From NCBI GenBank assembly GCA_964188305.1, contig OZ076893.1: a stretch of 64,000 bases of DNA; one strand, given 5' to 3'. How positions within the stretch are numbered: the first letter of the stretch is position 1; every line of letters starts with the position of its first letter. Shown here in pieces: positions 1 to 64,000 of this stretch. The notes beneath the pieces are model-generated. The model was given only the letters and a program-made list of their open reading frames with translations. It did not search any database and was not told the DNA's origin. Position numbers and translations under genes: made by a program. The DNA comes from Podarcis bocagei (Eukaryota).

Positions 1-826
1 TCTAATCAGAAGTCCTATTTAATTTAATGGGGCTTCCCCTTCTGGTAAGTACAGTTAGGAACGCAGTCATAGCCTTCATTTGAGTGATATGGCTTAGTAA
101 CCTTGCATATATAGACAGAGCAAAACAAAAATGTGTCTTATCAATAAGCAGTAAAATGTACTGCTAATAGCATGAGGGGCATTAGAGAGATTTCAGATTA
201 TGCTCCTATGTGGTATAAAGGCTCTCCTTAACTACAAGCAAATGTGTCTTGAGTCAGTTACTAGCAGTCAGTTAGTAAAAATGATTTTAAACATTAGCTT
301 AAATTGGTCTCTGTTCTTAGTGATTTAAAATCAATCCACTCCGGGGGCGGTGCATTCTGTTTTGCTGCTTGCTGCTGCCTCACCATACCACACTTACCTA
401 TGTTGTGCGGCGGCAGCCACAAAGCACCAGCAGCAGCGCTGGCTTTCATGAGATCTTGTGAGATTTCGGAGAGATCTCATTGGATACCGGCACCACTGCC
501 AGTGGAGGCAGAGAGACAGTGAGTGGAGGAGAGGTGGGTGCTGCCTGTTGGTATTCTGCCGCTCAAAGTGGGCACCTCACCTTGCCTCGCCAATAGGCCG
601 GGCCTGAAACACTCCGCTCTCTCCCTAAGGCTTGCTAGTCTAATGGAATTGTTTGTTTTATTTAAACCGCTGACTCTCATGAAAGATCACAAATTATTTT
701 TGCAAATCCACCCAGTCTTACAAGTGGTTTGCCATGCACCTTTCAGGAGCTGTACAAAAAACAAACAAATCCCGTTCTCATGGTATAATAGAACTAGCCG
801 CTCAGTTCTTTGGATCCTGGCCAGTA

Positions 827-1068
827 CAGTGGTACCTCGGGTTAAGTACTTAATTCATTCCGGAGGTCCGTTCTTAACCTGAAACTGTTCTTAACCTAAA
901 GCACCACTTTAGCTAATGGGGCCTCCTTCTGCTGCCGCGCCGCTGGAGCACAATTTCTGTTCTCATCCTGAAACAAAGTTCTTAACCCGAGATACTATTT
1001 CTGGGTTAGCAGAATCTGTAACCTGAAGCGTATGTAACCTGAAGCGTAAGTAACCTGAGGTACCACTG
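827..1068. mobile_element. Tc1/mariner-pogo-type MITE
   Basis: TIR CAGTGGTACCTC...GAGGTACCACTG with TA on both sides (825-826, 1069-1070); internal TAACCTGAAG repeats. Confidence 0.9.
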
Positions 1069-1110
1069 TATTTGCAATGACTCTTCAACAAACTAAGATT
1101 TTGTACTTAC

Positions 1111-1171
1111 CCTGATGGAGTCACAAGGAGGCTGAAGTTAAATAAATACTCCACAACTGTACAGGCATCAC
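1111..1171 (-). other. FBXO43: Candidate 5' exon of FBXO43 (Emi2)
   Basis: Minus-strand pyrimidine tract+TAG acceptor and GG|GTAAGT donor; in frame with the exon at 2853-2932. Gene identity from vertebrate synteny only (FBXO43 lies head-to-head with POLR2K). Confidence 0.3.
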
Positions 1172-1477
1172 CTAGGATGCTGAGGGACAAAAACATTTGC
1201 TATTACAAAACATAGCATAGCTTTCTTAGACTTTAGTATATGGTGGGCCAAAGTTTCTTATGATTGTATGGGAATCACAGGTTGTGCAGAACACAGCAAC
1301 CTATCCCATGGTAGGTTATCAGCTGACAGTATGAATGAGGTCTCCCAAGTCCTGCACTGCCTTCCAATTATAATCCAAGGTAGACCTATAGAGTCTTAAA
1401 ATGCATTTGTAATGCAGTTACTACCTCCACCCTCCAGTTAAGTTTGTACTGTGTGCTTGGGATAACATTTCATGTGT

Positions 1478-1545
1478 TTGACGAAGTGGACTCTACAAAG
1501 GTATTGTGAATTATAAATGTTTCACTCTTTAAGGCACAAGACTAA
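1478..1545 (+). mobile_element. Decayed Penelope-like pLTR remnant
   Basis: TTGACGAAGTGGACTCT...TCTTTAAGGCACAAGAC resembles the CTGAAGAAG...TCTTTAAGGTGC motifs of the copy at 33526-33756. Confidence 0.45.
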
Positions 1546-2852
1546 CACACCGACGCAGAGAACAAACTGACATTTTTAGTGTCTTCCTTGTAAAATAAAA
1601 AGGAGGCTTAAATAGCTAAGTTTTTAGCTTAAAGTAAAGACAGCTGAAGGAAAATGACACAGGATTATAAAAACCATGAACAATATAAAGAAAGTAACTA
1701 GAAGAAGTGTTATTCACATTCTCAACACAGGAGAACCATCTAACGAAGGGTCATCTAACGAAACGGATTGTTCTGAACTTGCTACTAGGGAGATGGAAGT
1801 ACTTCAAACAATACAAACATTTACCTAGAGAATCAACTGTCACAGTTGTTGCTATAGCCACTTGCACAGATGGCTTTAGGGTTGTCAGATCACAACCCGG
1901 AGGTTTCCCTGTACTTTTAATCTAACACTGAATCAGAAGTTAATTTCTCTCTCCCTATTTCCCTGTCTTTTTGCTTGTGTCTTGTCCCTCTGTGATAGTA
2001 AGCACTCCTGATCAGCTGCAAATCATGTCTCATTCAGTGGTGGACTTAAAAGTACAGAGGAGCTTTTCAAACGACTCCTGGAAAGTGGAAACTTACTATT
2101 TTTTTAAAGGCTTAGATATATATACACACTGTTTACTGCTTAGGAAAATTGCAAAATGGAACCTCCATTGGTGGCAAGTTGTAATTACCAGCTATCTGGA
2201 GCAAACAGGAAATTATCACCTGTACACAAGATACCAGTGTCATCTTCCTCACTTGCTTGGAAGATGTTTAGAATTTAGAACTATGATCCTCTGCTTTAAG
2301 TAAGTAAGAAAAGAAAAAGTTATTAGTATAAATGCAGAGCCAGTACAAGACATAGAAGGCAATAGTGTGTGTTTCTGGAAACAACTAGATTGGGATCATA
2401 ATTTCTTAAGGCACCATCCCCAGTATGCTCTGTTTAGGTGGCCTGCAAATTAATGCAAAAAAGGATAATTGTGCCTAAAAACAAAACTACAAATGTAAAG
2501 TCTTAACTTTACAGCTTTCTCTGTAGTGACTTTTAAAAATACTGACTATAAAAAACTGTTTGTCAATGTGTCTGTTTTAAGCAAGAGCATTAGAAAAGCA
2601 GGATTTTCTAGTGCAAATGTGTATTTTCTTCACCATCATTTCATCACCTATACCATAGTAACAGTACAATCCTACAGGTGTCTACTCAGAAGTAACTCCC
2701 ATTGTTATTCCCAGATAATTGTGTACAGCCTCTACAGAACACTTTCTCCTTCCTTAGCTAGGATTTCATTAACTCCATCATTCAGGAGTGATTTAGGGGA
2801 GAACAGTGGCTGTGTGAGATCTCCCTCAAAACCACACAACAGCCCTACTTAC

Positions 2853-2932
2853 CTTGTGAATTTGAAAGGCAGGAGTCGCTTCTCATGAAGGTTTCCTTAT
2901 TGTTAAAATCAAAATACCAGTACCTTTTTAAC
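2853..2932 (-). other. FBXO43: Candidate 5' exon of FBXO43 containing ATG (MRSDSCLSNSQ)
   Basis: Long pyrimidine tract+CAG acceptor at 2933-2935 and AAG|GTAAGT donor at 2852; downstream of the CpG-rich 3240-3900 segment; identity by synteny. Confidence 0.4.
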
Positions 2933-3239
2933 CTGGGGAAGAGGGAACGGTGAAATGGAGGAAAGGCGTCCAAGGTTGAATAAAAGAAACAGAACAAGCC
3001 AAGCACTCTACCAAACATACAATCTTAATCATGAAACTGATAGGTATGGTTAGAGTCAAAGTATGTTCAAATGAATGGATTAACATTAAAGTTAATTAAC
3101 TGTACTCTGTTTTCTTTTAGTAAATGGCCTAAAATAACAGGGACAGAAACGGGACTTTGAGGGGTTCAGTCACCTTGAGTGCGAAACACCACCAGCAGCA
3201 GTTCCACACCCCCCAAATCCTCGCACAAGTCAATGGAGA

Positions 3240-3900
3240 CGGTGAAAAGGGCTCTGCTCCCACATGTGGAGCAAGAGATGGGTGGGAGGCGGCGGCTGGG
3301 AAGAGTGATTAAAGAGGGCTTTTAAAAGGGAACGAATTCGCACCCATCCTAAGAACTGGCAGGGGCTGCGCGCAAGATCTATGCAGAAAGAGCACGGCTC
3401 TCTGCCTGTTGGAGAAAAAGCAGCAGCAGCAGCAGCTCTGGGCTTCCCCCGCTCCAGCTCGCCTCAGCCCCAGAGCGTTGCCCTAAGCGAGAAAGAGAAA
3501 CGCCTCCCGCTGCACTGCCCGCGTGCGCCTGCCGTGGTTTTCCCTCGCTCAGTTTTGAACTACCCGCCTTTTCCCAACTGCTGCAGCTTCTCTCCTCCGC
3601 TCCCTCTTCCTCCGCGTTGCCTCCTAGGAGAGGAGCTCAGAACGGACGCCACGCGCCAGACCGGCAGAAAGAGGGAGGGAGGGAGGCAGAGGGGAGAAGT
3701 TGCAGTTGTGCATTAATTGCAAAGGACAGAAAGTTTTGTGAACTGAGGCCGGGCAAGGAGCAAGTTGCAGAGCTTTTCTCTGAAGGCGTGCTAGCTAACA
3801 CGCGTCGATGCGTGTGCATTTTTATAACCTGGGGGCGTGTGAAGGAGGGCTTTGGCCTGTCGATTTCCTATGGTTGACCTCCTTACCCCATGACCCACTT
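3240..3900 (-). promoter_or_regulatory. CpG-rich promoter/first-exon region, probably FBXO43
   Basis: Local GC/CpG enrichment, (CAG)5 tract, lies upstream of the minus-strand exon candidates. Confidence 0.5.
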
Positions 3901-4419
3901 CCTTTCACAAAAACTGGATTTCTCTGACCGTCTTCGGTGTTTTTCAGCCACACATGAACACATTTTATACCCCATATTCATTGAGGTGGATGTACACATT
4001 CTCCCCCCCTTCCCTATAGTAGATTAGAATTTCCACTTCCCCCGCTATTAAGGAGAAGAGAAATGTCATCTTTCACAGCATACAGAACTAATGTGAAGAA
4101 TGAGCCAGGAAATCCAAGGTCCAAATCCTGCAAGGACCACAAATTGCAGTTCCCTCACTCCACCTGCAATGTTGACTAGTGTTGACTAAGTGTAGTGAGG
4201 GCTCGCTGTGAGTGTATTTTTTAATTATAAGGTTTTTTAAAGTGTATTTTAAATGGCAATCTGCCCTGGGACTTTAGGGTGAAAGGCAATCAATACATTA
4301 AAAATTAAAATAATAATAAATATTATTACAAAACATTGCAAGATAATGGAAGTGAATTGCTTTGAACGGTAATAAACGGAAATCTGCCCTTATTCCCTTA
4401 TGGGGTACACAAGAGCCCT

Positions 4420-5115
4420 TGTAGAGTCCTTTGCAGGTTCGCCATCGGTCGGAGAAAAATAACAGAGGCCAACCAGAGAATTTTGAGAAGCAAAGCAGCT
4501 AGTAAGCCTGATTTTTATTGATCTGTTGCAACAGGGTGCTCCCCTCACACGGAGGAGAGGAGGACCCAGAACCCAGCTTTGCCCTTATATAGACATTTTA
4601 AATTGCCCACCCTGGAGTTCAAGACCACCCCCAGAAACATCATAAATACACCACAGAAATCTGAGTGTGTTTTTTATCTCCTGTCTGGCAGGTTACCTGT
4701 TATTCCTTACTTGATTGGATACCCTGGGGAGCCTGGTCAGTCTTTTGTAATGATAAATACTTAGTTCCTGAGCTGAGTCACAGGCTCACACCCTATTCAT
4801 ATCTTAAATGTGCCCTTAAGACAGGATTTGTGAGAAAAGAACCAATGGGGAGGTTTCCCACTTTGACCTTGCAGAGAAATATTTGAGGTCAATTTGTTCA
4901 GGACTTTTTTCTGTGGGGTTTCAGACATGTGGTTTATATATTTTTGTATGTGTTTACTTGGTACATTTATGAACAGAAGTCTAAAATACTACTGTATACT
5001 CCTTAAAAGCTTAGTAGTAGTATTCTTACTATTTGCTTCTCTGTTTTTGGTTTGCTCCTACTGTATTTGGTTTACTTCTAGAGTGTGTAATTCTTTGTAT
5101 AACTACTCAGAAACA
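4420..5115 (-). mobile_element. Solo LTR (ERV-like)
   Basis: TG...CA ends with 6-bp direct repeat AGCCCT (4414-4419, 5116-5121); minus-strand TATATAA (4585-4591) followed by AATAAA (4514-4519). Right boundary uncertain because it overlaps a hairpin MITE. Confidence 0.55.
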
Positions 5116-5596
5116 AGCCCTACTACGTTCAGTGGGGCTTACAGGAAAGTGTTTGGGCACCCAACCTACCTGAAAGATACAGAACTAATTTGCATCAAAA
5201 GACCCCTTGTGACAAGACACACTGCCTCCTAACTCTTTTTTTCTTGGTAGGGGTGGGAATTGGCGTGACTACTTGACATGAGAAAAATACACGTTGCAAA
5301 CGCTCAGATCTATTTTTAATCATAACCAGCTTATAAACTTTTAAGAGAGAGTAAAGGAGGGGGCGGGAAGTAGACTACAGTAAGGAAGTAGACACAACCC
5401 CTGATAAAGATTTTGGGTCTGAGCTCCGAGCCACAGTTCAAGTTTTACCTATGATAAATGTTTAAAACGTACGTTGCAGTGCAGTGTAATACTGGAAGCT
5501 AATATACTGAAGTTAAAACCTGAACAAATTGTTATAAGAAAAAACTGCTCCTTTGAATTCCTATAACAAAGTATTTGCTGAGCAAACCATTAACAT

Positions 5597-5678
5597 CGCA
5601 ATCCTAAAACATGTCTACTCAGAAGTAAGTCCCACTGAATTCAATGGGACTTACTCCCAGGTAAAAAGATTGCAGCCT
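5597..5678. mobile_element. Short palindromic MITE (PIF/Harbinger-like), one of about 10 copies in the window
   Basis: GCAATCCT...GATTGCAGCC termini, central hairpin AGTAAGTCCCA...TGGGACTTACT. Confidence 0.65.
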
Positions 5679-5754
5679 CTTAGTTTACTGAGTAATTGCG
5701 AAAGATTATAAAGCGCTAAATACGGTTGCAACCCAGCTCTTTAACAACACGCCT

Positions 5755-6110
5755 GAACTAGCGGGGCGGGACTTGCGGGCTTGCTGTGTGTGCTTCTTTC
5801 GTCATCAGCCTGCGCCCAATAGTAGTGCTCATTAGGCTGCGCCCTAGAGCCGTGCATGGGAGATACGAACTGGTAACGGAGCTGGTTTTTAAAAACCTGT
5901 TTTGGGGGGATTGTTTCTGTTGAAAGGTGAGGTGATAAATTCCCTAATCAGGCCCTTCCCCAAAAGTTGTAGCTCATTCGTGCTTCCGGGATTCGTTTCC
6001 TGCCTTCCGGGATGAGACTATAGATCGACCCGCGAGGGTTGAGTCATGGGTTGGTTGGGGAAGCGGGTAAATAATGTTGCGTCTTCCTCGTGTCGCGTGC
6101 TCTTTTCTTT
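5755..6110 (+). promoter_or_regulatory. POLR2K: POLR2K promoter / non-coding exon 1 region
   Basis: CpG-rich; GC box 5763-5770, CCAAT 5816-5820, two ETS CTTCCGG motifs (5983, 6004); candidate donors AAG|GTGAGG (5926) and CGG|GTAAAT (6066). Confidence 0.7.
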
Positions 6111-6300
6111 TGGCATACTCTTGCTTGGTTTTAAAAGTAAAAAATCGGCGTAATGAAGAAATCAGGTAGAAACCTTCCCTTTTCCAGCCTGTAACACCAT
6201 CACCCGATTTTATTTAACAACAAGCCTGAAGTGGACTTGTAAGAGAACTATGCGTACGAAACTCATAAAAGATCTGCATGATTTGTCTTCTTTTTACTGA

Positions 6301-6408
<108 letters not shown>

Positions 6409-6953
6409 TAGCTTCTTGGTAAGGTGGTTGTGCCATAGAGTGTTGCTGAAAAAGAGTTTTGTCTCATATTCATGCAGTCTGTCATTAATTGCATCTTAGA
6501 ATTCTGTAGGTTTAAATGAGAGGGAGGGAGATGAAGATGACACAAGTGTCTGTTGCTGCTTTGTTTGGGGTCTCTGCTCCCCACCACAGGGCCATTGGCT
6601 ACCAACTGTCCTGTGGAAAGGAGTATCAGATCCCAGCTTGTGCTCCAGTGGAATTAATTTTATTGGTGTATCTGTTGTATTTTATAAATGCTCTAGGCCA
6701 CTTTGAGGACTGGTGAAAAATCAAAATATAAAATATAAATCTTCTATATAAATATTGAACTCAGATATTGAACTCAGTATTGAACCATTCTAATTTGACG
6801 AACTCCAATATGAAATGTTAAGAACCTTTCATAATTCTAGTGTAAATTAATTTATAAAATACAGTGTGAATATAGGTTTTCTGGCCTCACAATCTAAAGG
6901 AGGAGTAGAGGGGTTTGACAGAGCGGCAGGGCTGGAGCTACAACTGTGATTTA

Positions 6954-7337
6954 GGGAGCAATCCTATGCACACAAAACTGGCATAAAATAAGCTGTTGTA
7001 GTTATACTAGTTCCAAACCCTGTTCAGTAGCAGGACTGTTTTTGCTCTGTCGAAAACAGAGGGGAAACAAGCCTTTAAAATGGTGTTCTACACTGGATTG
7101 CCAGGTCACAAGACCAAGCTGGGCAAGTTTAGGATCCAACCGAACCCACCTTTTCTGGTTGCAGACCTGGAACACCCCTATTTTTGAACCTACATGGGCC
7201 TCGGCTCAGCTCCAGCTCCACCAAGATGAGCAAGGTACACTGTTGTATCTTCAGCTGAGCTAGGAATTAGCCAGCTGAACCAGAAATCTGTATTGTAAAC
7301 AGCTAATTGCAGCATGTCTTGCCATAGGATTGCCCCC
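6954..7337. mobile_element. PIF/Harbinger-like MITE
   Basis: TIR GGGAGCAATCCTATG / CATAGGATTGCCCCC flanked by TTA / TAA. Confidence 0.7.
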
Positions 7338-7812
7338 TAAATCTGGATCATGTCAGTGCCGTAATATGATGATAGTAGGGTCAGTCTGGGATTCAGAGGA
7401 TCCTAGGCCAGCTCAGCCCCTACCTGGAATGTTCTAATTCAGGGTTTTCTGCCAGCTGCTGGTGGCAGAATCTCCCCCATTAGCACCTCCACCTGCATGT
7501 TCAGGTCGAATGGAGAGTTGTGTGCCAGCAGTGATGCATCACTCGACAAGTACAGGCCAGTAGGGCTGGGCGGAGGGACACCTCCACTCAATCCAACTTT
7601 CCCCTTAACCCCTCAGGACTTGGATTGCAGCCTAACTTCTCTAACATTTTAGTAAAATGAGTTAGCTAGACTCTGTTCTTTTCAATAAAATGTGACATTG
7701 TTTATAATATTTTGTGTGTTATAATAAAAGGACAGTTTTTCTCACACATTGTTAAGCTTTGTTCTCATTGCTTTGTTTCAATTTTCATATATTTTTTTAT
7801 ATATATTTTCAG

Positions 7813-7905
7813 AATGTCACACAGAAAATGAAATAAAAGCAAGAGATCCCATCAGATGCAGAGAATGTGGATACAGAATAATGTACAAAAAAAGAACAAA
7901 AAGAT
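7813..7905 (+). CDS. POLR2K: RPABC4 coding exon 2 (zinc ribbon [31 protein letters not shown])
   Basis: Matches RPB12; ends at U12-type donor GTATCCTT. Confidence 0.97.
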
Positions 7906-8702
7906 GTATCCTTCTATGTGGGCCTGTTCATTGCTTGATTATTGCATGCTGATCCTAACTACCTGAACTTTTAGAATTTGTTTAGAGTTGCTGTAATGTG
8001 ATGGCGTAATTTTACACTAATAAAGGTCTACAAATCTCATCAGTACTGAAAATACTTGTGCTGCAGTACTTTGATCCACTTTATATATACAGATACTCTG
8101 GTTGGTAAGTGTGTTCTTTGCCTGCCTTTCATTATACACAGCTTGGATGGATTAGTCATATTGTGAAATGTCATGTGTAAACTGGTCAGGCATAATTATT
8201 TTCAACTAAGGTTGTTACAACACATAGCACCATACTTGTGCATATGTATATACTGTATCCTAGTGGCTTTTAATTGCATGTCAGTGCCGTTGCATTCAGT
8301 GGTGTTTAAATAGATCAGGGGTTGTGAACCTGGTCCCTACCGCCCACTAGTGGGTGTTTCAGGATTCTAGGTGGACATTAGGGGGTTCTATGGCACAAGC
8401 TGAATCCTCCTATTGAGCACTGGTGGGCAGTAAGGAAGTTTTACCATCGAGAAAGATGCATTAGTGGGCGGTAGGTATAAAAAGGTTGACTACCCCTGAA
8501 ATAGAACAGCTGATTGCAGAGGGAGATGTGAAAGTTACACCTTGAACATTGGAAAGAAGCACAAAGCACAAACTTTCTGCTTCTTGCTTATGCCTCTTGT
8601 TGAAATGTGTTAGGAGCGTGAAATAATTGCTTGCATAATGCATATAACTAACCGTTGTTTTTTTCTCATGGTCTCCAGATTTTTTCTTTAACTCTACTAT
8701 AG
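7906..8702 (+). other. POLR2K: U12-type (minor spliceosome) GT-AG intron
   Basis: 5'ss GTATCCTTC; branch TTTCTTTAAC (8683-8692) about 11 nt before the AG; splicing restores ...KRLVVFDAR*. Confidence 0.9.
8316..8498. mobile_element. hAT-type MITE
   Basis: TIR CAGGGGTTGTGAACCT / AGGTTGACTACCCCTG; 8-bp TSD AAATAGAT/AAATAGAA. Confidence 0.85.
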
Positions 8703-8725
8703 TGGTTGTGTTTGATGCCCGATGA
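8703..8725 (+). CDS. POLR2K: RPABC4 last coding exon (LVVFDAR*)
   Basis: 61+93+23 = 177 nt = 58 aa + stop. Confidence 0.96.
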
Positions 8726-8843
8726 AGAAAACAGAAGATGCATCTGGTTTATGGCAATGTACTTTATTCATGTTAGACTTTGATTTTCTTATGGGCAAAT
8801 GCATTCTTCCATTCTGACAGTGTGTAAATTATTCTGTTATGAC

Positions 8844-8849
8844 AATAAA
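8844..8849 (+). terminator. POLR2K polyadenylation signal
   Basis: AATAAA about 120 nt after the stop, followed by U/GU-rich sequence. Confidence 0.75.
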
Positions 8850-8959
8850 GTTTTATTCCAGTACTTGGTTGACATTTTTGCCAGTAATGAAATCTGAGAA
8901 AACTTTTTTAAATCTTTTAAAGTTCTATATTATCACCCACTACCATAAAATCTAATTCT

Positions 8960-9440
8960 CTTCCTAACTGGGAACGAAAGGGATACTATTTTATGTTAAT
9001 AATGATCCCATTTCTTTGGAACAGCTGGCAACTAATACAGGAAATCTGAATTTCGAGTGGCTCCAGAAACACCAATGACAACATTTGTTATTGGACGCAG
9101 GATTGAAAACACAGGCTAGCCAGCCATTAACATGGTTAGAGAATTTAATATCTATGTGTGACCATGTAAGGGTATGGTGTTATTAATTTATGGAGGATTT
9201 GTAAGCAATTTGATAGGCCCTCTAGAGGGATTATGGGAGGGTATGAGAGACAGTTGTGAATGTGACTGGACACCACTTTAGACAAACCAGTTAAATCTGT
9301 CTCAGCATATGTTTGGGAAAATTCTATCAAGATAATCCATAGATGGTATAGGACACTGGTGCAATTACCTCATATGACATATGGATTTGCACCTTCCGTT
9401 TGGGAGGGATGCAATCACAGGAAAACATGTCCCCTTTGGT
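8960..9440 (+). mobile_element. Degraded L1/Tx1 ORF2 C-terminal fragment
   Basis: Translates to ENSIKIIHRWYRT..L...VWEGC, like the KxxHRWYxTP...CWRGC zinc-knuckle region of L1 ORF2. Confidence 0.55.
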
Positions 9441-9454
9441 TGTCTTTCTCTATA

Positions 9455-9710
9455 GGTAAAGGGACCCCTAACTGTTAGGTCCAGTCGCGGACGACTCTGG
9501 GGTTGTAGCGCTCATCTTGCTTTACTGGCTGAGGAAGCCAGCATACAGCTTCCGGGTCATGTGGCCAGCATGACTAAGCCACTTCTGGCAAACCAGAGCA
9601 CTACACAGAAACGCTGTTTACCTTCCTGCTGGAGAGGTACCTATTTATCTACTTGCACTACGTGCTTTCAAACTTCTAGGTTGGCAGGAGCTAGGACCGA
9701 GCAAGAGGAG
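9455..9710 (-). mobile_element. Sauria SINE, 5'-truncated
   Basis: Body matches the plus-strand copy at 59595-59944; TSD CTTTC(T/C)CTATA at 9444-9454 and 9711-9721. Confidence 0.9.
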
Positions 9711-11039
9711 CTTTCCCTATAACCCAGGGTTATTGATGGACAATACGTTTGGAAGTACCACAAATTATCCAGGAGCATGTGGATTTCACTGCTTAGTGTA
9801 GTGGTTATGAAAGGGAAAAAGAAACCACACACACATTTTATGCTGTTTGATGGTCATTTATTACATTAGCCAACAAATCAGGTTTACAAAACAACTTATC
9901 ACCAGTATCATCACAAATTTGGATGTCATTATATTTCTGCTCTGAAATTTATCCTTGAATATCTCAATCTCTTGGCTGAAGGAAATTGTGACATTATCTT
10001 GGCAATATACTCTGTAAGAACAACACAGGCAAGACTATGTATAAGAATGAATGTGATTACTTACCTGGCTTCTGACACGGGGGGGGGGAGTTGTTTTTTT
10101 TATTTCTTGTTATAGTCAATTTCTATTTTGTGACTTTGTACAATATGTATATCATTGAAAAACAAATTAAAATAGTTAAAAATTCATTTAAGGTCTAATG
10201 TGATTGTAGCATCTACGGTAAGTCAAACAAGTGGCTAAATCTAGTTGACAGAATCTCTTATGTCTGAGGGGATGGAAAAAAGCATGGGGTGATGATAGTG
10301 GGGTCAGAACCAGGTTAGTATAATGGTTAAAAGTGTAATCATGGAGCTCAAGGTTCAAATGCTTGCTTGGCCTTGAAGCCCTCTGAGGGCATCAGATCTA
10401 TTTTTCCTTAGTTTTGTGTACTTTGCAGATACCTAATAACTTGTCCTAAATGCCCTGCCATCTGATGGTGCAGAAATAATACAAATTGCCACCAGCTGAG
10501 TGAAGGACCAATGATTTTCTCCATTTACTGTTCCTATGCCATCAATTTCCAGCAAGCAGATGGAGGAAAGCTGGATCTCTTTTTTTTCTATTTTGTGTTA
10601 AATTGCAGCGTAACCCTGACATCTACTCAGAAATAAATCCTGTTGAATTTAATTGAGGGTTAGGCTAAGGCTGCAACTCTAACTCCACCTAGTAGTGTGA
10701 GGCCCCACTGATTTAAATAGGATTTGCATCTCTGTGTACAGGGTTAGAATTGTGCTACTACTTGTGTATTCCATTGTGCAGGTATCTTGTTTGCCTCCTT
10801 GAGCCTACTAATGAAAAGCCACCTTTAAGGTGGCATATCGGTTGTACTGTTCTTATAGCAGAAGTTTGGTCCTGGGTGGTGTTTTTTTATTTATTATTAA
10901 TTATGATGCTTTTTAGTTGCTGAACTTCATTGCTTTTATTGCCCGTTGCTTTTGTTCGGCGAGTGTAAAACATGGTGGGATTGGGATATATTTAGAACAA
11001 ATTCAATAGACAAGAAGACGAAACATTAAACCGTTTTTA

Positions 11040-11600
11040 GATGTACGCTTTAATGAAGTGCGGGAGGAGGGGAACGAGCGCCTGCCTTCACAACGTTGGC
11101 AAGCCGCCCTTTCCAGAGCGACGGCGGTGGCGAAGCAGCGTCTCCTTAGCAACCGCCCCGCGCGGCCCTCGGTGAAGACTGCCTTCCTCGGGCGACTGCG
11201 CTGAGGTGGTGGTGGGCCGCTCGCCTTCTGCGCGTGCGCTTGAGGGGGTACGTTTTGTTGCTCGAGCGAATTCTATTTAAAAAGTGGCTCTCGGCGGGGC
11301 CACCTGTAGGGTTTCCCTCAGCGGCGCCGGTTCAAGGCCGCTCCGAGCGGCGAGGGGCGGCGGCAAACGGTTGCTGGGGTCTCTCTCCTGTGGAAAGGAC
11401 GTTGGAGTGGCGGCGTTCGCTGGGGAAGGAAGCAGGTAGGAGCGTCCGGTGCCGGGTAGGGGATGCTGTGTGTGGCCGTTTGAGGATAACGGCAGGAGGA
11501 AGAGGGAGAGCGAGGAATCGCGGAGGATGGATGGGGAGGGCTGTGGGAGATCGGGGGGGGGGCGAGTCTAGGGTGATGCAAACGGGGAAGGTGCGATGAT
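11040..11600 (+). promoter_or_regulatory. SPAG1: SPAG1 CpG-island promoter / non-coding exon 1
   Basis: Strong CpG island 2.2 kb upstream of the first coding exon; candidate donor CAG|GTAGGA at 11435. Confidence 0.75.
11140..11153. promoter_or_regulatory. RFX X-box
   Basis: GTCTCCTTAGCAAC fits the 14-bp X-box, in the promoter of a motile-cilia gene. Confidence 0.75.
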
Positions 11601-11800
11601 GCTGAGAGGCAGCTATAACTGGCAGAACAGGTTTCATAGGGGGGCAAACAGGTGGTGGTGCCAGTGTATGTTTTTCTTTCTTTAAAAAAAAATCTGATTT
11701 TCTCTCCAGTAAGTTCAGGGTATGCTTTTCTCTGTCTTCACAGCAACCCTGTAAGGTAGAATAGATTGTGGTGGTAATTGGCATGAAGTCACTCAGCTAC

Positions 11801-12165
11801 ATGGGTGTAGCCAGATACCCCCCCCCCAATCAAGTAAATAAATAAAAATGCTCAAGTAACTGACCAATCGTGTCACATGGAGCTCAGTTCTGCCCCCCAA
11901 CATAAATCCTGCCCCCCCCAACATAACTCCTGGCTATGCCCGTTCTCAACTATATGGGTATTTGAAACTTCAAAAAGCTTCAACGATATATATTAAATGG
12001 GCAGCATACATGCACCACTGTTATCTTTCATGCTCCTTTTCCTACCCCCATGGGCGTAGCCAAGGGGGGCAGCTGCCCCCCAATCAATTAAAATCAATAC
12101 AAATTTGAGGTTCTGTCCCCCCTAACAAAAGCCCGCCCCCTAACCAAAATCCTGTCTATGCCCAT
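11801..12165. mobile_element. Two adjacent hAT-like MITEs
   Basis: CATGGG(T/C)GTAGCC...GG(C/T)TATGCCC termini twice (about 11801-11942 and 12049-12165); same family at 54156-54285. Confidence 0.6.
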
Positions 12166-13809
12166 TCCTCCCACCACCACCCTCATTGCTCTAAGGGTGA
12201 ACAAAGGGGTGTGACTGCTGTTGCTAAGGTCAGTTGTTGATTTTTGTGGGAACTGGGGCTAAGCCTGTAGAAATTACTTTGATAAAGAGGCGCTGGCTAG
12301 GCCCTTAAAATACTCATGGTACAGGTCCCTACCACAAATTCGTATGTGCTGCTTTATACAGATGGGTTCAAATTTAGACCTCTGGGCACATTTAGATGGT
12401 TGGTGGCTGGAGTCTTGCCAGCTCTGTGCTTTAAATCTATGCCCAGATGTCCTGTAAGCAAATAAAAGCATTTTATTTTTATTTTTTTATTTTAAAAAAA
12501 AGGAGAGGGAAGGAGATTGGGGGCCCAACACAAATGATCCAGTCATTTCAGACTTTCATATAGAATAAAGCAGAATACCTTCAAAATGTTGTTATTTTGG
12601 GAGCTTGCTGCATGTACTGAAAAAGTGAGGCTTGTTTCCATGGTCTTGTGAAACTGCGTAGGGCAGGGCCTAATTTCAGGAGATGGTGATCTCCTGAAAT
12701 TTCTGAGCTTTGGGGCTCACTTCAGTACATAGCAACAGTTGCTAGTGGATTATTTATTTATTTGTTGCAACCTGTTCCTTTTTTTTAACTGTAGAGGGCA
12801 TTGTCCTTGAATTATTCTTTATAAAAAACGTATTTCCCCATTACAGTGCTGAAATTGTGTTTTGATGCTACGTGTTAGGCTTAAATGATTCTTGTTTTAT
12901 TTTTTATGTTTCAAAATGGGGATGGGTCAAAATTTTCTGGCATTCCATTTTAATGGGAAATTAGAGGGTTTGTTTGTTTTTTAATTGATGCTGACATTTT
13001 GCACTTGATAACCTGTACACAGTAAAATACTCAGTTTTCTTATAAACTGTAGCATTATAAACCATGTTCAAGAAATGAGCTTGTAGGTATTCTGTATGAT
13101 TTGCATAAGGAGAACAGAAGGTACCGGTAAATAATGTGGAAGATCTCTCACAACAGATAATTCACAAATACACAATGTTCTCTGAACCTATGATTCTCTA
13201 AGATCATTAGTCACATAATTTGCAGACAAAATTCAATCAATGGATTTATTTATATGCAAAAGGATCTGAGAATAATTCTCACAAATAGGATTATGTTCAG
13301 TTAGTCTGTGTTATGGAAAAAAGTTTGACATTCAGATGGCTGCCAAGTCTGCACTTGGTATGTTGTAATAAAAAGCAACTGTTATTGCAAATACAAATAA
13401 GAAAACAGTGGCTGCAAAGATTTAGAAACAAAAACAGAATTATACATGTGAAAAATTCTGCTGAGAAAATTCTTTTCACTTAATCGTGTGTTTTTTCTAG
13501 CAGTAGCTATTTATACATATAAGCATTCATGGTGCATAAAGTACTACCCACACAGAAAGTCCTGGTCCTATAAATTGTTCCATTTCAATGGACTGAAGCT
13601 AGAAGGATTTAAAACAGGTGCACAAGCAAGTATGTTTGAAGTAGTTCGCAGGGTCAAAAATTAAGGCTGCAGTCTAATAATCTTCTGTAACTGAAAAGTG
13701 TTTGCAATGTACATAAGAGATTATAACACATTATTCAGTGAGCTTATGTAATTTCAAAATATATATGAATAGTGGGAAAATTTAAATATTACCTTTTATA
13801 TTTCTAGTT

Positions 13810-13949
13810 ATGAGTGCTGACCAAGTTTCATGCTTGTTAAGCCAAGGAACAACAAAAACATATCAAATTCCTATTGAGCATCTGGACTACAAATTCATTG
13901 AAACATGCAAAGATGTTAAGCATTTGGAAAAGATTCTTAAGATATTAAG
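13810..13949 (+). CDS. SPAG1: Sperm-associated antigen 1 (DNAAF13), coding exon 1
   Basis: MSADQVSCLLSQGTTKTYQIPIEHLDYKFIETCKDVKHLEKILKILR; AG/GT boundaries. Confidence 0.92.
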
Positions 13950-14633
13950 GTAAACATTTAAATTACATATTTATTTTATTATGGTTTACATATTTTTATT
14001 CATATTAACTAAACATTAACTAGAAACTAATAAGGCTATCACTTCTTTTGTAGACCTTGTCAGAAAACTTGTTTAAAAGCTAAATATTGTCATAATTTTA
14101 AATAAGTGAAAATAGTTTAGTCTTGCTAGCATGGCATTAGTATAACATAAATTGGTTGTTTGGACTGAGAAAGTGATCTATTTATACTAGCTAAGGCTGG
14201 GATATTCAGATTTAAGATTTTACAGACCTTTTGGTCATGCAGAATTGAGCCATTGAATGGTTATTGAGCTTAAAAAAGCAATACAAAAGCAATACAAAAT
14301 GTAGCAATGTCAGCTGTAAACTATTTACAAGTCTAGAGCAAATCAAACAAAAATAGTGGAAGTCTTTATCTCAGAAGGGGTGTGTGTGTTATAACAGCTC
14401 CTGAAGTTAATATTTATGGTTTATGCTTTAAAAATTGCTATTGGTGATATCTAATGCTGTATGTGTGGAGGTCCACTCATCCAGCAGAACTTACTCTTTC
14501 TCTGCACTCTCTCTCGAGTTTTCCCTAACCTGTCATAGCATATTTTCAGGATGCATGGGGGCTACAGGGGACAGAAGAGAATTCCTGTTGTGCTTACAGA
14601 AGTTCGTATAATGTCACATTTATTAATTTTTAG

Positions 14634-14793
14634 ATCTGGTGAAGAAGGCTTCTATCCTGATCTTGTATTATTTTGTGAAAAACGCATTGAGTCTTTGGCT
14701 CCAAATAGCAGAGCTCTGCGAAGAGATAAACCTGCAGCGACTGCTTCTGATTTTACTACTGAGGAATGGAAAGAAATAGAGAATGAAATGAAG
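14634..14793 (+). CDS. SPAG1: SPAG1 coding exon 2
   Basis: SGEEGFYPDLVLFCEKRIESLAPNSRALRRDKPAATA... Confidence 0.95.
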
Positions 14794-14919
14794 GTATTGC
14801 ACTTCTTCATTCTGCAGCATGCTAATTTTGTATGTGACTTTTAAATAACAAATAGTTGTTGCCTGGTAAAAAAACAATTTCAGATTTTGAAATACGTTTA
14901 TGTTTTTGATTTCTTTCAG

Positions 14920-15045
14920 AGCTGGATTACCGAAATGAAAGAAGATGAGTATAAAATGCGGTATGCTACAACGGAAGTATTCAAGGAAAAAGTGGAAAAT
15001 TTGCCACCAGTTCGTAGTTCAGATAGCTCTCTTCCTTCTAGACAG
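14920..15045 (+). CDS. SPAG1: SPAG1 coding exon 3
   Basis: SWITEMKEDE...ENLPPVRSSDSSLPSRQ. Confidence 0.93.
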
Positions 15046-15114
15046 GTGGGAATCTGTGTTTCTATACAATATTCAGTATCATATATTTTTTAATGTGTTG
15101 TTGGCATCTGACTA

Positions 15115-15790
15115 CCGTATTTTTTGCACCATAGGGCGCACCGGACCATAGGGCGCACCTAGTTTTGGGAGGCGGAAAACAAGAAAAAATTATTCTGAAC
15201 CCCAGAAGCCAGAACAGCAAGAGGGATCTGGCTTCTGGGATACCGTGTGGCTGTTCTGGCTTCTGGGGTAACCGCGCCAAGCCTCTTCAGGGCAGCGGGA
15301 TGAAGGCTCGCCCTGCCCAAAGAGGCTGCGCAGGGCTAAAGCAGAAGCCAGGACAGACGCGTCGCTGAAGGGGCACTGTGCCTTCTCTCTCTCTGTGCAG
15401 TGCCCCTCCTTCACAGGAAAGGTGCTGCGCAGAGAGGGAGAAGGCGCAGCACCCTTCAGCGAAGCTGGAGAAGGAACAGAAGGAGTCCCTTCTGTTCCTC
15501 CTCCGGCTTCGCATGACAGGCGCGTCGCTCAAGGGGCGCTACGCCTTCTCTCTCTCTGCGCAGCGCCTCTCCTTCACAGGAAAGGTGCTGCGCAGAGAGG
15601 GAGAAGGCGCAGCGCCCTTCAGCGAAGCTGGAGAAGGAACAGAAGGAGACCCTTCTGTTCCTCCTCCGGCTTCCAGGACAGGCGCGTCGCCGCGAAGCCA
15701 AGGAGCCTGCATTCACTCCATAGGACGCACACACATTTCCCCTTCATTTTTGGAGGGGAAAAAGTGTGTCCTATAGAGCGAAAAATACGG
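15115..15790. mobile_element. Tc2/pogo-like MITE with internal ~162-bp hairpin tandem repeat
   Basis: TIR CCGTATTTTT..GC..C.ATAGG.C.CAC with TA flanks; units start at 15353, 15516, 15678. Confidence 0.88.
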
Positions 15791-16496
15791 TAAGTCATAC
15801 CTGAAGGAGACCCATTGAAATCATGGCCAACTTGTCCCTATTTCAGTAGGTCTACTCTGAGTATGACTTGGTCACATATCAAATGGGAGGGGAAAAACAT
15901 CTAATAACCCTGGAGAGAAGTACTCCACAATGGAACATTTTGTCACAGGACCCTACTTGATTCAATTCAATTCAGGACCCTACATTCAAATTGTGTGAGT
16001 GCCAGTCGTGTAAAAGGAAGCTATCAGTAGGTTCAGGGCATCTCAAAGGTTTGCAGAAGTAGGGAAAAAGTACAAACAAACCCCAATCAGCCCAGTGATG
16101 GCAGAGCATTCCATGCCCACTAACTGGAGGTGAGGAATGGAAAGCTGGAGGGGGAGGGGCTGGATTCTTGATGAGATAGCACTCTGTGCTGCAATGTTTA
16201 ATTGCAAGTCCCACTTGGTTATGTATGTTTGCAGATGATATGTTTGCAATTCTCATTTTTCCCCATATGAGAATTTTTATATCAAAATATTGACATTTAT
16301 TCTTAGTTGATAAGCACATGATTGTAGAAAGGATAGCAAGTGATTGAGTTACTTACTGAACATATGTGAACTCCAAAACCTCAGTTTGAGGTAGCTAAAA
16401 CATGTTATAATGCTCATATCACATGAAATGAGAGTAACAAAACAAATTCTTTGATGAAGCTTATTTTTTTATATCTTGTCTGACTTCTCATTCTAG

Positions 16497-16564
16497 AGGA
16501 AAACTTCAAGAAATGGTGTAATAAAGAATAAAAATGTACCAAGGGACTATAGAGAGTGGGATAA
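16497..16564 (+). CDS. SPAG1: SPAG1 coding exon 4
   Basis: RKTSRNGVIKNKNVPRDYREWDK (PRDYxEWDK motif). Confidence 0.9.
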
Positions 16565-16849
16565 GTATGTCAGATACCTTCTGCATATTGTTTAATTCAA
16601 TTATTTTCTAATGTTCTATTTAAGTTGGTTTTGAAAAAGGAACGTTTGTTTCTGTGTTAACGTGCCCTTGAAATTCTCAAAATCTCACAGGGCTAACTAT
16701 AGACAAATGGTATTCGAAAGTCTAGTATTAATGGAGAACTTTACACAAAAATTGCATGTTGGGAGAAAGCGCTCTAAATATGATGAGTTGTATTCAACAT
16801 CATGCTAAGGCAAGTATTTGATCTGTGCAATAATTTTTCCTTGCACAAC

Positions 16850-17110
16850 ATCTTGCTTGCCCTGCCAATATCCTCCTTAAATTGTGGTGCCCAGACCAGG
16901 ACACAGTACTCCAGGTATGGTCTTTCCAAGGCAGAATAGAGCAGTACTGTTACTTCATTTGATAGGGGCACTATACATCCTAGAATAGCATTAGCCTTTT
17001 TTTGCTGCTGCATCACACTTTTGAGTCACATTAAATGTGTGGTCTACTAAGACACCTAGATCCTTTCCCACATCTTATATTTGTACATCTGGTTCTTCCT
17101 ACTTAAGAGT
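16850..17110 (-). mobile_element. CR1 LINE ORF2 3' fragment
   Basis: [10 protein letters not shown]...[25 protein letters not shown]. Confidence 0.85.
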
Positions 17111-17127
17111 AGAACGTGCCCACTGCT

Positions 17128-17225
17128 TGCAGCTCAGTGGGTTAGAGTGAGGTGCTGATAATGCCAAGATCATGGGTTTGATCCCCATATGGGCCACCTG
17201 CATATTCCTACATTGCAGATTAATG
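17128..17225 (+). mobile_element. tRNA-derived SINE fragment
   Basis: A/B-box-like head AGCTCAGTGGGTTAGAG...GGGTTTGATCCCC. Confidence 0.6.
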
Positions 17226-17347
17226 GTCGATCATACCCTTAAACTATGTAAGTGTGAGGTCTTGTTATAGTTAAACACACATTTGTATAATTTATGGATG
17301 TTTATTATTATCATGTAAATATATTAAATGCTTTTCCGTTTTTCAAG

Positions 17348-17460
17348 GTTTGATGTGGAAAAAGAATGTTCCAAAATTGATGGTTATGAGGAAAATAAGA
17401 GTAAACCCAGCTTTAAAACTACTAACAAAGGGTTACCAAAATCTGATATAGACACAACAG
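17348..17460 (+). CDS. SPAG1: SPAG1 coding exon 5
   Basis: FDVEKECSKIDG...IDTT. Confidence 0.93.
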
Positions 17461-17861
17461 GTAGGTTTTCATTCAATTCTACAGTGATTTTGGTTGCTGT
17501 TGCCTTTTATTGAAAAATAAGAAATCTACTACTCATAGGAATCTCTGTTTTCAAAAATACTGTGACTTGATGCTCATATAGAATTATGACAATTTTATAT
17601 GAATTTGTTTATCAGTATTGTATGCATTGTCAGTAACTCCTGTATATATCCAATGTCTGCCTATCCTTTCCCAGAAATATTTCCCGCCCCCCATTTTACC
17701 ATGTTACTTCAAAATTCAGTAATGCAGTCAGTACGGCTGAATTACAGCATTTAAAAATCCTGTGTTTTTGATTGCATAATTCTGCTAAGGTAGTAGATAA
17801 ATCAGGAATATAGCTAGAAAACATTTTTTTGGAAACAGGGTTTTAAAATGTTATAACCCTT

Positions 17862-18060
17862 GCCAGTGTGGTGTAGTGGTTAAGAGCGGTGGATTCGTAA
17901 TCTGGGGAACTGGGCTAGTCACACTTCTTTGAAGTCTCTCAGCCCCACTCACCTCACAGAGTGTTTGTTGTGGGGAGGAAGGGAAAGGAGAATGTTAGCC
18001 GCTTTGAGACTCCTTCGGGTAGTGATAAAGCGGGATATCAAATCCAAACTCTTCTTCTCT
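17862..18060 (+). mobile_element. tRNA-derived lizard SINE
   Basis: GCCAGTGTGGTGTAGTGGTTAAGAGC head, (CTT)n tail. Confidence 0.7.
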
Positions 18061-18447
18061 TCATCTTACCTTGAAAAAAATAGCATACCCTTAAACAATA
18101 AAGCAAAAAATTCCAAAGTGTAGTTTCAACCACTGTATAATTGCCTACTTTGACTGCTACTAGTATTTCAGGATCTCAGAGGTGCTTCCCAGCCTTGTTA
18201 CAGGAGTTCCTTTTAACTGGACAGACTGTTAATTAAATTTGTTACCTTCTGTATACAAAGTATGTGTTCAACTATTGAGATATAGCATGTTGCCTGAAGT
18301 GGGTGGAGGCTCAAATCAACACAATAGAGCACTTGTAGATTATGTTTTTTACAATATTCTCTCTCTCATATTCTTTCTCTGTAGCATTAAAAGAAATGTT
18401 TTTGCCTGCAATTTTTCTTCCTTTAATATGTAATAGGTATCTTCTAG

Positions 18448-18553
18448 GTTTGACTACAAAGGAAAAAATATTCATTGCTAATCGTGAAAAAGAAAAAGGA
18501 AATGAAGCATTTGTTACAGGAGACTACAAAGAAGCAGTTATCTACTATACTCG
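18448..18553 (+). CDS. SPAG1: SPAG1 coding exon 6 (start of TPR1)
   Basis: LTTKEKIFIANREKEKGNEAFVTGDYKEAVIYYTR. Confidence 0.95.
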
Positions 18554-19936
18554 GTGAGTCATCCATAGTAATTATTAGCCTGCTGCGGTAGCAATAATAA
18601 TAATAATAATTTATTTATTTATACCCTACCCATCTGGCTGGGCTTCCCCAGCCACTCTGGGCAGCTTCCAACAAAATATTAAAATACAGTAGCAACCTGG
18701 ATGCAAAGCAGGCATTAATATGTAGTCTTAAAAGCTACAACTTCCATTTAAAAAATCATTTAGCTGCTTCACTATCAACTTCGTTGTTTAAAAGTGGTTT
18801 AAACAAAATTTGTATTAGTATACATATATCAAATTTATGGTACACATTTTTCTGCGTATATGTTGTGTAGCCAGACAGCAACCCTCACAATAAGGCATTC
18901 TAGACTGAGACTGTGTACTGACAAAAACCTCAAGAACTTGAAAGTGCGACATGACACTATTTTTTTGTGCAGAGGCACTTCTTATTCTGTCCTATTAGGC
19001 AGCAAACATGGCTTGGACTGATCCTGATTGTATTGAATATGGTATATATAGATGCCTTCTTCCTGGTGGTCCTTGCAGTTGGGCTTTGTTGAAGGTTTGA
19101 AACCCGGCATAACTGTGGGGATGACTCCCACCCTCCTCCAGTTCCAAATTTGTAGGTGGAGAACTAGAATTTGTTTTGGCACTGGGCAGCTGATGTACTT
19201 GATGTACCTCTGCTGCCCATTACCCAAATGAGCCTATGCCAACCTTCACCTCCAAAGCCAGAGAGAAAACTTGTGCTTGTTTTGGTACTAGGCAGCAGAG
19301 GCACTTTGTGAATCTTTAACTGACCAAGGCCAACATGGCAAGCCACAGCCTTCCTCTTCCGCTTGGAGTTGGGGGTGGGTGCAACTTAGTTTGCTCTGTA
19401 ACTCAGTGCAGTTGCAGGGGATTATCCCAGCTCTACCTTCACTTCTTAGCCAGAGAGTTCATCATTGTTGACATATGTAACTTTTGCCATTACAAGGGTG
19501 ACAGGCAGAATTGTAGATCACTTGGCCTTTCTTACATGCTTTATCATATAGTCTTCATATTATGGCATTATGACTTGTAGTCAATTTTCTGCACTGAGTT
19601 GCATGAGATCAATAGAGAATGAAAATGGTTAGGTAACTACGGAAAATAATTTGTCCCTCTTTAGGCCTTTATGTGTATTCTTTATCTTTCTTTGCCATTT
19701 TCATTAGCAGATGGGAGGCCACACCCACTCTGATTGGATCTTTTACTCTTTTGACTTGTACTTGTTTTCATTTGTACTCTGTACAGTACTGTAACACTCC
19801 TATATTTTTCATTCTTGGGTCTTCTGGCTTTACTTTGTAACAACATTCCCGCACCTTAGGCTTTAAGGCGTCACCTGACTCTTTTCTGAAGTGTCTGTGT
19901 TCATTTCAGCCTGCCTAATGCCTCAGTATTTTGCAG

Positions 19937-20067
19937 GAGCATATCTGCCTTTCCCACTGTGGCTGCATACAATAATAAAGCTCAGGCAGAAATAAAACTT
20001 CAGAATTGGCATGTTGCTCGTCAGGATTGTGAGACAGTGTTAAAAATGGACCCTGAAAACATAAAAG
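19937..20067 (+). CDS. SPAG1: SPAG1 coding exon 7
   Basis: SISAFPTVAAYNNKAQAEIKLQNW...DPENIK. Confidence 0.94.
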
Positions 20068-20375
20068 GTAAAATTAAAGAAATCACTTTTGAGAAATTAA
20101 TGCTAGCAAAATTCTTTTTAAATTAATGGAGCAAAATCAGCATAGGTGACAAACACTGGTTTTTGAAATTTGTGGATTGCATTTTGTGGAGTAACCACTC
20201 TCAAATTTTTATTTTTCCACTTCTGCTATAGTGGGAAATGAATTGTTCAGCACATAGTGGCTTAGTACTCATGCTAAGTGCTTTACATGGTTTAGTGAAA
20301 GGGAATTTATGGGGGTACAGTATCTGCTTTGCCATTAGAACCCTGAATATTTTCCCACGCATCTCCAATATTCAC

Positions 20376-20952
20376 TGTAAAAGCTTGTATCCCTTCAATT
20401 CAAGGTAAATTCCGAGACAGGGCTAGCCAGGCGATGGTGGGAAATGTTTACTCCAAGCAACAAGAGTTCCCCTTCCAACTATTAATCAGCTGAAGGAAGT
20501 TTAGCCTACTTTGTCTAAAGCAATTTATTGCAATCCTGAGAGATGAAAAGTTGGCTTTTCCTAGACAGCGTAAAAGGGAAGTCCCCACATGTCTAGGTAC
20601 TGCCTTTTCCTAGCACCAAACTAAGTAAATAAAAAGGGAGAAAAACAGAGCAATCCTACAGAGATCCGGGGAAGCACAAGAGTCTAAGCACAAAATAGGA
20701 CATAAAGTGGTGCTATTTCCTTTATTCCTATCCCCAGTTGGTTTCAGTAGGAGGGAAGATATGCCAGTTCCAGTGTTGGCATAGTTTGTATAAAACTTGC
20801 CACTACTGCAATGAAGAGTCATCCAGGAGTGGAACTCCTCCACCTGGTGAGGAAGGGATTCAGGGTTCCCCAGCTGCCTTTCCTGGGAGTGTAGAATTCC
20901 TCCTTGAATTATGCTTGCACCTTTAAGAGATAGTTGGCCTCTCCCACTCACA
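20376..20952 (-). mobile_element. Possible old solo LTR
   Basis: TG...CA ends, minus-strand AATAAA near 20524-20529; TSD not convincing. Confidence 0.3.
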
Positions 20953-21248
20953 GCAACTGTTATCTCTTTTGCTCTGTTTCCCCATGACAAGTGATTGTGT
21001 ACAGATACAACATTTTGAATTTATGTGTACATGCCATGCAATTAGCATACATACATATACCATGTGGGAGACTTTTTATAGTGTGGTTGTTGGACTAGGA
21101 CCAGGGAAACCTGGCTTCAAGGTTAGCCCACTTTACAGATCGTTTTGACAATAAAACTGGGGAGTAACATAAGCCACCCCAAGGTCCTTGGAGGAAGAAC
21201 AGCATAAAAATGTAATGAATAAATAAGAAATAATGCCATGTTACATTA

Positions 21249-21587
21249 CAGTGGTGCCTCGCAAGACGAAATTAATCCGTTCCGCGAGTATCTTCGTGTA
21301 GCGGTTTTTTTGTCTTGCGAAGCAACCCTATTAGCGGATTAGCGCTATTAGCGGTTTAGCGGCTATTAAAGGCTTAGCGGCTTAGCTGCTAAAAGGCTAT
21401 TAAAGGCTTAGCGGCTTAGAAAAAGGGGGGGGGAGCAAAAAAAAATCTCAAGACTCGCAAGACATTTTCGTCTTGCGAAGCAAGCCCATAGGGAAATTCG
21501 TCCTGCGAAGCGCATTGAAAAACGGAAAACCCTTTCGTCTAGCGGGTTTTCCGTCTTGCGAGGCATTCGTCTTGCGGGGCACCACTG
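21249..21587. mobile_element. Tc1/mariner-pogo-type MITE with internal TAGCGG repeats
   Basis: TIR CAGTGGTGCC(T/C)CGCAAGACGAA; TA flanks. Confidence 0.9.
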
Positions 21588-21709
21588 TATATAGGTTATT
21601 GCAGCTGTAATCACATCTCTTTTAGTGGGTTAATTTTTGGTAACAGATTATACTTTGATGGGAGACTGGGACAGATTAGAAATTTAGCAGAATAATTACG
21701 GTATTAAAA

Positions 21710-22062
21710 TAAGGGTTGAGGATCCTTTTTCAACCTGAGGGCCTCATTCGCTTTTGGGCAGCCTTATAGGACCTTATGCCATTGATGAGCAAGACCAGAG
21801 GCAAAAGTGGGCTAAGCAACTACCGCCATTTTTGCCTTGTGTACTGTAGGTTGGCTTCTTCACACTCGCACATCTCTCTGTATTCTCCATTGAGGAAGCA
21901 AGAAGCCTTATCGGAGTTAAGGACACATTCCAGCCACTAGAGTGGGGTGTAAAGATGGGTGTGGTTCAGAAGGGGGTGTGGCTTGGGGAGAACTTCAGGG
22001 GCCAGATGGAGTGGCCTGGAGGGCTGCATTTGGCCCCTCGGCCTGAGGTTCTGCATCCCTGT
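21710..22062. mobile_element. Degenerate hAT-type non-autonomous element
   Basis: AGGGTTG..GA.CCT...GAGGGCC / GGCCC...AGGTTCTGCATCCCTG termini. Confidence 0.5.
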
Positions 22063-22280
22063 ACTAAAATGGATCCTTATATGTGAAGATGGTTTGTCTG
22101 CGTCAAATTGAAATTATTTTTTAACCATTCCTCTTTATTACAAAGCTATATTGCAATAGTTGCAAGTTATTATATAATTCAGAATTATTTTACATTTCCA
22201 CAATTTCACATTATATTGACATATTTATTATGTAACTTAGAATATTGCAATAAAATAATGCATTCTTTATTGATCTGCAG

Positions 22281-22387
22281 CTTTTATGCGCCGTGCCACT
22301 GTTTACACTAATCTGCATAATTTCAAAGCAGCTGCAGAAGATTTGAAGAAAGTGTTACAGATTGAGCCAGAAAATGCTACTGCTAAG
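22281..22387 (+). CDS. SPAG1: SPAG1 coding exon 8
   Basis: AFMRRATVYTNLHNFKAAAEDLKKVLQIEPENATAK. Confidence 0.94.
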
Positions 22388-22649
22388 GTAAGTATTAATT
22401 GTTGACTTCATGGACGTATTGTAAACTATGGATACCGTTTGTATTAGACATATTTACTATTGAAAGATGGTACACAATGAAATATATCTAATACAAATAC
22501 TGTATTTGATACAAATACTGCCATCCCACAGATGGCAGCAGGTTAAACTGGTTTTTCAAAAGGGAAAAAAGCAATAAGTTTCCATCAGCTGATCCATAGT
22601 GGAGAGCCCACCATTCTCCCAACTATTACAATACCATATTTCTCCCAGT

Positions 22650-22790
22650 TTTGATGCTGCTCTGCAAGCTAAGTTTTCTGATTTGGAGGGAAGGTCACAC
22701 AGAAATAATCTGCACATTCTGAGGGTTCAAGAGAGATCTGAGCAATTGAATACCTCTGTGGTTGTAGCCACTCTGTTGTGGATATTGCTA
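22650..22790 (+). mobile_element. L1 ORF1 fragment
   Basis: LQAKFSDLEGRSHRNNLHILRVQE resembles L1 ORF1p DLENRSRRNNIRIxGxPE. Confidence 0.65.
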
Positions 22791-23858
22791 TGGTTCTGTA
22801 CACTGAGTTGGCCAATTGCAGCCCAGTTCCTTCCAGAATGAGTATCTCAAGTTCCAGGGCATAGCATGCCTTTCAACAAATCCTGTAGCCCTCAACCAGT
22901 GGAGTACAAGATTGCTGGCTGAGCCATTGCAGCAGATTGAGTGGGGCAATCTGGTATTGTGTATGCTGGGGATGTGGTATTGTGAGTTCATTGGCTCCCT
23001 ATGTGGGTGTTGTCACTGGCACCATCCCTGATTGGTGGGCTTTGGTAGAGTTTCTCAGCCTGCAGCTTATTTCCCCCACTCTGGTTTAGTGCAGGTGACC
23101 TAAGTGGCACATACATGTCAGGAGAAGTATGGTAACGTATAACTGCTCCACACAATTTATATTTATTTATTAAATTTCTATACCACCCCTTGTCTGAGGA
23201 TCACAGGGTGGTTTACCAATTACACGTGGATGAATTTAATATAGAAGATATTCTCAATGGCAAAAACAGTCTAGTTTTTCTTGCCCTTTCAGTAGCTTAA
23301 GCTGGTGAATGAGTCTAATACGTACAGCAGTATTCAACAGATCTTTGGGCCTAATTGAGAGAGAAATCCTGAGCCAATTTCTAATGATGAGCTATAGTCA
23401 ATCTGGTTCCAAAGGCCATCTTGATAGACTGATAGTAATGAAAGCATCAAACAAACTGTATTCAGTAATATCAATTGTGGTACTAAACCAGCTGCCTCAT
23501 TCAGAATTTTATACATTTCTACTTTAACAATCTCCCACTACAGATAATTTAAAGCACCACTCCCAATATAATATTCCTACATTTACAACTGTATTACTTA
23601 AATTTATTAGAGAACTACTAGAGATTAGAGATCTGTACTGAACAGGTTCTTTTTAAATAGAATTTCCTATAGAGGTATATGTACTTTTCAGTTCTAAGTA
23701 CTTTGGTTCTGATCTCACTTCTGACACTAGGTTCTCTAATTTTCTCCTTTTGCAATTACAGTATTATGTAATGTTGAAAATGTTGAGTGTATCTTTCAGT
23801 GGTGGAAGAATTTGTGTATTTAAAATAATAATAAATAAATATTGCTATATTACTACAG

Positions 23859-24021
23859 AAAAACTTGTTGGATATTGAGAAGAAGCTGAAAGAGTTGGAA
23901 CCTATTTCTCAAACTAATAGCAAAGGGAAAAAAATACTTATTCAAGATATAGAAGACTCAGATGGTGATGAAGAACTAGGAGGAAATGAAGCAGAATGTG
24001 AAAATGGCAGTGGAGATAAAA
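23859..24021 (+). CDS. SPAG1: SPAG1 coding exon 9
   Basis: KNLLDIEKKLKE...KGKKILIQDIEDSDGDE...GSGDK. Confidence 0.92.
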
Positions 24022-24040
24022 GTAATTTTAACTTGTTAAC

Positions 24041-24454
24041 TGTTAATGGAAGGACATGGAGCTGACTGTAGTGTCACCTCACTGGAAGATAGTACTTCAC
24101 ATCATCCCAGATTTGAGCAGTGTGAGATTCCAGGGGTTCCAAGCACTTACCCAGGGTTCGTGTTTCTCTCGGAATGAGGCACAGTGGAGACTGAGGTGTC
24201 TTTATTATATATGGTTTATTTACACATATATATGTATACCTGAGCCTACGATGGAGGGGTTCACAGCATTAACATCCCAAGAGGATCTTGCTTCCCGATA
24301 GCTATGGCCTGGAATTCAAACAGAAATCAAATATCTCTCTGACTCACCAGCTTCTCAACTTGTTTGTGTACAGTTCTTAGACATACTTTCAATCTGTAAT
24401 ATTGCACATTATTCCCCACCCACTCCAATTTTCCTTTTAAAAGTTTTCATAGCA
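24041..24454 (-). mobile_element. Possible solo LTR
   Basis: TG...CA with 4-bp direct repeat TAAC (24037-24040, 24455-24458); minus-strand AATAAA motifs near 24200-24220. Confidence 0.45.
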
Positions 24455-25515
24455 TAACCTCAGTTGTTTTGAATTCATATGTCTTTTAACAGTAGATTTG
24501 CAGACACTGGAGCTATTTTAAGAGGGAAACTCTCATAAAGTTGTGGTCTATTTTTGGTTTAAACAATTTTTGGTATTAAACCAAAAATTTTTGGTATTAA
24601 ACAATTTTGTTTAATATTTTGTGTTTAGATAAGTAAGAAATAAACATGTTCAATATTGCAAGTTTTACTTTTAAAATCTGGAATTATTTGTTTTAGGAAG
24701 ATGCTGCAAAATGATTATTTCACCTTTTTACGATCTCTTTAAAATGTCATTTCTTTAAGATGATTATTTCATACTATTATATGGGCTAACTAAGATAAAG
24801 CATATGGTAAATCTGTTTATCTGCTATACATTTTATAAATTGAATATTCATCGTTTCTAAAACTGATCTCCAAATTGTTCACTTTAAGCAATCTATTCCT
24901 TTTTTCAGAGAGTAGCAAGTGAATACAACTCTACTAGTATAAAAACTGTTAATTGGTTTATCCAGTACCATTTTGGCCCCTGTTTATCTATTCTAGACCA
25001 TTTGGATATGAATAGAAAGCCTTTTTGAAATAAAGGGTAGAAGAATTTATCCTTACCTTTTAGTGGACCTGAAACTGTATGTGAAACTTCACAATACAGA
25101 ACATGGCTTAATCTTTTTATATGTTTGATATAGTCTCAAAAAGGTAGATTGCAACTGTGACTTAAAATGCAGTTGTGATTTGCTGTCTAATTTGCTTGTC
25201 AGGCCAAATTTTAAGTTGAGCATCTAGTATTTAAAAGGTTAATTTCAAGGTGATTGTATACCATTCAGAAGAGAGTAGTGCCAGTTCTTTAAAAATACTG
25301 ATTTGACAGTGTTAAATTCTCACGATGGCAAACTGTTTATACTTAGCTGTGCTGTCTAAAAAGACTGCAGAAAATGTTATCTTTCATTGAATTCATTTCA
25401 GTAAGCTAATATGTGTGATATACCGGTACATGCTTTTAATCCACCCCTCCTTTGCTTTTACAATGGTTCCTTCTGATGATGCAGAGTCTAACCTAGCCGA
25501 TTAACTTCCTTGTAG

Positions 25516-25935
25516 AAACTGCTGTGCTAGTGGGAGGAGAGATCACAACTGAGAAGACAGAAATGGGGAATGCACAAAAGAAGTTTCCCAGCAAAGGAGA
25601 TGGCTGTAAATGGGAACACAAGGAAGCTCAGAAGCTCAGAGACCCTTTGGAGAATAGTGTTAAAAAAGGCACACCTGAAAAAAAGACAGCCAAGGTTTTA
25701 CGGGATTCTGAAAATGAAGTAAATGGCTATCTGGGCAGTGACAAAAATAATAGTGAAAACAAGGAAGTAGTACAGAAAAATGCAGAATCTTCAGCAGCTG
25801 GAAAAAACAGTTCTACTTTGCTCCCTTCCACTGCAGCAAAACTGAAAGCTGAAGGAAATGAATTATTTAAAAATGGACAATTTGGAGAGGCCGTCCTCAG
25901 ATACTCAGAAGCAATTGAAAATGTGATTAGTTCTG
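25516..25935 (+). CDS. SPAG1: SPAG1 coding exon 10 (linker, start of TPR2)
   Basis: ...EMGNAQKK...LKAEGNELFKNGQFGEAVLRYSEAI. Confidence 0.94.
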
Positions 25936-26295
25936 GTGAGTTAAATCTTTATGCAATTCTTATGGTGATTTTAAAATGTATCCTTTCTTCAATTAATAAT
26001 TTTCTAGGAGAAAACTGAATTTCTCTGTAATAATTATGTAGTTGTGAAAATATTCATATACAGTTGCCACAAGAATCAGATTTATTGTGTAGAATTTCAT
26101 TGTAACTGAATTATGGCTGCATATTAAAGCAGTAGGATGTATTTATAGGTGATCCACTAAAAAAAGATCCTTGAAGCTTTGCTTCATCAGCACAATTGCA
26201 CTACTGCAATGCAACTTACAATCTAATGAAGTATTTTATACTAATAAAACTTGATTTCAGTGATCATAATCCACTGTAATTTTTTGTAATTTAAG

Positions 26296-26395
26296 GAATC
26301 CAAAGTCCAGAGGATCTAAGTATTTTGTATTCAAACAGAGCAGCATGTTACCTAAAAGAAGGAAACTGTGTTGACTGCATTCAAGACTGTAACAG
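26296..26395 (+). CDS. SPAG1: SPAG1 coding exon 11
   Basis: IQSPEDLSILYSNRAACYLKEGNCVDCIQDCN. Confidence 0.95.
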
Positions 26396-26870
26396 GTAAA
26401 TACCATTCTTACGCAGATAAACAATCCCCCCCCCCATGATTTAACCTTCCTTTAAAGAGTTTAAACAGTTTGAAATGTGTAACCCCTATGAATATGATAG
26501 TGTTTCATCAGAATGTGTTGGAAATCACTTCCTTGCTAAGAGGGAGGAAGATGAGAAAGACAGTTAATATTTCTCCAAATTATATAAACATGTAAGGTTG
26601 GTTTGAATGTAAAATTAAAGCAAGTTCATTACAGAATTGTATGTAAGTTCCTATAGCTATTAATGCATTTTCCATTTGATTCCAGAGCCTAGAATTATGT
26701 TTGATATTATCCAGAACGTTTTAAGTAGTTGCATCATAATTGCAACATGATTGCAATTGTGTTGCAGTGGTTCCCAGAAAACACATTCTTGGTCTCTTAA
26801 GTATGGTGCAGTATAGGGTATAGTTCTGACGGCAAATGTCTTGAATCCTTTCTCTCATCTAGAACATGAG

Positions 26871-27068
26871 GGGAAGGGTGTAGCTCAGTGGTAGAGTATC
26901 TGCTTTTGCATGCTGAAAGTCCCAGGTGCGGCTCTTGGCACCTCCAGATAGGAGTGGGAATGTTCGCAGTTTGAAACCTAGGGAAGTCGTCACCAGTCTG
27001 TGTATACAATACTGACCTAGATTGACTAATGATCTTACTCAATACAAGGCAGCTTCATAAATTCCTAA
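26871..27068 (+). mobile_element. Squamate tRNA-derived SINE (Squam3-like)
   Basis: GTAGCTCAGTGGTAGAG...CTGCTTTTGCATG head; related minus-strand copy about 44800-44986. Confidence 0.7.
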
Positions 27069-28581
27069 CTTGCTGCTGGCTTTTCTAAAATGTATCCTCT
27101 TATACAGTGAATGTATTTAATCAGTATCTAATGAGTTAGCTATAGCTGTCCAGGCCTTGCCTTGTTAAATGTAGACATTAGACGGTCAATGTATTTTATA
27201 CAGGGGTAGCCAGTGTGATGCCCTCCAGGTGTTATTAGACTGCACTGCCTGCCAGCCTCAGGCAGCATGGTCATGATGAGGAATGATTGGAGTTGTAATC
27301 CAATAACGCCTGGACTCTGGAGGATGCCATGTTGGCTACCTTGTGTTAGGATTTCTGATTTAATTTCTGTTTTAATAGAGTTAAATTTCTGATTTAATAA
27401 GCATTTTTTTGGATCACAGTTTTCTTTAATAGCTCTTGAATCTCACAGGCAACATATAATTCATAATTGTTAGGCAACTCACACAAGCTTTCAGGTGTCA
27501 GAGTTGTCCGAGACAACTAATCATTGTTATATAAAAATAAGTACAAAAGAGGTTGGCATCTTTAATTGCACCAACTTTTGTTGGTTTAGGAATTTGAGAG
27601 TTTTAGAAGTTACAAAGAACTTGTAGTAAGGGGTTGTGATAACATTGGAGGCAGTGCTTAACTCTGTCATTACTCACTGCTCAGAACTCTGCCTTGAAAA
27701 TAATGGACAGAGAGTGTAATCATAAAATTCTTTACTGAGAAGCTTTTGTTACTTAATGCTGAATGAGCTAAGAAGGATGAGCGGTAGGAGTAGGGACCAG
27801 TTTTAAATATTAAAACTGTATCCCAAATTACTGAATGGTGAGATTGGCGAGTCTGTTTTCTAAATATTCTCCAGGGGAGGAATGGAATTATCTGATGCTT
27901 CAGGAGGGGCTCAAAAAAGGAAATCGCCAGAAAATTCTCAGAAAATTCTTTGAGAAATTCCAGCTCAGCCACTCACCCACCTGCTGAAGTTCCTCACCAC
28001 TGAAACTACGAAGATAGGCTTGAAAGTTGTGTGCAGTGCCTTAAGTCTTAGAAGGCAGAGAGTGGGCACAGCAGGATTTCCAGAGCTAAGCACCTTGGTT
28101 TGGTGTTTTGCATAACTCTTGTCCCTCCCTATGATTACCTGACACATAATAAATTATGCAAACAGGGGAAATATTTCTAAACAGTCTTAATTTGCATAAT
28201 TTATATAAGCCACAGAATTCTGCTTTTCTTGATTCAAATGTTTATTTGAATTCAAGTCCTACCTAACATTGTTCATATTATTACATAAATGCTTAGAGTT
28301 CTCAGAACAAGTGCTTCTCCCTCCATTATAAAAATACCAAAATGTTGGATGTTACTCTTTTATGATATCTTTATTAAAGCTACAGAGTTCATCATATAAT
28401 GGGATGAACCATTTGTAGGTAAATACTGTATATAGCAGTATTGTGTATTTTCATGTAGGGGTGACAAATTCAGGTACTATTACTTGTAAAGATAATTTGG
28501 ACCAAGTAATTGGCAGTTGTGTATATTGCAAGGAGACAGTAATAAATAAATACTTTTTTCAGCTATTAGGCTCTGGGTGTA

Positions 28582-28798
28582 CAGTGGTACCTCTAGTTGT
28601 GAACTTAATCCGTTTCAGGGTGCCGTTCACACCCCAAAAAGTCTGCAACTAGAGCGCCTCTTCCGCGCATGTGCGCGGCGCGATCAAGCACTTCTGTGCA
28701 TACACACGTGGTGAACCTGGAGTAAACACTTCCGGGTTTGCCACGTTTGTAAGCTGAAAGTTCATAACAAGAGTGGAACGCAACAAGAGGTCCCACTG
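28582..28798. mobile_element. Tc1/mariner-pogo-type MITE
   Basis: TIR CAGTGGTACCTCT / AGAGGTCCCACTG; TA flanks. Confidence 0.85.
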
Positions 28799-28942
28799 TA
28801 TTTTGTACCTGTACATACTTAACGTTCTGCAACTATAACAATCTGCAAGCTATATAGATATAGATACAGATAACAACAACAACAACTAATAATAATAATA
28901 ATACAATTTCTTATTTATACCCCGCCCATCTGGCTGGGTTTC

Positions 28943-29080
28943 CAGGGATGGGGAATCTGTGGCCCTCCAGAAGTTGTTGAACTCCAACTCCCACCAGCCT
29001 CAGCCAACATGGCCAATGGTCAGGGATGATAGGAGCTGTAGTCCAGTAGCATCTGGAGGGCCATAAATTCCCTACTCCTG
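28943..29080. mobile_element. hAT-type MITE inserted in an L2-like 3' tail
   Basis: CAGGGATGGGGAA..TGTGGCCCTCCAGA / TCTGGAGGGCCA...CCTG; decayed relative about 27200-27345. Confidence 0.75.
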
Positions 29081-29392
29081 ACCTAGATACTACTTTAAGC
29101 ACGACAACCATTAATCCTCTGAGTTGCTTCTCTGCTAATAAGTATCACTCAGTTTAAATCTGTCTCTTATCTATATGATTAATAGACTTTCCTTTATATT
29201 GTCCCAATATAAAAAATAATATAATAAAATAGCAATAGACCGCTTGGTCCATTATTTCCTTTCCCTTCGATTTATTTTAGGATAGGTCCATATCTGAAAC
29301 ATACATGTTTATAAGCATATCAAAATTCTGCATGTTTTTTTCTGTGTTTTTCTTTCAAGTATTTGTAATAACTTCTGGCCATTTGTCCTTAG

Positions 29393-29545
29393 TGCACTAG
29401 AACTTCATCCATATTCTCTGAAACCTCTTCTGCGTCGAGCAATGGCCTATGAGTCTATGGAACGATATCGGCAGGCATATGTTGATTATAAAACAGTACT
29501 ACAAATAGACAGTGGAATCCAGGTAGCAAATGACAGTGTTAACAG
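29393..29545 (+). CDS. SPAG1: SPAG1 coding exon 12
   Basis: ALELHPYSLKPLLRRAMAYESMERYRQAYVDYKTVLQIDSGIQVANDSVNR. Confidence 0.96.
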
Positions 29546-30649
29546 GTAAAACCATTTATAACATGAACATAAAATTGTAGCATACCAATGTGGAACGACT
29601 ACAAGCTTCAGTGTCAGTTCATCTAAATGGACTTCATATACTGATCTGTTGAATGGGGACAAAAATCTTTTGTGGCCAGGTGTCTGTTTAGTGATAATCT
29701 AATTCTGTATATATATAGCCATATGATGGGTAGAAATAATTAAAAATGGGGGCTGTATACTGCTTCCTTTACTGCATACCCTCCTTTTAAAATTCATCTA
29801 TTTTTTGTGCTGTTTTTAGTTGCTTTTATTCTGTTCTGTACGTTACTTTGAGATATATATGTGGAAGGTGATTTAGTAAATATGCTCACCACCATCAGTT
29901 TCTCTGCCTTATTTAGCAGTAGTGGTTTTGATGTAAAGTGGTTTGGAGTCACCCAGGTTGGTGAACCTGAGAGAATTAATTATACATTTGTCTGGAGAAT
30001 TTCAGGATTTCATGGCTGCATGACCACCATGGGTCAGCCTCAATCATTATTGAGCTTCATGCTTCTGGCAGGTTATAATGTTGATACAGTGTTTTGTACT
30101 TGACAGAATGATGGGTTCTAGGGAACTTGATGTGGTCCCCTTATAATGAACAGATTGCTGCCTCACAGTGTTAAGGTTCTCTGGGACCTCTAATCTCTGC
30201 AGGGGTGGGGAACCGATTTAGAACAGTTTGCCTGGGAATGGATGCATCTAAATGGATTCTTGGTGCTTCTTTGGGAGTTTTCTATTTCCAATGTCTAGCA
30301 GTCCTGTTGGACCCCTAGCCTACCTCTAGAATGGGGAAATGACTAGGGCAGTTGACATGATTGCTTCTAAATCTCTACTTCACTTTTTAAAGCCCAGCTC
30401 CAGTTTCTGGGATGATTGAAACAGTGAAATAGCAGGTACATCAGCTAGACACACAGTGGTGAAATATTCAAAGTGAATCCAACCCAACACAGACTAGAAC
30501 CCATTTTCAGACTCTTTGGTGGTACTCAGTGGTAGTAGTGATGGTGGCTATTAAATGTTACTGTTCCATCATAATTTGGTCCGTGTGATTTTGGCAAGTG
30601 TAGCTTTTCCGAGTGGTGAGAGGGCATTTACCCTTACTGTAACTGATTT

Positions 30650-30800
30650 CATAGAATATTATAAACATATAATTGTAAAGTTTGAAGGGACCACAAGAGA
30701 CATCTCATCCAACCCCCCCTTCAATATAGGAATCTTTTTGCCTAATGTGGGGCTGAAACCCACAACCCTGAGATTAAGAGTCTCATGCTCTAACAACTGA
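30650..30800 (-). mobile_element. tRNA-Lys-derived SINE with CR1-type tail
   Basis: Reverse complement reads GAGCATGAGACTCTTAATCTCAGGGTTGTGGGTT; plus-strand relative at 49065-49155. Confidence 0.65.
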
Positions 30801-31269
30801 TCTGTTGTCTACACTTGTTTACAAGACATTTCCTGCATGAAGTCGCTCACATCCACTCTGTCTTGAATGCCATAGTAATTGCAGAATCATTATGTGCATT
30901 TAGAACTCTTGCTCACCCTGTTATTATGGATACACTTCATCTTGCGCATCATTGGAGGTTTGAAGCCTACAACAGGCAAGGATCGATTGTACACATAATA
31001 GCCTTATACCTCCAAGGATCTTGCAGCAAGAGGTGGAATGATTGGTTGGGTGAATCTGTAAATGCTTCTTTGAGAGAAGGCAGGAAAGGAAGTTATGGTG
31101 AAAAGGTGACTGGCAATGTTTTCTTGGATGCCACCAATCTGGGCAATTAGTCGTCTGTGTCCTGCATACCCTTTTTGGACAAAGTGCGTAAGCATCTAGT
31201 GATGGCACCCAGCAGTAACAAATATTTATTATGGCCGTAAACCAGCATAAATGACACCCAAATTCTTTA

Positions 31270-31460
31270 TATTTCTAGATAGAGGGCATTTAGATCCTTT
31301 TCAGTCTGGTTTCTTGTTTGGATTTGGGACAGAGACTACTTTGGTTGTCCTGGTAGGTGACCTTCATAGAGAACTGAACAAGCAAATAGTGTCCCTCTTG
31401 GACAGATGCTTTCAATGTCTGCTGAAGACTTATGTTTTTGCCCAGGCTTTCCCTGACTCA
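31270..31460 (+). mobile_element. L2/CR1-clade RT fragment joined to a 3' end
   Basis: LDPFQSGFLFGFGTETTLVVLVGDLHREL (QSGFRxxxxTETAL motif). Confidence 0.75.
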
Positions 31461-33619
31461 TTAAGTTTTACAAGTTTGAAATCATCCAGATTTCTGCTTT
31501 ATTTGCTTTTATGTGTTTTACTATTTCTTGCGGGTCTTAGGTTGTGTTTTTGTTTTAATGAAATATTGTTCCTTTTTAGACTGTATACCATTAGTTATTT
31601 AAAAATACTAAGTGATATATACGTACATGTTTTTAAATAAAACATGCATATAATCTTGTGCAACATCCTTTTCTGTGGATGTAACTCCCACGTTGCTGGG
31701 GATATTTGTACGAAGAAGCCTGCATGTATTGGAGCAGAATACCACTGCAGAGGTTTGCTATGAATGCAGCTTTCAAAATGAAACCATTTGGCCTAAACAT
31801 CTTGATTAATGTACTAATAAGTTTGCTTTATTGCTGTGATAACTGTATTGGCACAATAAATTTAGTGCAGTTTTAGTTTCCCCGTAAATTGATCTCTAGT
31901 GTATTGCCAGATTTAATCTTAAGATCTGTACTGTACATTACTGTATTAATAGGGAGCCTTTAAGAAAAGTGGTTTCTTGTTGACCACTCAGTTAAGTGTT
32001 TCTTGCACTAAAGGCCAATTATTAATGTACATAATATACCTATATGTCTGTCACCATTGAAAGTCTAATATTAGTTTGAGGAACCATAATAATAACCCCA
32101 CTTCACTTTTGGGACACACTACTTGGAAACTGAACTGACATGCCAATTAGGGAGCTATCTACCAAGATCTGCTACTATAAAGTTTTTTTTTCTTTCCTAG
32201 CACACTTTGGATGTTATTAAAAAGGGGGTAATCATTAAAAATAATAATTTTCAAGTTATAAAACTGCTTATATATAATAAATAATTCCCTTTTATTTTTG
32301 TCACCTGAGATGATTATATATGTCTCTTAAGTGCTATCAATTTTAGTTCATGTTTTAAGTTTTATTAAATATGGCTCTTGTGATTGCTCAAGATACTATT
32401 TTTCCATCATTTGTCCAAACAAGAGCTTAGGTTCATAACCCTGGAATTTTAATGAGTTTACAGTTGGAGCTTTGTAAGAGTTTAACATTCCAACACTAAG
32501 TCATATGTGCAATATTTCCATTTTATCTTGTATTCATCACACTGAATAACATTTTTTAATGTTCAATCCACAAAACATTGTAGGCCATACAATGTATTTT
32601 AGACTAGCTTGGATAGCCTTTTGTACTGTGGTTGTCTGGTGCAGATGTAAACTATTTGAAACTAAACCCTGTGATATTTAAAGAAATAAACAGTGTTCAT
32701 GGCATGTCCATCAGTCTTTGAAAAGTGCTTGAGAGATTTGTGTCTTGCTTTGGTTAAACAGAAAATGTTTTATTCCATATTTGCTTTGAGAAATGGTGGG
32801 AAGCACCCAGTGTTAATAGACCCACTGAAAACCTTGGGCTTAACATAACTTGCCCATTGATTTCAGTTGTCCAGCTCTGAATATGACTGACATCAAATAT
32901 CACTGAATATATTTAATTGGTGCTCTGTATATTCAGGTGTTTTCTGTCATGTGAAATAGATGAAGTAGAAATTGGAGGTCATAAACTTAGGATTTCCATT
33001 CTTTTCATCTTATATTTGCATTTAGATGTTTTAAGAATTACTCCAAATACCTTCTACATTCTTGCTTCTTATGATGGCTTCTCCTGCGTAATTCTGAACA
33101 CATGGACTCCCCAGCCCCTCTCTAGGTCTTACTTATGCTTTTGCTTCACTGCTTATTGCTCTCTTCCTGGCAACCCATCTCCTTATTTCAGCTGCTTCCT
33201 TCTCCTTCTGGTAATTCATTTTCAGCTTGCAAAGTATTTGTTTCTGCACTATGTGAAATAGAATTAAACTAAGTTGACATAGTATTATAAAACATGAAGT
33301 TTGAAAAAATACTCTTTTGGTTTGAATTTGATTCCTATGAAGTAATTATTGAATACCTCAAAATATATGAGTGGAATGCTCCTAGCAATACAAAATAAAC
33401 AGAATCTGATTATCTTGGGGCTGATTTGTGTGTACTATGCACGTGGTTCTCACTGAGTCTGAAAGAGATAAACAGTTCAATGTGGCTTTCATGCTTGTAC
33501 TTAGTTGACATATTCAATAGATAATTCCAGTTACAGATAGGTAGCCGTGTTGGTCTACCATAGTCAAAATAAAAAAAATTCCTTCCAGTAGCACCTTAAA
33601 GACCAACTAAGTTAGTTCT

Positions 33620-33661
33620 TGGTATGAGCTTTCGTGTGCATGCACACTTCTTCAGATACCA
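33620..33661 (-). ncRNA. Minimal type I hammerhead ribozyme motif (Penelope-type)
   Basis: UGGUAU-CUGAAGA-A-GUGUGC-AU-GCACAC-GAAA-GCUC-AUACCA: 6-bp stem I, hairpin stem II, palindromic AGCU in place of stem III. Confidence 0.75.
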
Positions 33662-33702
33662 GATATCTGAAGAAGTGTGCATGCACACGAAAGCTCATAC
33701 CA
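33662..33702 (+). ncRNA. Second hammerhead motif on the SPAG1 sense strand (shortened stem I)
   Basis: CTGAAGA 33667-33673, stem II, GAAA 33689-33692, predicted cleavage after C33696. Confidence 0.6.
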
Positions 33703-33967
33703 AGAACTAACTTAGTTGGTCTTTAAGGTGCTACTAGAAGGAATTTTTTTATTTTGTCAATAGATAATGTTATTGTTACTAGCATTCTAAAGATAACATG
33801 GGTATGGATAATAAATAAAAACAGCTTAATGTGATTTTTCAAAAAGATTTTTAAAAACTTGAATGCATACCATTTAAATTGTTGCAGTATTTTAATTACC
33901 GTACCTAATTAGTTTACTGCATTTTATTGCCGTCAGTGAAAAAAAACAACACCTTGTTTTTCTCTAG

Positions 33968-34143
33968 GATAACAAGAACTTTAATAGAGGAGGATGGCCC
34001 AAATTGGAGGGAGAAGCTATCCCCGATTCCTGTTGTTCCAGTTTCTGCTCAGTTACATTGGTGGGATGGAGGAAGTGTTACTGCAGAGCCAAAGCAGAAG
34101 AAAAATGCAGCCAAGCATGGAGATCAACAGTCACATTTTCCTA
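33968..34143 (+). CDS. SPAG1: SPAG1 coding exon 13
   Basis: ITRTLIEEDGPNWREKLSPIPVVPVS... Confidence 0.94.
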
Positions 34144-34497
34144 GTATGTGTAACATGATTGTTGATAAATGTTTTATTTGAGAAAGCTTAATACTTGGGA
34201 AATTCCTGCTAGTAACAAAAGAGCTGCATATATAGCTTTCATACTCTCACTGCAGTGTCCTTGCATGGGCTGGGGGAGGGAGTTCTTAACTTTTGCTTCC
34301 TCTACAACTTTCTTGTTCCCCCAAAGCCTGGATTATCCAGTGAAAAGCGTGATGGTATGAACTTGGTCTTAAGAAATAGATCCATACCCTATGAATTCCA
34401 GCCTTGCTTTCTGATTGCCGCAAAACTAGTGCATGAATGTTCTCCCTACTCAAGTTTGCCGATGACTGACAATCTGTTTATCTGTTTGGGAAAATAG

Positions 34498-34639
34498 ATG
34501 AAAAACCAGAAGAAATGTTCAAGTCACTTAAGAATAAAGGAAATGAATTTGTGAAAAAGGGTAACTATGAAGAAGCATTGATAAAGTACAATGAATGCAT
34601 CAAATTAAATTCCCAGGAACAGACTATCTACACCAACAG
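34498..34639 (+). CDS. SPAG1: SPAG1 coding exon 14 (start of TPR3)
   Basis: EEMFKSLKNKGNEFVKKGNYEEALIKYNECIKLN...IYTNR. Confidence 0.93.
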
Positions 34640-34880
34640 GTAAGGAGAATTTTAAAACACTATCAGATGCAACTCAGCTTATTCAGATCAGCAGGCATTT
34701 GTCATTCATTTTAGTGGGAAATTGATTTTGTCCAACTTTAATTTTGTAATTGAAAGCTAGTTACATTGCCGTTCTGTTATATGAAAGTCTATGCCTTTAT
34801 ATTAAGACGTTTATACTCTGCTATGCAGGGAGGCCCATAAACATCTGGGCACACAATTCTCATATTGCCTTTCCAACTAG

Positions 34881-35122
34881 TAATCGTACCTCGGTTTTTG
34901 AACAGCTTAGTTCATGAACAACTTGGAACTCGAATGCTGCCAACCCGGAAGTAGATGTTCTGGTTTGCGAACTTTGCCTTGGAAGCCGAACGTCAGGCGC
35001 GGCTTCCGATTGGCTGCAGAACACTCCTACAGCCAACCGGAAGCTGCACCTTGGTATCCGAATGTTTTGGAAGTCGGGCAGACTTCCGGAACGCATTCTG
35101 TTTGAAAACCAAGGTACGACTG
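34881..35122. mobile_element. Tc1/mariner-pogo-type MITE
   Basis: TCGTACCTCGGTTTT / AAAACCAAGGTACGACTG-TA termini. Confidence 0.75.
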
Positions 35123-35287
35123 TATATCAGAATCAAACTTAGGTTGGCCATTTAGCCATTCTTATAACTACAACTATACACATTTCTTAATATACAAATG
35201 ATGGGACTTTGAGAATTGGCCTCGGGGTTCTATGGGTGCTACCCTATGTTCTTACAGTGCTTTTTCTTTTTTCTTTTTACTCTATAG

Positions 35288-35414
35288 GGCCCTTTGTTAT
35301 TTGAAGCTGTTTCAATATGAAGAAGCCAAAAAGGATTGTGATCATGTTCTTCAGATTGATGACTCTAACATAAAAGCTTTATACAGAAGAGCTCTAGCAT
35401 ACAAAGGATTACAG
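35288..35414 (+). CDS. SPAG1: SPAG1 coding exon 15
   Basis: ALCYLKLFQYEEAKKDCDHVLQIDDSNIKALYRRALAYKGLQ. Confidence 0.96.
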
Positions 35415-35716
35415 GTAAGAAAAGAGTTTTAGCTCTTAACTTGCTCAGTGTTAGTTATAGCATAAATGATAACATTTAAATTATCAAAAGTTTGAAGGAG
35501 GGAGAATTCGTGTTGTTTGAAGAAACAGAAATGGAAAAATGCTGACTGCTGATTTGGAGGAACACTGTGTGGTAGTCACAGCATCACTTGACCTGGTCTT
35601 AATGCCAGTTCTTACTATGTTTTGCTATGTTTCATCTTTCTGAGTATTTGTAATTTTTGTGATATTTCCAGCTATTCAGTTTATAAGGCCCATAATTGAC
35701 TTTTTAAACATTTCAG

Positions 35717-35881
35717 AACTACAAAGCCAGTATTGATGATCTGAAGAAAGTTCTTCTAATAGATTCAAATATTGATGAAGCAAAGAAGGAGCTGCAGGAA
35801 ACAACACAGTTGCTAAAACTGAAAAATGAGCATACAGTCAACGGGCAACAAAAGCAAAGGAAAAAAATTGAAATCCAAGAG
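35717..35881 (+). CDS. SPAG1: SPAG1 coding exon 16
   Basis: NYKASIDDLKKVLLIDSNIDEAKKEL...RKKIEIQE. Confidence 0.94.
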
Positions 35882-36559
35882 GTATTCAGTTAAAAAAAAA
35901 TCATGTACTGGGCCTATAAGTGTGTAAAATTCAGAAATGTCTGGATTGAACTGCTGAGTTCTCAAGCACTTTGTGGTAACTGGCAAGCTAAGTAAGTTGT
36001 GCAAGGCAGTTGTAGACCTGCTGGTTGTGGGGACTCTTTTCTGAGAAAATAGTGGAAAGCTAGGACCAGCTAGTCTATACTTTTGCAAATCATGCTTAGG
36101 GTCTTCTGGGCTTGTGTTTTATTAACAGGATCCTGTTTTGTTTGATGTTATAAACAAATGTGGCTAGCCACCAGCTGATTATCACATAGTAAACACCATA
36201 TTAAAGTAAATAGTTTTGGCTTACTTATTGCTTATTATACAGCAGTCATAAAGAGAATCCCATTACAGTACTAAAGTAAGGTAGTTTAGAATGTTACTTA
36301 TTACACCCAAAGTATTTGTAATGCTTAAAATCTTGATGCTATATTTAAATTTAAAATGCCCTCTTAGTCCCATTGCTTCCTTTTCTATATTACAGGTAAC
36401 TCACAACTTGTTTGCATTCAGCTTTATGCGCTTGGCAAATTTTCTTTAAAAAACTATAAATGTGAAAATTGAACCACCCTGAGATGTTATGATGAAGAGT
36501 GGTATATTAACTTTGTGTTCATTTTCCTTTTCACTCAAAAAGGGGTTCCCAGTTAATAA

Positions 36560-37090
36560 TGACAAATGCCAAGAATGTTTCCCCCCCTCTAATTAAATGT
36601 TTGAACTTTGCCTCCGGTTTCCTCCTTTGTGCATATAAGAATCTATCTGCTGTGATTGTATATTGAGATAATACTCCAAAATCCTTTTATTATGTATCCA
36701 TTGGCCCACACCCAGTTCTGTATCTTCAATTTCCACTTCCTGTTGTATTTGCCATGTTTTTTCAGCCTTATCTAGTACCAACTCTTCCTTTTGTGTTTCT
36801 CTTTCCAAAAAGAATGCCAGAGATTTAATTGCTTTATCCCTAGGATCACTCCCAAGTCATAGGTCAAATTCTTTCTCTCTCAATTCCATCGATGTCAGAT
36901 TATCCAGATCTCTCTTCATTTATGTCATTTTTGTTTTCCAAACTCTTACTTTCATTTCTCCAAACACTTGTATAGTGGATACTTCCATTTCATCAGTTTT
37001 CCTTGTAGTTTTGCCATAATTTCTGATCCTAATTTCCATTTCATTAATCTCTGGTTTAATTTCATTCCCCCTTTTCATTTTCTGTGAAGC
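36560..37090 (-). mobile_element. Degraded L1 ORF1-like fragment
   Basis: Purine-rich minus strand with broken E/K-rich frames (MELREKEFDL...). Confidence 0.4.
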
Positions 37091-37425
37091 TTTATTATTA
37101 TTATTTAATTTTATAATGTTTCTAAAACAGAGAATCCTAACAGATTAAAAGATGAAAAACATAACTATAAAATAGGAATGAGTAGCACTTTAGTGTTTAC
37201 TTGCACTTTATTTTAACTATCAACGTTGTTATGCACTTGCCGTTGAGTCAAAATTATTGTTGAGTGATTGAAGGACAGCAAAAGCCCAAATCAGCAAGTG
37301 GGCAGGATGGAAGCTAGAGGGAAATGCGCTGGATCAAGGGCCACCAACATTGCATTGCAAGTGCACATGTGATCACCAAGGGCTTCCCTGGCATCTGCAG
37401 GGTTTCCTCTCCTCCACTGAAATTA

Positions 37426-37736
37426 CCATATTGGCCTGAATATAAGCCACACCTTTAAAATTGGAGGGGGGGGGGAGAGAAAAGAACCCAAATATAAGGT
37501 GTTCCTGGCTGCATACTGGGCGTCAGCAGAGCTGCGCTGCATTGGCAGCGGCCTTCCCCTTTCTCTCTCTCTCCCTTCCCAGCCTTGGGGGAGAGGACGG
37601 GGGACTGCACACAGGATGGGCACTGCTTTGCCGCTCTCTGGATGCATACCATAAGGTCACAAATATAAGCCGCACTTTTAACTTTTCATGGTCAGAATTT
37701 GGGAAAAAAGTGAGGCTTATATCCAGGCCAATATGG
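37426..37736. mobile_element. Tc2/pogo-like MITE
   Basis: TIR CCATATTGGCCTG(A/G)ATATAAGCC; TA flanks. Confidence 0.85.
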
Positions 37737-38451
37737 TAGGTCTGAAAGTAGCTTTCTGTTGTAGCTAGTAGAATGTGTTACACTGTGGGTGTGATGCCCA
37801 TGGCAGTTTCCCTGGTTTGCAGGTGTGCCCACAGGCCTCCAAAGGTTGGTAACTCTTATCCTAGACTCAGCCCGGTCTCTTGGTTCTGAACACAAGTTTT
37901 TTGATGCTGGAGTTAACATTGAAACTGTTAATAGTCCCTCCCTCACCCAACCTCTCTGATTTTGTAAGTGCACCAGTTTGTTTACTGCTTTTAGTATACG
38001 CTGCTCTGATTGCAGACACCCCATCACATGTGCAGCCAGCCAGCTATGTGGAAGTCAGTTAAACATAGAGACCTGCACAGCATGGGTGTGCAGAGGATGA
38101 ACATGAGCAAATAGGTGGAGCCAGGCATAATTTTTTACATCCTTTTTTACCATGCAGTTAGCACCCCACTGAGAGGGATGGAGCCACCACAATCAAGCTC
38201 ACCTATGTTATAATCTGGCAGCTGCACATGTGAACAGGGTCAGACATTGAATATATCATTTTGATGATGTCTAGGACAGAATTAACTTATGAAAATCTTT
38301 CTCCCAAGAGACATTTTAAGTTTTACTCAGGTGGCAATAATAACTTCTCTGACTGTGCTCCTGCTTATCACAATTAAGAAATGTTACATGTTGCATATAT
38401 ATATATATATATATCAAAACCAACTGGGCATGTGGTTATTTCTTTGTGAAG

Positions 38452-38820
38452 GTGAATGAGGAAGAGGAAGCTAGAGAGACCTGTGCTTCAGAGAAGGCTA
38501 CATCAAATCATGACAGCGCTAAAGGAGAGACTGACGCAGTGCCAATGAATAGTTCAGAAAAACTCATTATTTCAAAGCCATCTAATGCCTATGAATTTGG
38601 TCAGATTATAAATGTTGTGAATGCCAATAAGGACATCGCTGCTTGTGCAGAGCTCTTGAAAGCGATTGAGCCAAAAGATTTACCAGCCCTTTTAAGCAAC
38701 AAACTAGAAGGAGACATTTTTCTGCTCTTTATCCAAGCCCTGCAGTCGGATGTATTTTGCCAAGACCCTGGACTGGTGTACCAGCATCTTGTCCACCTGA
38801 GTAGAGCAGAAAGGTTTAAG
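38452..38820 (+). CDS. SPAG1: SPAG1 coding exon 17 (RPAP3_C domain)
   Basis: KPSNAYEFGQIIN...LLSNKLEGDIFLLFIQAL...LSRAERFK. Confidence 0.96.
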
Positions 38821-38963
38821 GTAAGGAATTATGGCATTTGCTGTCAATTATTTCTGAAAATGTGCATGTTTATGAAATGCTAGCATTTACTAGGCATTTA
38901 GACAAATACCATTTACAGATACCATTTATAAATGCTAACCACACATTTTTTTTCCCTTTTCAG

Positions 38964-39095
38964 ATGGTGCTAACACTACTTAGTAAGAATGAAGTAGAAC
39001 AGGTTCAACAACTATTTGATTCTCTTTCCAAAGAGGAAAACCAACAATTTTCTTTAGATGATCTGAAGAGCCTTAAGAGAGACTTTGAACTTTAA
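38964..39095 (+). CDS. SPAG1: SPAG1 last coding exon
   Basis: MVLTLLSKNEVEQVQQLFD...LKRDFEL*; the 18 exons sum to 2898 nt = 965 aa + stop with consistent phases. Confidence 0.95.
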   Translation: MVLTLLSKNEVEQVQQLFDSLSKEENQQFSLDDLKSLKRDFEL

Positions 39096-40348
39096 ACAAC
39101 TTCATTTTGGAACTGCCTCTAGCATGCATTCCCTTAACGCTTGTAGGACGGGCATATAAACTATGCAGGCTTGCATGAGGTAAAGTCAGCCTTTTACCTG
39201 GACTGTTCAATATGTTGTACATTTTTTTTTACAGTACTTGCACACTGAAAAATCTGCTCTTCTGTCTTGTATATATTTTATCCTACAGAGTACACACGCA
39301 TGGCTTTATAAGTAATGGGCCTATTCACTTACCATTTTGTTCCTGCAATTATACAATGAGATCAGGAGCACAGGACTCAGGCTTGCACATTCTCTTCAGA
39401 GGGGAGAGAACACATGAGCCAGCGAGGACATGGTTCTCTGGGACAAATCAACAGTTTCTAAAATGTGGGTCCCATATATAACAGTATATTTATCTAATAA
39501 TTAGAATGTATTCAATGACATCAAGCTGTATTAATGGGGCTGAATATAGCCACCTATGTTGTATTCCCTTTCTTGTAATACAGGAGAGTATTCTAAAGAT
39601 GCTACTATTTCAGAAATGTCTTTGGACATGTAGCAGAATTGATGGAGAACATCTTGTACAAAAGTCCCATTGACTGAATGGAAATTGTGCATCATTACCT
39701 TTCAGTGGGACTTATGCCGATAAACAATCCTATTGCATTTGTGCCTATAGCCTTCATTTTCTTCCTGCTAGTCACATCTAATTGCAGTGCAGCTGAAACC
39801 TACCTTTCTTTCCATCAGTCGCCGATGCACTTGGACAAACACTTGCATCTAGCTCCAATTCTATGTGGCTTCAAAGGAAAACACTGGCACACTTCTTAAA
39901 ATTCAATGCTAACTTAAATATATGCAGTAAAATACTTTATGGTACTGAATGTGTAAAGTTACATCTGCACTTTGGTAAGTAGGTTCCAAGAAGGGACAGT
40001 TTGGTCGTCTTCTACTTCGTGTCTTCTAGGTATGCAAAAATCATTTTATATGGCTTGTGGACTACTAGTGAACAGCAAAACAGGAGCAGGATAGACTATG
40101 TTGTTAAATGTTTTAAAGCAATAGAACTGTTATATTTTTAAACCAGAGACTCGTAATTTATTGTTAGTGTGCATATCAAATTTTATTATGGGAGGGACTG
40201 CTCAGGTACTTGCACTATTTTGAAGGTGATGTTAGTCAGTGACTTTCCCCATTATTAAATAAACTATGTATGACATTTCTGTTACCTTAAGACTTTAACC
40301 CGGTTGAAAGTTGTTTCCTTGAAGAACCCTTACAAGAAAATATTTAAA

Positions 40349-40354
40349 AATAAA
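40349..40354 (+). terminator. Probable SPAG1 polyadenylation signal (alternative at 40258-40263)
   Basis: AATAAA followed by GU/U-rich GTGTTTTTG. Confidence 0.5.
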
Positions 40355-43300
40355 TATATTTGGCATATTTGTGTTTTTGCCTTTTCATTGCCCTAGCATA
40401 GCAAGGCAACAGTTTTAGGATGCTTTCTACACTGACAAGATGCTTTCTAGAAGACTGCAATAATTTAGATCTATTGTTGATAAATATGAAATGGGGACTT
40501 TTATGCTCCCAATTTAACGCTTGTTAATTGCCCAGTCCAAATGTAGGAATGTCCTCTGTAATAATTTGGTATCCTCTGATAACTGGCTACCTCAGTTCTG
40601 TTCTCTGTCACATATCAGTTTCTAGCTCATTAACAAAGAATAGAGATTACATTTCAGTTGCATTCTTAAGTAGGAAGAGGCATAAACTCTCTAGACAGTT
40701 CTCTTGCATAACAGCTTCTATAGGCAGATTCACATTAGAAACCTATTTGTGAGGTGGAGCAAGGCTGTGTCCTATAAGCCCATATACACAAAAAATTCAG
40801 GGTAAGCAGTTAATCTGCTCCAAGTAAAATCATGCTTAAGGCAGTTTTTCACTGCCATTTATTACAAGCAGTATTTTCTTGTTTTCCTTGTATATGCTTT
40901 CTGGGGCCTAGGCTTAGCAACCTGAACCATGGTTTCAGTGGATGTTAGTTAATTTTGGTTTGAACTAACGGTAGACAGTATTTTATTAAGTGTTTTGCTT
41001 ATACCAGACAACACTATAAACCTACCTACAGATTTAATTTTGAAGGGTATCTGTACCTGAATGATTTGTAACTTAATGTATAGTGTTGAACATTATCCTA
41101 GTACGTGAAATTAGTTATTTTCCCTATTAGGTTTCATTTATTCATATTATATATTGTCTATATCCTTATGTGTGGGGTAGATTAGTATTAAACATTACTC
41201 TTTTTAACTGAAACAGAAAGCTGCATCGTCCATAATTCTTGTCAAAAAGTCCTACCCTACACAAGACACGTGCACACACAGCTTGCATTTTACCTACTTA
41301 ATAGCCTTGATAGGTCCGATTACTAAATTCTCAGGGTATTGACAACTATTAGCCATTGATAGCCCTATAAGTCATATTATTTCATTCAGTCAAAGGTTGA
41401 CAATACTGAGGACAGAAGACAGTTTACCAGGCTCATATTCATATGCAACTTTTAAAAAGTGCTTCAAAATCATTTCCCATCTTCAGTGTTTTGGTAGTTG
41501 TCACTTGACCACCTTGTCAATCCTAAGCTAGAGTTTTGTTCAGGGTTCTTCCATGGACACTGATTTGCAGATAGGTGCAGGGTACCTAAATGGTATGGTT
41601 TGCTTCCTGGAATGCTAATAGGTTTACATTAAAATGCTACTAGTGTTCTTAATTTAGAACTTAAGTAATTTTAGCTTACTCATCCGTTGATCTCTTGTTC
41701 ATTTTCATCTTAAACTGAATTAACCTCATTATTGCAGTCTTGTAGTTAAGATGTGCTTTTTAATTAACACACTCACTTGATTTGGTATTTATTTAAAAGC
41801 CTTTATGTATTAATTATTTCAAAAATATGTTAAGTTGTATAGAGATTAATATTTCATGTATAGCCTAAACAATTATCTATTTCACCATATAGAGAACCTC
41901 TTTTTCTTATAAAGTCAAAGAGTAACATTTAATTTCAGTATTTTCTTCTAACTCAATCATTAGACTAAGATAAGGAGCCTATTTCCTTTGCTCAACAAGT
42001 TATCCTGACTTGCAGCAACACAGTCATCTAAACATCCTGCAACTTACTCAAGGTTGGACAGCAAATTGTCCACTCTGAAGTCAAGATTCATGTGATGGCT
42101 AGCACACTGAGAGTTGTCACAAAATTGCTATATGTAGAATAAAAATTGCTACTGGTGTGCATGAATTGCTACTTATATATTTAGCATAGCCATGTATATG
42201 AATACCTACAGCAATTACAGTAGATACCAACAAGTGAGACCTACTACAGTATATCCTTACCCTGTAACAGAAGTGCTCCTTTTCAGGAATCCAGGCAGAT
42301 GTCCATGCCTTCCTCCAGAACACAGTACTGTAAACAGCTAAAGGAAGCCAGCCAAATTCCTGACCTTCAACTTTGTTTGGCTTTTCCAACTTATATAGCA
42401 CTTAAGAGGCTCCTTCCAATGATCACTGAAGAAGCTCAACTCTCATTGGGCTGTTTAAGGAAGACGGTCCCATTAGGGTATTTGCTTTTTAGATGTTTTA
42501 TACTTCTGGAACCTCTGGCTTTCCCAAGTGTGCTAATTTCTCATTTCTCAATAGCCCCACTTTTGATTGTGAGTTCACTATTAAGAGGAATAAGTCCTAT
42601 ATTTAGATGTCATCTACACAGGAATGTTGTAGAAGGCTAAAAAGCCCTAACTCCAGAGAAGACCCACTCTCTGAAAGCTTGTTTAGAAGTCTTCCACAAA
42701 GTAACAGAAATAAAACAAGGTCAGTAGAAATAGCCTCAAGGAGCTGGCAAAGACTGTGAGAAAGGGCTTAATAGTATTAAAAGCTCACAGTTGATCTAAT
42801 ATTCTATGGAATCGTAAAGACAATGCATATTCCAGTTTTCCATGGGCTTGTTCCACAAGTCTGGCAGGTGACTCTCCTAAAATTTTAAAAATCTTTAAAT
42901 CCTGCTGCCAATAGAGAACATGAATTTAGAGATGGCTACTAATAGTCCAATGTCAGTCACAGATCCTTGCTTCATGCTTCCAGTCCCTATCTGTCCACCT
43001 ATTCCCCATTGCTAGATCCTTCACCAGTATGCAAATATAGACAAAGGTGCACACATGCATAACTTACTGATTCTGTCAATATATTTAAATGCCAAAAAGT
43101 GGCATGCATATACTGGTTTCTGGAAGTACTGCGCCCATGGTTCTTGCAGCACAGCACAGCCCATCCACCTTCCTGCAGATATTCAGCTAACCTCCCATGT
43201 GAGGTTAATTAACAGCACTGGTTGAAATTCAGCCACTGCTAGTGATTGGTTAAAAGTGAGTTTGGAGAAAAGATAGCAACAATTATACTCTACAGAGAAG

Positions 43301-45203
43301 ATGGTGTATTTAAATGGGCTTTTCAAACAGAGATTAAATGGAGACATAGACCCTGGAAGCCAAAAGCTATGCAAATGAACCCTGTATTAACACTGTCTTC
43401 CCATTTGAGGAAGGATGATTCACAACCACAGTTTTAGTTGTACAGGTATGAAAATCGAGTAACAGAAATACTGAGCTTTCATAGTTGCTTAAAAAGAACC
43501 CAAACCAAGAACTGCAAGACTCAAAACTTAGTGCACTCCAAAGGAAATTCCATAACTCCTTACATTTAGTCAGGTGTGGAGTACGAAGACAACGCATGAG
43601 CTTTTTTCTATCTTGGCAGCAGCTTCTTTCCTAGCCTGGGCCCTGCAGTCACACAGAAGTATGAGTGAATTAAAAAGATTCAAAAATGATGACATCTACA
43701 CATTACAAACCTTGTTGGGCAAGTTTCTTCTGCTATAGTGGTTCATAAAACTAATTCTTTATAATATGTGGAACCTGTGATCTTACTTAACAGCACTGTC
43801 AGATCAGAGCAAAAGACTGTTTCCAACAGTGGTCAATCAGATGTTTCTTAGATACCTTCAAGTATGGCCCCAGCCCTCAGATGCTTGTCACCAGCAGCTG
43901 GGATTCAGTAGTACACTACTTCTGACCAAGGAGACTCCCATTTAGTTTGTTGGCTAATCGACATTGACTGATAGACAAGATTCATGGAGAAATTATTTAT
44001 TTCCCCTTTAAGTCAGTGGCCATCACATCCTGCAGCAGTGAATTCCTTAATTATGTGGTATGTGAAGTACTTGTCTATCCTGAATCTACTTTTAGTGGAT
44101 GACTCCAAGGTCTTCGTGCTTTGCAAAAGGAAATAATTTGTTTACCTACCCTAACTATACATTTTACAAACATCTATTGTGTCCCCCTCCACTCTTAGTA
44201 TTTTTTCCTAAACTAAAAAAGTTCCTAACAGTTCAGTCTTTTATTTTTCATAAGGTACTGCATAATAGTTGGTCAGTAAATATATGGTTGCTGCAGCAAA
44301 GGAAATAACTGGGAGCACATATAGACCATTATAGCAAACCTGACTTATGCCATCACCACTCATGCGCTATCAGAAGTGAAACTACCCATTAGGAACTCCT
44401 ACATCAAGCAGTTTTAAGGATGTTTTGACCATTTTGCAGTATCTGACTAGGAAGCAAAGGAATTTTACAAAATTCCTACCATATTATTATTTTTATTAAG
44501 TCTTCTTACCCATCCATCATAAGATCCCAGGGGGTGTTACACAAACTGAATATACAATTATAAAAAAACAACACAACAAAATTATAAAACACTCTTTAAA
44601 TAAAATGTTCAGATCAGGTTTCCAATTAAAGTTAAAAAAAATGGCAAAACATGCCAAACTTTTGTTTCCAAGTTTACATTTATCTGTAGGATAAGACATA
44701 CAAAATTATATTACACACTGTTTGCCATAAAACAGTTTTAATGTAGTAAAAAATACTGGAAATAAAAATAAGATGCTATATTGAATATTTTCTGTGAAAT
44801 GTCACAGGAGAGATTATTTGCCCATGTAGCCCCGTATTGTGTACTGTGGCTGGCAGTAGCTCCCCAAGGTCTGACAGACAGACCAACTTCACATTCCCTG
44901 CTACCAGATCTTTTTAACTGGAAATGCCAGAGATTGAACATGACATTCTGCATGCAAGGAATGTATGTGCTCCACAGCTGAGCTATGCTTCTTGTCCTAT
45001 ATTCACTACAATAAACTATTTCTGATGGCCTCAGTCCAACTTGATAAGTAGCTGAGATGGGAGAGGTGAAAATGCAAGACCCTTTTGGGGGCCATTCTTT
45101 GAAACAGCTATTTCATCCCACACCAATAGTGTATATGTTTGATCTCCAGGCTAAAGGTTCTTTGTTCAAATGGACAGAAGACAACCAAAATAGTACTCAG
45201 ACA

Positions 45204-45209
45204 TTTATT
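45204..45209 (-). terminator. Probable RNF19A polyadenylation signal
   Basis: Minus-strand AATAAA about 1.46 kb after the stop, followed by U/G-rich sequence. Confidence 0.55.
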
Positions 45210-46668
45210 TCAGGTATGCAGTTTACACACATCATTGAGCAAAAGAAAAGAGCAAATATACAAATATTGTAACAAGCGTTACCAAATGACGGATCTGGCA
45301 CTAGTGTTATAAGCCGATTAAAGAAACTGGTGAAGGGAAGTCATGGAGGAGGGCTGCAGCTCACAGCAGCCGTCTTCTCATACAACCAAACTTTCAGTAG
45401 CACCATAATGGCAATACTTACAAAAAACACAGAACAAAAATTGGAGGCTATTATGCCAAGGATAATCATATTTTTTTTTCTTTTGGGGGAGGGGCAGAGG
45501 GCACATATCATTATGGATTGTGTAGCAAACATCTAACAGTGCAGACGCCTGAGCTAGCTTCAGGTTATGTTTAGCTGAATATCTTCCATAAGGAGGATAA
45601 CGTGGGAAAGCCCCAAAAGCCAGCCAAATTTGAAGCCCAAATTTTGTATATGTGCAAGCTCTGCACTGTGCTTTATTTCTGTGCATGTGACTCGCAAAAG
45701 GGATGTCAGAAAAGTTATCCACTAAAAGCCTGAGTGAGTCTTTGGTAGGCTAATACTTCAGTATTATGATACCCATTAATCTACCATAGTCAGTTGATTT
45801 TCTGAAGTTTTCCTTTAGCTTCCAAAAAGGTGGCAAGAGAAAACATTCTGGAAAACTGTACAGTGAAAGCATCAACAGACCAGGCACTTAAACCCCCAGT
45901 CTTTTCCAAAGGCACCAAGAATTAAACAGCATAACTGAAGTCCCCTGTGTGAAAGGCGACTATATCAGCTTCACTATAATGGATTACAAATTAAAATGAT
46001 CTTAAATTTTACAAAAACTTTTATACAGCATATCATAACCTTACCTTCTGCTGTCAGTTGCAAATATAATTAAATTACCCCCACTTGCTTGATAAGGAGA
46101 CGTCACCTTGCTACCTATCATATATCAAGTACCAGTTTTTCATACTTAAAAGTTATATTAAATGCCATAACCTTGTTCAAGGAACGTTGTGTGTCTCAGC
46201 ATTGCCTAGAACAGATTACATTCTGTCCCAGACAATATTAACAGCACTGAAATATTTGGTATGGTTAATGCAACTTATTTTTGCTAGGTGCTGTTCACCA
46301 GAGCTTGAAGTTAAGTTACTGCTGGGGACTACAAACCACTTACTGAGTTTTTACATGATATCTATGAACAAGTGGTCACTTCTGCAGTTGACACGAGTCA
46401 GCTTTTGCCCCTACCCAAATGCAGACCTTCAGCAAAGCTATGGTAATAATACAAAACATCAACATATTCATTTCATTGTAATGCACTTGTTTACACCTTC
46501 ATGTCACTTCACATAGTTCTGCAACAGAGTTCCACGCAAAGCATTCTGCCTTAATAGAGATATATAAAATGTAAATTGCATTGAAGCTTTGCTTCTGATG
46601 GCCGCTGAAAGTTACCTGACCAGCTAACAGAAAAGGGCTCTTTAGTGGTAAATACATTTCTGCAGCAC

Positions 46669-47353
46669 TTACAGGTTTAAATCTGTCTGAATTGCAGCAT
46701 TTAACTCCACAGCGTGCTGTGAATGGTTGTTGTTTGCTTCTTTCAGTGTTTCACCAGTACCCATATCTGCAACACTTGAAGTCCCATTATAAACACATTC
46801 TTCAGCAATGTAACTCAGCTGTGGAGCCTCTGAGTTTGGAGCAGCTGGAATCAGCAACGAATTGCCACTTTGGTGTGGAGAGTTTTCTAAACGGTCATTT
46901 TCTACCTCTGGGAGAATGTTAACTGTGGTAAACCGGGTATGATAATCACTGGAACCATGGCTACATGAGGTTTTCATACTCTCCATATCAGAGCAACTAA
47001 ACTCAGAAAAATGACTTGAGTGGGAATCAGCTACAGATGGGATACTGTCACTGAGAGAGGGAGAGTCAAATTCACTGGAGTTTGTGCTTTGTTGCTCTAA
47101 TAATTGAGCATCCATGTCCTCTCTGGTCTCATTTATCTTCATGCTACTCTTTTTTCTTAGTTTACCTTTGCATTTTTTCCCTGCCGATGCATCTTTGGAC
47201 CACTTGGTGGCACTAGATTTGTTTTCTGACAAGCAACCAGCGTTACTTTGACCTGCAGAACTACCATCGTCAACACTACTGCTGCCACTGTTGTGCCTGA
47301 ATTTTGTGGGTTTTGATTCAATGTCTACTTGTACCTCCATACTGCTGCTATCT
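46669..47353 (-). CDS. RNF19A: E3 ubiquitin ligase RNF19A (dorfin), last coding exon
   Basis: DSSSMEVQVDIESKPTKFRHNSGSSSVDDGS...AAIQTDLNL*. Confidence 0.96.
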
Positions 47354-48822
47354 CTAGAAGGGGGAGAAGAGAGAAGTAATCATTAAAAAAATGTTTCAAT
47401 TTGTGAAATTAAAAATGGGAAAATGCAATTTAAAAGCATTTTAACACAATGCAGTATAGCTTTAGGAAAAAATGGCACTAAAAGCCTGGTGACTCATTCT
47501 GCTAATATTGCCTTTAATAAAATGATGTAATACAATACAAACACAACTATTTCAGGTGCTGAAACATTGCCTCTATTTATCTCTACCCATCCCTTTAAGG
47601 AAAAATGAGCCACTATTATTCAAATATAAGTTTAGTTTCTTTTTTTTTTAGAACTGCAGATATAAAGCCTTGTGAACTGCAACTGATTTATGTGTTAAAA
47701 CTCTGCTTTAAGAAAATAATTAACATATCAGATCTCTCACTGGACCTATGCACATAATCCATTATCTTCACTGTTCACTTCATGGATCAGTTGCAGTAGG
47801 GTTTTGCCTTGGTAGTTCTTGTCACAATCCATTTTAGTCCTTGAAGTGTCATAGGACTTTCCACTGTTTTTAGTACACATATCTAAAAGCACATTATGAG
47901 AACTTCTTCCTAACTTTAATGTGCCACGGATCCACAAGCATACATTCCAGAAGCCCATCAACCATTTGTAAAAGATATCCAGAAAGAAAACCATACAGGG
48001 TTGGATCCAGACATGCCAAATGGAAAAGGGTGAGAGGTAATTTTCAGCAATTCCTCCTTCCCCCTGCAGCCTGCCAAAAGCAGTTCAAGACTCAGAGGAC
48101 TACCTGGAGGCATTGGGGGGGGGGGGGCTGCAGGAAGAATTGGTGGAAATCACTGCTCCCATCCAGCAGGAAGTCTCTACAAGACCTCAGTCCTTTCTGT
48201 GAATGAAATAAATCTGAAATTCACAGGATAGCCAAGCTGGATCTACCTTTACCAAGCTTTGCAAACTGTGGGAGGTGAGGAGATATAAAGACATCTCACA
48301 CCAGTTTGTCAATAAAAAAGAAATGTGCAAATATAATTTTTAAAACCAAGCCAGGAAAAAAAATCTGCCAAGAGCTTTTATTCCAAGGCAAAACAGATGC
48401 ACTAAGCGGACAGTGAAGATTTTGGATAGTTCTAGCAAGAAATCTGATTGACAAAGTTACTTCATAAAAGCAGAGATCCAAAGCTTTTTTAAAAAATGAA
48501 TTTAACAAGGTTTTGTATCTGCAGGTCAAGAAAATTATATTTGAGTTATAGCAGCTCAAACCAAGAAGAAACTAAAAATCCCACCACCTCCCTGGCTCTG
48601 AAGGATTGAACTTTAGAAGGGTGGGGCAGAAATTTGATAATAAATAGATAAAAAATATTGTTACATCCAACAACAATCATACCAGAAATTTCAAAGAAGG
48701 GGAATTCATTAATGCTGCTTTTGCAGACTACTACAAGGTATGCATATTGAATACGACATCGTTCAATTAACAGAATTGAATAAGCTGTATTTCTATTCAC
48801 ATTTCCACTACTTAATTCTTAC

Positions 48823-48966
48823 CTGTCCAATGGGATATATGAATTTAAAATGGATCCAGCCATTGCTTTGGTGCTGGCATTGTCACTAACTGTTCCTAAA
48901 CTAACGGTGCCCGACTCTCCACTCAAACTGCACCTTTCCTTCTGCACGTCTGCTTGAACTTCCAAC
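48823..48966 (-). CDS. RNF19A: RNF19A coding exon 8
   Basis: [48 protein letters not shown]. Confidence 0.95.
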
Positions 48967-49731
48967 CTTGGGGAGAAATTCAATTTTAGTTCTGTTATTA
49001 TCTTTCAACTTTCTTATCACTTGGGAGTCTTTTAGAAGCTTCTGCTTGCAAGCTACTCACAGGCATGTGGCTAGAGAATGAGACTCTTAATCTCAGGGTC
49101 GTGGGTTTGAGTCCCACAATGGGTCCTTTCCAACTCTACAATACTATGATTCTATTATCTAGTTGGCTACTGTCAGAACAAAAGCTTCCCAGACTACAAA
49201 AGACCCATGTTTAGACAATATTTTCCTGTTGCCCCTGAAGCCATACACATGGTAGAAGGTAGAACTCCTTATGCTATTTTGGTACATTGCTCACTGTAGT
49301 TGAGACAGAAAACCAACTACAGAAGAATAGCACTATTTGGCCAAAAAAAAGAGGGGCATAAAATATCATTTATTATGAGACCAACTCATTTCAGAAAAAA
49401 ATCTTCTCTCAAAGCCCCCCTTTTTAGCAACAGTTCTGACACACCAAACACACTGCACTAAATTCTGTTGCCAGAAACTTTCAAAGTGGCCTATGTAATT
49501 TGTGGCACCTGAACTTCCTTCCCTTCCTTTAACTGCAATTGAGTAATCAGGGATCAGAAATCTTCTTTAATCCATGTAAACAAAGCAACTGTTTTTAGAC
49601 TACATGAGATCAAAATAAAAAAGTATCACATCAGAATGTACAACATGAAAAAGTTCATCCTCTCAGAGCTAACTGTAGTTTGTTTACAAAAGCAGACACA
49701 AAAGCTGAACTTTGGACACAAATTATCTTAC

Positions 49732-49945
49732 CTGTTAAAGCAGTTGACCATTGCACTTCCCGACAGACTCCCTGTTATACTGGCTCCAGCCAGGGCCATG
49801 GTGCTGGCAGTTTCGCTCAGATTGTCTCGAATTGCTCCCATTCTGTCCATATGGCTACCACTTGCACTCAGGCTTCCAGTCAATCCTCCAACACTTTCTT
49901 CCCCTATGCTGGGGTTATTACGTGCCTCTGCTACTGATGTGGTAT
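49732..49945 (-). CDS. RNF19A: RNF19A coding exon 7
   Basis: DTTSVAEARNNPSIGE...SGSAMVNCFNR. Confidence 0.96.
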
Positions 49946-49964
49946 CTAAAGGTAAAGACACTTA

Positions 49965-50175
49965 AACTCAGGACGCAAGGGAGAAACATGCTAAGATGAA
50001 AGCACAGTTGGCAAATCCACACAGTGATCAACTCCTGCCCAGAAACCAGTGTCCCCACTGTGGAAGGACGTGTGGATCCAGAATTGGCCTCCACAGTCTC
50101 TTACGGACTCATTGTTAAAACCGTGTTTATGGAAGACAATCTTACTCAGCTACGAGTGATTGCCAAAGAAGAAGA
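49965..50175 (+). mobile_element. RTE-clade LINE 3' end
   Basis: CPHCGRTCGSRIGLHS.LRTHC* C-terminal zinc finger, then 3'UTR with (GAA)n tail. Confidence 0.8.
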
Positions 50176-50448
50176 TCTAAATATGAAAAGGGTGGTACTT
50201 AAAATTAATAGGAAAAGCATTTCACTGAAACTCCTTCAATGTAGAGAAAGACACTGCTCTTGGAAAAGCTGGAACAGTGACTACTAGGGTTGCTGCTAAG
50301 CTTTTCCATGTGTCCCAAGAATCTGGGTTAGTGCTGGTCCTAGACCGATATAACTACAATGTCTGCAAGAAGAGAGCATGTATACCATCTATCAACTCCA
50401 GCCATCAACTGAAGACATTGAGAAGAGACTGGAACAAACTTTCCTTAC

Positions 50449-50610
50449 CTACTGCTGCATTTGTTCCACCAACAGTTATATCATTTTCATCATCAAATTC
50501 TATTCTGACACCCTTTCCATTGCCAGCCGATACACCGCAACCTCCGCTTCGGCAGAGAGAGATAGGAACTACTCCGTACACATAGGCCAACATAATCGGG
50601 ACACCAATTC
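50449..50610 (-). CDS. RNF19A: RNF19A coding exon 6
   Basis: [44 protein letters not shown]. Confidence 0.96.
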
Positions 50611-50665
50611 CTGCAATGAAAATGTAGAACACTATAATCAGTACAGAGTTGTCATGTTGTGTGGT

Positions 50666-50672
50666 ATCTCTA

Positions 50673-50714
<42 letters not shown>

Positions 50715-50752
50715 ACACACACACACACATACACACACGAGAGAGAGAGAGA
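50666..50752. repeat. Compound microsatellite (TCTG)n(TC)n(AC)n(AG)n
   Basis: Visible directly in the sequence. Confidence 0.95.
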
Positions 50753-51337
50753 TCACTATATATATCATTATATAATTTAATAGGCTATCACAAAAAGTGG
50801 CAAAGAAAAGAAAAGCTGAATTACTACTATAAATGAAAAAGACATCCCTCTCAGTCCTATAAACACCTCCTGATGCCAGGAGTTTCTATGTGGCACTGAG
50901 ATCCTCTGCTTCTAATGCCTCTCCCATTCGTTTCAACTGATGAATCAGGTCTGTATGTACACAGTTTTGTACCACTGGGTGTGGTTCTTCCCTTGGAATT
51001 GATGGGGCTTGACCCCAGGGCTCACACACATATCTGAGCACACACAGGTATATTGTACTGAGGCCCTGGTTTTCAGAGAGAATCTTACCAAACCTACAAT
51101 AATTGGGAAGAGTGATTAGGCACAGGGATTGTTTCAGCTCCACATACTTTTATAAGCTAGTAATCCATTCTTGAAAAATAGGGTTCAGAGCTGTAAAATG
51201 AATGCCTAGCAGCATCGATAATATCAATTCTTTGTGCCCCACCTTTACAGCAAAGTGTAAACAAAGCTTTTTATAAATCAGTACAAATAACTAATTCTGA
51301 AAGGGTTTTCCTGATTTTTACCTCCACCTTTACTTAC

Positions 51338-51452
51338 CAACAGTTACTGCAGCTACAACTGGTGAAACAATTACAGACAAGGTTACGCCACCTGCAATGG
51401 CCAAGTTCCTCTTGTGCTTTGAAATGTCTTTACCTTCATAGCGATTGTGAAT
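51338..51452 (-). CDS. RNF19A: RNF19A coding exon 5
   Basis: [38 protein letters not shown]. Confidence 0.96.
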
Positions 51453-51513
51453 CTTTAAGAAAAAGAGCATTTTAGAATGCACTGCACATCACAAAACTGA
51501 GAAGTATTTCCTG

Positions 51514-51551
51514 CATGTGTGCGCGCGCACACACACACACACACACACACA
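51514..51551. repeat. Alternating purine-pyrimidine tract (TG)(CG)(CA)n
   Basis: CATGTGTGCGCGCGCACACAC... Confidence 0.9.
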
Positions 51552-51873
51552 TTATTTTGAGCTGCCTTTTCTTAAATGAAGCGTCTTAATGCCACAGATT
51601 TATAGACAGAAACTGTTTGCAAATATTACTAGCTTATTTAATTCTATGCTGCTGCATACTTTTTTAAAAAAAGTGTGTTTTTAAAAAAATTACACTTTTT
51701 TCCTGGTTCTAGATACATTTCTTTATGTAAGTTGACTAAAGGCAGTCTCTCTCTCTATATATATATATTACTACAATATCTTAAAGCACATGTTGCTGTG
51801 TGAACAAGTCTTAAACATGTGCACAAAAGTATCCAAGTCCTATGTAACTGAACTAAACACACAGTCACCTTAC

Positions 51874-52036
51874 CTTACGTCCAACATATACAGGTATTCC
51901 GATAATCATAGCTGGAATAGCAATGCCTGCTATTAAGGCGATTCCCACAGGTGCTCCCACAAGCGTCCCTAGTTGCCACAGTATTTTCTTCTTCCGACTC
52001 CATGGTTTTTTCCCCCAGAATGTACAACCTGATGGA
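51874..52036 (-). CDS. RNF19A: RNF19A coding exon 4
   Basis: [54 protein letters not shown]. Confidence 0.96.
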
Positions 52037-52944
52037 CTATTTGAAGAAATTTTCCATAAGTAAGGCGAACTTATGACTCTCAGTGAATAGTCTTAACTAA
52101 CCATCAGTTTTATAATAACATTCTCTAACAGAGAGAGCAAGAATACTTGAATCTGCAATCCTGCTAAAAGTGTTAAGGTAATGTAACGTTTCAGGTTGTG
52201 GAGAAAGTAATCTGAAACTAATATAGTACCAGACCAGCAGTACAACATTTATATCCAGTGCATTTTCTTTTTGGTTCCATCAGATCATGGCTCTTCCCAG
52301 GGCTGATGCTAAAATGTGCAACTCAGGATTTGGAACAAAGTTTCTCCACCTACATTTTAAATGAACCTCTTTACTATGAATGGGGAAAATTTACCTTCCT
52401 CAAATTTAACTGAAACATCTGACAAGTTTTGTCTTTCTCTAGGAATTGTGTGTTTTACTTAGGCAAAAGCTCTAAGGCCTGATGATGAAGTGTTATGGCA
52501 GCAGCTGCCCCACTTGTTCTGAACACAACTAGACACAATAACAAACAGAATGTCCTCTTTGCAAAAGGCTTCTCCAAGCATGTAGGACATATGATGGGAG
52601 GCAGGGATTGTTGCGATAGAGTTGATTCCATTGCTATCTTTCCTAGTGAAATTTACTGCAGGAAGTCCATTTTCTAATCTCCCACAGTAAGTCCTGGGGT
52701 TTCCCCGTCACTTTATCATATTCTGAAGAGAGCTTCAGTGTGCACCAAGTTATAGAAAGCAGGGCACTTCCTGTAGTTGACACCCATGCAATGGAAAGTC
52801 CTGCCTTATCTACTGTCAGTAAACTCCCCCTCAAACCAGTTTTATATATATAAAAAATCTAACCAGGTATGAAAATAGAATTCCACCTCAAACTAAAGAC
52901 TACATCAAATGTGCATGATCAAAACAAATGTCACTTGTTCCTTT

Positions 52945-52998
52945 ATTCATTCACTCACTCACTCACTCACTCACTCACTCACTCACTCATTCATTCAT
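52945..52998. repeat. (TCAC)n/(TCAT)n microsatellite
   Basis: Visible directly in the sequence. Confidence 0.95.
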
Positions 52999-53080
52999 TT
53001 TAAAGGATTTATAGCCTAGCCTGCTGTTAATTAGTGGGGTACAACATGAAGTGAGGTACATGAACTCTTTCAATACATAC

Positions 53081-53225
53081 CTTAAATAATGCAAGTCTGA
53101 AATCTCCTTCATGCATAGCCAACAGAATTCACATCCACAGACCGCACATGTCATATGATTGCAGCTTCCATCATTCATCTTTATTATATAAGCAGCACAG
53201 CGTGGGCATGGCTTTATGTCATCAG
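53081..53225 (-). CDS. RNF19A: RNF19A coding exon 3 (RING2)
   Basis: [47 protein letters not shown]. Confidence 0.97.
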
Positions 53226-54155
53226 CTGTTTAAAAAGAAACCCAATGAAACCATGCTGCTTATGAGAACAACCAACACTGAAAATCATGTCTGGAAATGT
53301 TTGTAAATTTTAACTGGTTGCAACCAATTCCAAGTTCAGCCTAACTTATTAAAGAATTAACCTAAAGGGAGAAAAATTTAACTGGAGGACCGGGAGATCT
53401 GTGGATGCATACAAAATTAATAAATAATAACAGGTACATGCAGGTACCCTTTACGCGATTTTTGTGCAATGAGCTAGCTCGGTTGCTTCAGCCTGTCGTT
53501 CGCAGTCAGCAAGGAAAGTCAGTGCTGTTTGGACACCTGGGATCCAAAAGAACTTCTGTTTTCTTCTCCCTTTTAGTGAATTATTCCTGCATCTGTCTTA
53601 TTTAGAGTAGTCCTTGGAATCTCCATAGTTTGCCCCCTTTTCCCATGGCAACCAGGATACATATATCCTATGGATAGTTCATTTGCGATAAGGTACTCTC
53701 TAGAAGTTATTTTCTGCAACTACTACTACACAGTAAGCATGGGTGGAAGCTAAATAATCCCTTTTCTATATGGCAAATGCAAAACATGAACACTTGGGAA
53801 AGTGGCTTAGGCGTGTCTCTTGCAGTGTAGGAGCACTCTAGGCACTCATTAAGAATTCAATGTATACTTAACTTACAGTTCAACAATACCCATACCCCCT
53901 TCAGAAGTAGTTTCTGTGCTTAATGGGACTTACTCCCAGGTAAGTGGGTACAAAATAGCAGCCTTGGCTTTGGTTTAGAATTGACGCTGGGGGAAATGGG
54001 GGTTTTGTGCCTTTAACAGTTGCATCTCCACAAGACCAGCAGGACACAGATCTTCCCATGATAAACATAAGGTTGAGGAGGCTGACCATGTTCTCTTATT
54101 TTGTGTTATACCATGTTCCTATGGCAGCCATTTTGTGGCAAAACATGTTCACTGG

Positions 54156-54285
54156 CATGGGTGTAGCCAGGATTTTCCTTAGGAGGGGCAGGCCTTTTGT
54201 TAGGGAGGCAGAACCTCAGTTAGCTATGTATTTTTATTTACGGGGGGCAGCTGTCCCTCCCTGCCCCCCCCCGGCTATGCCCATG
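54156..54285. mobile_element. hAT-like MITE
   Basis: CATGGGTGTAGCC / GGCTATGCCCATG; imperfect 8-bp TSD TTCACTGG/TCTACTGG. Confidence 0.7.
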
Positions 54286-55134
54286 TCTACTGGTCCCAAA
54301 AGGTTAGCAACCCCTGCTCTAAGTCAACATCTGTGACTCAGTATAACAAAGAAGCACCTGGGTCAGATGTTCTGACTATCCATATCCAAATAAAAATACA
54401 ACAGAGAGTACAGTGAAGTTTTTCACTCTAAATCAAGTCAGTAATTATACTCTAAAGCGATGCCAACTCCTTCCCCTTGCCCAAGATTCTGATGAGGTTT
54501 CTGGCTGTCCAGTGTGAAATAAGTTCACTGACAAAGCAAGGCATTATATGCAGTCAGTCCTCTTGCACAGGTTACCAAGGAGCTTATCATAGGTAAGTCA
54601 ACAGATAGCCTGTTTTCACTTCATATTGTATAAATCTTTTGCCTTTAAAACAGGTGGGTAGGCAATGGTTATCAGCTGCAGAAGTGTAAGCACAAGGGCA
54701 GTTTTTTTGAAATAAAAAAAATCTAGTATAGTAAGCTCTGTCCTTCACTTTGTACTTAAGTCATTGCTTATATTTTGAAGGCCTCCCCAAAAGTAATCAT
54801 AAAAACAAAATAATTCATGAATGGAATCTCAAACCAAGGCAATCATGAAAATGTCTAGTTTCACTGCACTGTGATCTTTGGATGAAGTATGGTAAAGAAA
54901 TTTAATAAATAATAACAACAACAACGATATTGGTTAACCTCTATTAAGTCAACCATTATCAGTCGACTTTTGGATCATCTGTTTATGAAAGTTTGCACCA
55001 TTTGCATAATGCTAAAATAAGGGCTACTGGACTCAGCTCTCCTTTCTTAATAAACATCAATAATCAGTGAACAAAACAGTTATCTGATAGTTTAAAATGT
55101 TTTAAAGACACCTAGTATTTCAGTTAATAAATAC

Positions 55135-55343
55135 CTGCTGCTCCAGACTCCTGGCTGTAGCTAATGGACGAAGAACGAATTGTTCGCAAGCGTAGGCTCT
55201 GGGCTCTCTCCTGGCGAGCAGCATCACAAGTCTGGTTGGGATGCCAAATTTGTTTACAATGATAGCAAAATTCAGTTCCACAGCCTTCACGTCCACATGT
55301 AAGTTTAGGACAGCTTGCACACCCAAAAGCGATTACAGCATAC
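55135..55343 (-). CDS. RNF19A: RNF19A coding exon 2 (IBR)
   Basis: [44 protein letters not shown]...QESGAA. Confidence 0.97.
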
Positions 55344-57652
55344 CTTAAAATGTTCAATAATAAGTAGGGGGAAGATTGTTATTCTCAGTACTGCACAGTG
55401 GCAAGAAGAAAAGCTGACTTTCGGGGATAAATTAAGAAATATCCCTTATTCTGAAAACAAAGCTCCATTGTCATTGTGATCTAGCTAACAAAACTCTGAA
55501 GATCTGAACCTAACAATCTAAGTCCTTGTATTTCACTCTCTGTGTAGCATGTACTCTTTGATCTAAGTCTCAAGTTTAACAATGAGAATGGTACATTCCA
55601 GATTCCCACATTTCTAAATGCTTGGTGCTGACCTCAAGCCATCTATAATAATTGTGTTATTTTTTAAGGTCTTTCAAAGTTGCACACATTTTAGTGGTTA
55701 AGAGTTAGCCCAAATAAACTATGTAATTGCAGTTGCTTGTGTTCAGTGAAGCCCACAGTAGACACTACAAATGACAAATAAGCAATCAATAGGTCTAATC
55801 TTAAATTCCCCAAATCACCTCATCAAACTAAGGCAAAAAGGAGTACCCACCAGTTGCTTGCAGCCATTTTATATAGTAACTTGAGTTGTGAGAATAAAAT
55901 TAGTTATTCTCAAAACCTCTTAAAGCCAAACTATAGGGAACTACTATCCTCAAAAGCAACAAAAGGTCAATGTTGTGTAGCGTGAACTAATATAACTTTA
56001 AAAAAAAACTACTTCCAATCCTGTGACTTGTCTGCTATATAAAATACGACATAAGGACCATCTCAGGCTTCCTCATCATCACTGTGGCAGCCAATGACTG
56101 GAACAGAAGATCCCACTAAAATGCAGTCTCTGATCCTGCATTCAAAATGTTATCTCCTGGTTCACCCTTTATGTTCCCTCCATGGTGTGGAAGCATTGGG
56201 AGGAATGTGGAAGCCCAAGGTTTGCTCTGAATTTCACAATCTGCAAAATCCCAGGGGCCCAGGTCCAGCTGAAAACAAGCTTAGAGTCAAATAATATTTC
56301 TGAGAACACAAAGTTGATGGTAATCTTAATTTTCATATTCCAACCCAACAATTATCAGAGAGAAGTGGGACACATTGTATCAAACAGACATAGTGCATAT
56401 GTGGCAGAAAATCAGTGAGCACTGGAGAGTTAACAGCGTCTCTTATAATACACAAGAGGTTTGACTCTGAAATTAAGCTGTTAATCCCAGCTTTTCCCCA
56501 TGAACATTCTCTAATCAATAATAGTAATGCAATAATGCCATTTGTAGAAGGGAAGGCATGTTCAATAGACCAACAGGGATTCTGACCCCTTTTGTGTAGA
56601 AATAGGGGCTTTGCTGGCAGAATCAGAGAACAGAGGTATAAAACATTAGGCGTCTGCATTTCAGTCTTCTCACATGCTTAGAAACTAATCCTCAGTATCT
56701 AGAAGCATCAAGCCTCAGGCTGTTTGAAGATATATGGGGGGGGGGGAGAAGAAGAGAGAGGAGGAGGGACAGCGACACTTTTGTACTATAGGCTACATTG
56801 CAGCTACACAAATACTTCAGGATTCCACAGACACACACACATACCCCATCCTCCAGCTAGGCAACAGCAATCAAGGAGGATGCAGAGCAGGGCTGATGAA
56901 AACTAACTTGGAGAGGAGGCATAGCCTAGGGAGAGTCCCAAGGGCTAGTGGGAGAGGTCTGTGGGGCTGTGTCATTCCCAGATTCAACATACTAAGCAAC
57001 AGCACAGCACAACAACAATGGGGAGGAGCAAAGTTCTCTGATCTTTGCCCTGGGAGCCTGTGCAATTGTGCCAAGCCATGGTTTGGCTTAGCATGACATA
57101 TGAAGCAGGCCACTCACAGAACTTGCTAGTCAACAAAAGAGAACTGATGTACTGTATATTAAAAATCAGCACACTTCTGGGCGCAGACTGTTTATATCAG
57201 GAGGGAACCTCAGGTGTAGGAGCTAAATGCAGGCCTCCAAGCATTTCTATCTGACACTTGGGACTAAGCCCAGCTCATGCCTCCTTCCCAGACTACACCA
57301 GCCCTACTCTATGCCTACCTTGATACCTTTTGGCAGGCTGGTTTTTGTGTGGTTGGAATGTAGCTGACCTCAAAGAAGTAAGAGTCATCCATAGCCACAC
57401 CCATGTTTTGTCTCTGGCCTACCAATTACATGCTTCCCTCAGAAGGTCACCGTATAGTGGCCCTCAGTATGCAAAATGCTCCCCATCCCTGGTTTATATT
57501 ATTGCTTTATTTGTCATCTAATATCTTGCTTTATATCTTAAAATATTTTTAGACTGGGCAGTTTTTGTTTTTAATGCATGTATTGTCTTTTTGGCATTCC
57601 TCTTTCAAGAAGGAAAGTGGATATTTTTATCCCAATCTGTATTGGATATGTA

Positions 57653-58347
57653 CCGTATTTTTCGCTCTATAGGACGCACTTTTCCCCCTCCAAAAATGAA
57701 GGGGGAAAGTGTATGGGTCCTATGGAGCGAATGCAGGCTTTCGCTGAAGCCTGGAGAGCGAGAGGGGTCGGTGCGCACCGACCCCTCTCGCGTTCCAGGC
57801 TTCAGGAAGCTATCCGCAAGCCTGCGGAGCCCAGCGGGAACTCCCGCCGGGCTCTGCAGGCTTGCGGATAGCTGCCTGCAGCCCGAAGCCCGGGGAGCGC
57901 GGCGCTGTGCACCCCGGGCTTCTGGCAGCTCTCCGCAAGCCTGCGGAGTCCAGCGGGAGTTCCCACCAGGCTCCGCAGGCTTGCAGACAGCTGCCTGCAG
58001 CCCAAAGCCCGGGGAGCGTGGCGCTGTGCACCCCGGGCTTCGGGCAGCTCTCCGCAAGCCTGCGGAACCCGGCGGGAGTTCCCGCCGGGCTCTAAAGGCT
58101 TGCGGATAGCAGCTTGCTGTCCCCGAAGGCACCCCGCCGCCCTGCGGAGGCTACAAAGGATGTCCCCGAAGTCTCAAGCCTTTGGAGTGCAGCTGCGCCA
58201 CAAGCTCGGGGGCAGCGGCAAGGCCTGCTCTTGAACGCACCTTGTTTTTGAGGGGGAGAACAAGAAAAAAAATCCCCCCCTATTCGCCCCCTCCTATGGT
58301 CCAGTGCGTCCTATGGTCCGGTGCGTCTAATAGAGCGAAGTATACGG
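57653..58347. mobile_element. Tc2/pogo-like MITE with 119-bp palindromic tandem array
   Basis: TIR CCGTAT..TTCGCTCTAT.GACGCAC; TA flanks; units at 57808, 57927, 58046. Confidence 0.88.
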
Positions 58348-59594
58348 TAATTGTTCTTATACGTGTCAGTGTTTTATATATGTTTTTATTGTATTATGAA
58401 ATAGCATTGAGATGTTTCACAGGAAGTGGCTTAATAATAATAACAACAATAATGATGCAGAGCCCTTTAATTACAGGTTTGACCAGAGTGACATGCAATC
58501 CAGCCATGCAAAAGCAGCTCCCTCACCACTCTTGTAACACATGAATCATCTCTAACAAAGGAATCTATATGCAAGGTCACTGAGAAGTAAATCCAAGTGT
58601 GTTCAAATGAAGCTAACTACCAGAAAAGTGTATGTAAGATTGAAGCCCCAACCTAGGGCACAAAACTGAATCTGAACATTACACAGGACTCAGTAGATTA
58701 AAAAAATAAAATAAAAGGTACAATCAACAAAAAATCATTTAAAATGAAAAGTCACTCAAATAAATCCATAGCACTGTGAATCAAGGAAAGGGGTGGTGAA
58801 CCAAAACCTATTGTATTGTACTGATTAAATAATCAGGTAACTGGTTCCATGGTCAATCAATTCTATTTCTCAAGGAGTTCCTCTTACTGTTTAACCAAAA
58901 TCTAGCCTCCTATAATTTTAGTATTTTCTTGAAGGTGTGTAGTCTTCTCTTGGAACATGTTCCAACACATGGTTTGGAATCTATATGTTTCCAAGTTCAT
59001 AAATGCTGTAGTGGGGCAGAGGAGGACATTCAAAATAGCTACAACATTGTCCAGAAAACTGGCAACATCTCAAATTAAAAGAATTTTATGCTCCATACTT
59101 TTGGTCTAGGATTGGACTGATAAGAACAAGATGCTAAGCGCAAAGCAAGAAAAGCAAACCATACTTCTGCAATGTTTCTTTCTAAATAGGACCACAATCT
59201 AAATTTGATTCAAAGCCAATACTGGAGAACATGCAATTACTGTCATTTGAACTACTGAAGAACTGAAAAAAAAAGTTATTCAGTCAATCAATAGATATTT
59301 AGAAATTACTATCCAACATATGCAGAAGTGAAAAAACATACTCATCTGTTATTCTCCATGGAAAACCAATTACTTCCCTACTACCAGCTCATTTTCCATG
59401 CTATTTTATTTACAACATCACTATACTTTTTCTCACCAGCCACCTGTTCCTAGCTACACACAGTCTTCTTGCTAACATGATAATGCAGCACTTCAGGTCA
59501 CAGAATAGGTATATACTTTTAATGTAAAAAGTGCTTGGCTTAATGACTTCATGGATACTAATGCCATGTATACGATAAACACAAATGCGTAAAT

Positions 59595-59944
59595 TGGTCT
59601 AAACCACAGAGCCAAGGGCTTGCCGATCAGAAGGTCGGCGGTTCGAATCCCTGCGACAGGGTGAGCTCCCGTTGTTCAGCCCCTGCTCCTGCCAACCTAG
59701 CAGTTCGAAAGCACGTCAAAGTGCAAGTAAATAAATAGGTACCGCTCTGGCAGGAAGGTAAACGGCATTTCTGTGCACTGCTTTGGTTTGCCTGAAGTGG
59801 CTTAGTCATGCTGGCCACATGACCAGGAAGCTGTCTGTGGACAAACGCCGGCTCCCTCGGCTAGTAAAGCGAGATGAGCACCGCAACCCCAGAGTCGTCC
59901 GCGACTGGACTTAACAGTCAGGAGTCCCTTTACTTTTACATTTA
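59595..59944 (+). mobile_element. Sauria SINE, near full length
   Basis: tRNA-like head GGTCGGCGGTTCGAATCCC, typical body and CCTTTA-like tail. Confidence 0.9.
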
Positions 59945-61179
59945 AGCTGAAATCAGCAGAGGAGGACGTGGCATACTGTTGTGTAAATTTTGTGTAGGAA
60001 GGTTTGTATGATTTAAGGTAAGGCAAGTTCAGGGGGGAGTGAAAGATGGATGGAATGTTTGTGTGTGTTGTGTGCTGAATGACAGGGTAGCTTATGGCAG
60101 AATAGGTATGTGTCTGGAGAGTGACAGTTGGGTTTTTGGGGGAAGTGAGAGTAGCTGGTGTGGGTGCTGAGGAGTAAGGGGTAGAGTAGGTTGGATAGGA
60201 TACAGTTAGGAATAGAGGTATAAGCACGTGTTAAAATATTTAAAAAATAACACCGTTGTTAAAGCAAATCCCATAAAAACCTGTTATATTCAGCGTTTAC
60301 TATACTAATGAAGTTTTGTTTGTTCCAATCACGTTTCATATTTGACCAAGCTATCACAGCTATGACAAAATAAGTCAGAGATAGGTGTTTATATGGTAGC
60401 AGCAGAATAACAGCAGTTAGGAGATTGCTTGAAGTTTTGAGAACCCAGAGCTGGGAACCGAACAAGGCAACCGAAGGTGGGGAAAGTGGTGAGAGGAGCT
60501 TTACCAAGCAAAACAGTGATTAGAATGAAAAGTACCCTCTTGCTCCTCCCAAGTAGTGGGCTTGGAAAGGGAAGAATATGACAAAGGGTACACTTGTTCT
60601 GGCTTAATGATGACAATCAAATGTGTTTCCTTGAATATTAAAACATTTGCAGCTTAGGAAAAAGTATTCTGGCATCAAGCAGCTACAACAAACTGGTTTA
60701 TGCTCTCTTATACTGAATTTCTACTGGCAGCCAATATTTGGGGTTTCTGGCATTAAAACTGCCAATGCCAGGATGTGTAACTACAAAGTTAACTTCTTTA
60801 TTTTATAAAAAACTTTCACAATTTACACTCAAGAAACTGCTAGGTTTCTTTTCAAAGTGTATTAAAATATTTCTATTTTATTTTAAAGGAACTAAAGTCA
60901 CTCCTTTAAACACTCTACAGTGTGAAATAACAGCGTTTACCAGAATAAATCTGCCTGTCTGTTCTTTTACTTTGTCTCATCTATGCCATGAAACAATAAG
61001 GACTACTTAGCACAACCTGAGCAATATGAGGGAGGCACAAAACTTCAAATGTTAAAATAGTTACAAATTAGTAGACAATTAGAGCAATTTAATGAACTGA
61101 ATAATATATTTCAGGATGACGACAAGATCCATGTGCTTCATTAGAATGGGTAGGAAGGGGAGTGGAGATAATAACTTAC

Positions 61180-61775
61180 CCACAATCAGGAGCAGGACAC
61201 CACCTACAATCAGGGTCTGCCACAAGCCATCTTCTAAGCATAAATTCTTCATATTTTTCCATCAATATGTCATCATTTAATATCAATCGAATATCATGGG
61301 GATTGAATCGCTCAGAGCACTCTGGACAGCTGATATTAACTCTGCTCTCAGAGATTTCTATCCGGAGATACTGACGTAAGCAATCCACACAAGATCTATG
61401 GTGACAAGTCATTATTTCCGGAAACCTCTCCTTGGAGTGTCGCAAAAGGCACAAGGGACACTCCATGAAGTCTCCGCTCTGTTTGCTGATGATGGTTGTT
61501 CCATTGTCAGAAGACGTATAGGCAGAGAAAATAGAGTTCTTGTCCATACACATTTCCGAATGTATGCTTTCAATACTTGCAATGCCATCCACACCTCCGT
61601 TTATATCTCTGGACTTGCGTTTTGTATCCCTTTTTCTTCGAAAGAGAGACCCCAGTGAAATCCTTCTTTTCTTTGGTGCCTTTTTAATTGAAGGCAAGCT
61701 TACAGAGGAGGCAGAAGATTGCAAGTCTCTATCAGATCCCATTTGCCGATGTAAACTCATGGCTAAAACATTCAT
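61180..61775 (-). CDS. RNF19A: RNF19A first coding exon (RING1); start at ATG 61775 or at the conserved MSLHRQ ATG 61760
   Basis: [24 protein letters not shown]...ECPLCLLRH...CPAPDCG; acceptor at 61961, in-frame upstream TGA at 61809-61811. Confidence 0.95.
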
Positions 61776-63654
61776 CAGAAATGGATCAAAGCATGTGTAC
61801 AACACTGATCACTTTAAGGAAAAAATGCCTATTGAGAAGCAGCACACTTAGAGGTCATGTTGGGGAGGGGGCTAAGTCATGTTATACATGGTCGGGTCTG
61901 TCTTCTTCACATACAAAATTCTTCACGACATATAATTCCAGGAAACTCTTCACAGCAATTCTACAAATGAAAGGGAAAGACAAGAGACAAATTAGCATCA
62001 CATATATTCAGGTTCTTTGTTGTTTTCAGAGGACTTGTATTACTCTGCTAACTCCTATTACAGCTACCTCATCAACTAAACCTCCACCTTGTTTGCTTCA
62101 GCCACCTGTGCACTTCTGTCAATTAGCAAGTTGATATAATCAAGGGGTGGACCTTTTTTTGTTACAGTTTAATGATTATACTATATAGGATGTATACAAC
62201 AAAAAGAAATAATCTAACAAGGAGAATTGCTTGGGAGTTTTCCATTCTGGTGAAATTGATGCATTATTTAAGAACTAAGGGAAAAAAGCAACATGATAAC
62301 TTCATGGCAAGCTAGAATCCTTTTATTATCGTAGCAGCTTAATATGCTTTGAGTTGCAGGGGCTGTAAGACAAAGCGACACAAATGCTGAATATGCCAAA
62401 AGGCGATATCCTATATAGGTGGCAGAAGTGCACAAAGGGGGGGGGGGAGAACTGGAAAAGGATTGTTAATCACACTGACAATCCTCCCAAGTTATAGATG
62501 CATTTAAATCCAGTATTTTATTGAACTCTTACAAGGGAGACACTGTTATTGATAACGCTGATAAAAAGCAAAGGAGAGAGATAAGAACAACCAAACTCCC
62601 CAGTTAGATAGCCCAACTGACCCTGAGTGTCGTCTTGTTCAGGCAGGACCATGGAGAAAGTGAGTAGAACCAGCTGTAGCTAATAATGGACATCCAGTTA
62701 CAAAACCAGCGCAGGCAAGCTGCAGTGGGTGTCACTGGCAGGGCACCCGTTAGGGAGACACCAAAAGAGAACTCTCCCCTTTGGCCTGTGCATTCGGGGT
62801 TGCAACAAGGGTACCCTCCTGCTGGTTGGGTTTCTATTTCCTGTGGTGTGTCTGTGATGTGGGTAGAAAATGTCTGAGTACCAGGTGAGAGGAAGGAGTA
62901 CCAGGGAAGGGTCTGTGCAGTTCCACCTATCCTTGGGTGAGAAATAACAAAATGGGCGAGAGCCAGATTGCTATGCATTTCTTTTGATAGTTTACAGTTC
63001 TGACAGTGAATAGTTTCATTAACTCCTGGTGATTCTGCATACATTTTTAGTAGAAACAGTAGAATGATTGGTCACAGCAATGTGGCGAATGAGAGGGAGA
63101 TATTGGAGTAACGGAGTGGATAATGTATTTTTAATGATGGATGTGTGTGAGTTGTGGAAGTGAAATGGGACGAGTGATACGGTTGGGCAGGTGGTAGTAC
63201 ATTATTTGTATTTATGTAGAAGGGAAATTGAGAATACATTTAAAATAGAATCTGGAGTGATATGCATGTATTACTGGAATGAGTTTTGCTTATTATGAGT
63301 AAACATGTCCCTTGGTAATAAGAGTGAAATTGTTTCCAAAAAAGTACTACTATGTTTTGCTTTAGGGGGAAAGTTATTATTTTATTTTGTATTGTAGTTC
63401 TTCAGTTTCATTGTTTATAAATATATTTGTTACTTTTGTAACCCCCTTAAGACACTTTCTGGGCATAAAAAGGTATATAACTCTATCAAATAAAAAACAG
63501 GAGACACACAGCTTCATATTTTCTAGTACTTCCCTCTTAAATATTACCGTTTTGGCCACATAAGCAACAGCACTCACATAACTGAACTGGAATCAGAAGA
63601 CAAAATGCTGGTTATTAGGAAAGAATGGAGACATTTGTTTACATCAACTATGAC

Positions 63655-63787
63655 CAGGGCTTTTTTGAGTCAGAACTCACCAGAACTCAGTTCCAGCACC
63701 TCTCAGGTAAACGCCGTTGCCATTGAAAGAGCAAAAGAGGCGCTCATGGTAAGTTCCAGCACCTCTTTTTCCAAAAAATAGCACTCG
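63655..63787. mobile_element. hAT-like MITE
   Basis: CAGGGCTTTTTT...AAAAAATAGCACT termini with repeated GTTCCAGCACCTCT. Confidence 0.6.
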
Positions 63788-64000
63788 CTATGATCATAAT
63801 AGAACATCAAGATAATAGAATCTTAGAGTTGGAAGGGACCCCAAGGGTCAGCTAGTCCAACCCCCTGCAAGGCTTCTTTCCTGATGTAGGACTAAGCAAT
63901 GGACTTCTGAGAGCATATTGACAGTTGGAATGCAACGGAAGATTCAGTTTAGGGCACAGCTTTCCAAACTGTGCGTTGTGACATGTTAGTGTGTTGGCTG

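Follow-up and report, generated by a model that had tools for sequence, protein, structure and literature searches.

The insert described here lies in a window of 64,000 nucleotides from Podarcis bocagei (contig OZ076893.1), the whole stretch of DNA that was analysed. On the plus strand of the window, an ORF with a TPR motif was identified at 25.5–26.0 kb (a weak Pfam match, E 0.0028, below the cut-off), and an RPAP3_C domain at 38.4–38.9 kb (E 2e-15). RING/IBR ORFs of an RBR ligase gene are found on the minus strand at 55–62 kb. This arrangement agrees with the human gene order, POLR2K-SPAG1-RNF19A, and the designation of the plus-strand gene as SPAG1 is therefore reasonable. The insert, at 33526–33756, is flanked by the plus-strand TPR exon near 25.9 kb and the RPAP3_C exon at 38.4–38.9 kb. 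Its placement in a SPAG1 intron by the first-pass annotation, which had been made from the letters of the DNA, therefore stands for a SPAG1-like gene.

The insert is 231 bp long and is bounded by a perfect 12-bp TSD, TCAATAGATAAT, with the left copy at 33514–33525 and the right copy at 33757–33768. It contains two inverted arms, at 33565–33658 (94 nt) and 33664–33756 (93 nt), which are 98% identical and differ by one mismatch (A at 33736 versus G in the opposite arm) and by one base in a T/A run. The length, the TSD and the inverted repeat with its one mismatch and one indel had been read in the first-pass annotation, and all were reproduced in the sequence. The left arm belongs to a minus-sense copy of the element, the body of which is 5'-truncated, spans 33565–33659 and matches the family sequence through 33659. 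This arm extends 39 nt further outward (33526–33564, minus strand) as a 3' tail, which includes an AC-rich stem-loop, GGUAG-ACCAACACGG-CUACC, with a folding energy of −8.8 kcal/mol. The tail is present at the left end only, and the right arm has no counterpart. The right arm is a plus-sense copy (33664–33756), likewise 5'-truncated and tail-less, and its end, ...TATTTTG, is the family's main tail-less 3' terminus. At the centre the two copies stop no more than 5 nt apart. The four letters of the junction, CAGA (33660–33663), may be filler, or else the right arm may contribute a few diverged bases here; from 33660 on, the insert no longer follows the family consensus. Around the junction the hexamer CAGATA occurs twice (33653–33658 and 33660–33665), and the sole direct repeat within the insert is the palindromic helix II of the hammerhead motif. 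The target is AT-rich: the TSD has two G/C letters out of 12, and the downstream flank has 24–26% GC compared with 39.5% for the window.

Contigs from three DNA runs and raw reads from one RNA run were placed on 33376–33906. In a 1362-nt contig from organism B and a 2259-nt contig from organism E, both related species, 33513 is followed immediately by 33757, with 0–1 mismatches in the flanks. These empty sites are without 243 bp, which corresponds to the insert plus one TSD copy, and the TSD is present once. The boundaries of the insert and its TSD are thus independently proven by the contigs of two species. In a second sample of the window's species (organism A), contigs at single-copy depth enter the insert for 24 letters from each flank with 0–1 mismatches; the 24 letters fall short of our 31-letter bridging rule, and the pattern is mirrored on both sides. 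No empty-site contig was found among the contigs listed for this sample. The precise empty site in two relatives indicates that the insertion is young and confined to the lineage to which the window's species belongs, which bears out the earlier reading of the insert as probably young. Compared with its family, the insert has two private differences, at 33557 and 33736, where the family depth reads G at 96–100%. These agree with a young lineage-specific insertion.

Each arm carries a minimal type I hammerhead motif. A 35-nt hammerhead string, CTGAAGAAGTGTGCATGCACACGAAAGCTCATACC, has exactly two occurrences in the window, at 33621–33655 on the minus strand and 33667–33701 on the plus strand; the chance expectation is 0. 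The minus-strand motif (33620–33661) reads UGGUAU / CUGAAGA-A / helix II GUGUG-CAUG-CACAC / GAAA-GC-U-C17 / AUACCA, with a predicted cut at 33626/33625. The plus-strand motif (33664–33699) is in the sense of the host gene; its stem I is UAU/AUA, and its predicted cut is after 33696. The CUGAAGA and GAAA cores are intact on both strands, and C17 lies at 33626 (minus) and 33696 (plus), in agreement with the cores and cut sites first proposed. A single bulged A precedes GUGUG...CACAC, and the G10.1-C11.1 pair is present. Helix II has 5 bp and a 4-nt loop, and all 14 nt form a perfect palindrome. There is no helix III hairpin. In its place is GAAA-GC-U-C, in which AGCU is self-complementary (palindromic 15.2/16.2) and U is at 16.1; taking AGCU as a helix III of the dimer type, as the first-pass annotation did, agrees with the description of minimal hammerheads by Cervera & de la Pena (2014, PMC4209133). 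When two sense arms were cofolded, the best dimer was joined by a 14-bp intermolecular helix II and not by an AGCU helix III.

Stem I differs between the copies, with 6 bp in the minus copy and 3 bp in the plus copy. The 6-bp stem I reported for the minus strand is present, although two of its six pairs are supplied by the junction letters 33660–33663 and not by family sequence, which gives 4 bp. The MFE structure of the isolated minus arm forms the helix I and helix II junction, and that of the plus-strand motif is without stem I.

We built a descriptor of the minimal hammerhead from the published definition: CUGANGA with 0–1 extra base, helix II of at least 4 bp, GAAA, self-complementary 15.2/16.2 followed by U and then H, and helix I of at least 3 bp. 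This descriptor gave only two matches in the 64 kb, one in each arm, against a mean of 0.003 in 300 first-order resamples. The Rfam hammerhead models (types I, II, III, HH9 and HH10) gave no match at E≤10 to the whole insert or to single arms, and no hammerhead was found by Rfam at the gathering score over the whole window. This blank is expected because the models include the helix III hairpin and the motif is without one. A check by descriptor or covariance model had been suggested with the original reading; the descriptor recognised both arms, whereas the covariance models stayed silent. A microRNA precursor was also considered and rejected: the best Rfam match, MIR1222, scored 67 bits against a threshold of 90, and the matches were of the generic long-hairpin kind on both strands. 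Among family variants at 10% depth or more, the 42-nt hammerhead has only position 17 (C/U), compared with some six variable sites across the arm's remaining 94 nt, a difference that is too small for significance and was drawn from reads restricted to at least 90% likeness. The C/U variation at position 17 was seen at both 33626 and 33696, and both letters are permitted in the minimal hammerhead.

The family to which the insert belongs is an extremely abundant repeat. The summed word depth, which is not a copy number, is 0.2–2 million inside the insert and approximately 14 in the flanks in three species. Where the minus copy of the insert stops at 33659, other family copies carry on with ACTGAAACAGAAGT..., and contigs and 344 RNA reads run on past this position with one consistent sequence (RNA agreement 0.81). 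The source element is therefore longer than the insert copy, and both arms lost their 5' part up to a point shortly before the hammerhead. In the family, helix I has 4 bp (GUAU/AUAC), since the bases preceding GUAU are unpaired with the 3' strand of helix I. At the other end of the element, a large number of contigs terminate at 33565 or, in mirror image, at 33757 (21–35 contigs per run), and others terminate near 33521–33530. These end points show that the family has two classes of 3' end approximately 40 nt apart, of which the insert has one each. A T-run polymorphism was observed at 33571, where one base is omitted in about 29–36% of the depth in organisms A and B.

Left-arm to right-arm joints were also seen at other positions, in at least 15 cases and with 106 more joints beyond those listed. 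Among the joints listed, most have a depth like that of a single locus (approximately 10–45), and several are common to more than one species. Some are asymmetric, such as 33607→33680 and 33659→33728. Joints at so many positions show that head-to-head copies with varied and often asymmetric truncation points are common in this family. From the AUG of helix II, the reading frame of each arm runs for nine codons before it closes, so that the template lineage may not be the autonomous one. The family varies at several sites in this stretch. Transcripts of the family are present in one related species (one RNA run). Within the 64-kb window, no further copies of the element and no RT or GIY-YIG ORF of its family were found. 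The exact hammerhead pattern had no match in metagenome and prokaryote-genome contigs, a result of little weight as lizard DNA is not expected there. A full-text literature search with four diagnostic strings of the element returned no paper, and none of its strings was found in the supplements of PMC11167929.

We consider the insert to be very probably derived from a Penelope-like element (PLE). PLE insertions are recognised by strong 5' truncation, by an inverted copy that is itself 5'-truncated and creates an inverted repeat, by a 30–40 bp tail that is often found at one end only, and by a TSD of varying length (Craig et al. 2021, PMC8557442; Goubert et al. 2022, PMC8969392). The insert shares all of these: its 5'-truncated copies are inverted head to head, its 39-nt tail is at the left end only, and its 12-bp TSD lies at an AT-rich site. 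With the minimal hammerheads added, these features uphold the original description of a Penelope-type palindromic insertion. The insert departs from general PLE insertions in that both copies are cut down to 93–134 nt, with no ORF and no tandem pLTR. The link to a parent with RT and GIY-YIG is one that we draw from the PLE hallmarks.

The hammerheads point in the same direction. In PLEs the hammerhead lies in the repeated terminal region, and dual minimal hammerheads are found on opposite strands 100–700 bp apart (PMC4209133). The motifs of the insert are similarly paired on opposite strands approximately 100 bp apart. They share with the published class the CUGANGA/GAAA core, the unpaired base between A9 and G10.1, the G10.1-C11.1 pair, the loopless palindromic GC, U16.1 and C17. 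Helix I, short and open, has 4 bp in the family, as against 6 bp and 3 bp in the two copies of the insert and 4–5 bp in the published motifs. Helix II differs, with 5 bp and a 4-nt loop in the insert compared with 7–8 bp in the main families of that paper and 6 bp in D. virilis (PMC4209133).

A further comparison is with Poseidon_Ac (PAc) from Anolis carolinensis (Frangieh et al. 2024, PMC11167929). The protein of this element cleaves and extends both strands in vitro and is predicted to be a dimer. Reverse transcription starts internally in an AC-rich stem-loop at +111–118 of the ORF, and an optional tail of 30–40 nt lies between two start sites. The ORF begins in helix II, and the hammerhead is dispensable for insertion (PMC11167929). 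In the insert, an AUG likewise lies inside helix II/loop II, and the cut is 16 nt after it (26 nt in PAc). The ends of the insertion lie at +76 and +116 from this AUG, compared with RT starts at +111–118 in PAc. The AC-rich stem-loop at the start site, contained here in the tail, the AT-rich target and a product that fits two-strand priming are further points of likeness. The PAc hammerhead, CUGAGGA-U-GCCUGCC...GUGGGC-GAAA-CG-UC, is different, and the frame of the insert closes after nine codons. As the hammerhead sequences differ, the element belongs to a different family from Poseidon_Ac, and the likeness is one of layout and not of demonstrated sequence homology.

The non-LTR retrozymes of metazoans are likewise short, non-coding DNAs whose type I hammerheads are akin to those of PLE pLTRs (Cervera & de la Pena 2020, PMC7229834; Li et al. 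2026, preprint, doi 10.64898/2026.07.22.740005). Unlike the insert, which is a single inverted pair with no sign of a circle, they are arranged as head-to-tail tandem repeats that yield circular RNAs. The insert contains no head-to-tail tandem repeat, and membership of this group was rejected.

In our view, the insert probably arose in a single retrotransposition of an abundant lacertid-type PLE family, which left two 5'-truncated copies head to head. We include in this account the priming of reverse transcription from both ends, a component to which we give somewhat better than even chances. The GIY-YIG endonuclease would nick an AT-rich target twice, at a distance of 12 bp, and leave 3' overhangs. 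Each 3'-OH would then prime reverse transcription of the element RNA, which would account for the outward-facing 3' ends observed next to the TSD on both sides of the insert. One end would start at the tail-proximal site, 116 nt past the helix II AUG, and the other at the internal site, at +76; the unequal start sites would yield a 39-nt tail on one side alone. Both cDNAs would halt just upstream of the hammerhead and be joined with 0–5 extra letters. The hammerhead motifs would be passengers of the published minimal PLE class, whose cleavage depends on a second sense copy and, for the anole element, also on its protein. The insert has the look of a footprint left in vivo by two-ended priming, in which each end would have chosen on its own between the two RT start sites known from in vitro work.

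An unlikely alternative is that reverse transcription was primed once and that the 3' end of the cDNA then snapped back and copied itself into the second arm. Such an event would account for arms that are 98% identical and whose inner ends lie no more than 5 nt apart, and the CAGATA repeat at 33653–33658/33660–33665 could have acted as the microhomology for the switch. A self-copy should, however, repeat the outer end of the first arm, and the 39-nt tail is found on one arm only, while the other arm terminates exactly at the canonical tail-less terminus of the family. The T-runs of the two arms are also unequal in length. This difference falls at a site that is polymorphic in the family and would fit two separate reverse transcriptions; the arm differences may also be post-insertion mutations, which would weaken this part of the argument against snap-back. 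Other head-to-head copies of the family are strongly asymmetric (33607→33680 and 33659→33728), and cleavage with extension of both strands was shown in vitro for a lizard PLE (PMC11167929). On account of the one tailed arm, the canonical tail-less end, the T-run difference and the asymmetric copies elsewhere, we favour two separate primings over snap-back.

The first-pass annotation had proposed a recently mobilised ribozyme-bearing unit, and in this form the palindrome itself would be a small non-autonomous mobile element (MITE-like, foldback or retrozyme-like) that moved as a whole. The insert is small, has no coding sequence, stands between TSD copies, is young and comes from an abundant family, and in both arms the frame that begins at the helix II AUG is closed, all of which would suit a unit of this kind. 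We nevertheless find it very improbable, because the family contigs show many differing arm-to-arm junctions and single-arm ends with no fixed unit. In addition, the source element is longer, with 344 RNA reads (agreement 0.81) going on upstream of the truncation, the outer ends of the insert are unequal, and the retrozyme type of head-to-tail tandem arrangement (PMC7229834) is not seen. The claim of a mobilised unit is not supported, as other head-to-head copies have different junctions and the two arms end at two different 3' termini of the family. With its variable junctions and two family-typical termini, the copy looks doubly 5'-truncated and dead on arrival. Two independent insertions, in which a second copy landed beside or within the first, might be imagined for a family that is extremely abundant and prefers AT-rich DNA. 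Here the empty sites lack one continuous block of 243 bp relative to the filled site, which has one 12-bp duplication and no inner duplication, and we give this reading slightly less credence still. Single retrotransposition with priming from both ends is thus the account that we prefer.

The insert as a whole folds as a near-perfect 92-bp hairpin at −163.5 kcal/mol, for which z is −27. The hammerhead fold can be forced only at a cost of 62.9 kcal/mol in the plus transcript and 60.8 kcal/mol in the minus transcript. An active plus-strand hammerhead in the SPAG1 pre-mRNA, which would cut the intron alone or in trans with other family transcripts, is highly improbable. The letters of the catalytic core are intact and C17 is present, family transcripts exist in one related species, and an anole PLE hammerhead does cleave when given its protein (PMC11167929). 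Stem I of the plus-strand motif has only 3 bp, however, and is missing from the MFE structure, and helix III requires a second sense copy that the transcript does not have. The competing hairpin lies at −163.5 kcal/mol, and the enforced hammerhead fold carries a cost of +62.9 kcal/mol. Single minimal hammerheads were reported to be inactive, and their dimers to have low activity, mostly at non-physiological Mg2+ (PMC4209133). The anole hammerhead cleaves only with its protein, and no pile-up of RNA ends at its cut site is present in the anole data (PMC11167929). In the family reads of one RNA run, RNA ends likewise do not accumulate at the predicted cut positions; as this run comes from a species free of the insertion, the result speaks for the family only. 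A cut in the intron would also be of little consequence after commitment to splicing. The potential self-cleaving motif that had been suggested for this pre-mRNA is therefore not supported as a working ribozyme, with its 3-bp stem I, its want of a second sense copy and a cost of approximately 63 kcal/mol. Within the 92-bp hairpin both motifs pair with their own complements, so that no cut of the SPAG1 pre-mRNA is expected.

A long intronic dsRNA stem, predicted from the fold, would be a more plausible consequence than self-cleavage. A further step, in which the hairpin would be transcribed with the SPAG1-like pre-mRNA in the single lineage that has the insert, serve as a Dicer or ADAR substrate and give small RNAs against a still-active Penelope family, is speculative and unlikely. 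If it were true, intronic head-to-head insertions would be built-in silencing triggers.

The insert is real but ordinary, in that every feature has already been described for Penelope-like elements. It is present in one species, and two relatives have a precise empty site, which makes it a possible presence/absence marker. The unequal ends of the insert, with the one-sided tail and the differing T-runs, agree, in vivo, with the two-strand cutting and extension and the two internal RT starts of the lizard Penelope protein in vitro. The insert also shows why such motifs should not be taken for active ribozymes in host transcripts, where the inverted copy masks the fold.

The exon-like open reading frames on the minus strand at 46669-47340, 55124-55357 and 61176-61805 were found to contain RING and IBR domains. 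The combination of these domains indicates an RNF19A-like RBR ligase. These frames are situated beyond the downstream end of the SPAG1-like gene, with which they are convergent.

The window also holds several candidate repeats. Three matches to the Rfam tRNA model were identified, at 17131-17188 (plus), 26874-26946 (plus) and 30747-30803 (minus). They are weak (31-32 bits, barely over the gathering score), and two of the three are partial; they are probably heads of intronic tRNA-derived SINEs and not tRNA genes. Two GC-rich stretches about 42 kb apart, at 15378-15793 (plus) and 57591-58132 (both strands), carry long ORFs, on both strands. The ORF peptides of the two stretches are near-identical and in opposite orientation (e.g., ...SLHSLHRTHT..PFIFGG.KV.PIERKIR), and the stretches look like two copies of another repeat family. 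By eye, the translations of 16774-17016 (minus) and 31251-31640 (plus) look like C-terminal and RT portions of LINEs of the CR1/L2 type. Judged in this way, the two ORFs would be more retroelement debris within the SPAG1-like gene.

The left arm of the Penelope-like insert brings an AATAAA hexamer (33568-33573, plus) into the SPAG1-like intron, where it reads in the same direction as the host gene. The AT-rich flank of the insert also has similar hexamers (about 33811), and the one in the arm is therefore probably without effect.

Helix II of the insert's hammerhead family, GUGUGCAUGCACAC, is a perfect palindrome of 14 nt, present once per arm (33634-33647 and 33675-33688). When two sense arms were cofolded, the top dimer had a 14-bp intermolecular helix II with the helix I strands swapped. 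The palindromic AGCU of helix III was not used in this best dimer. The cofolding model suggests that the helix II palindrome may serve as a second dimerisation interface for the family.

Loop II of the hammerhead contains an AUG. In the anole Penelope-like element Poseidon (PMC11167929), the ORF likewise starts in helix II. The frame opened by the loop II AUG (33681-33710, plus, mirrored on the minus copy) is closed after nine codons in both arms of the insert. Along this AUG-frame stretch, polymorphic sites of the family fall in mirrored pairs (33704/33618, 33708/33614 and 33723/33599). Because the frame closes early in both arms, the young template lineage of the insert may be non-autonomous.
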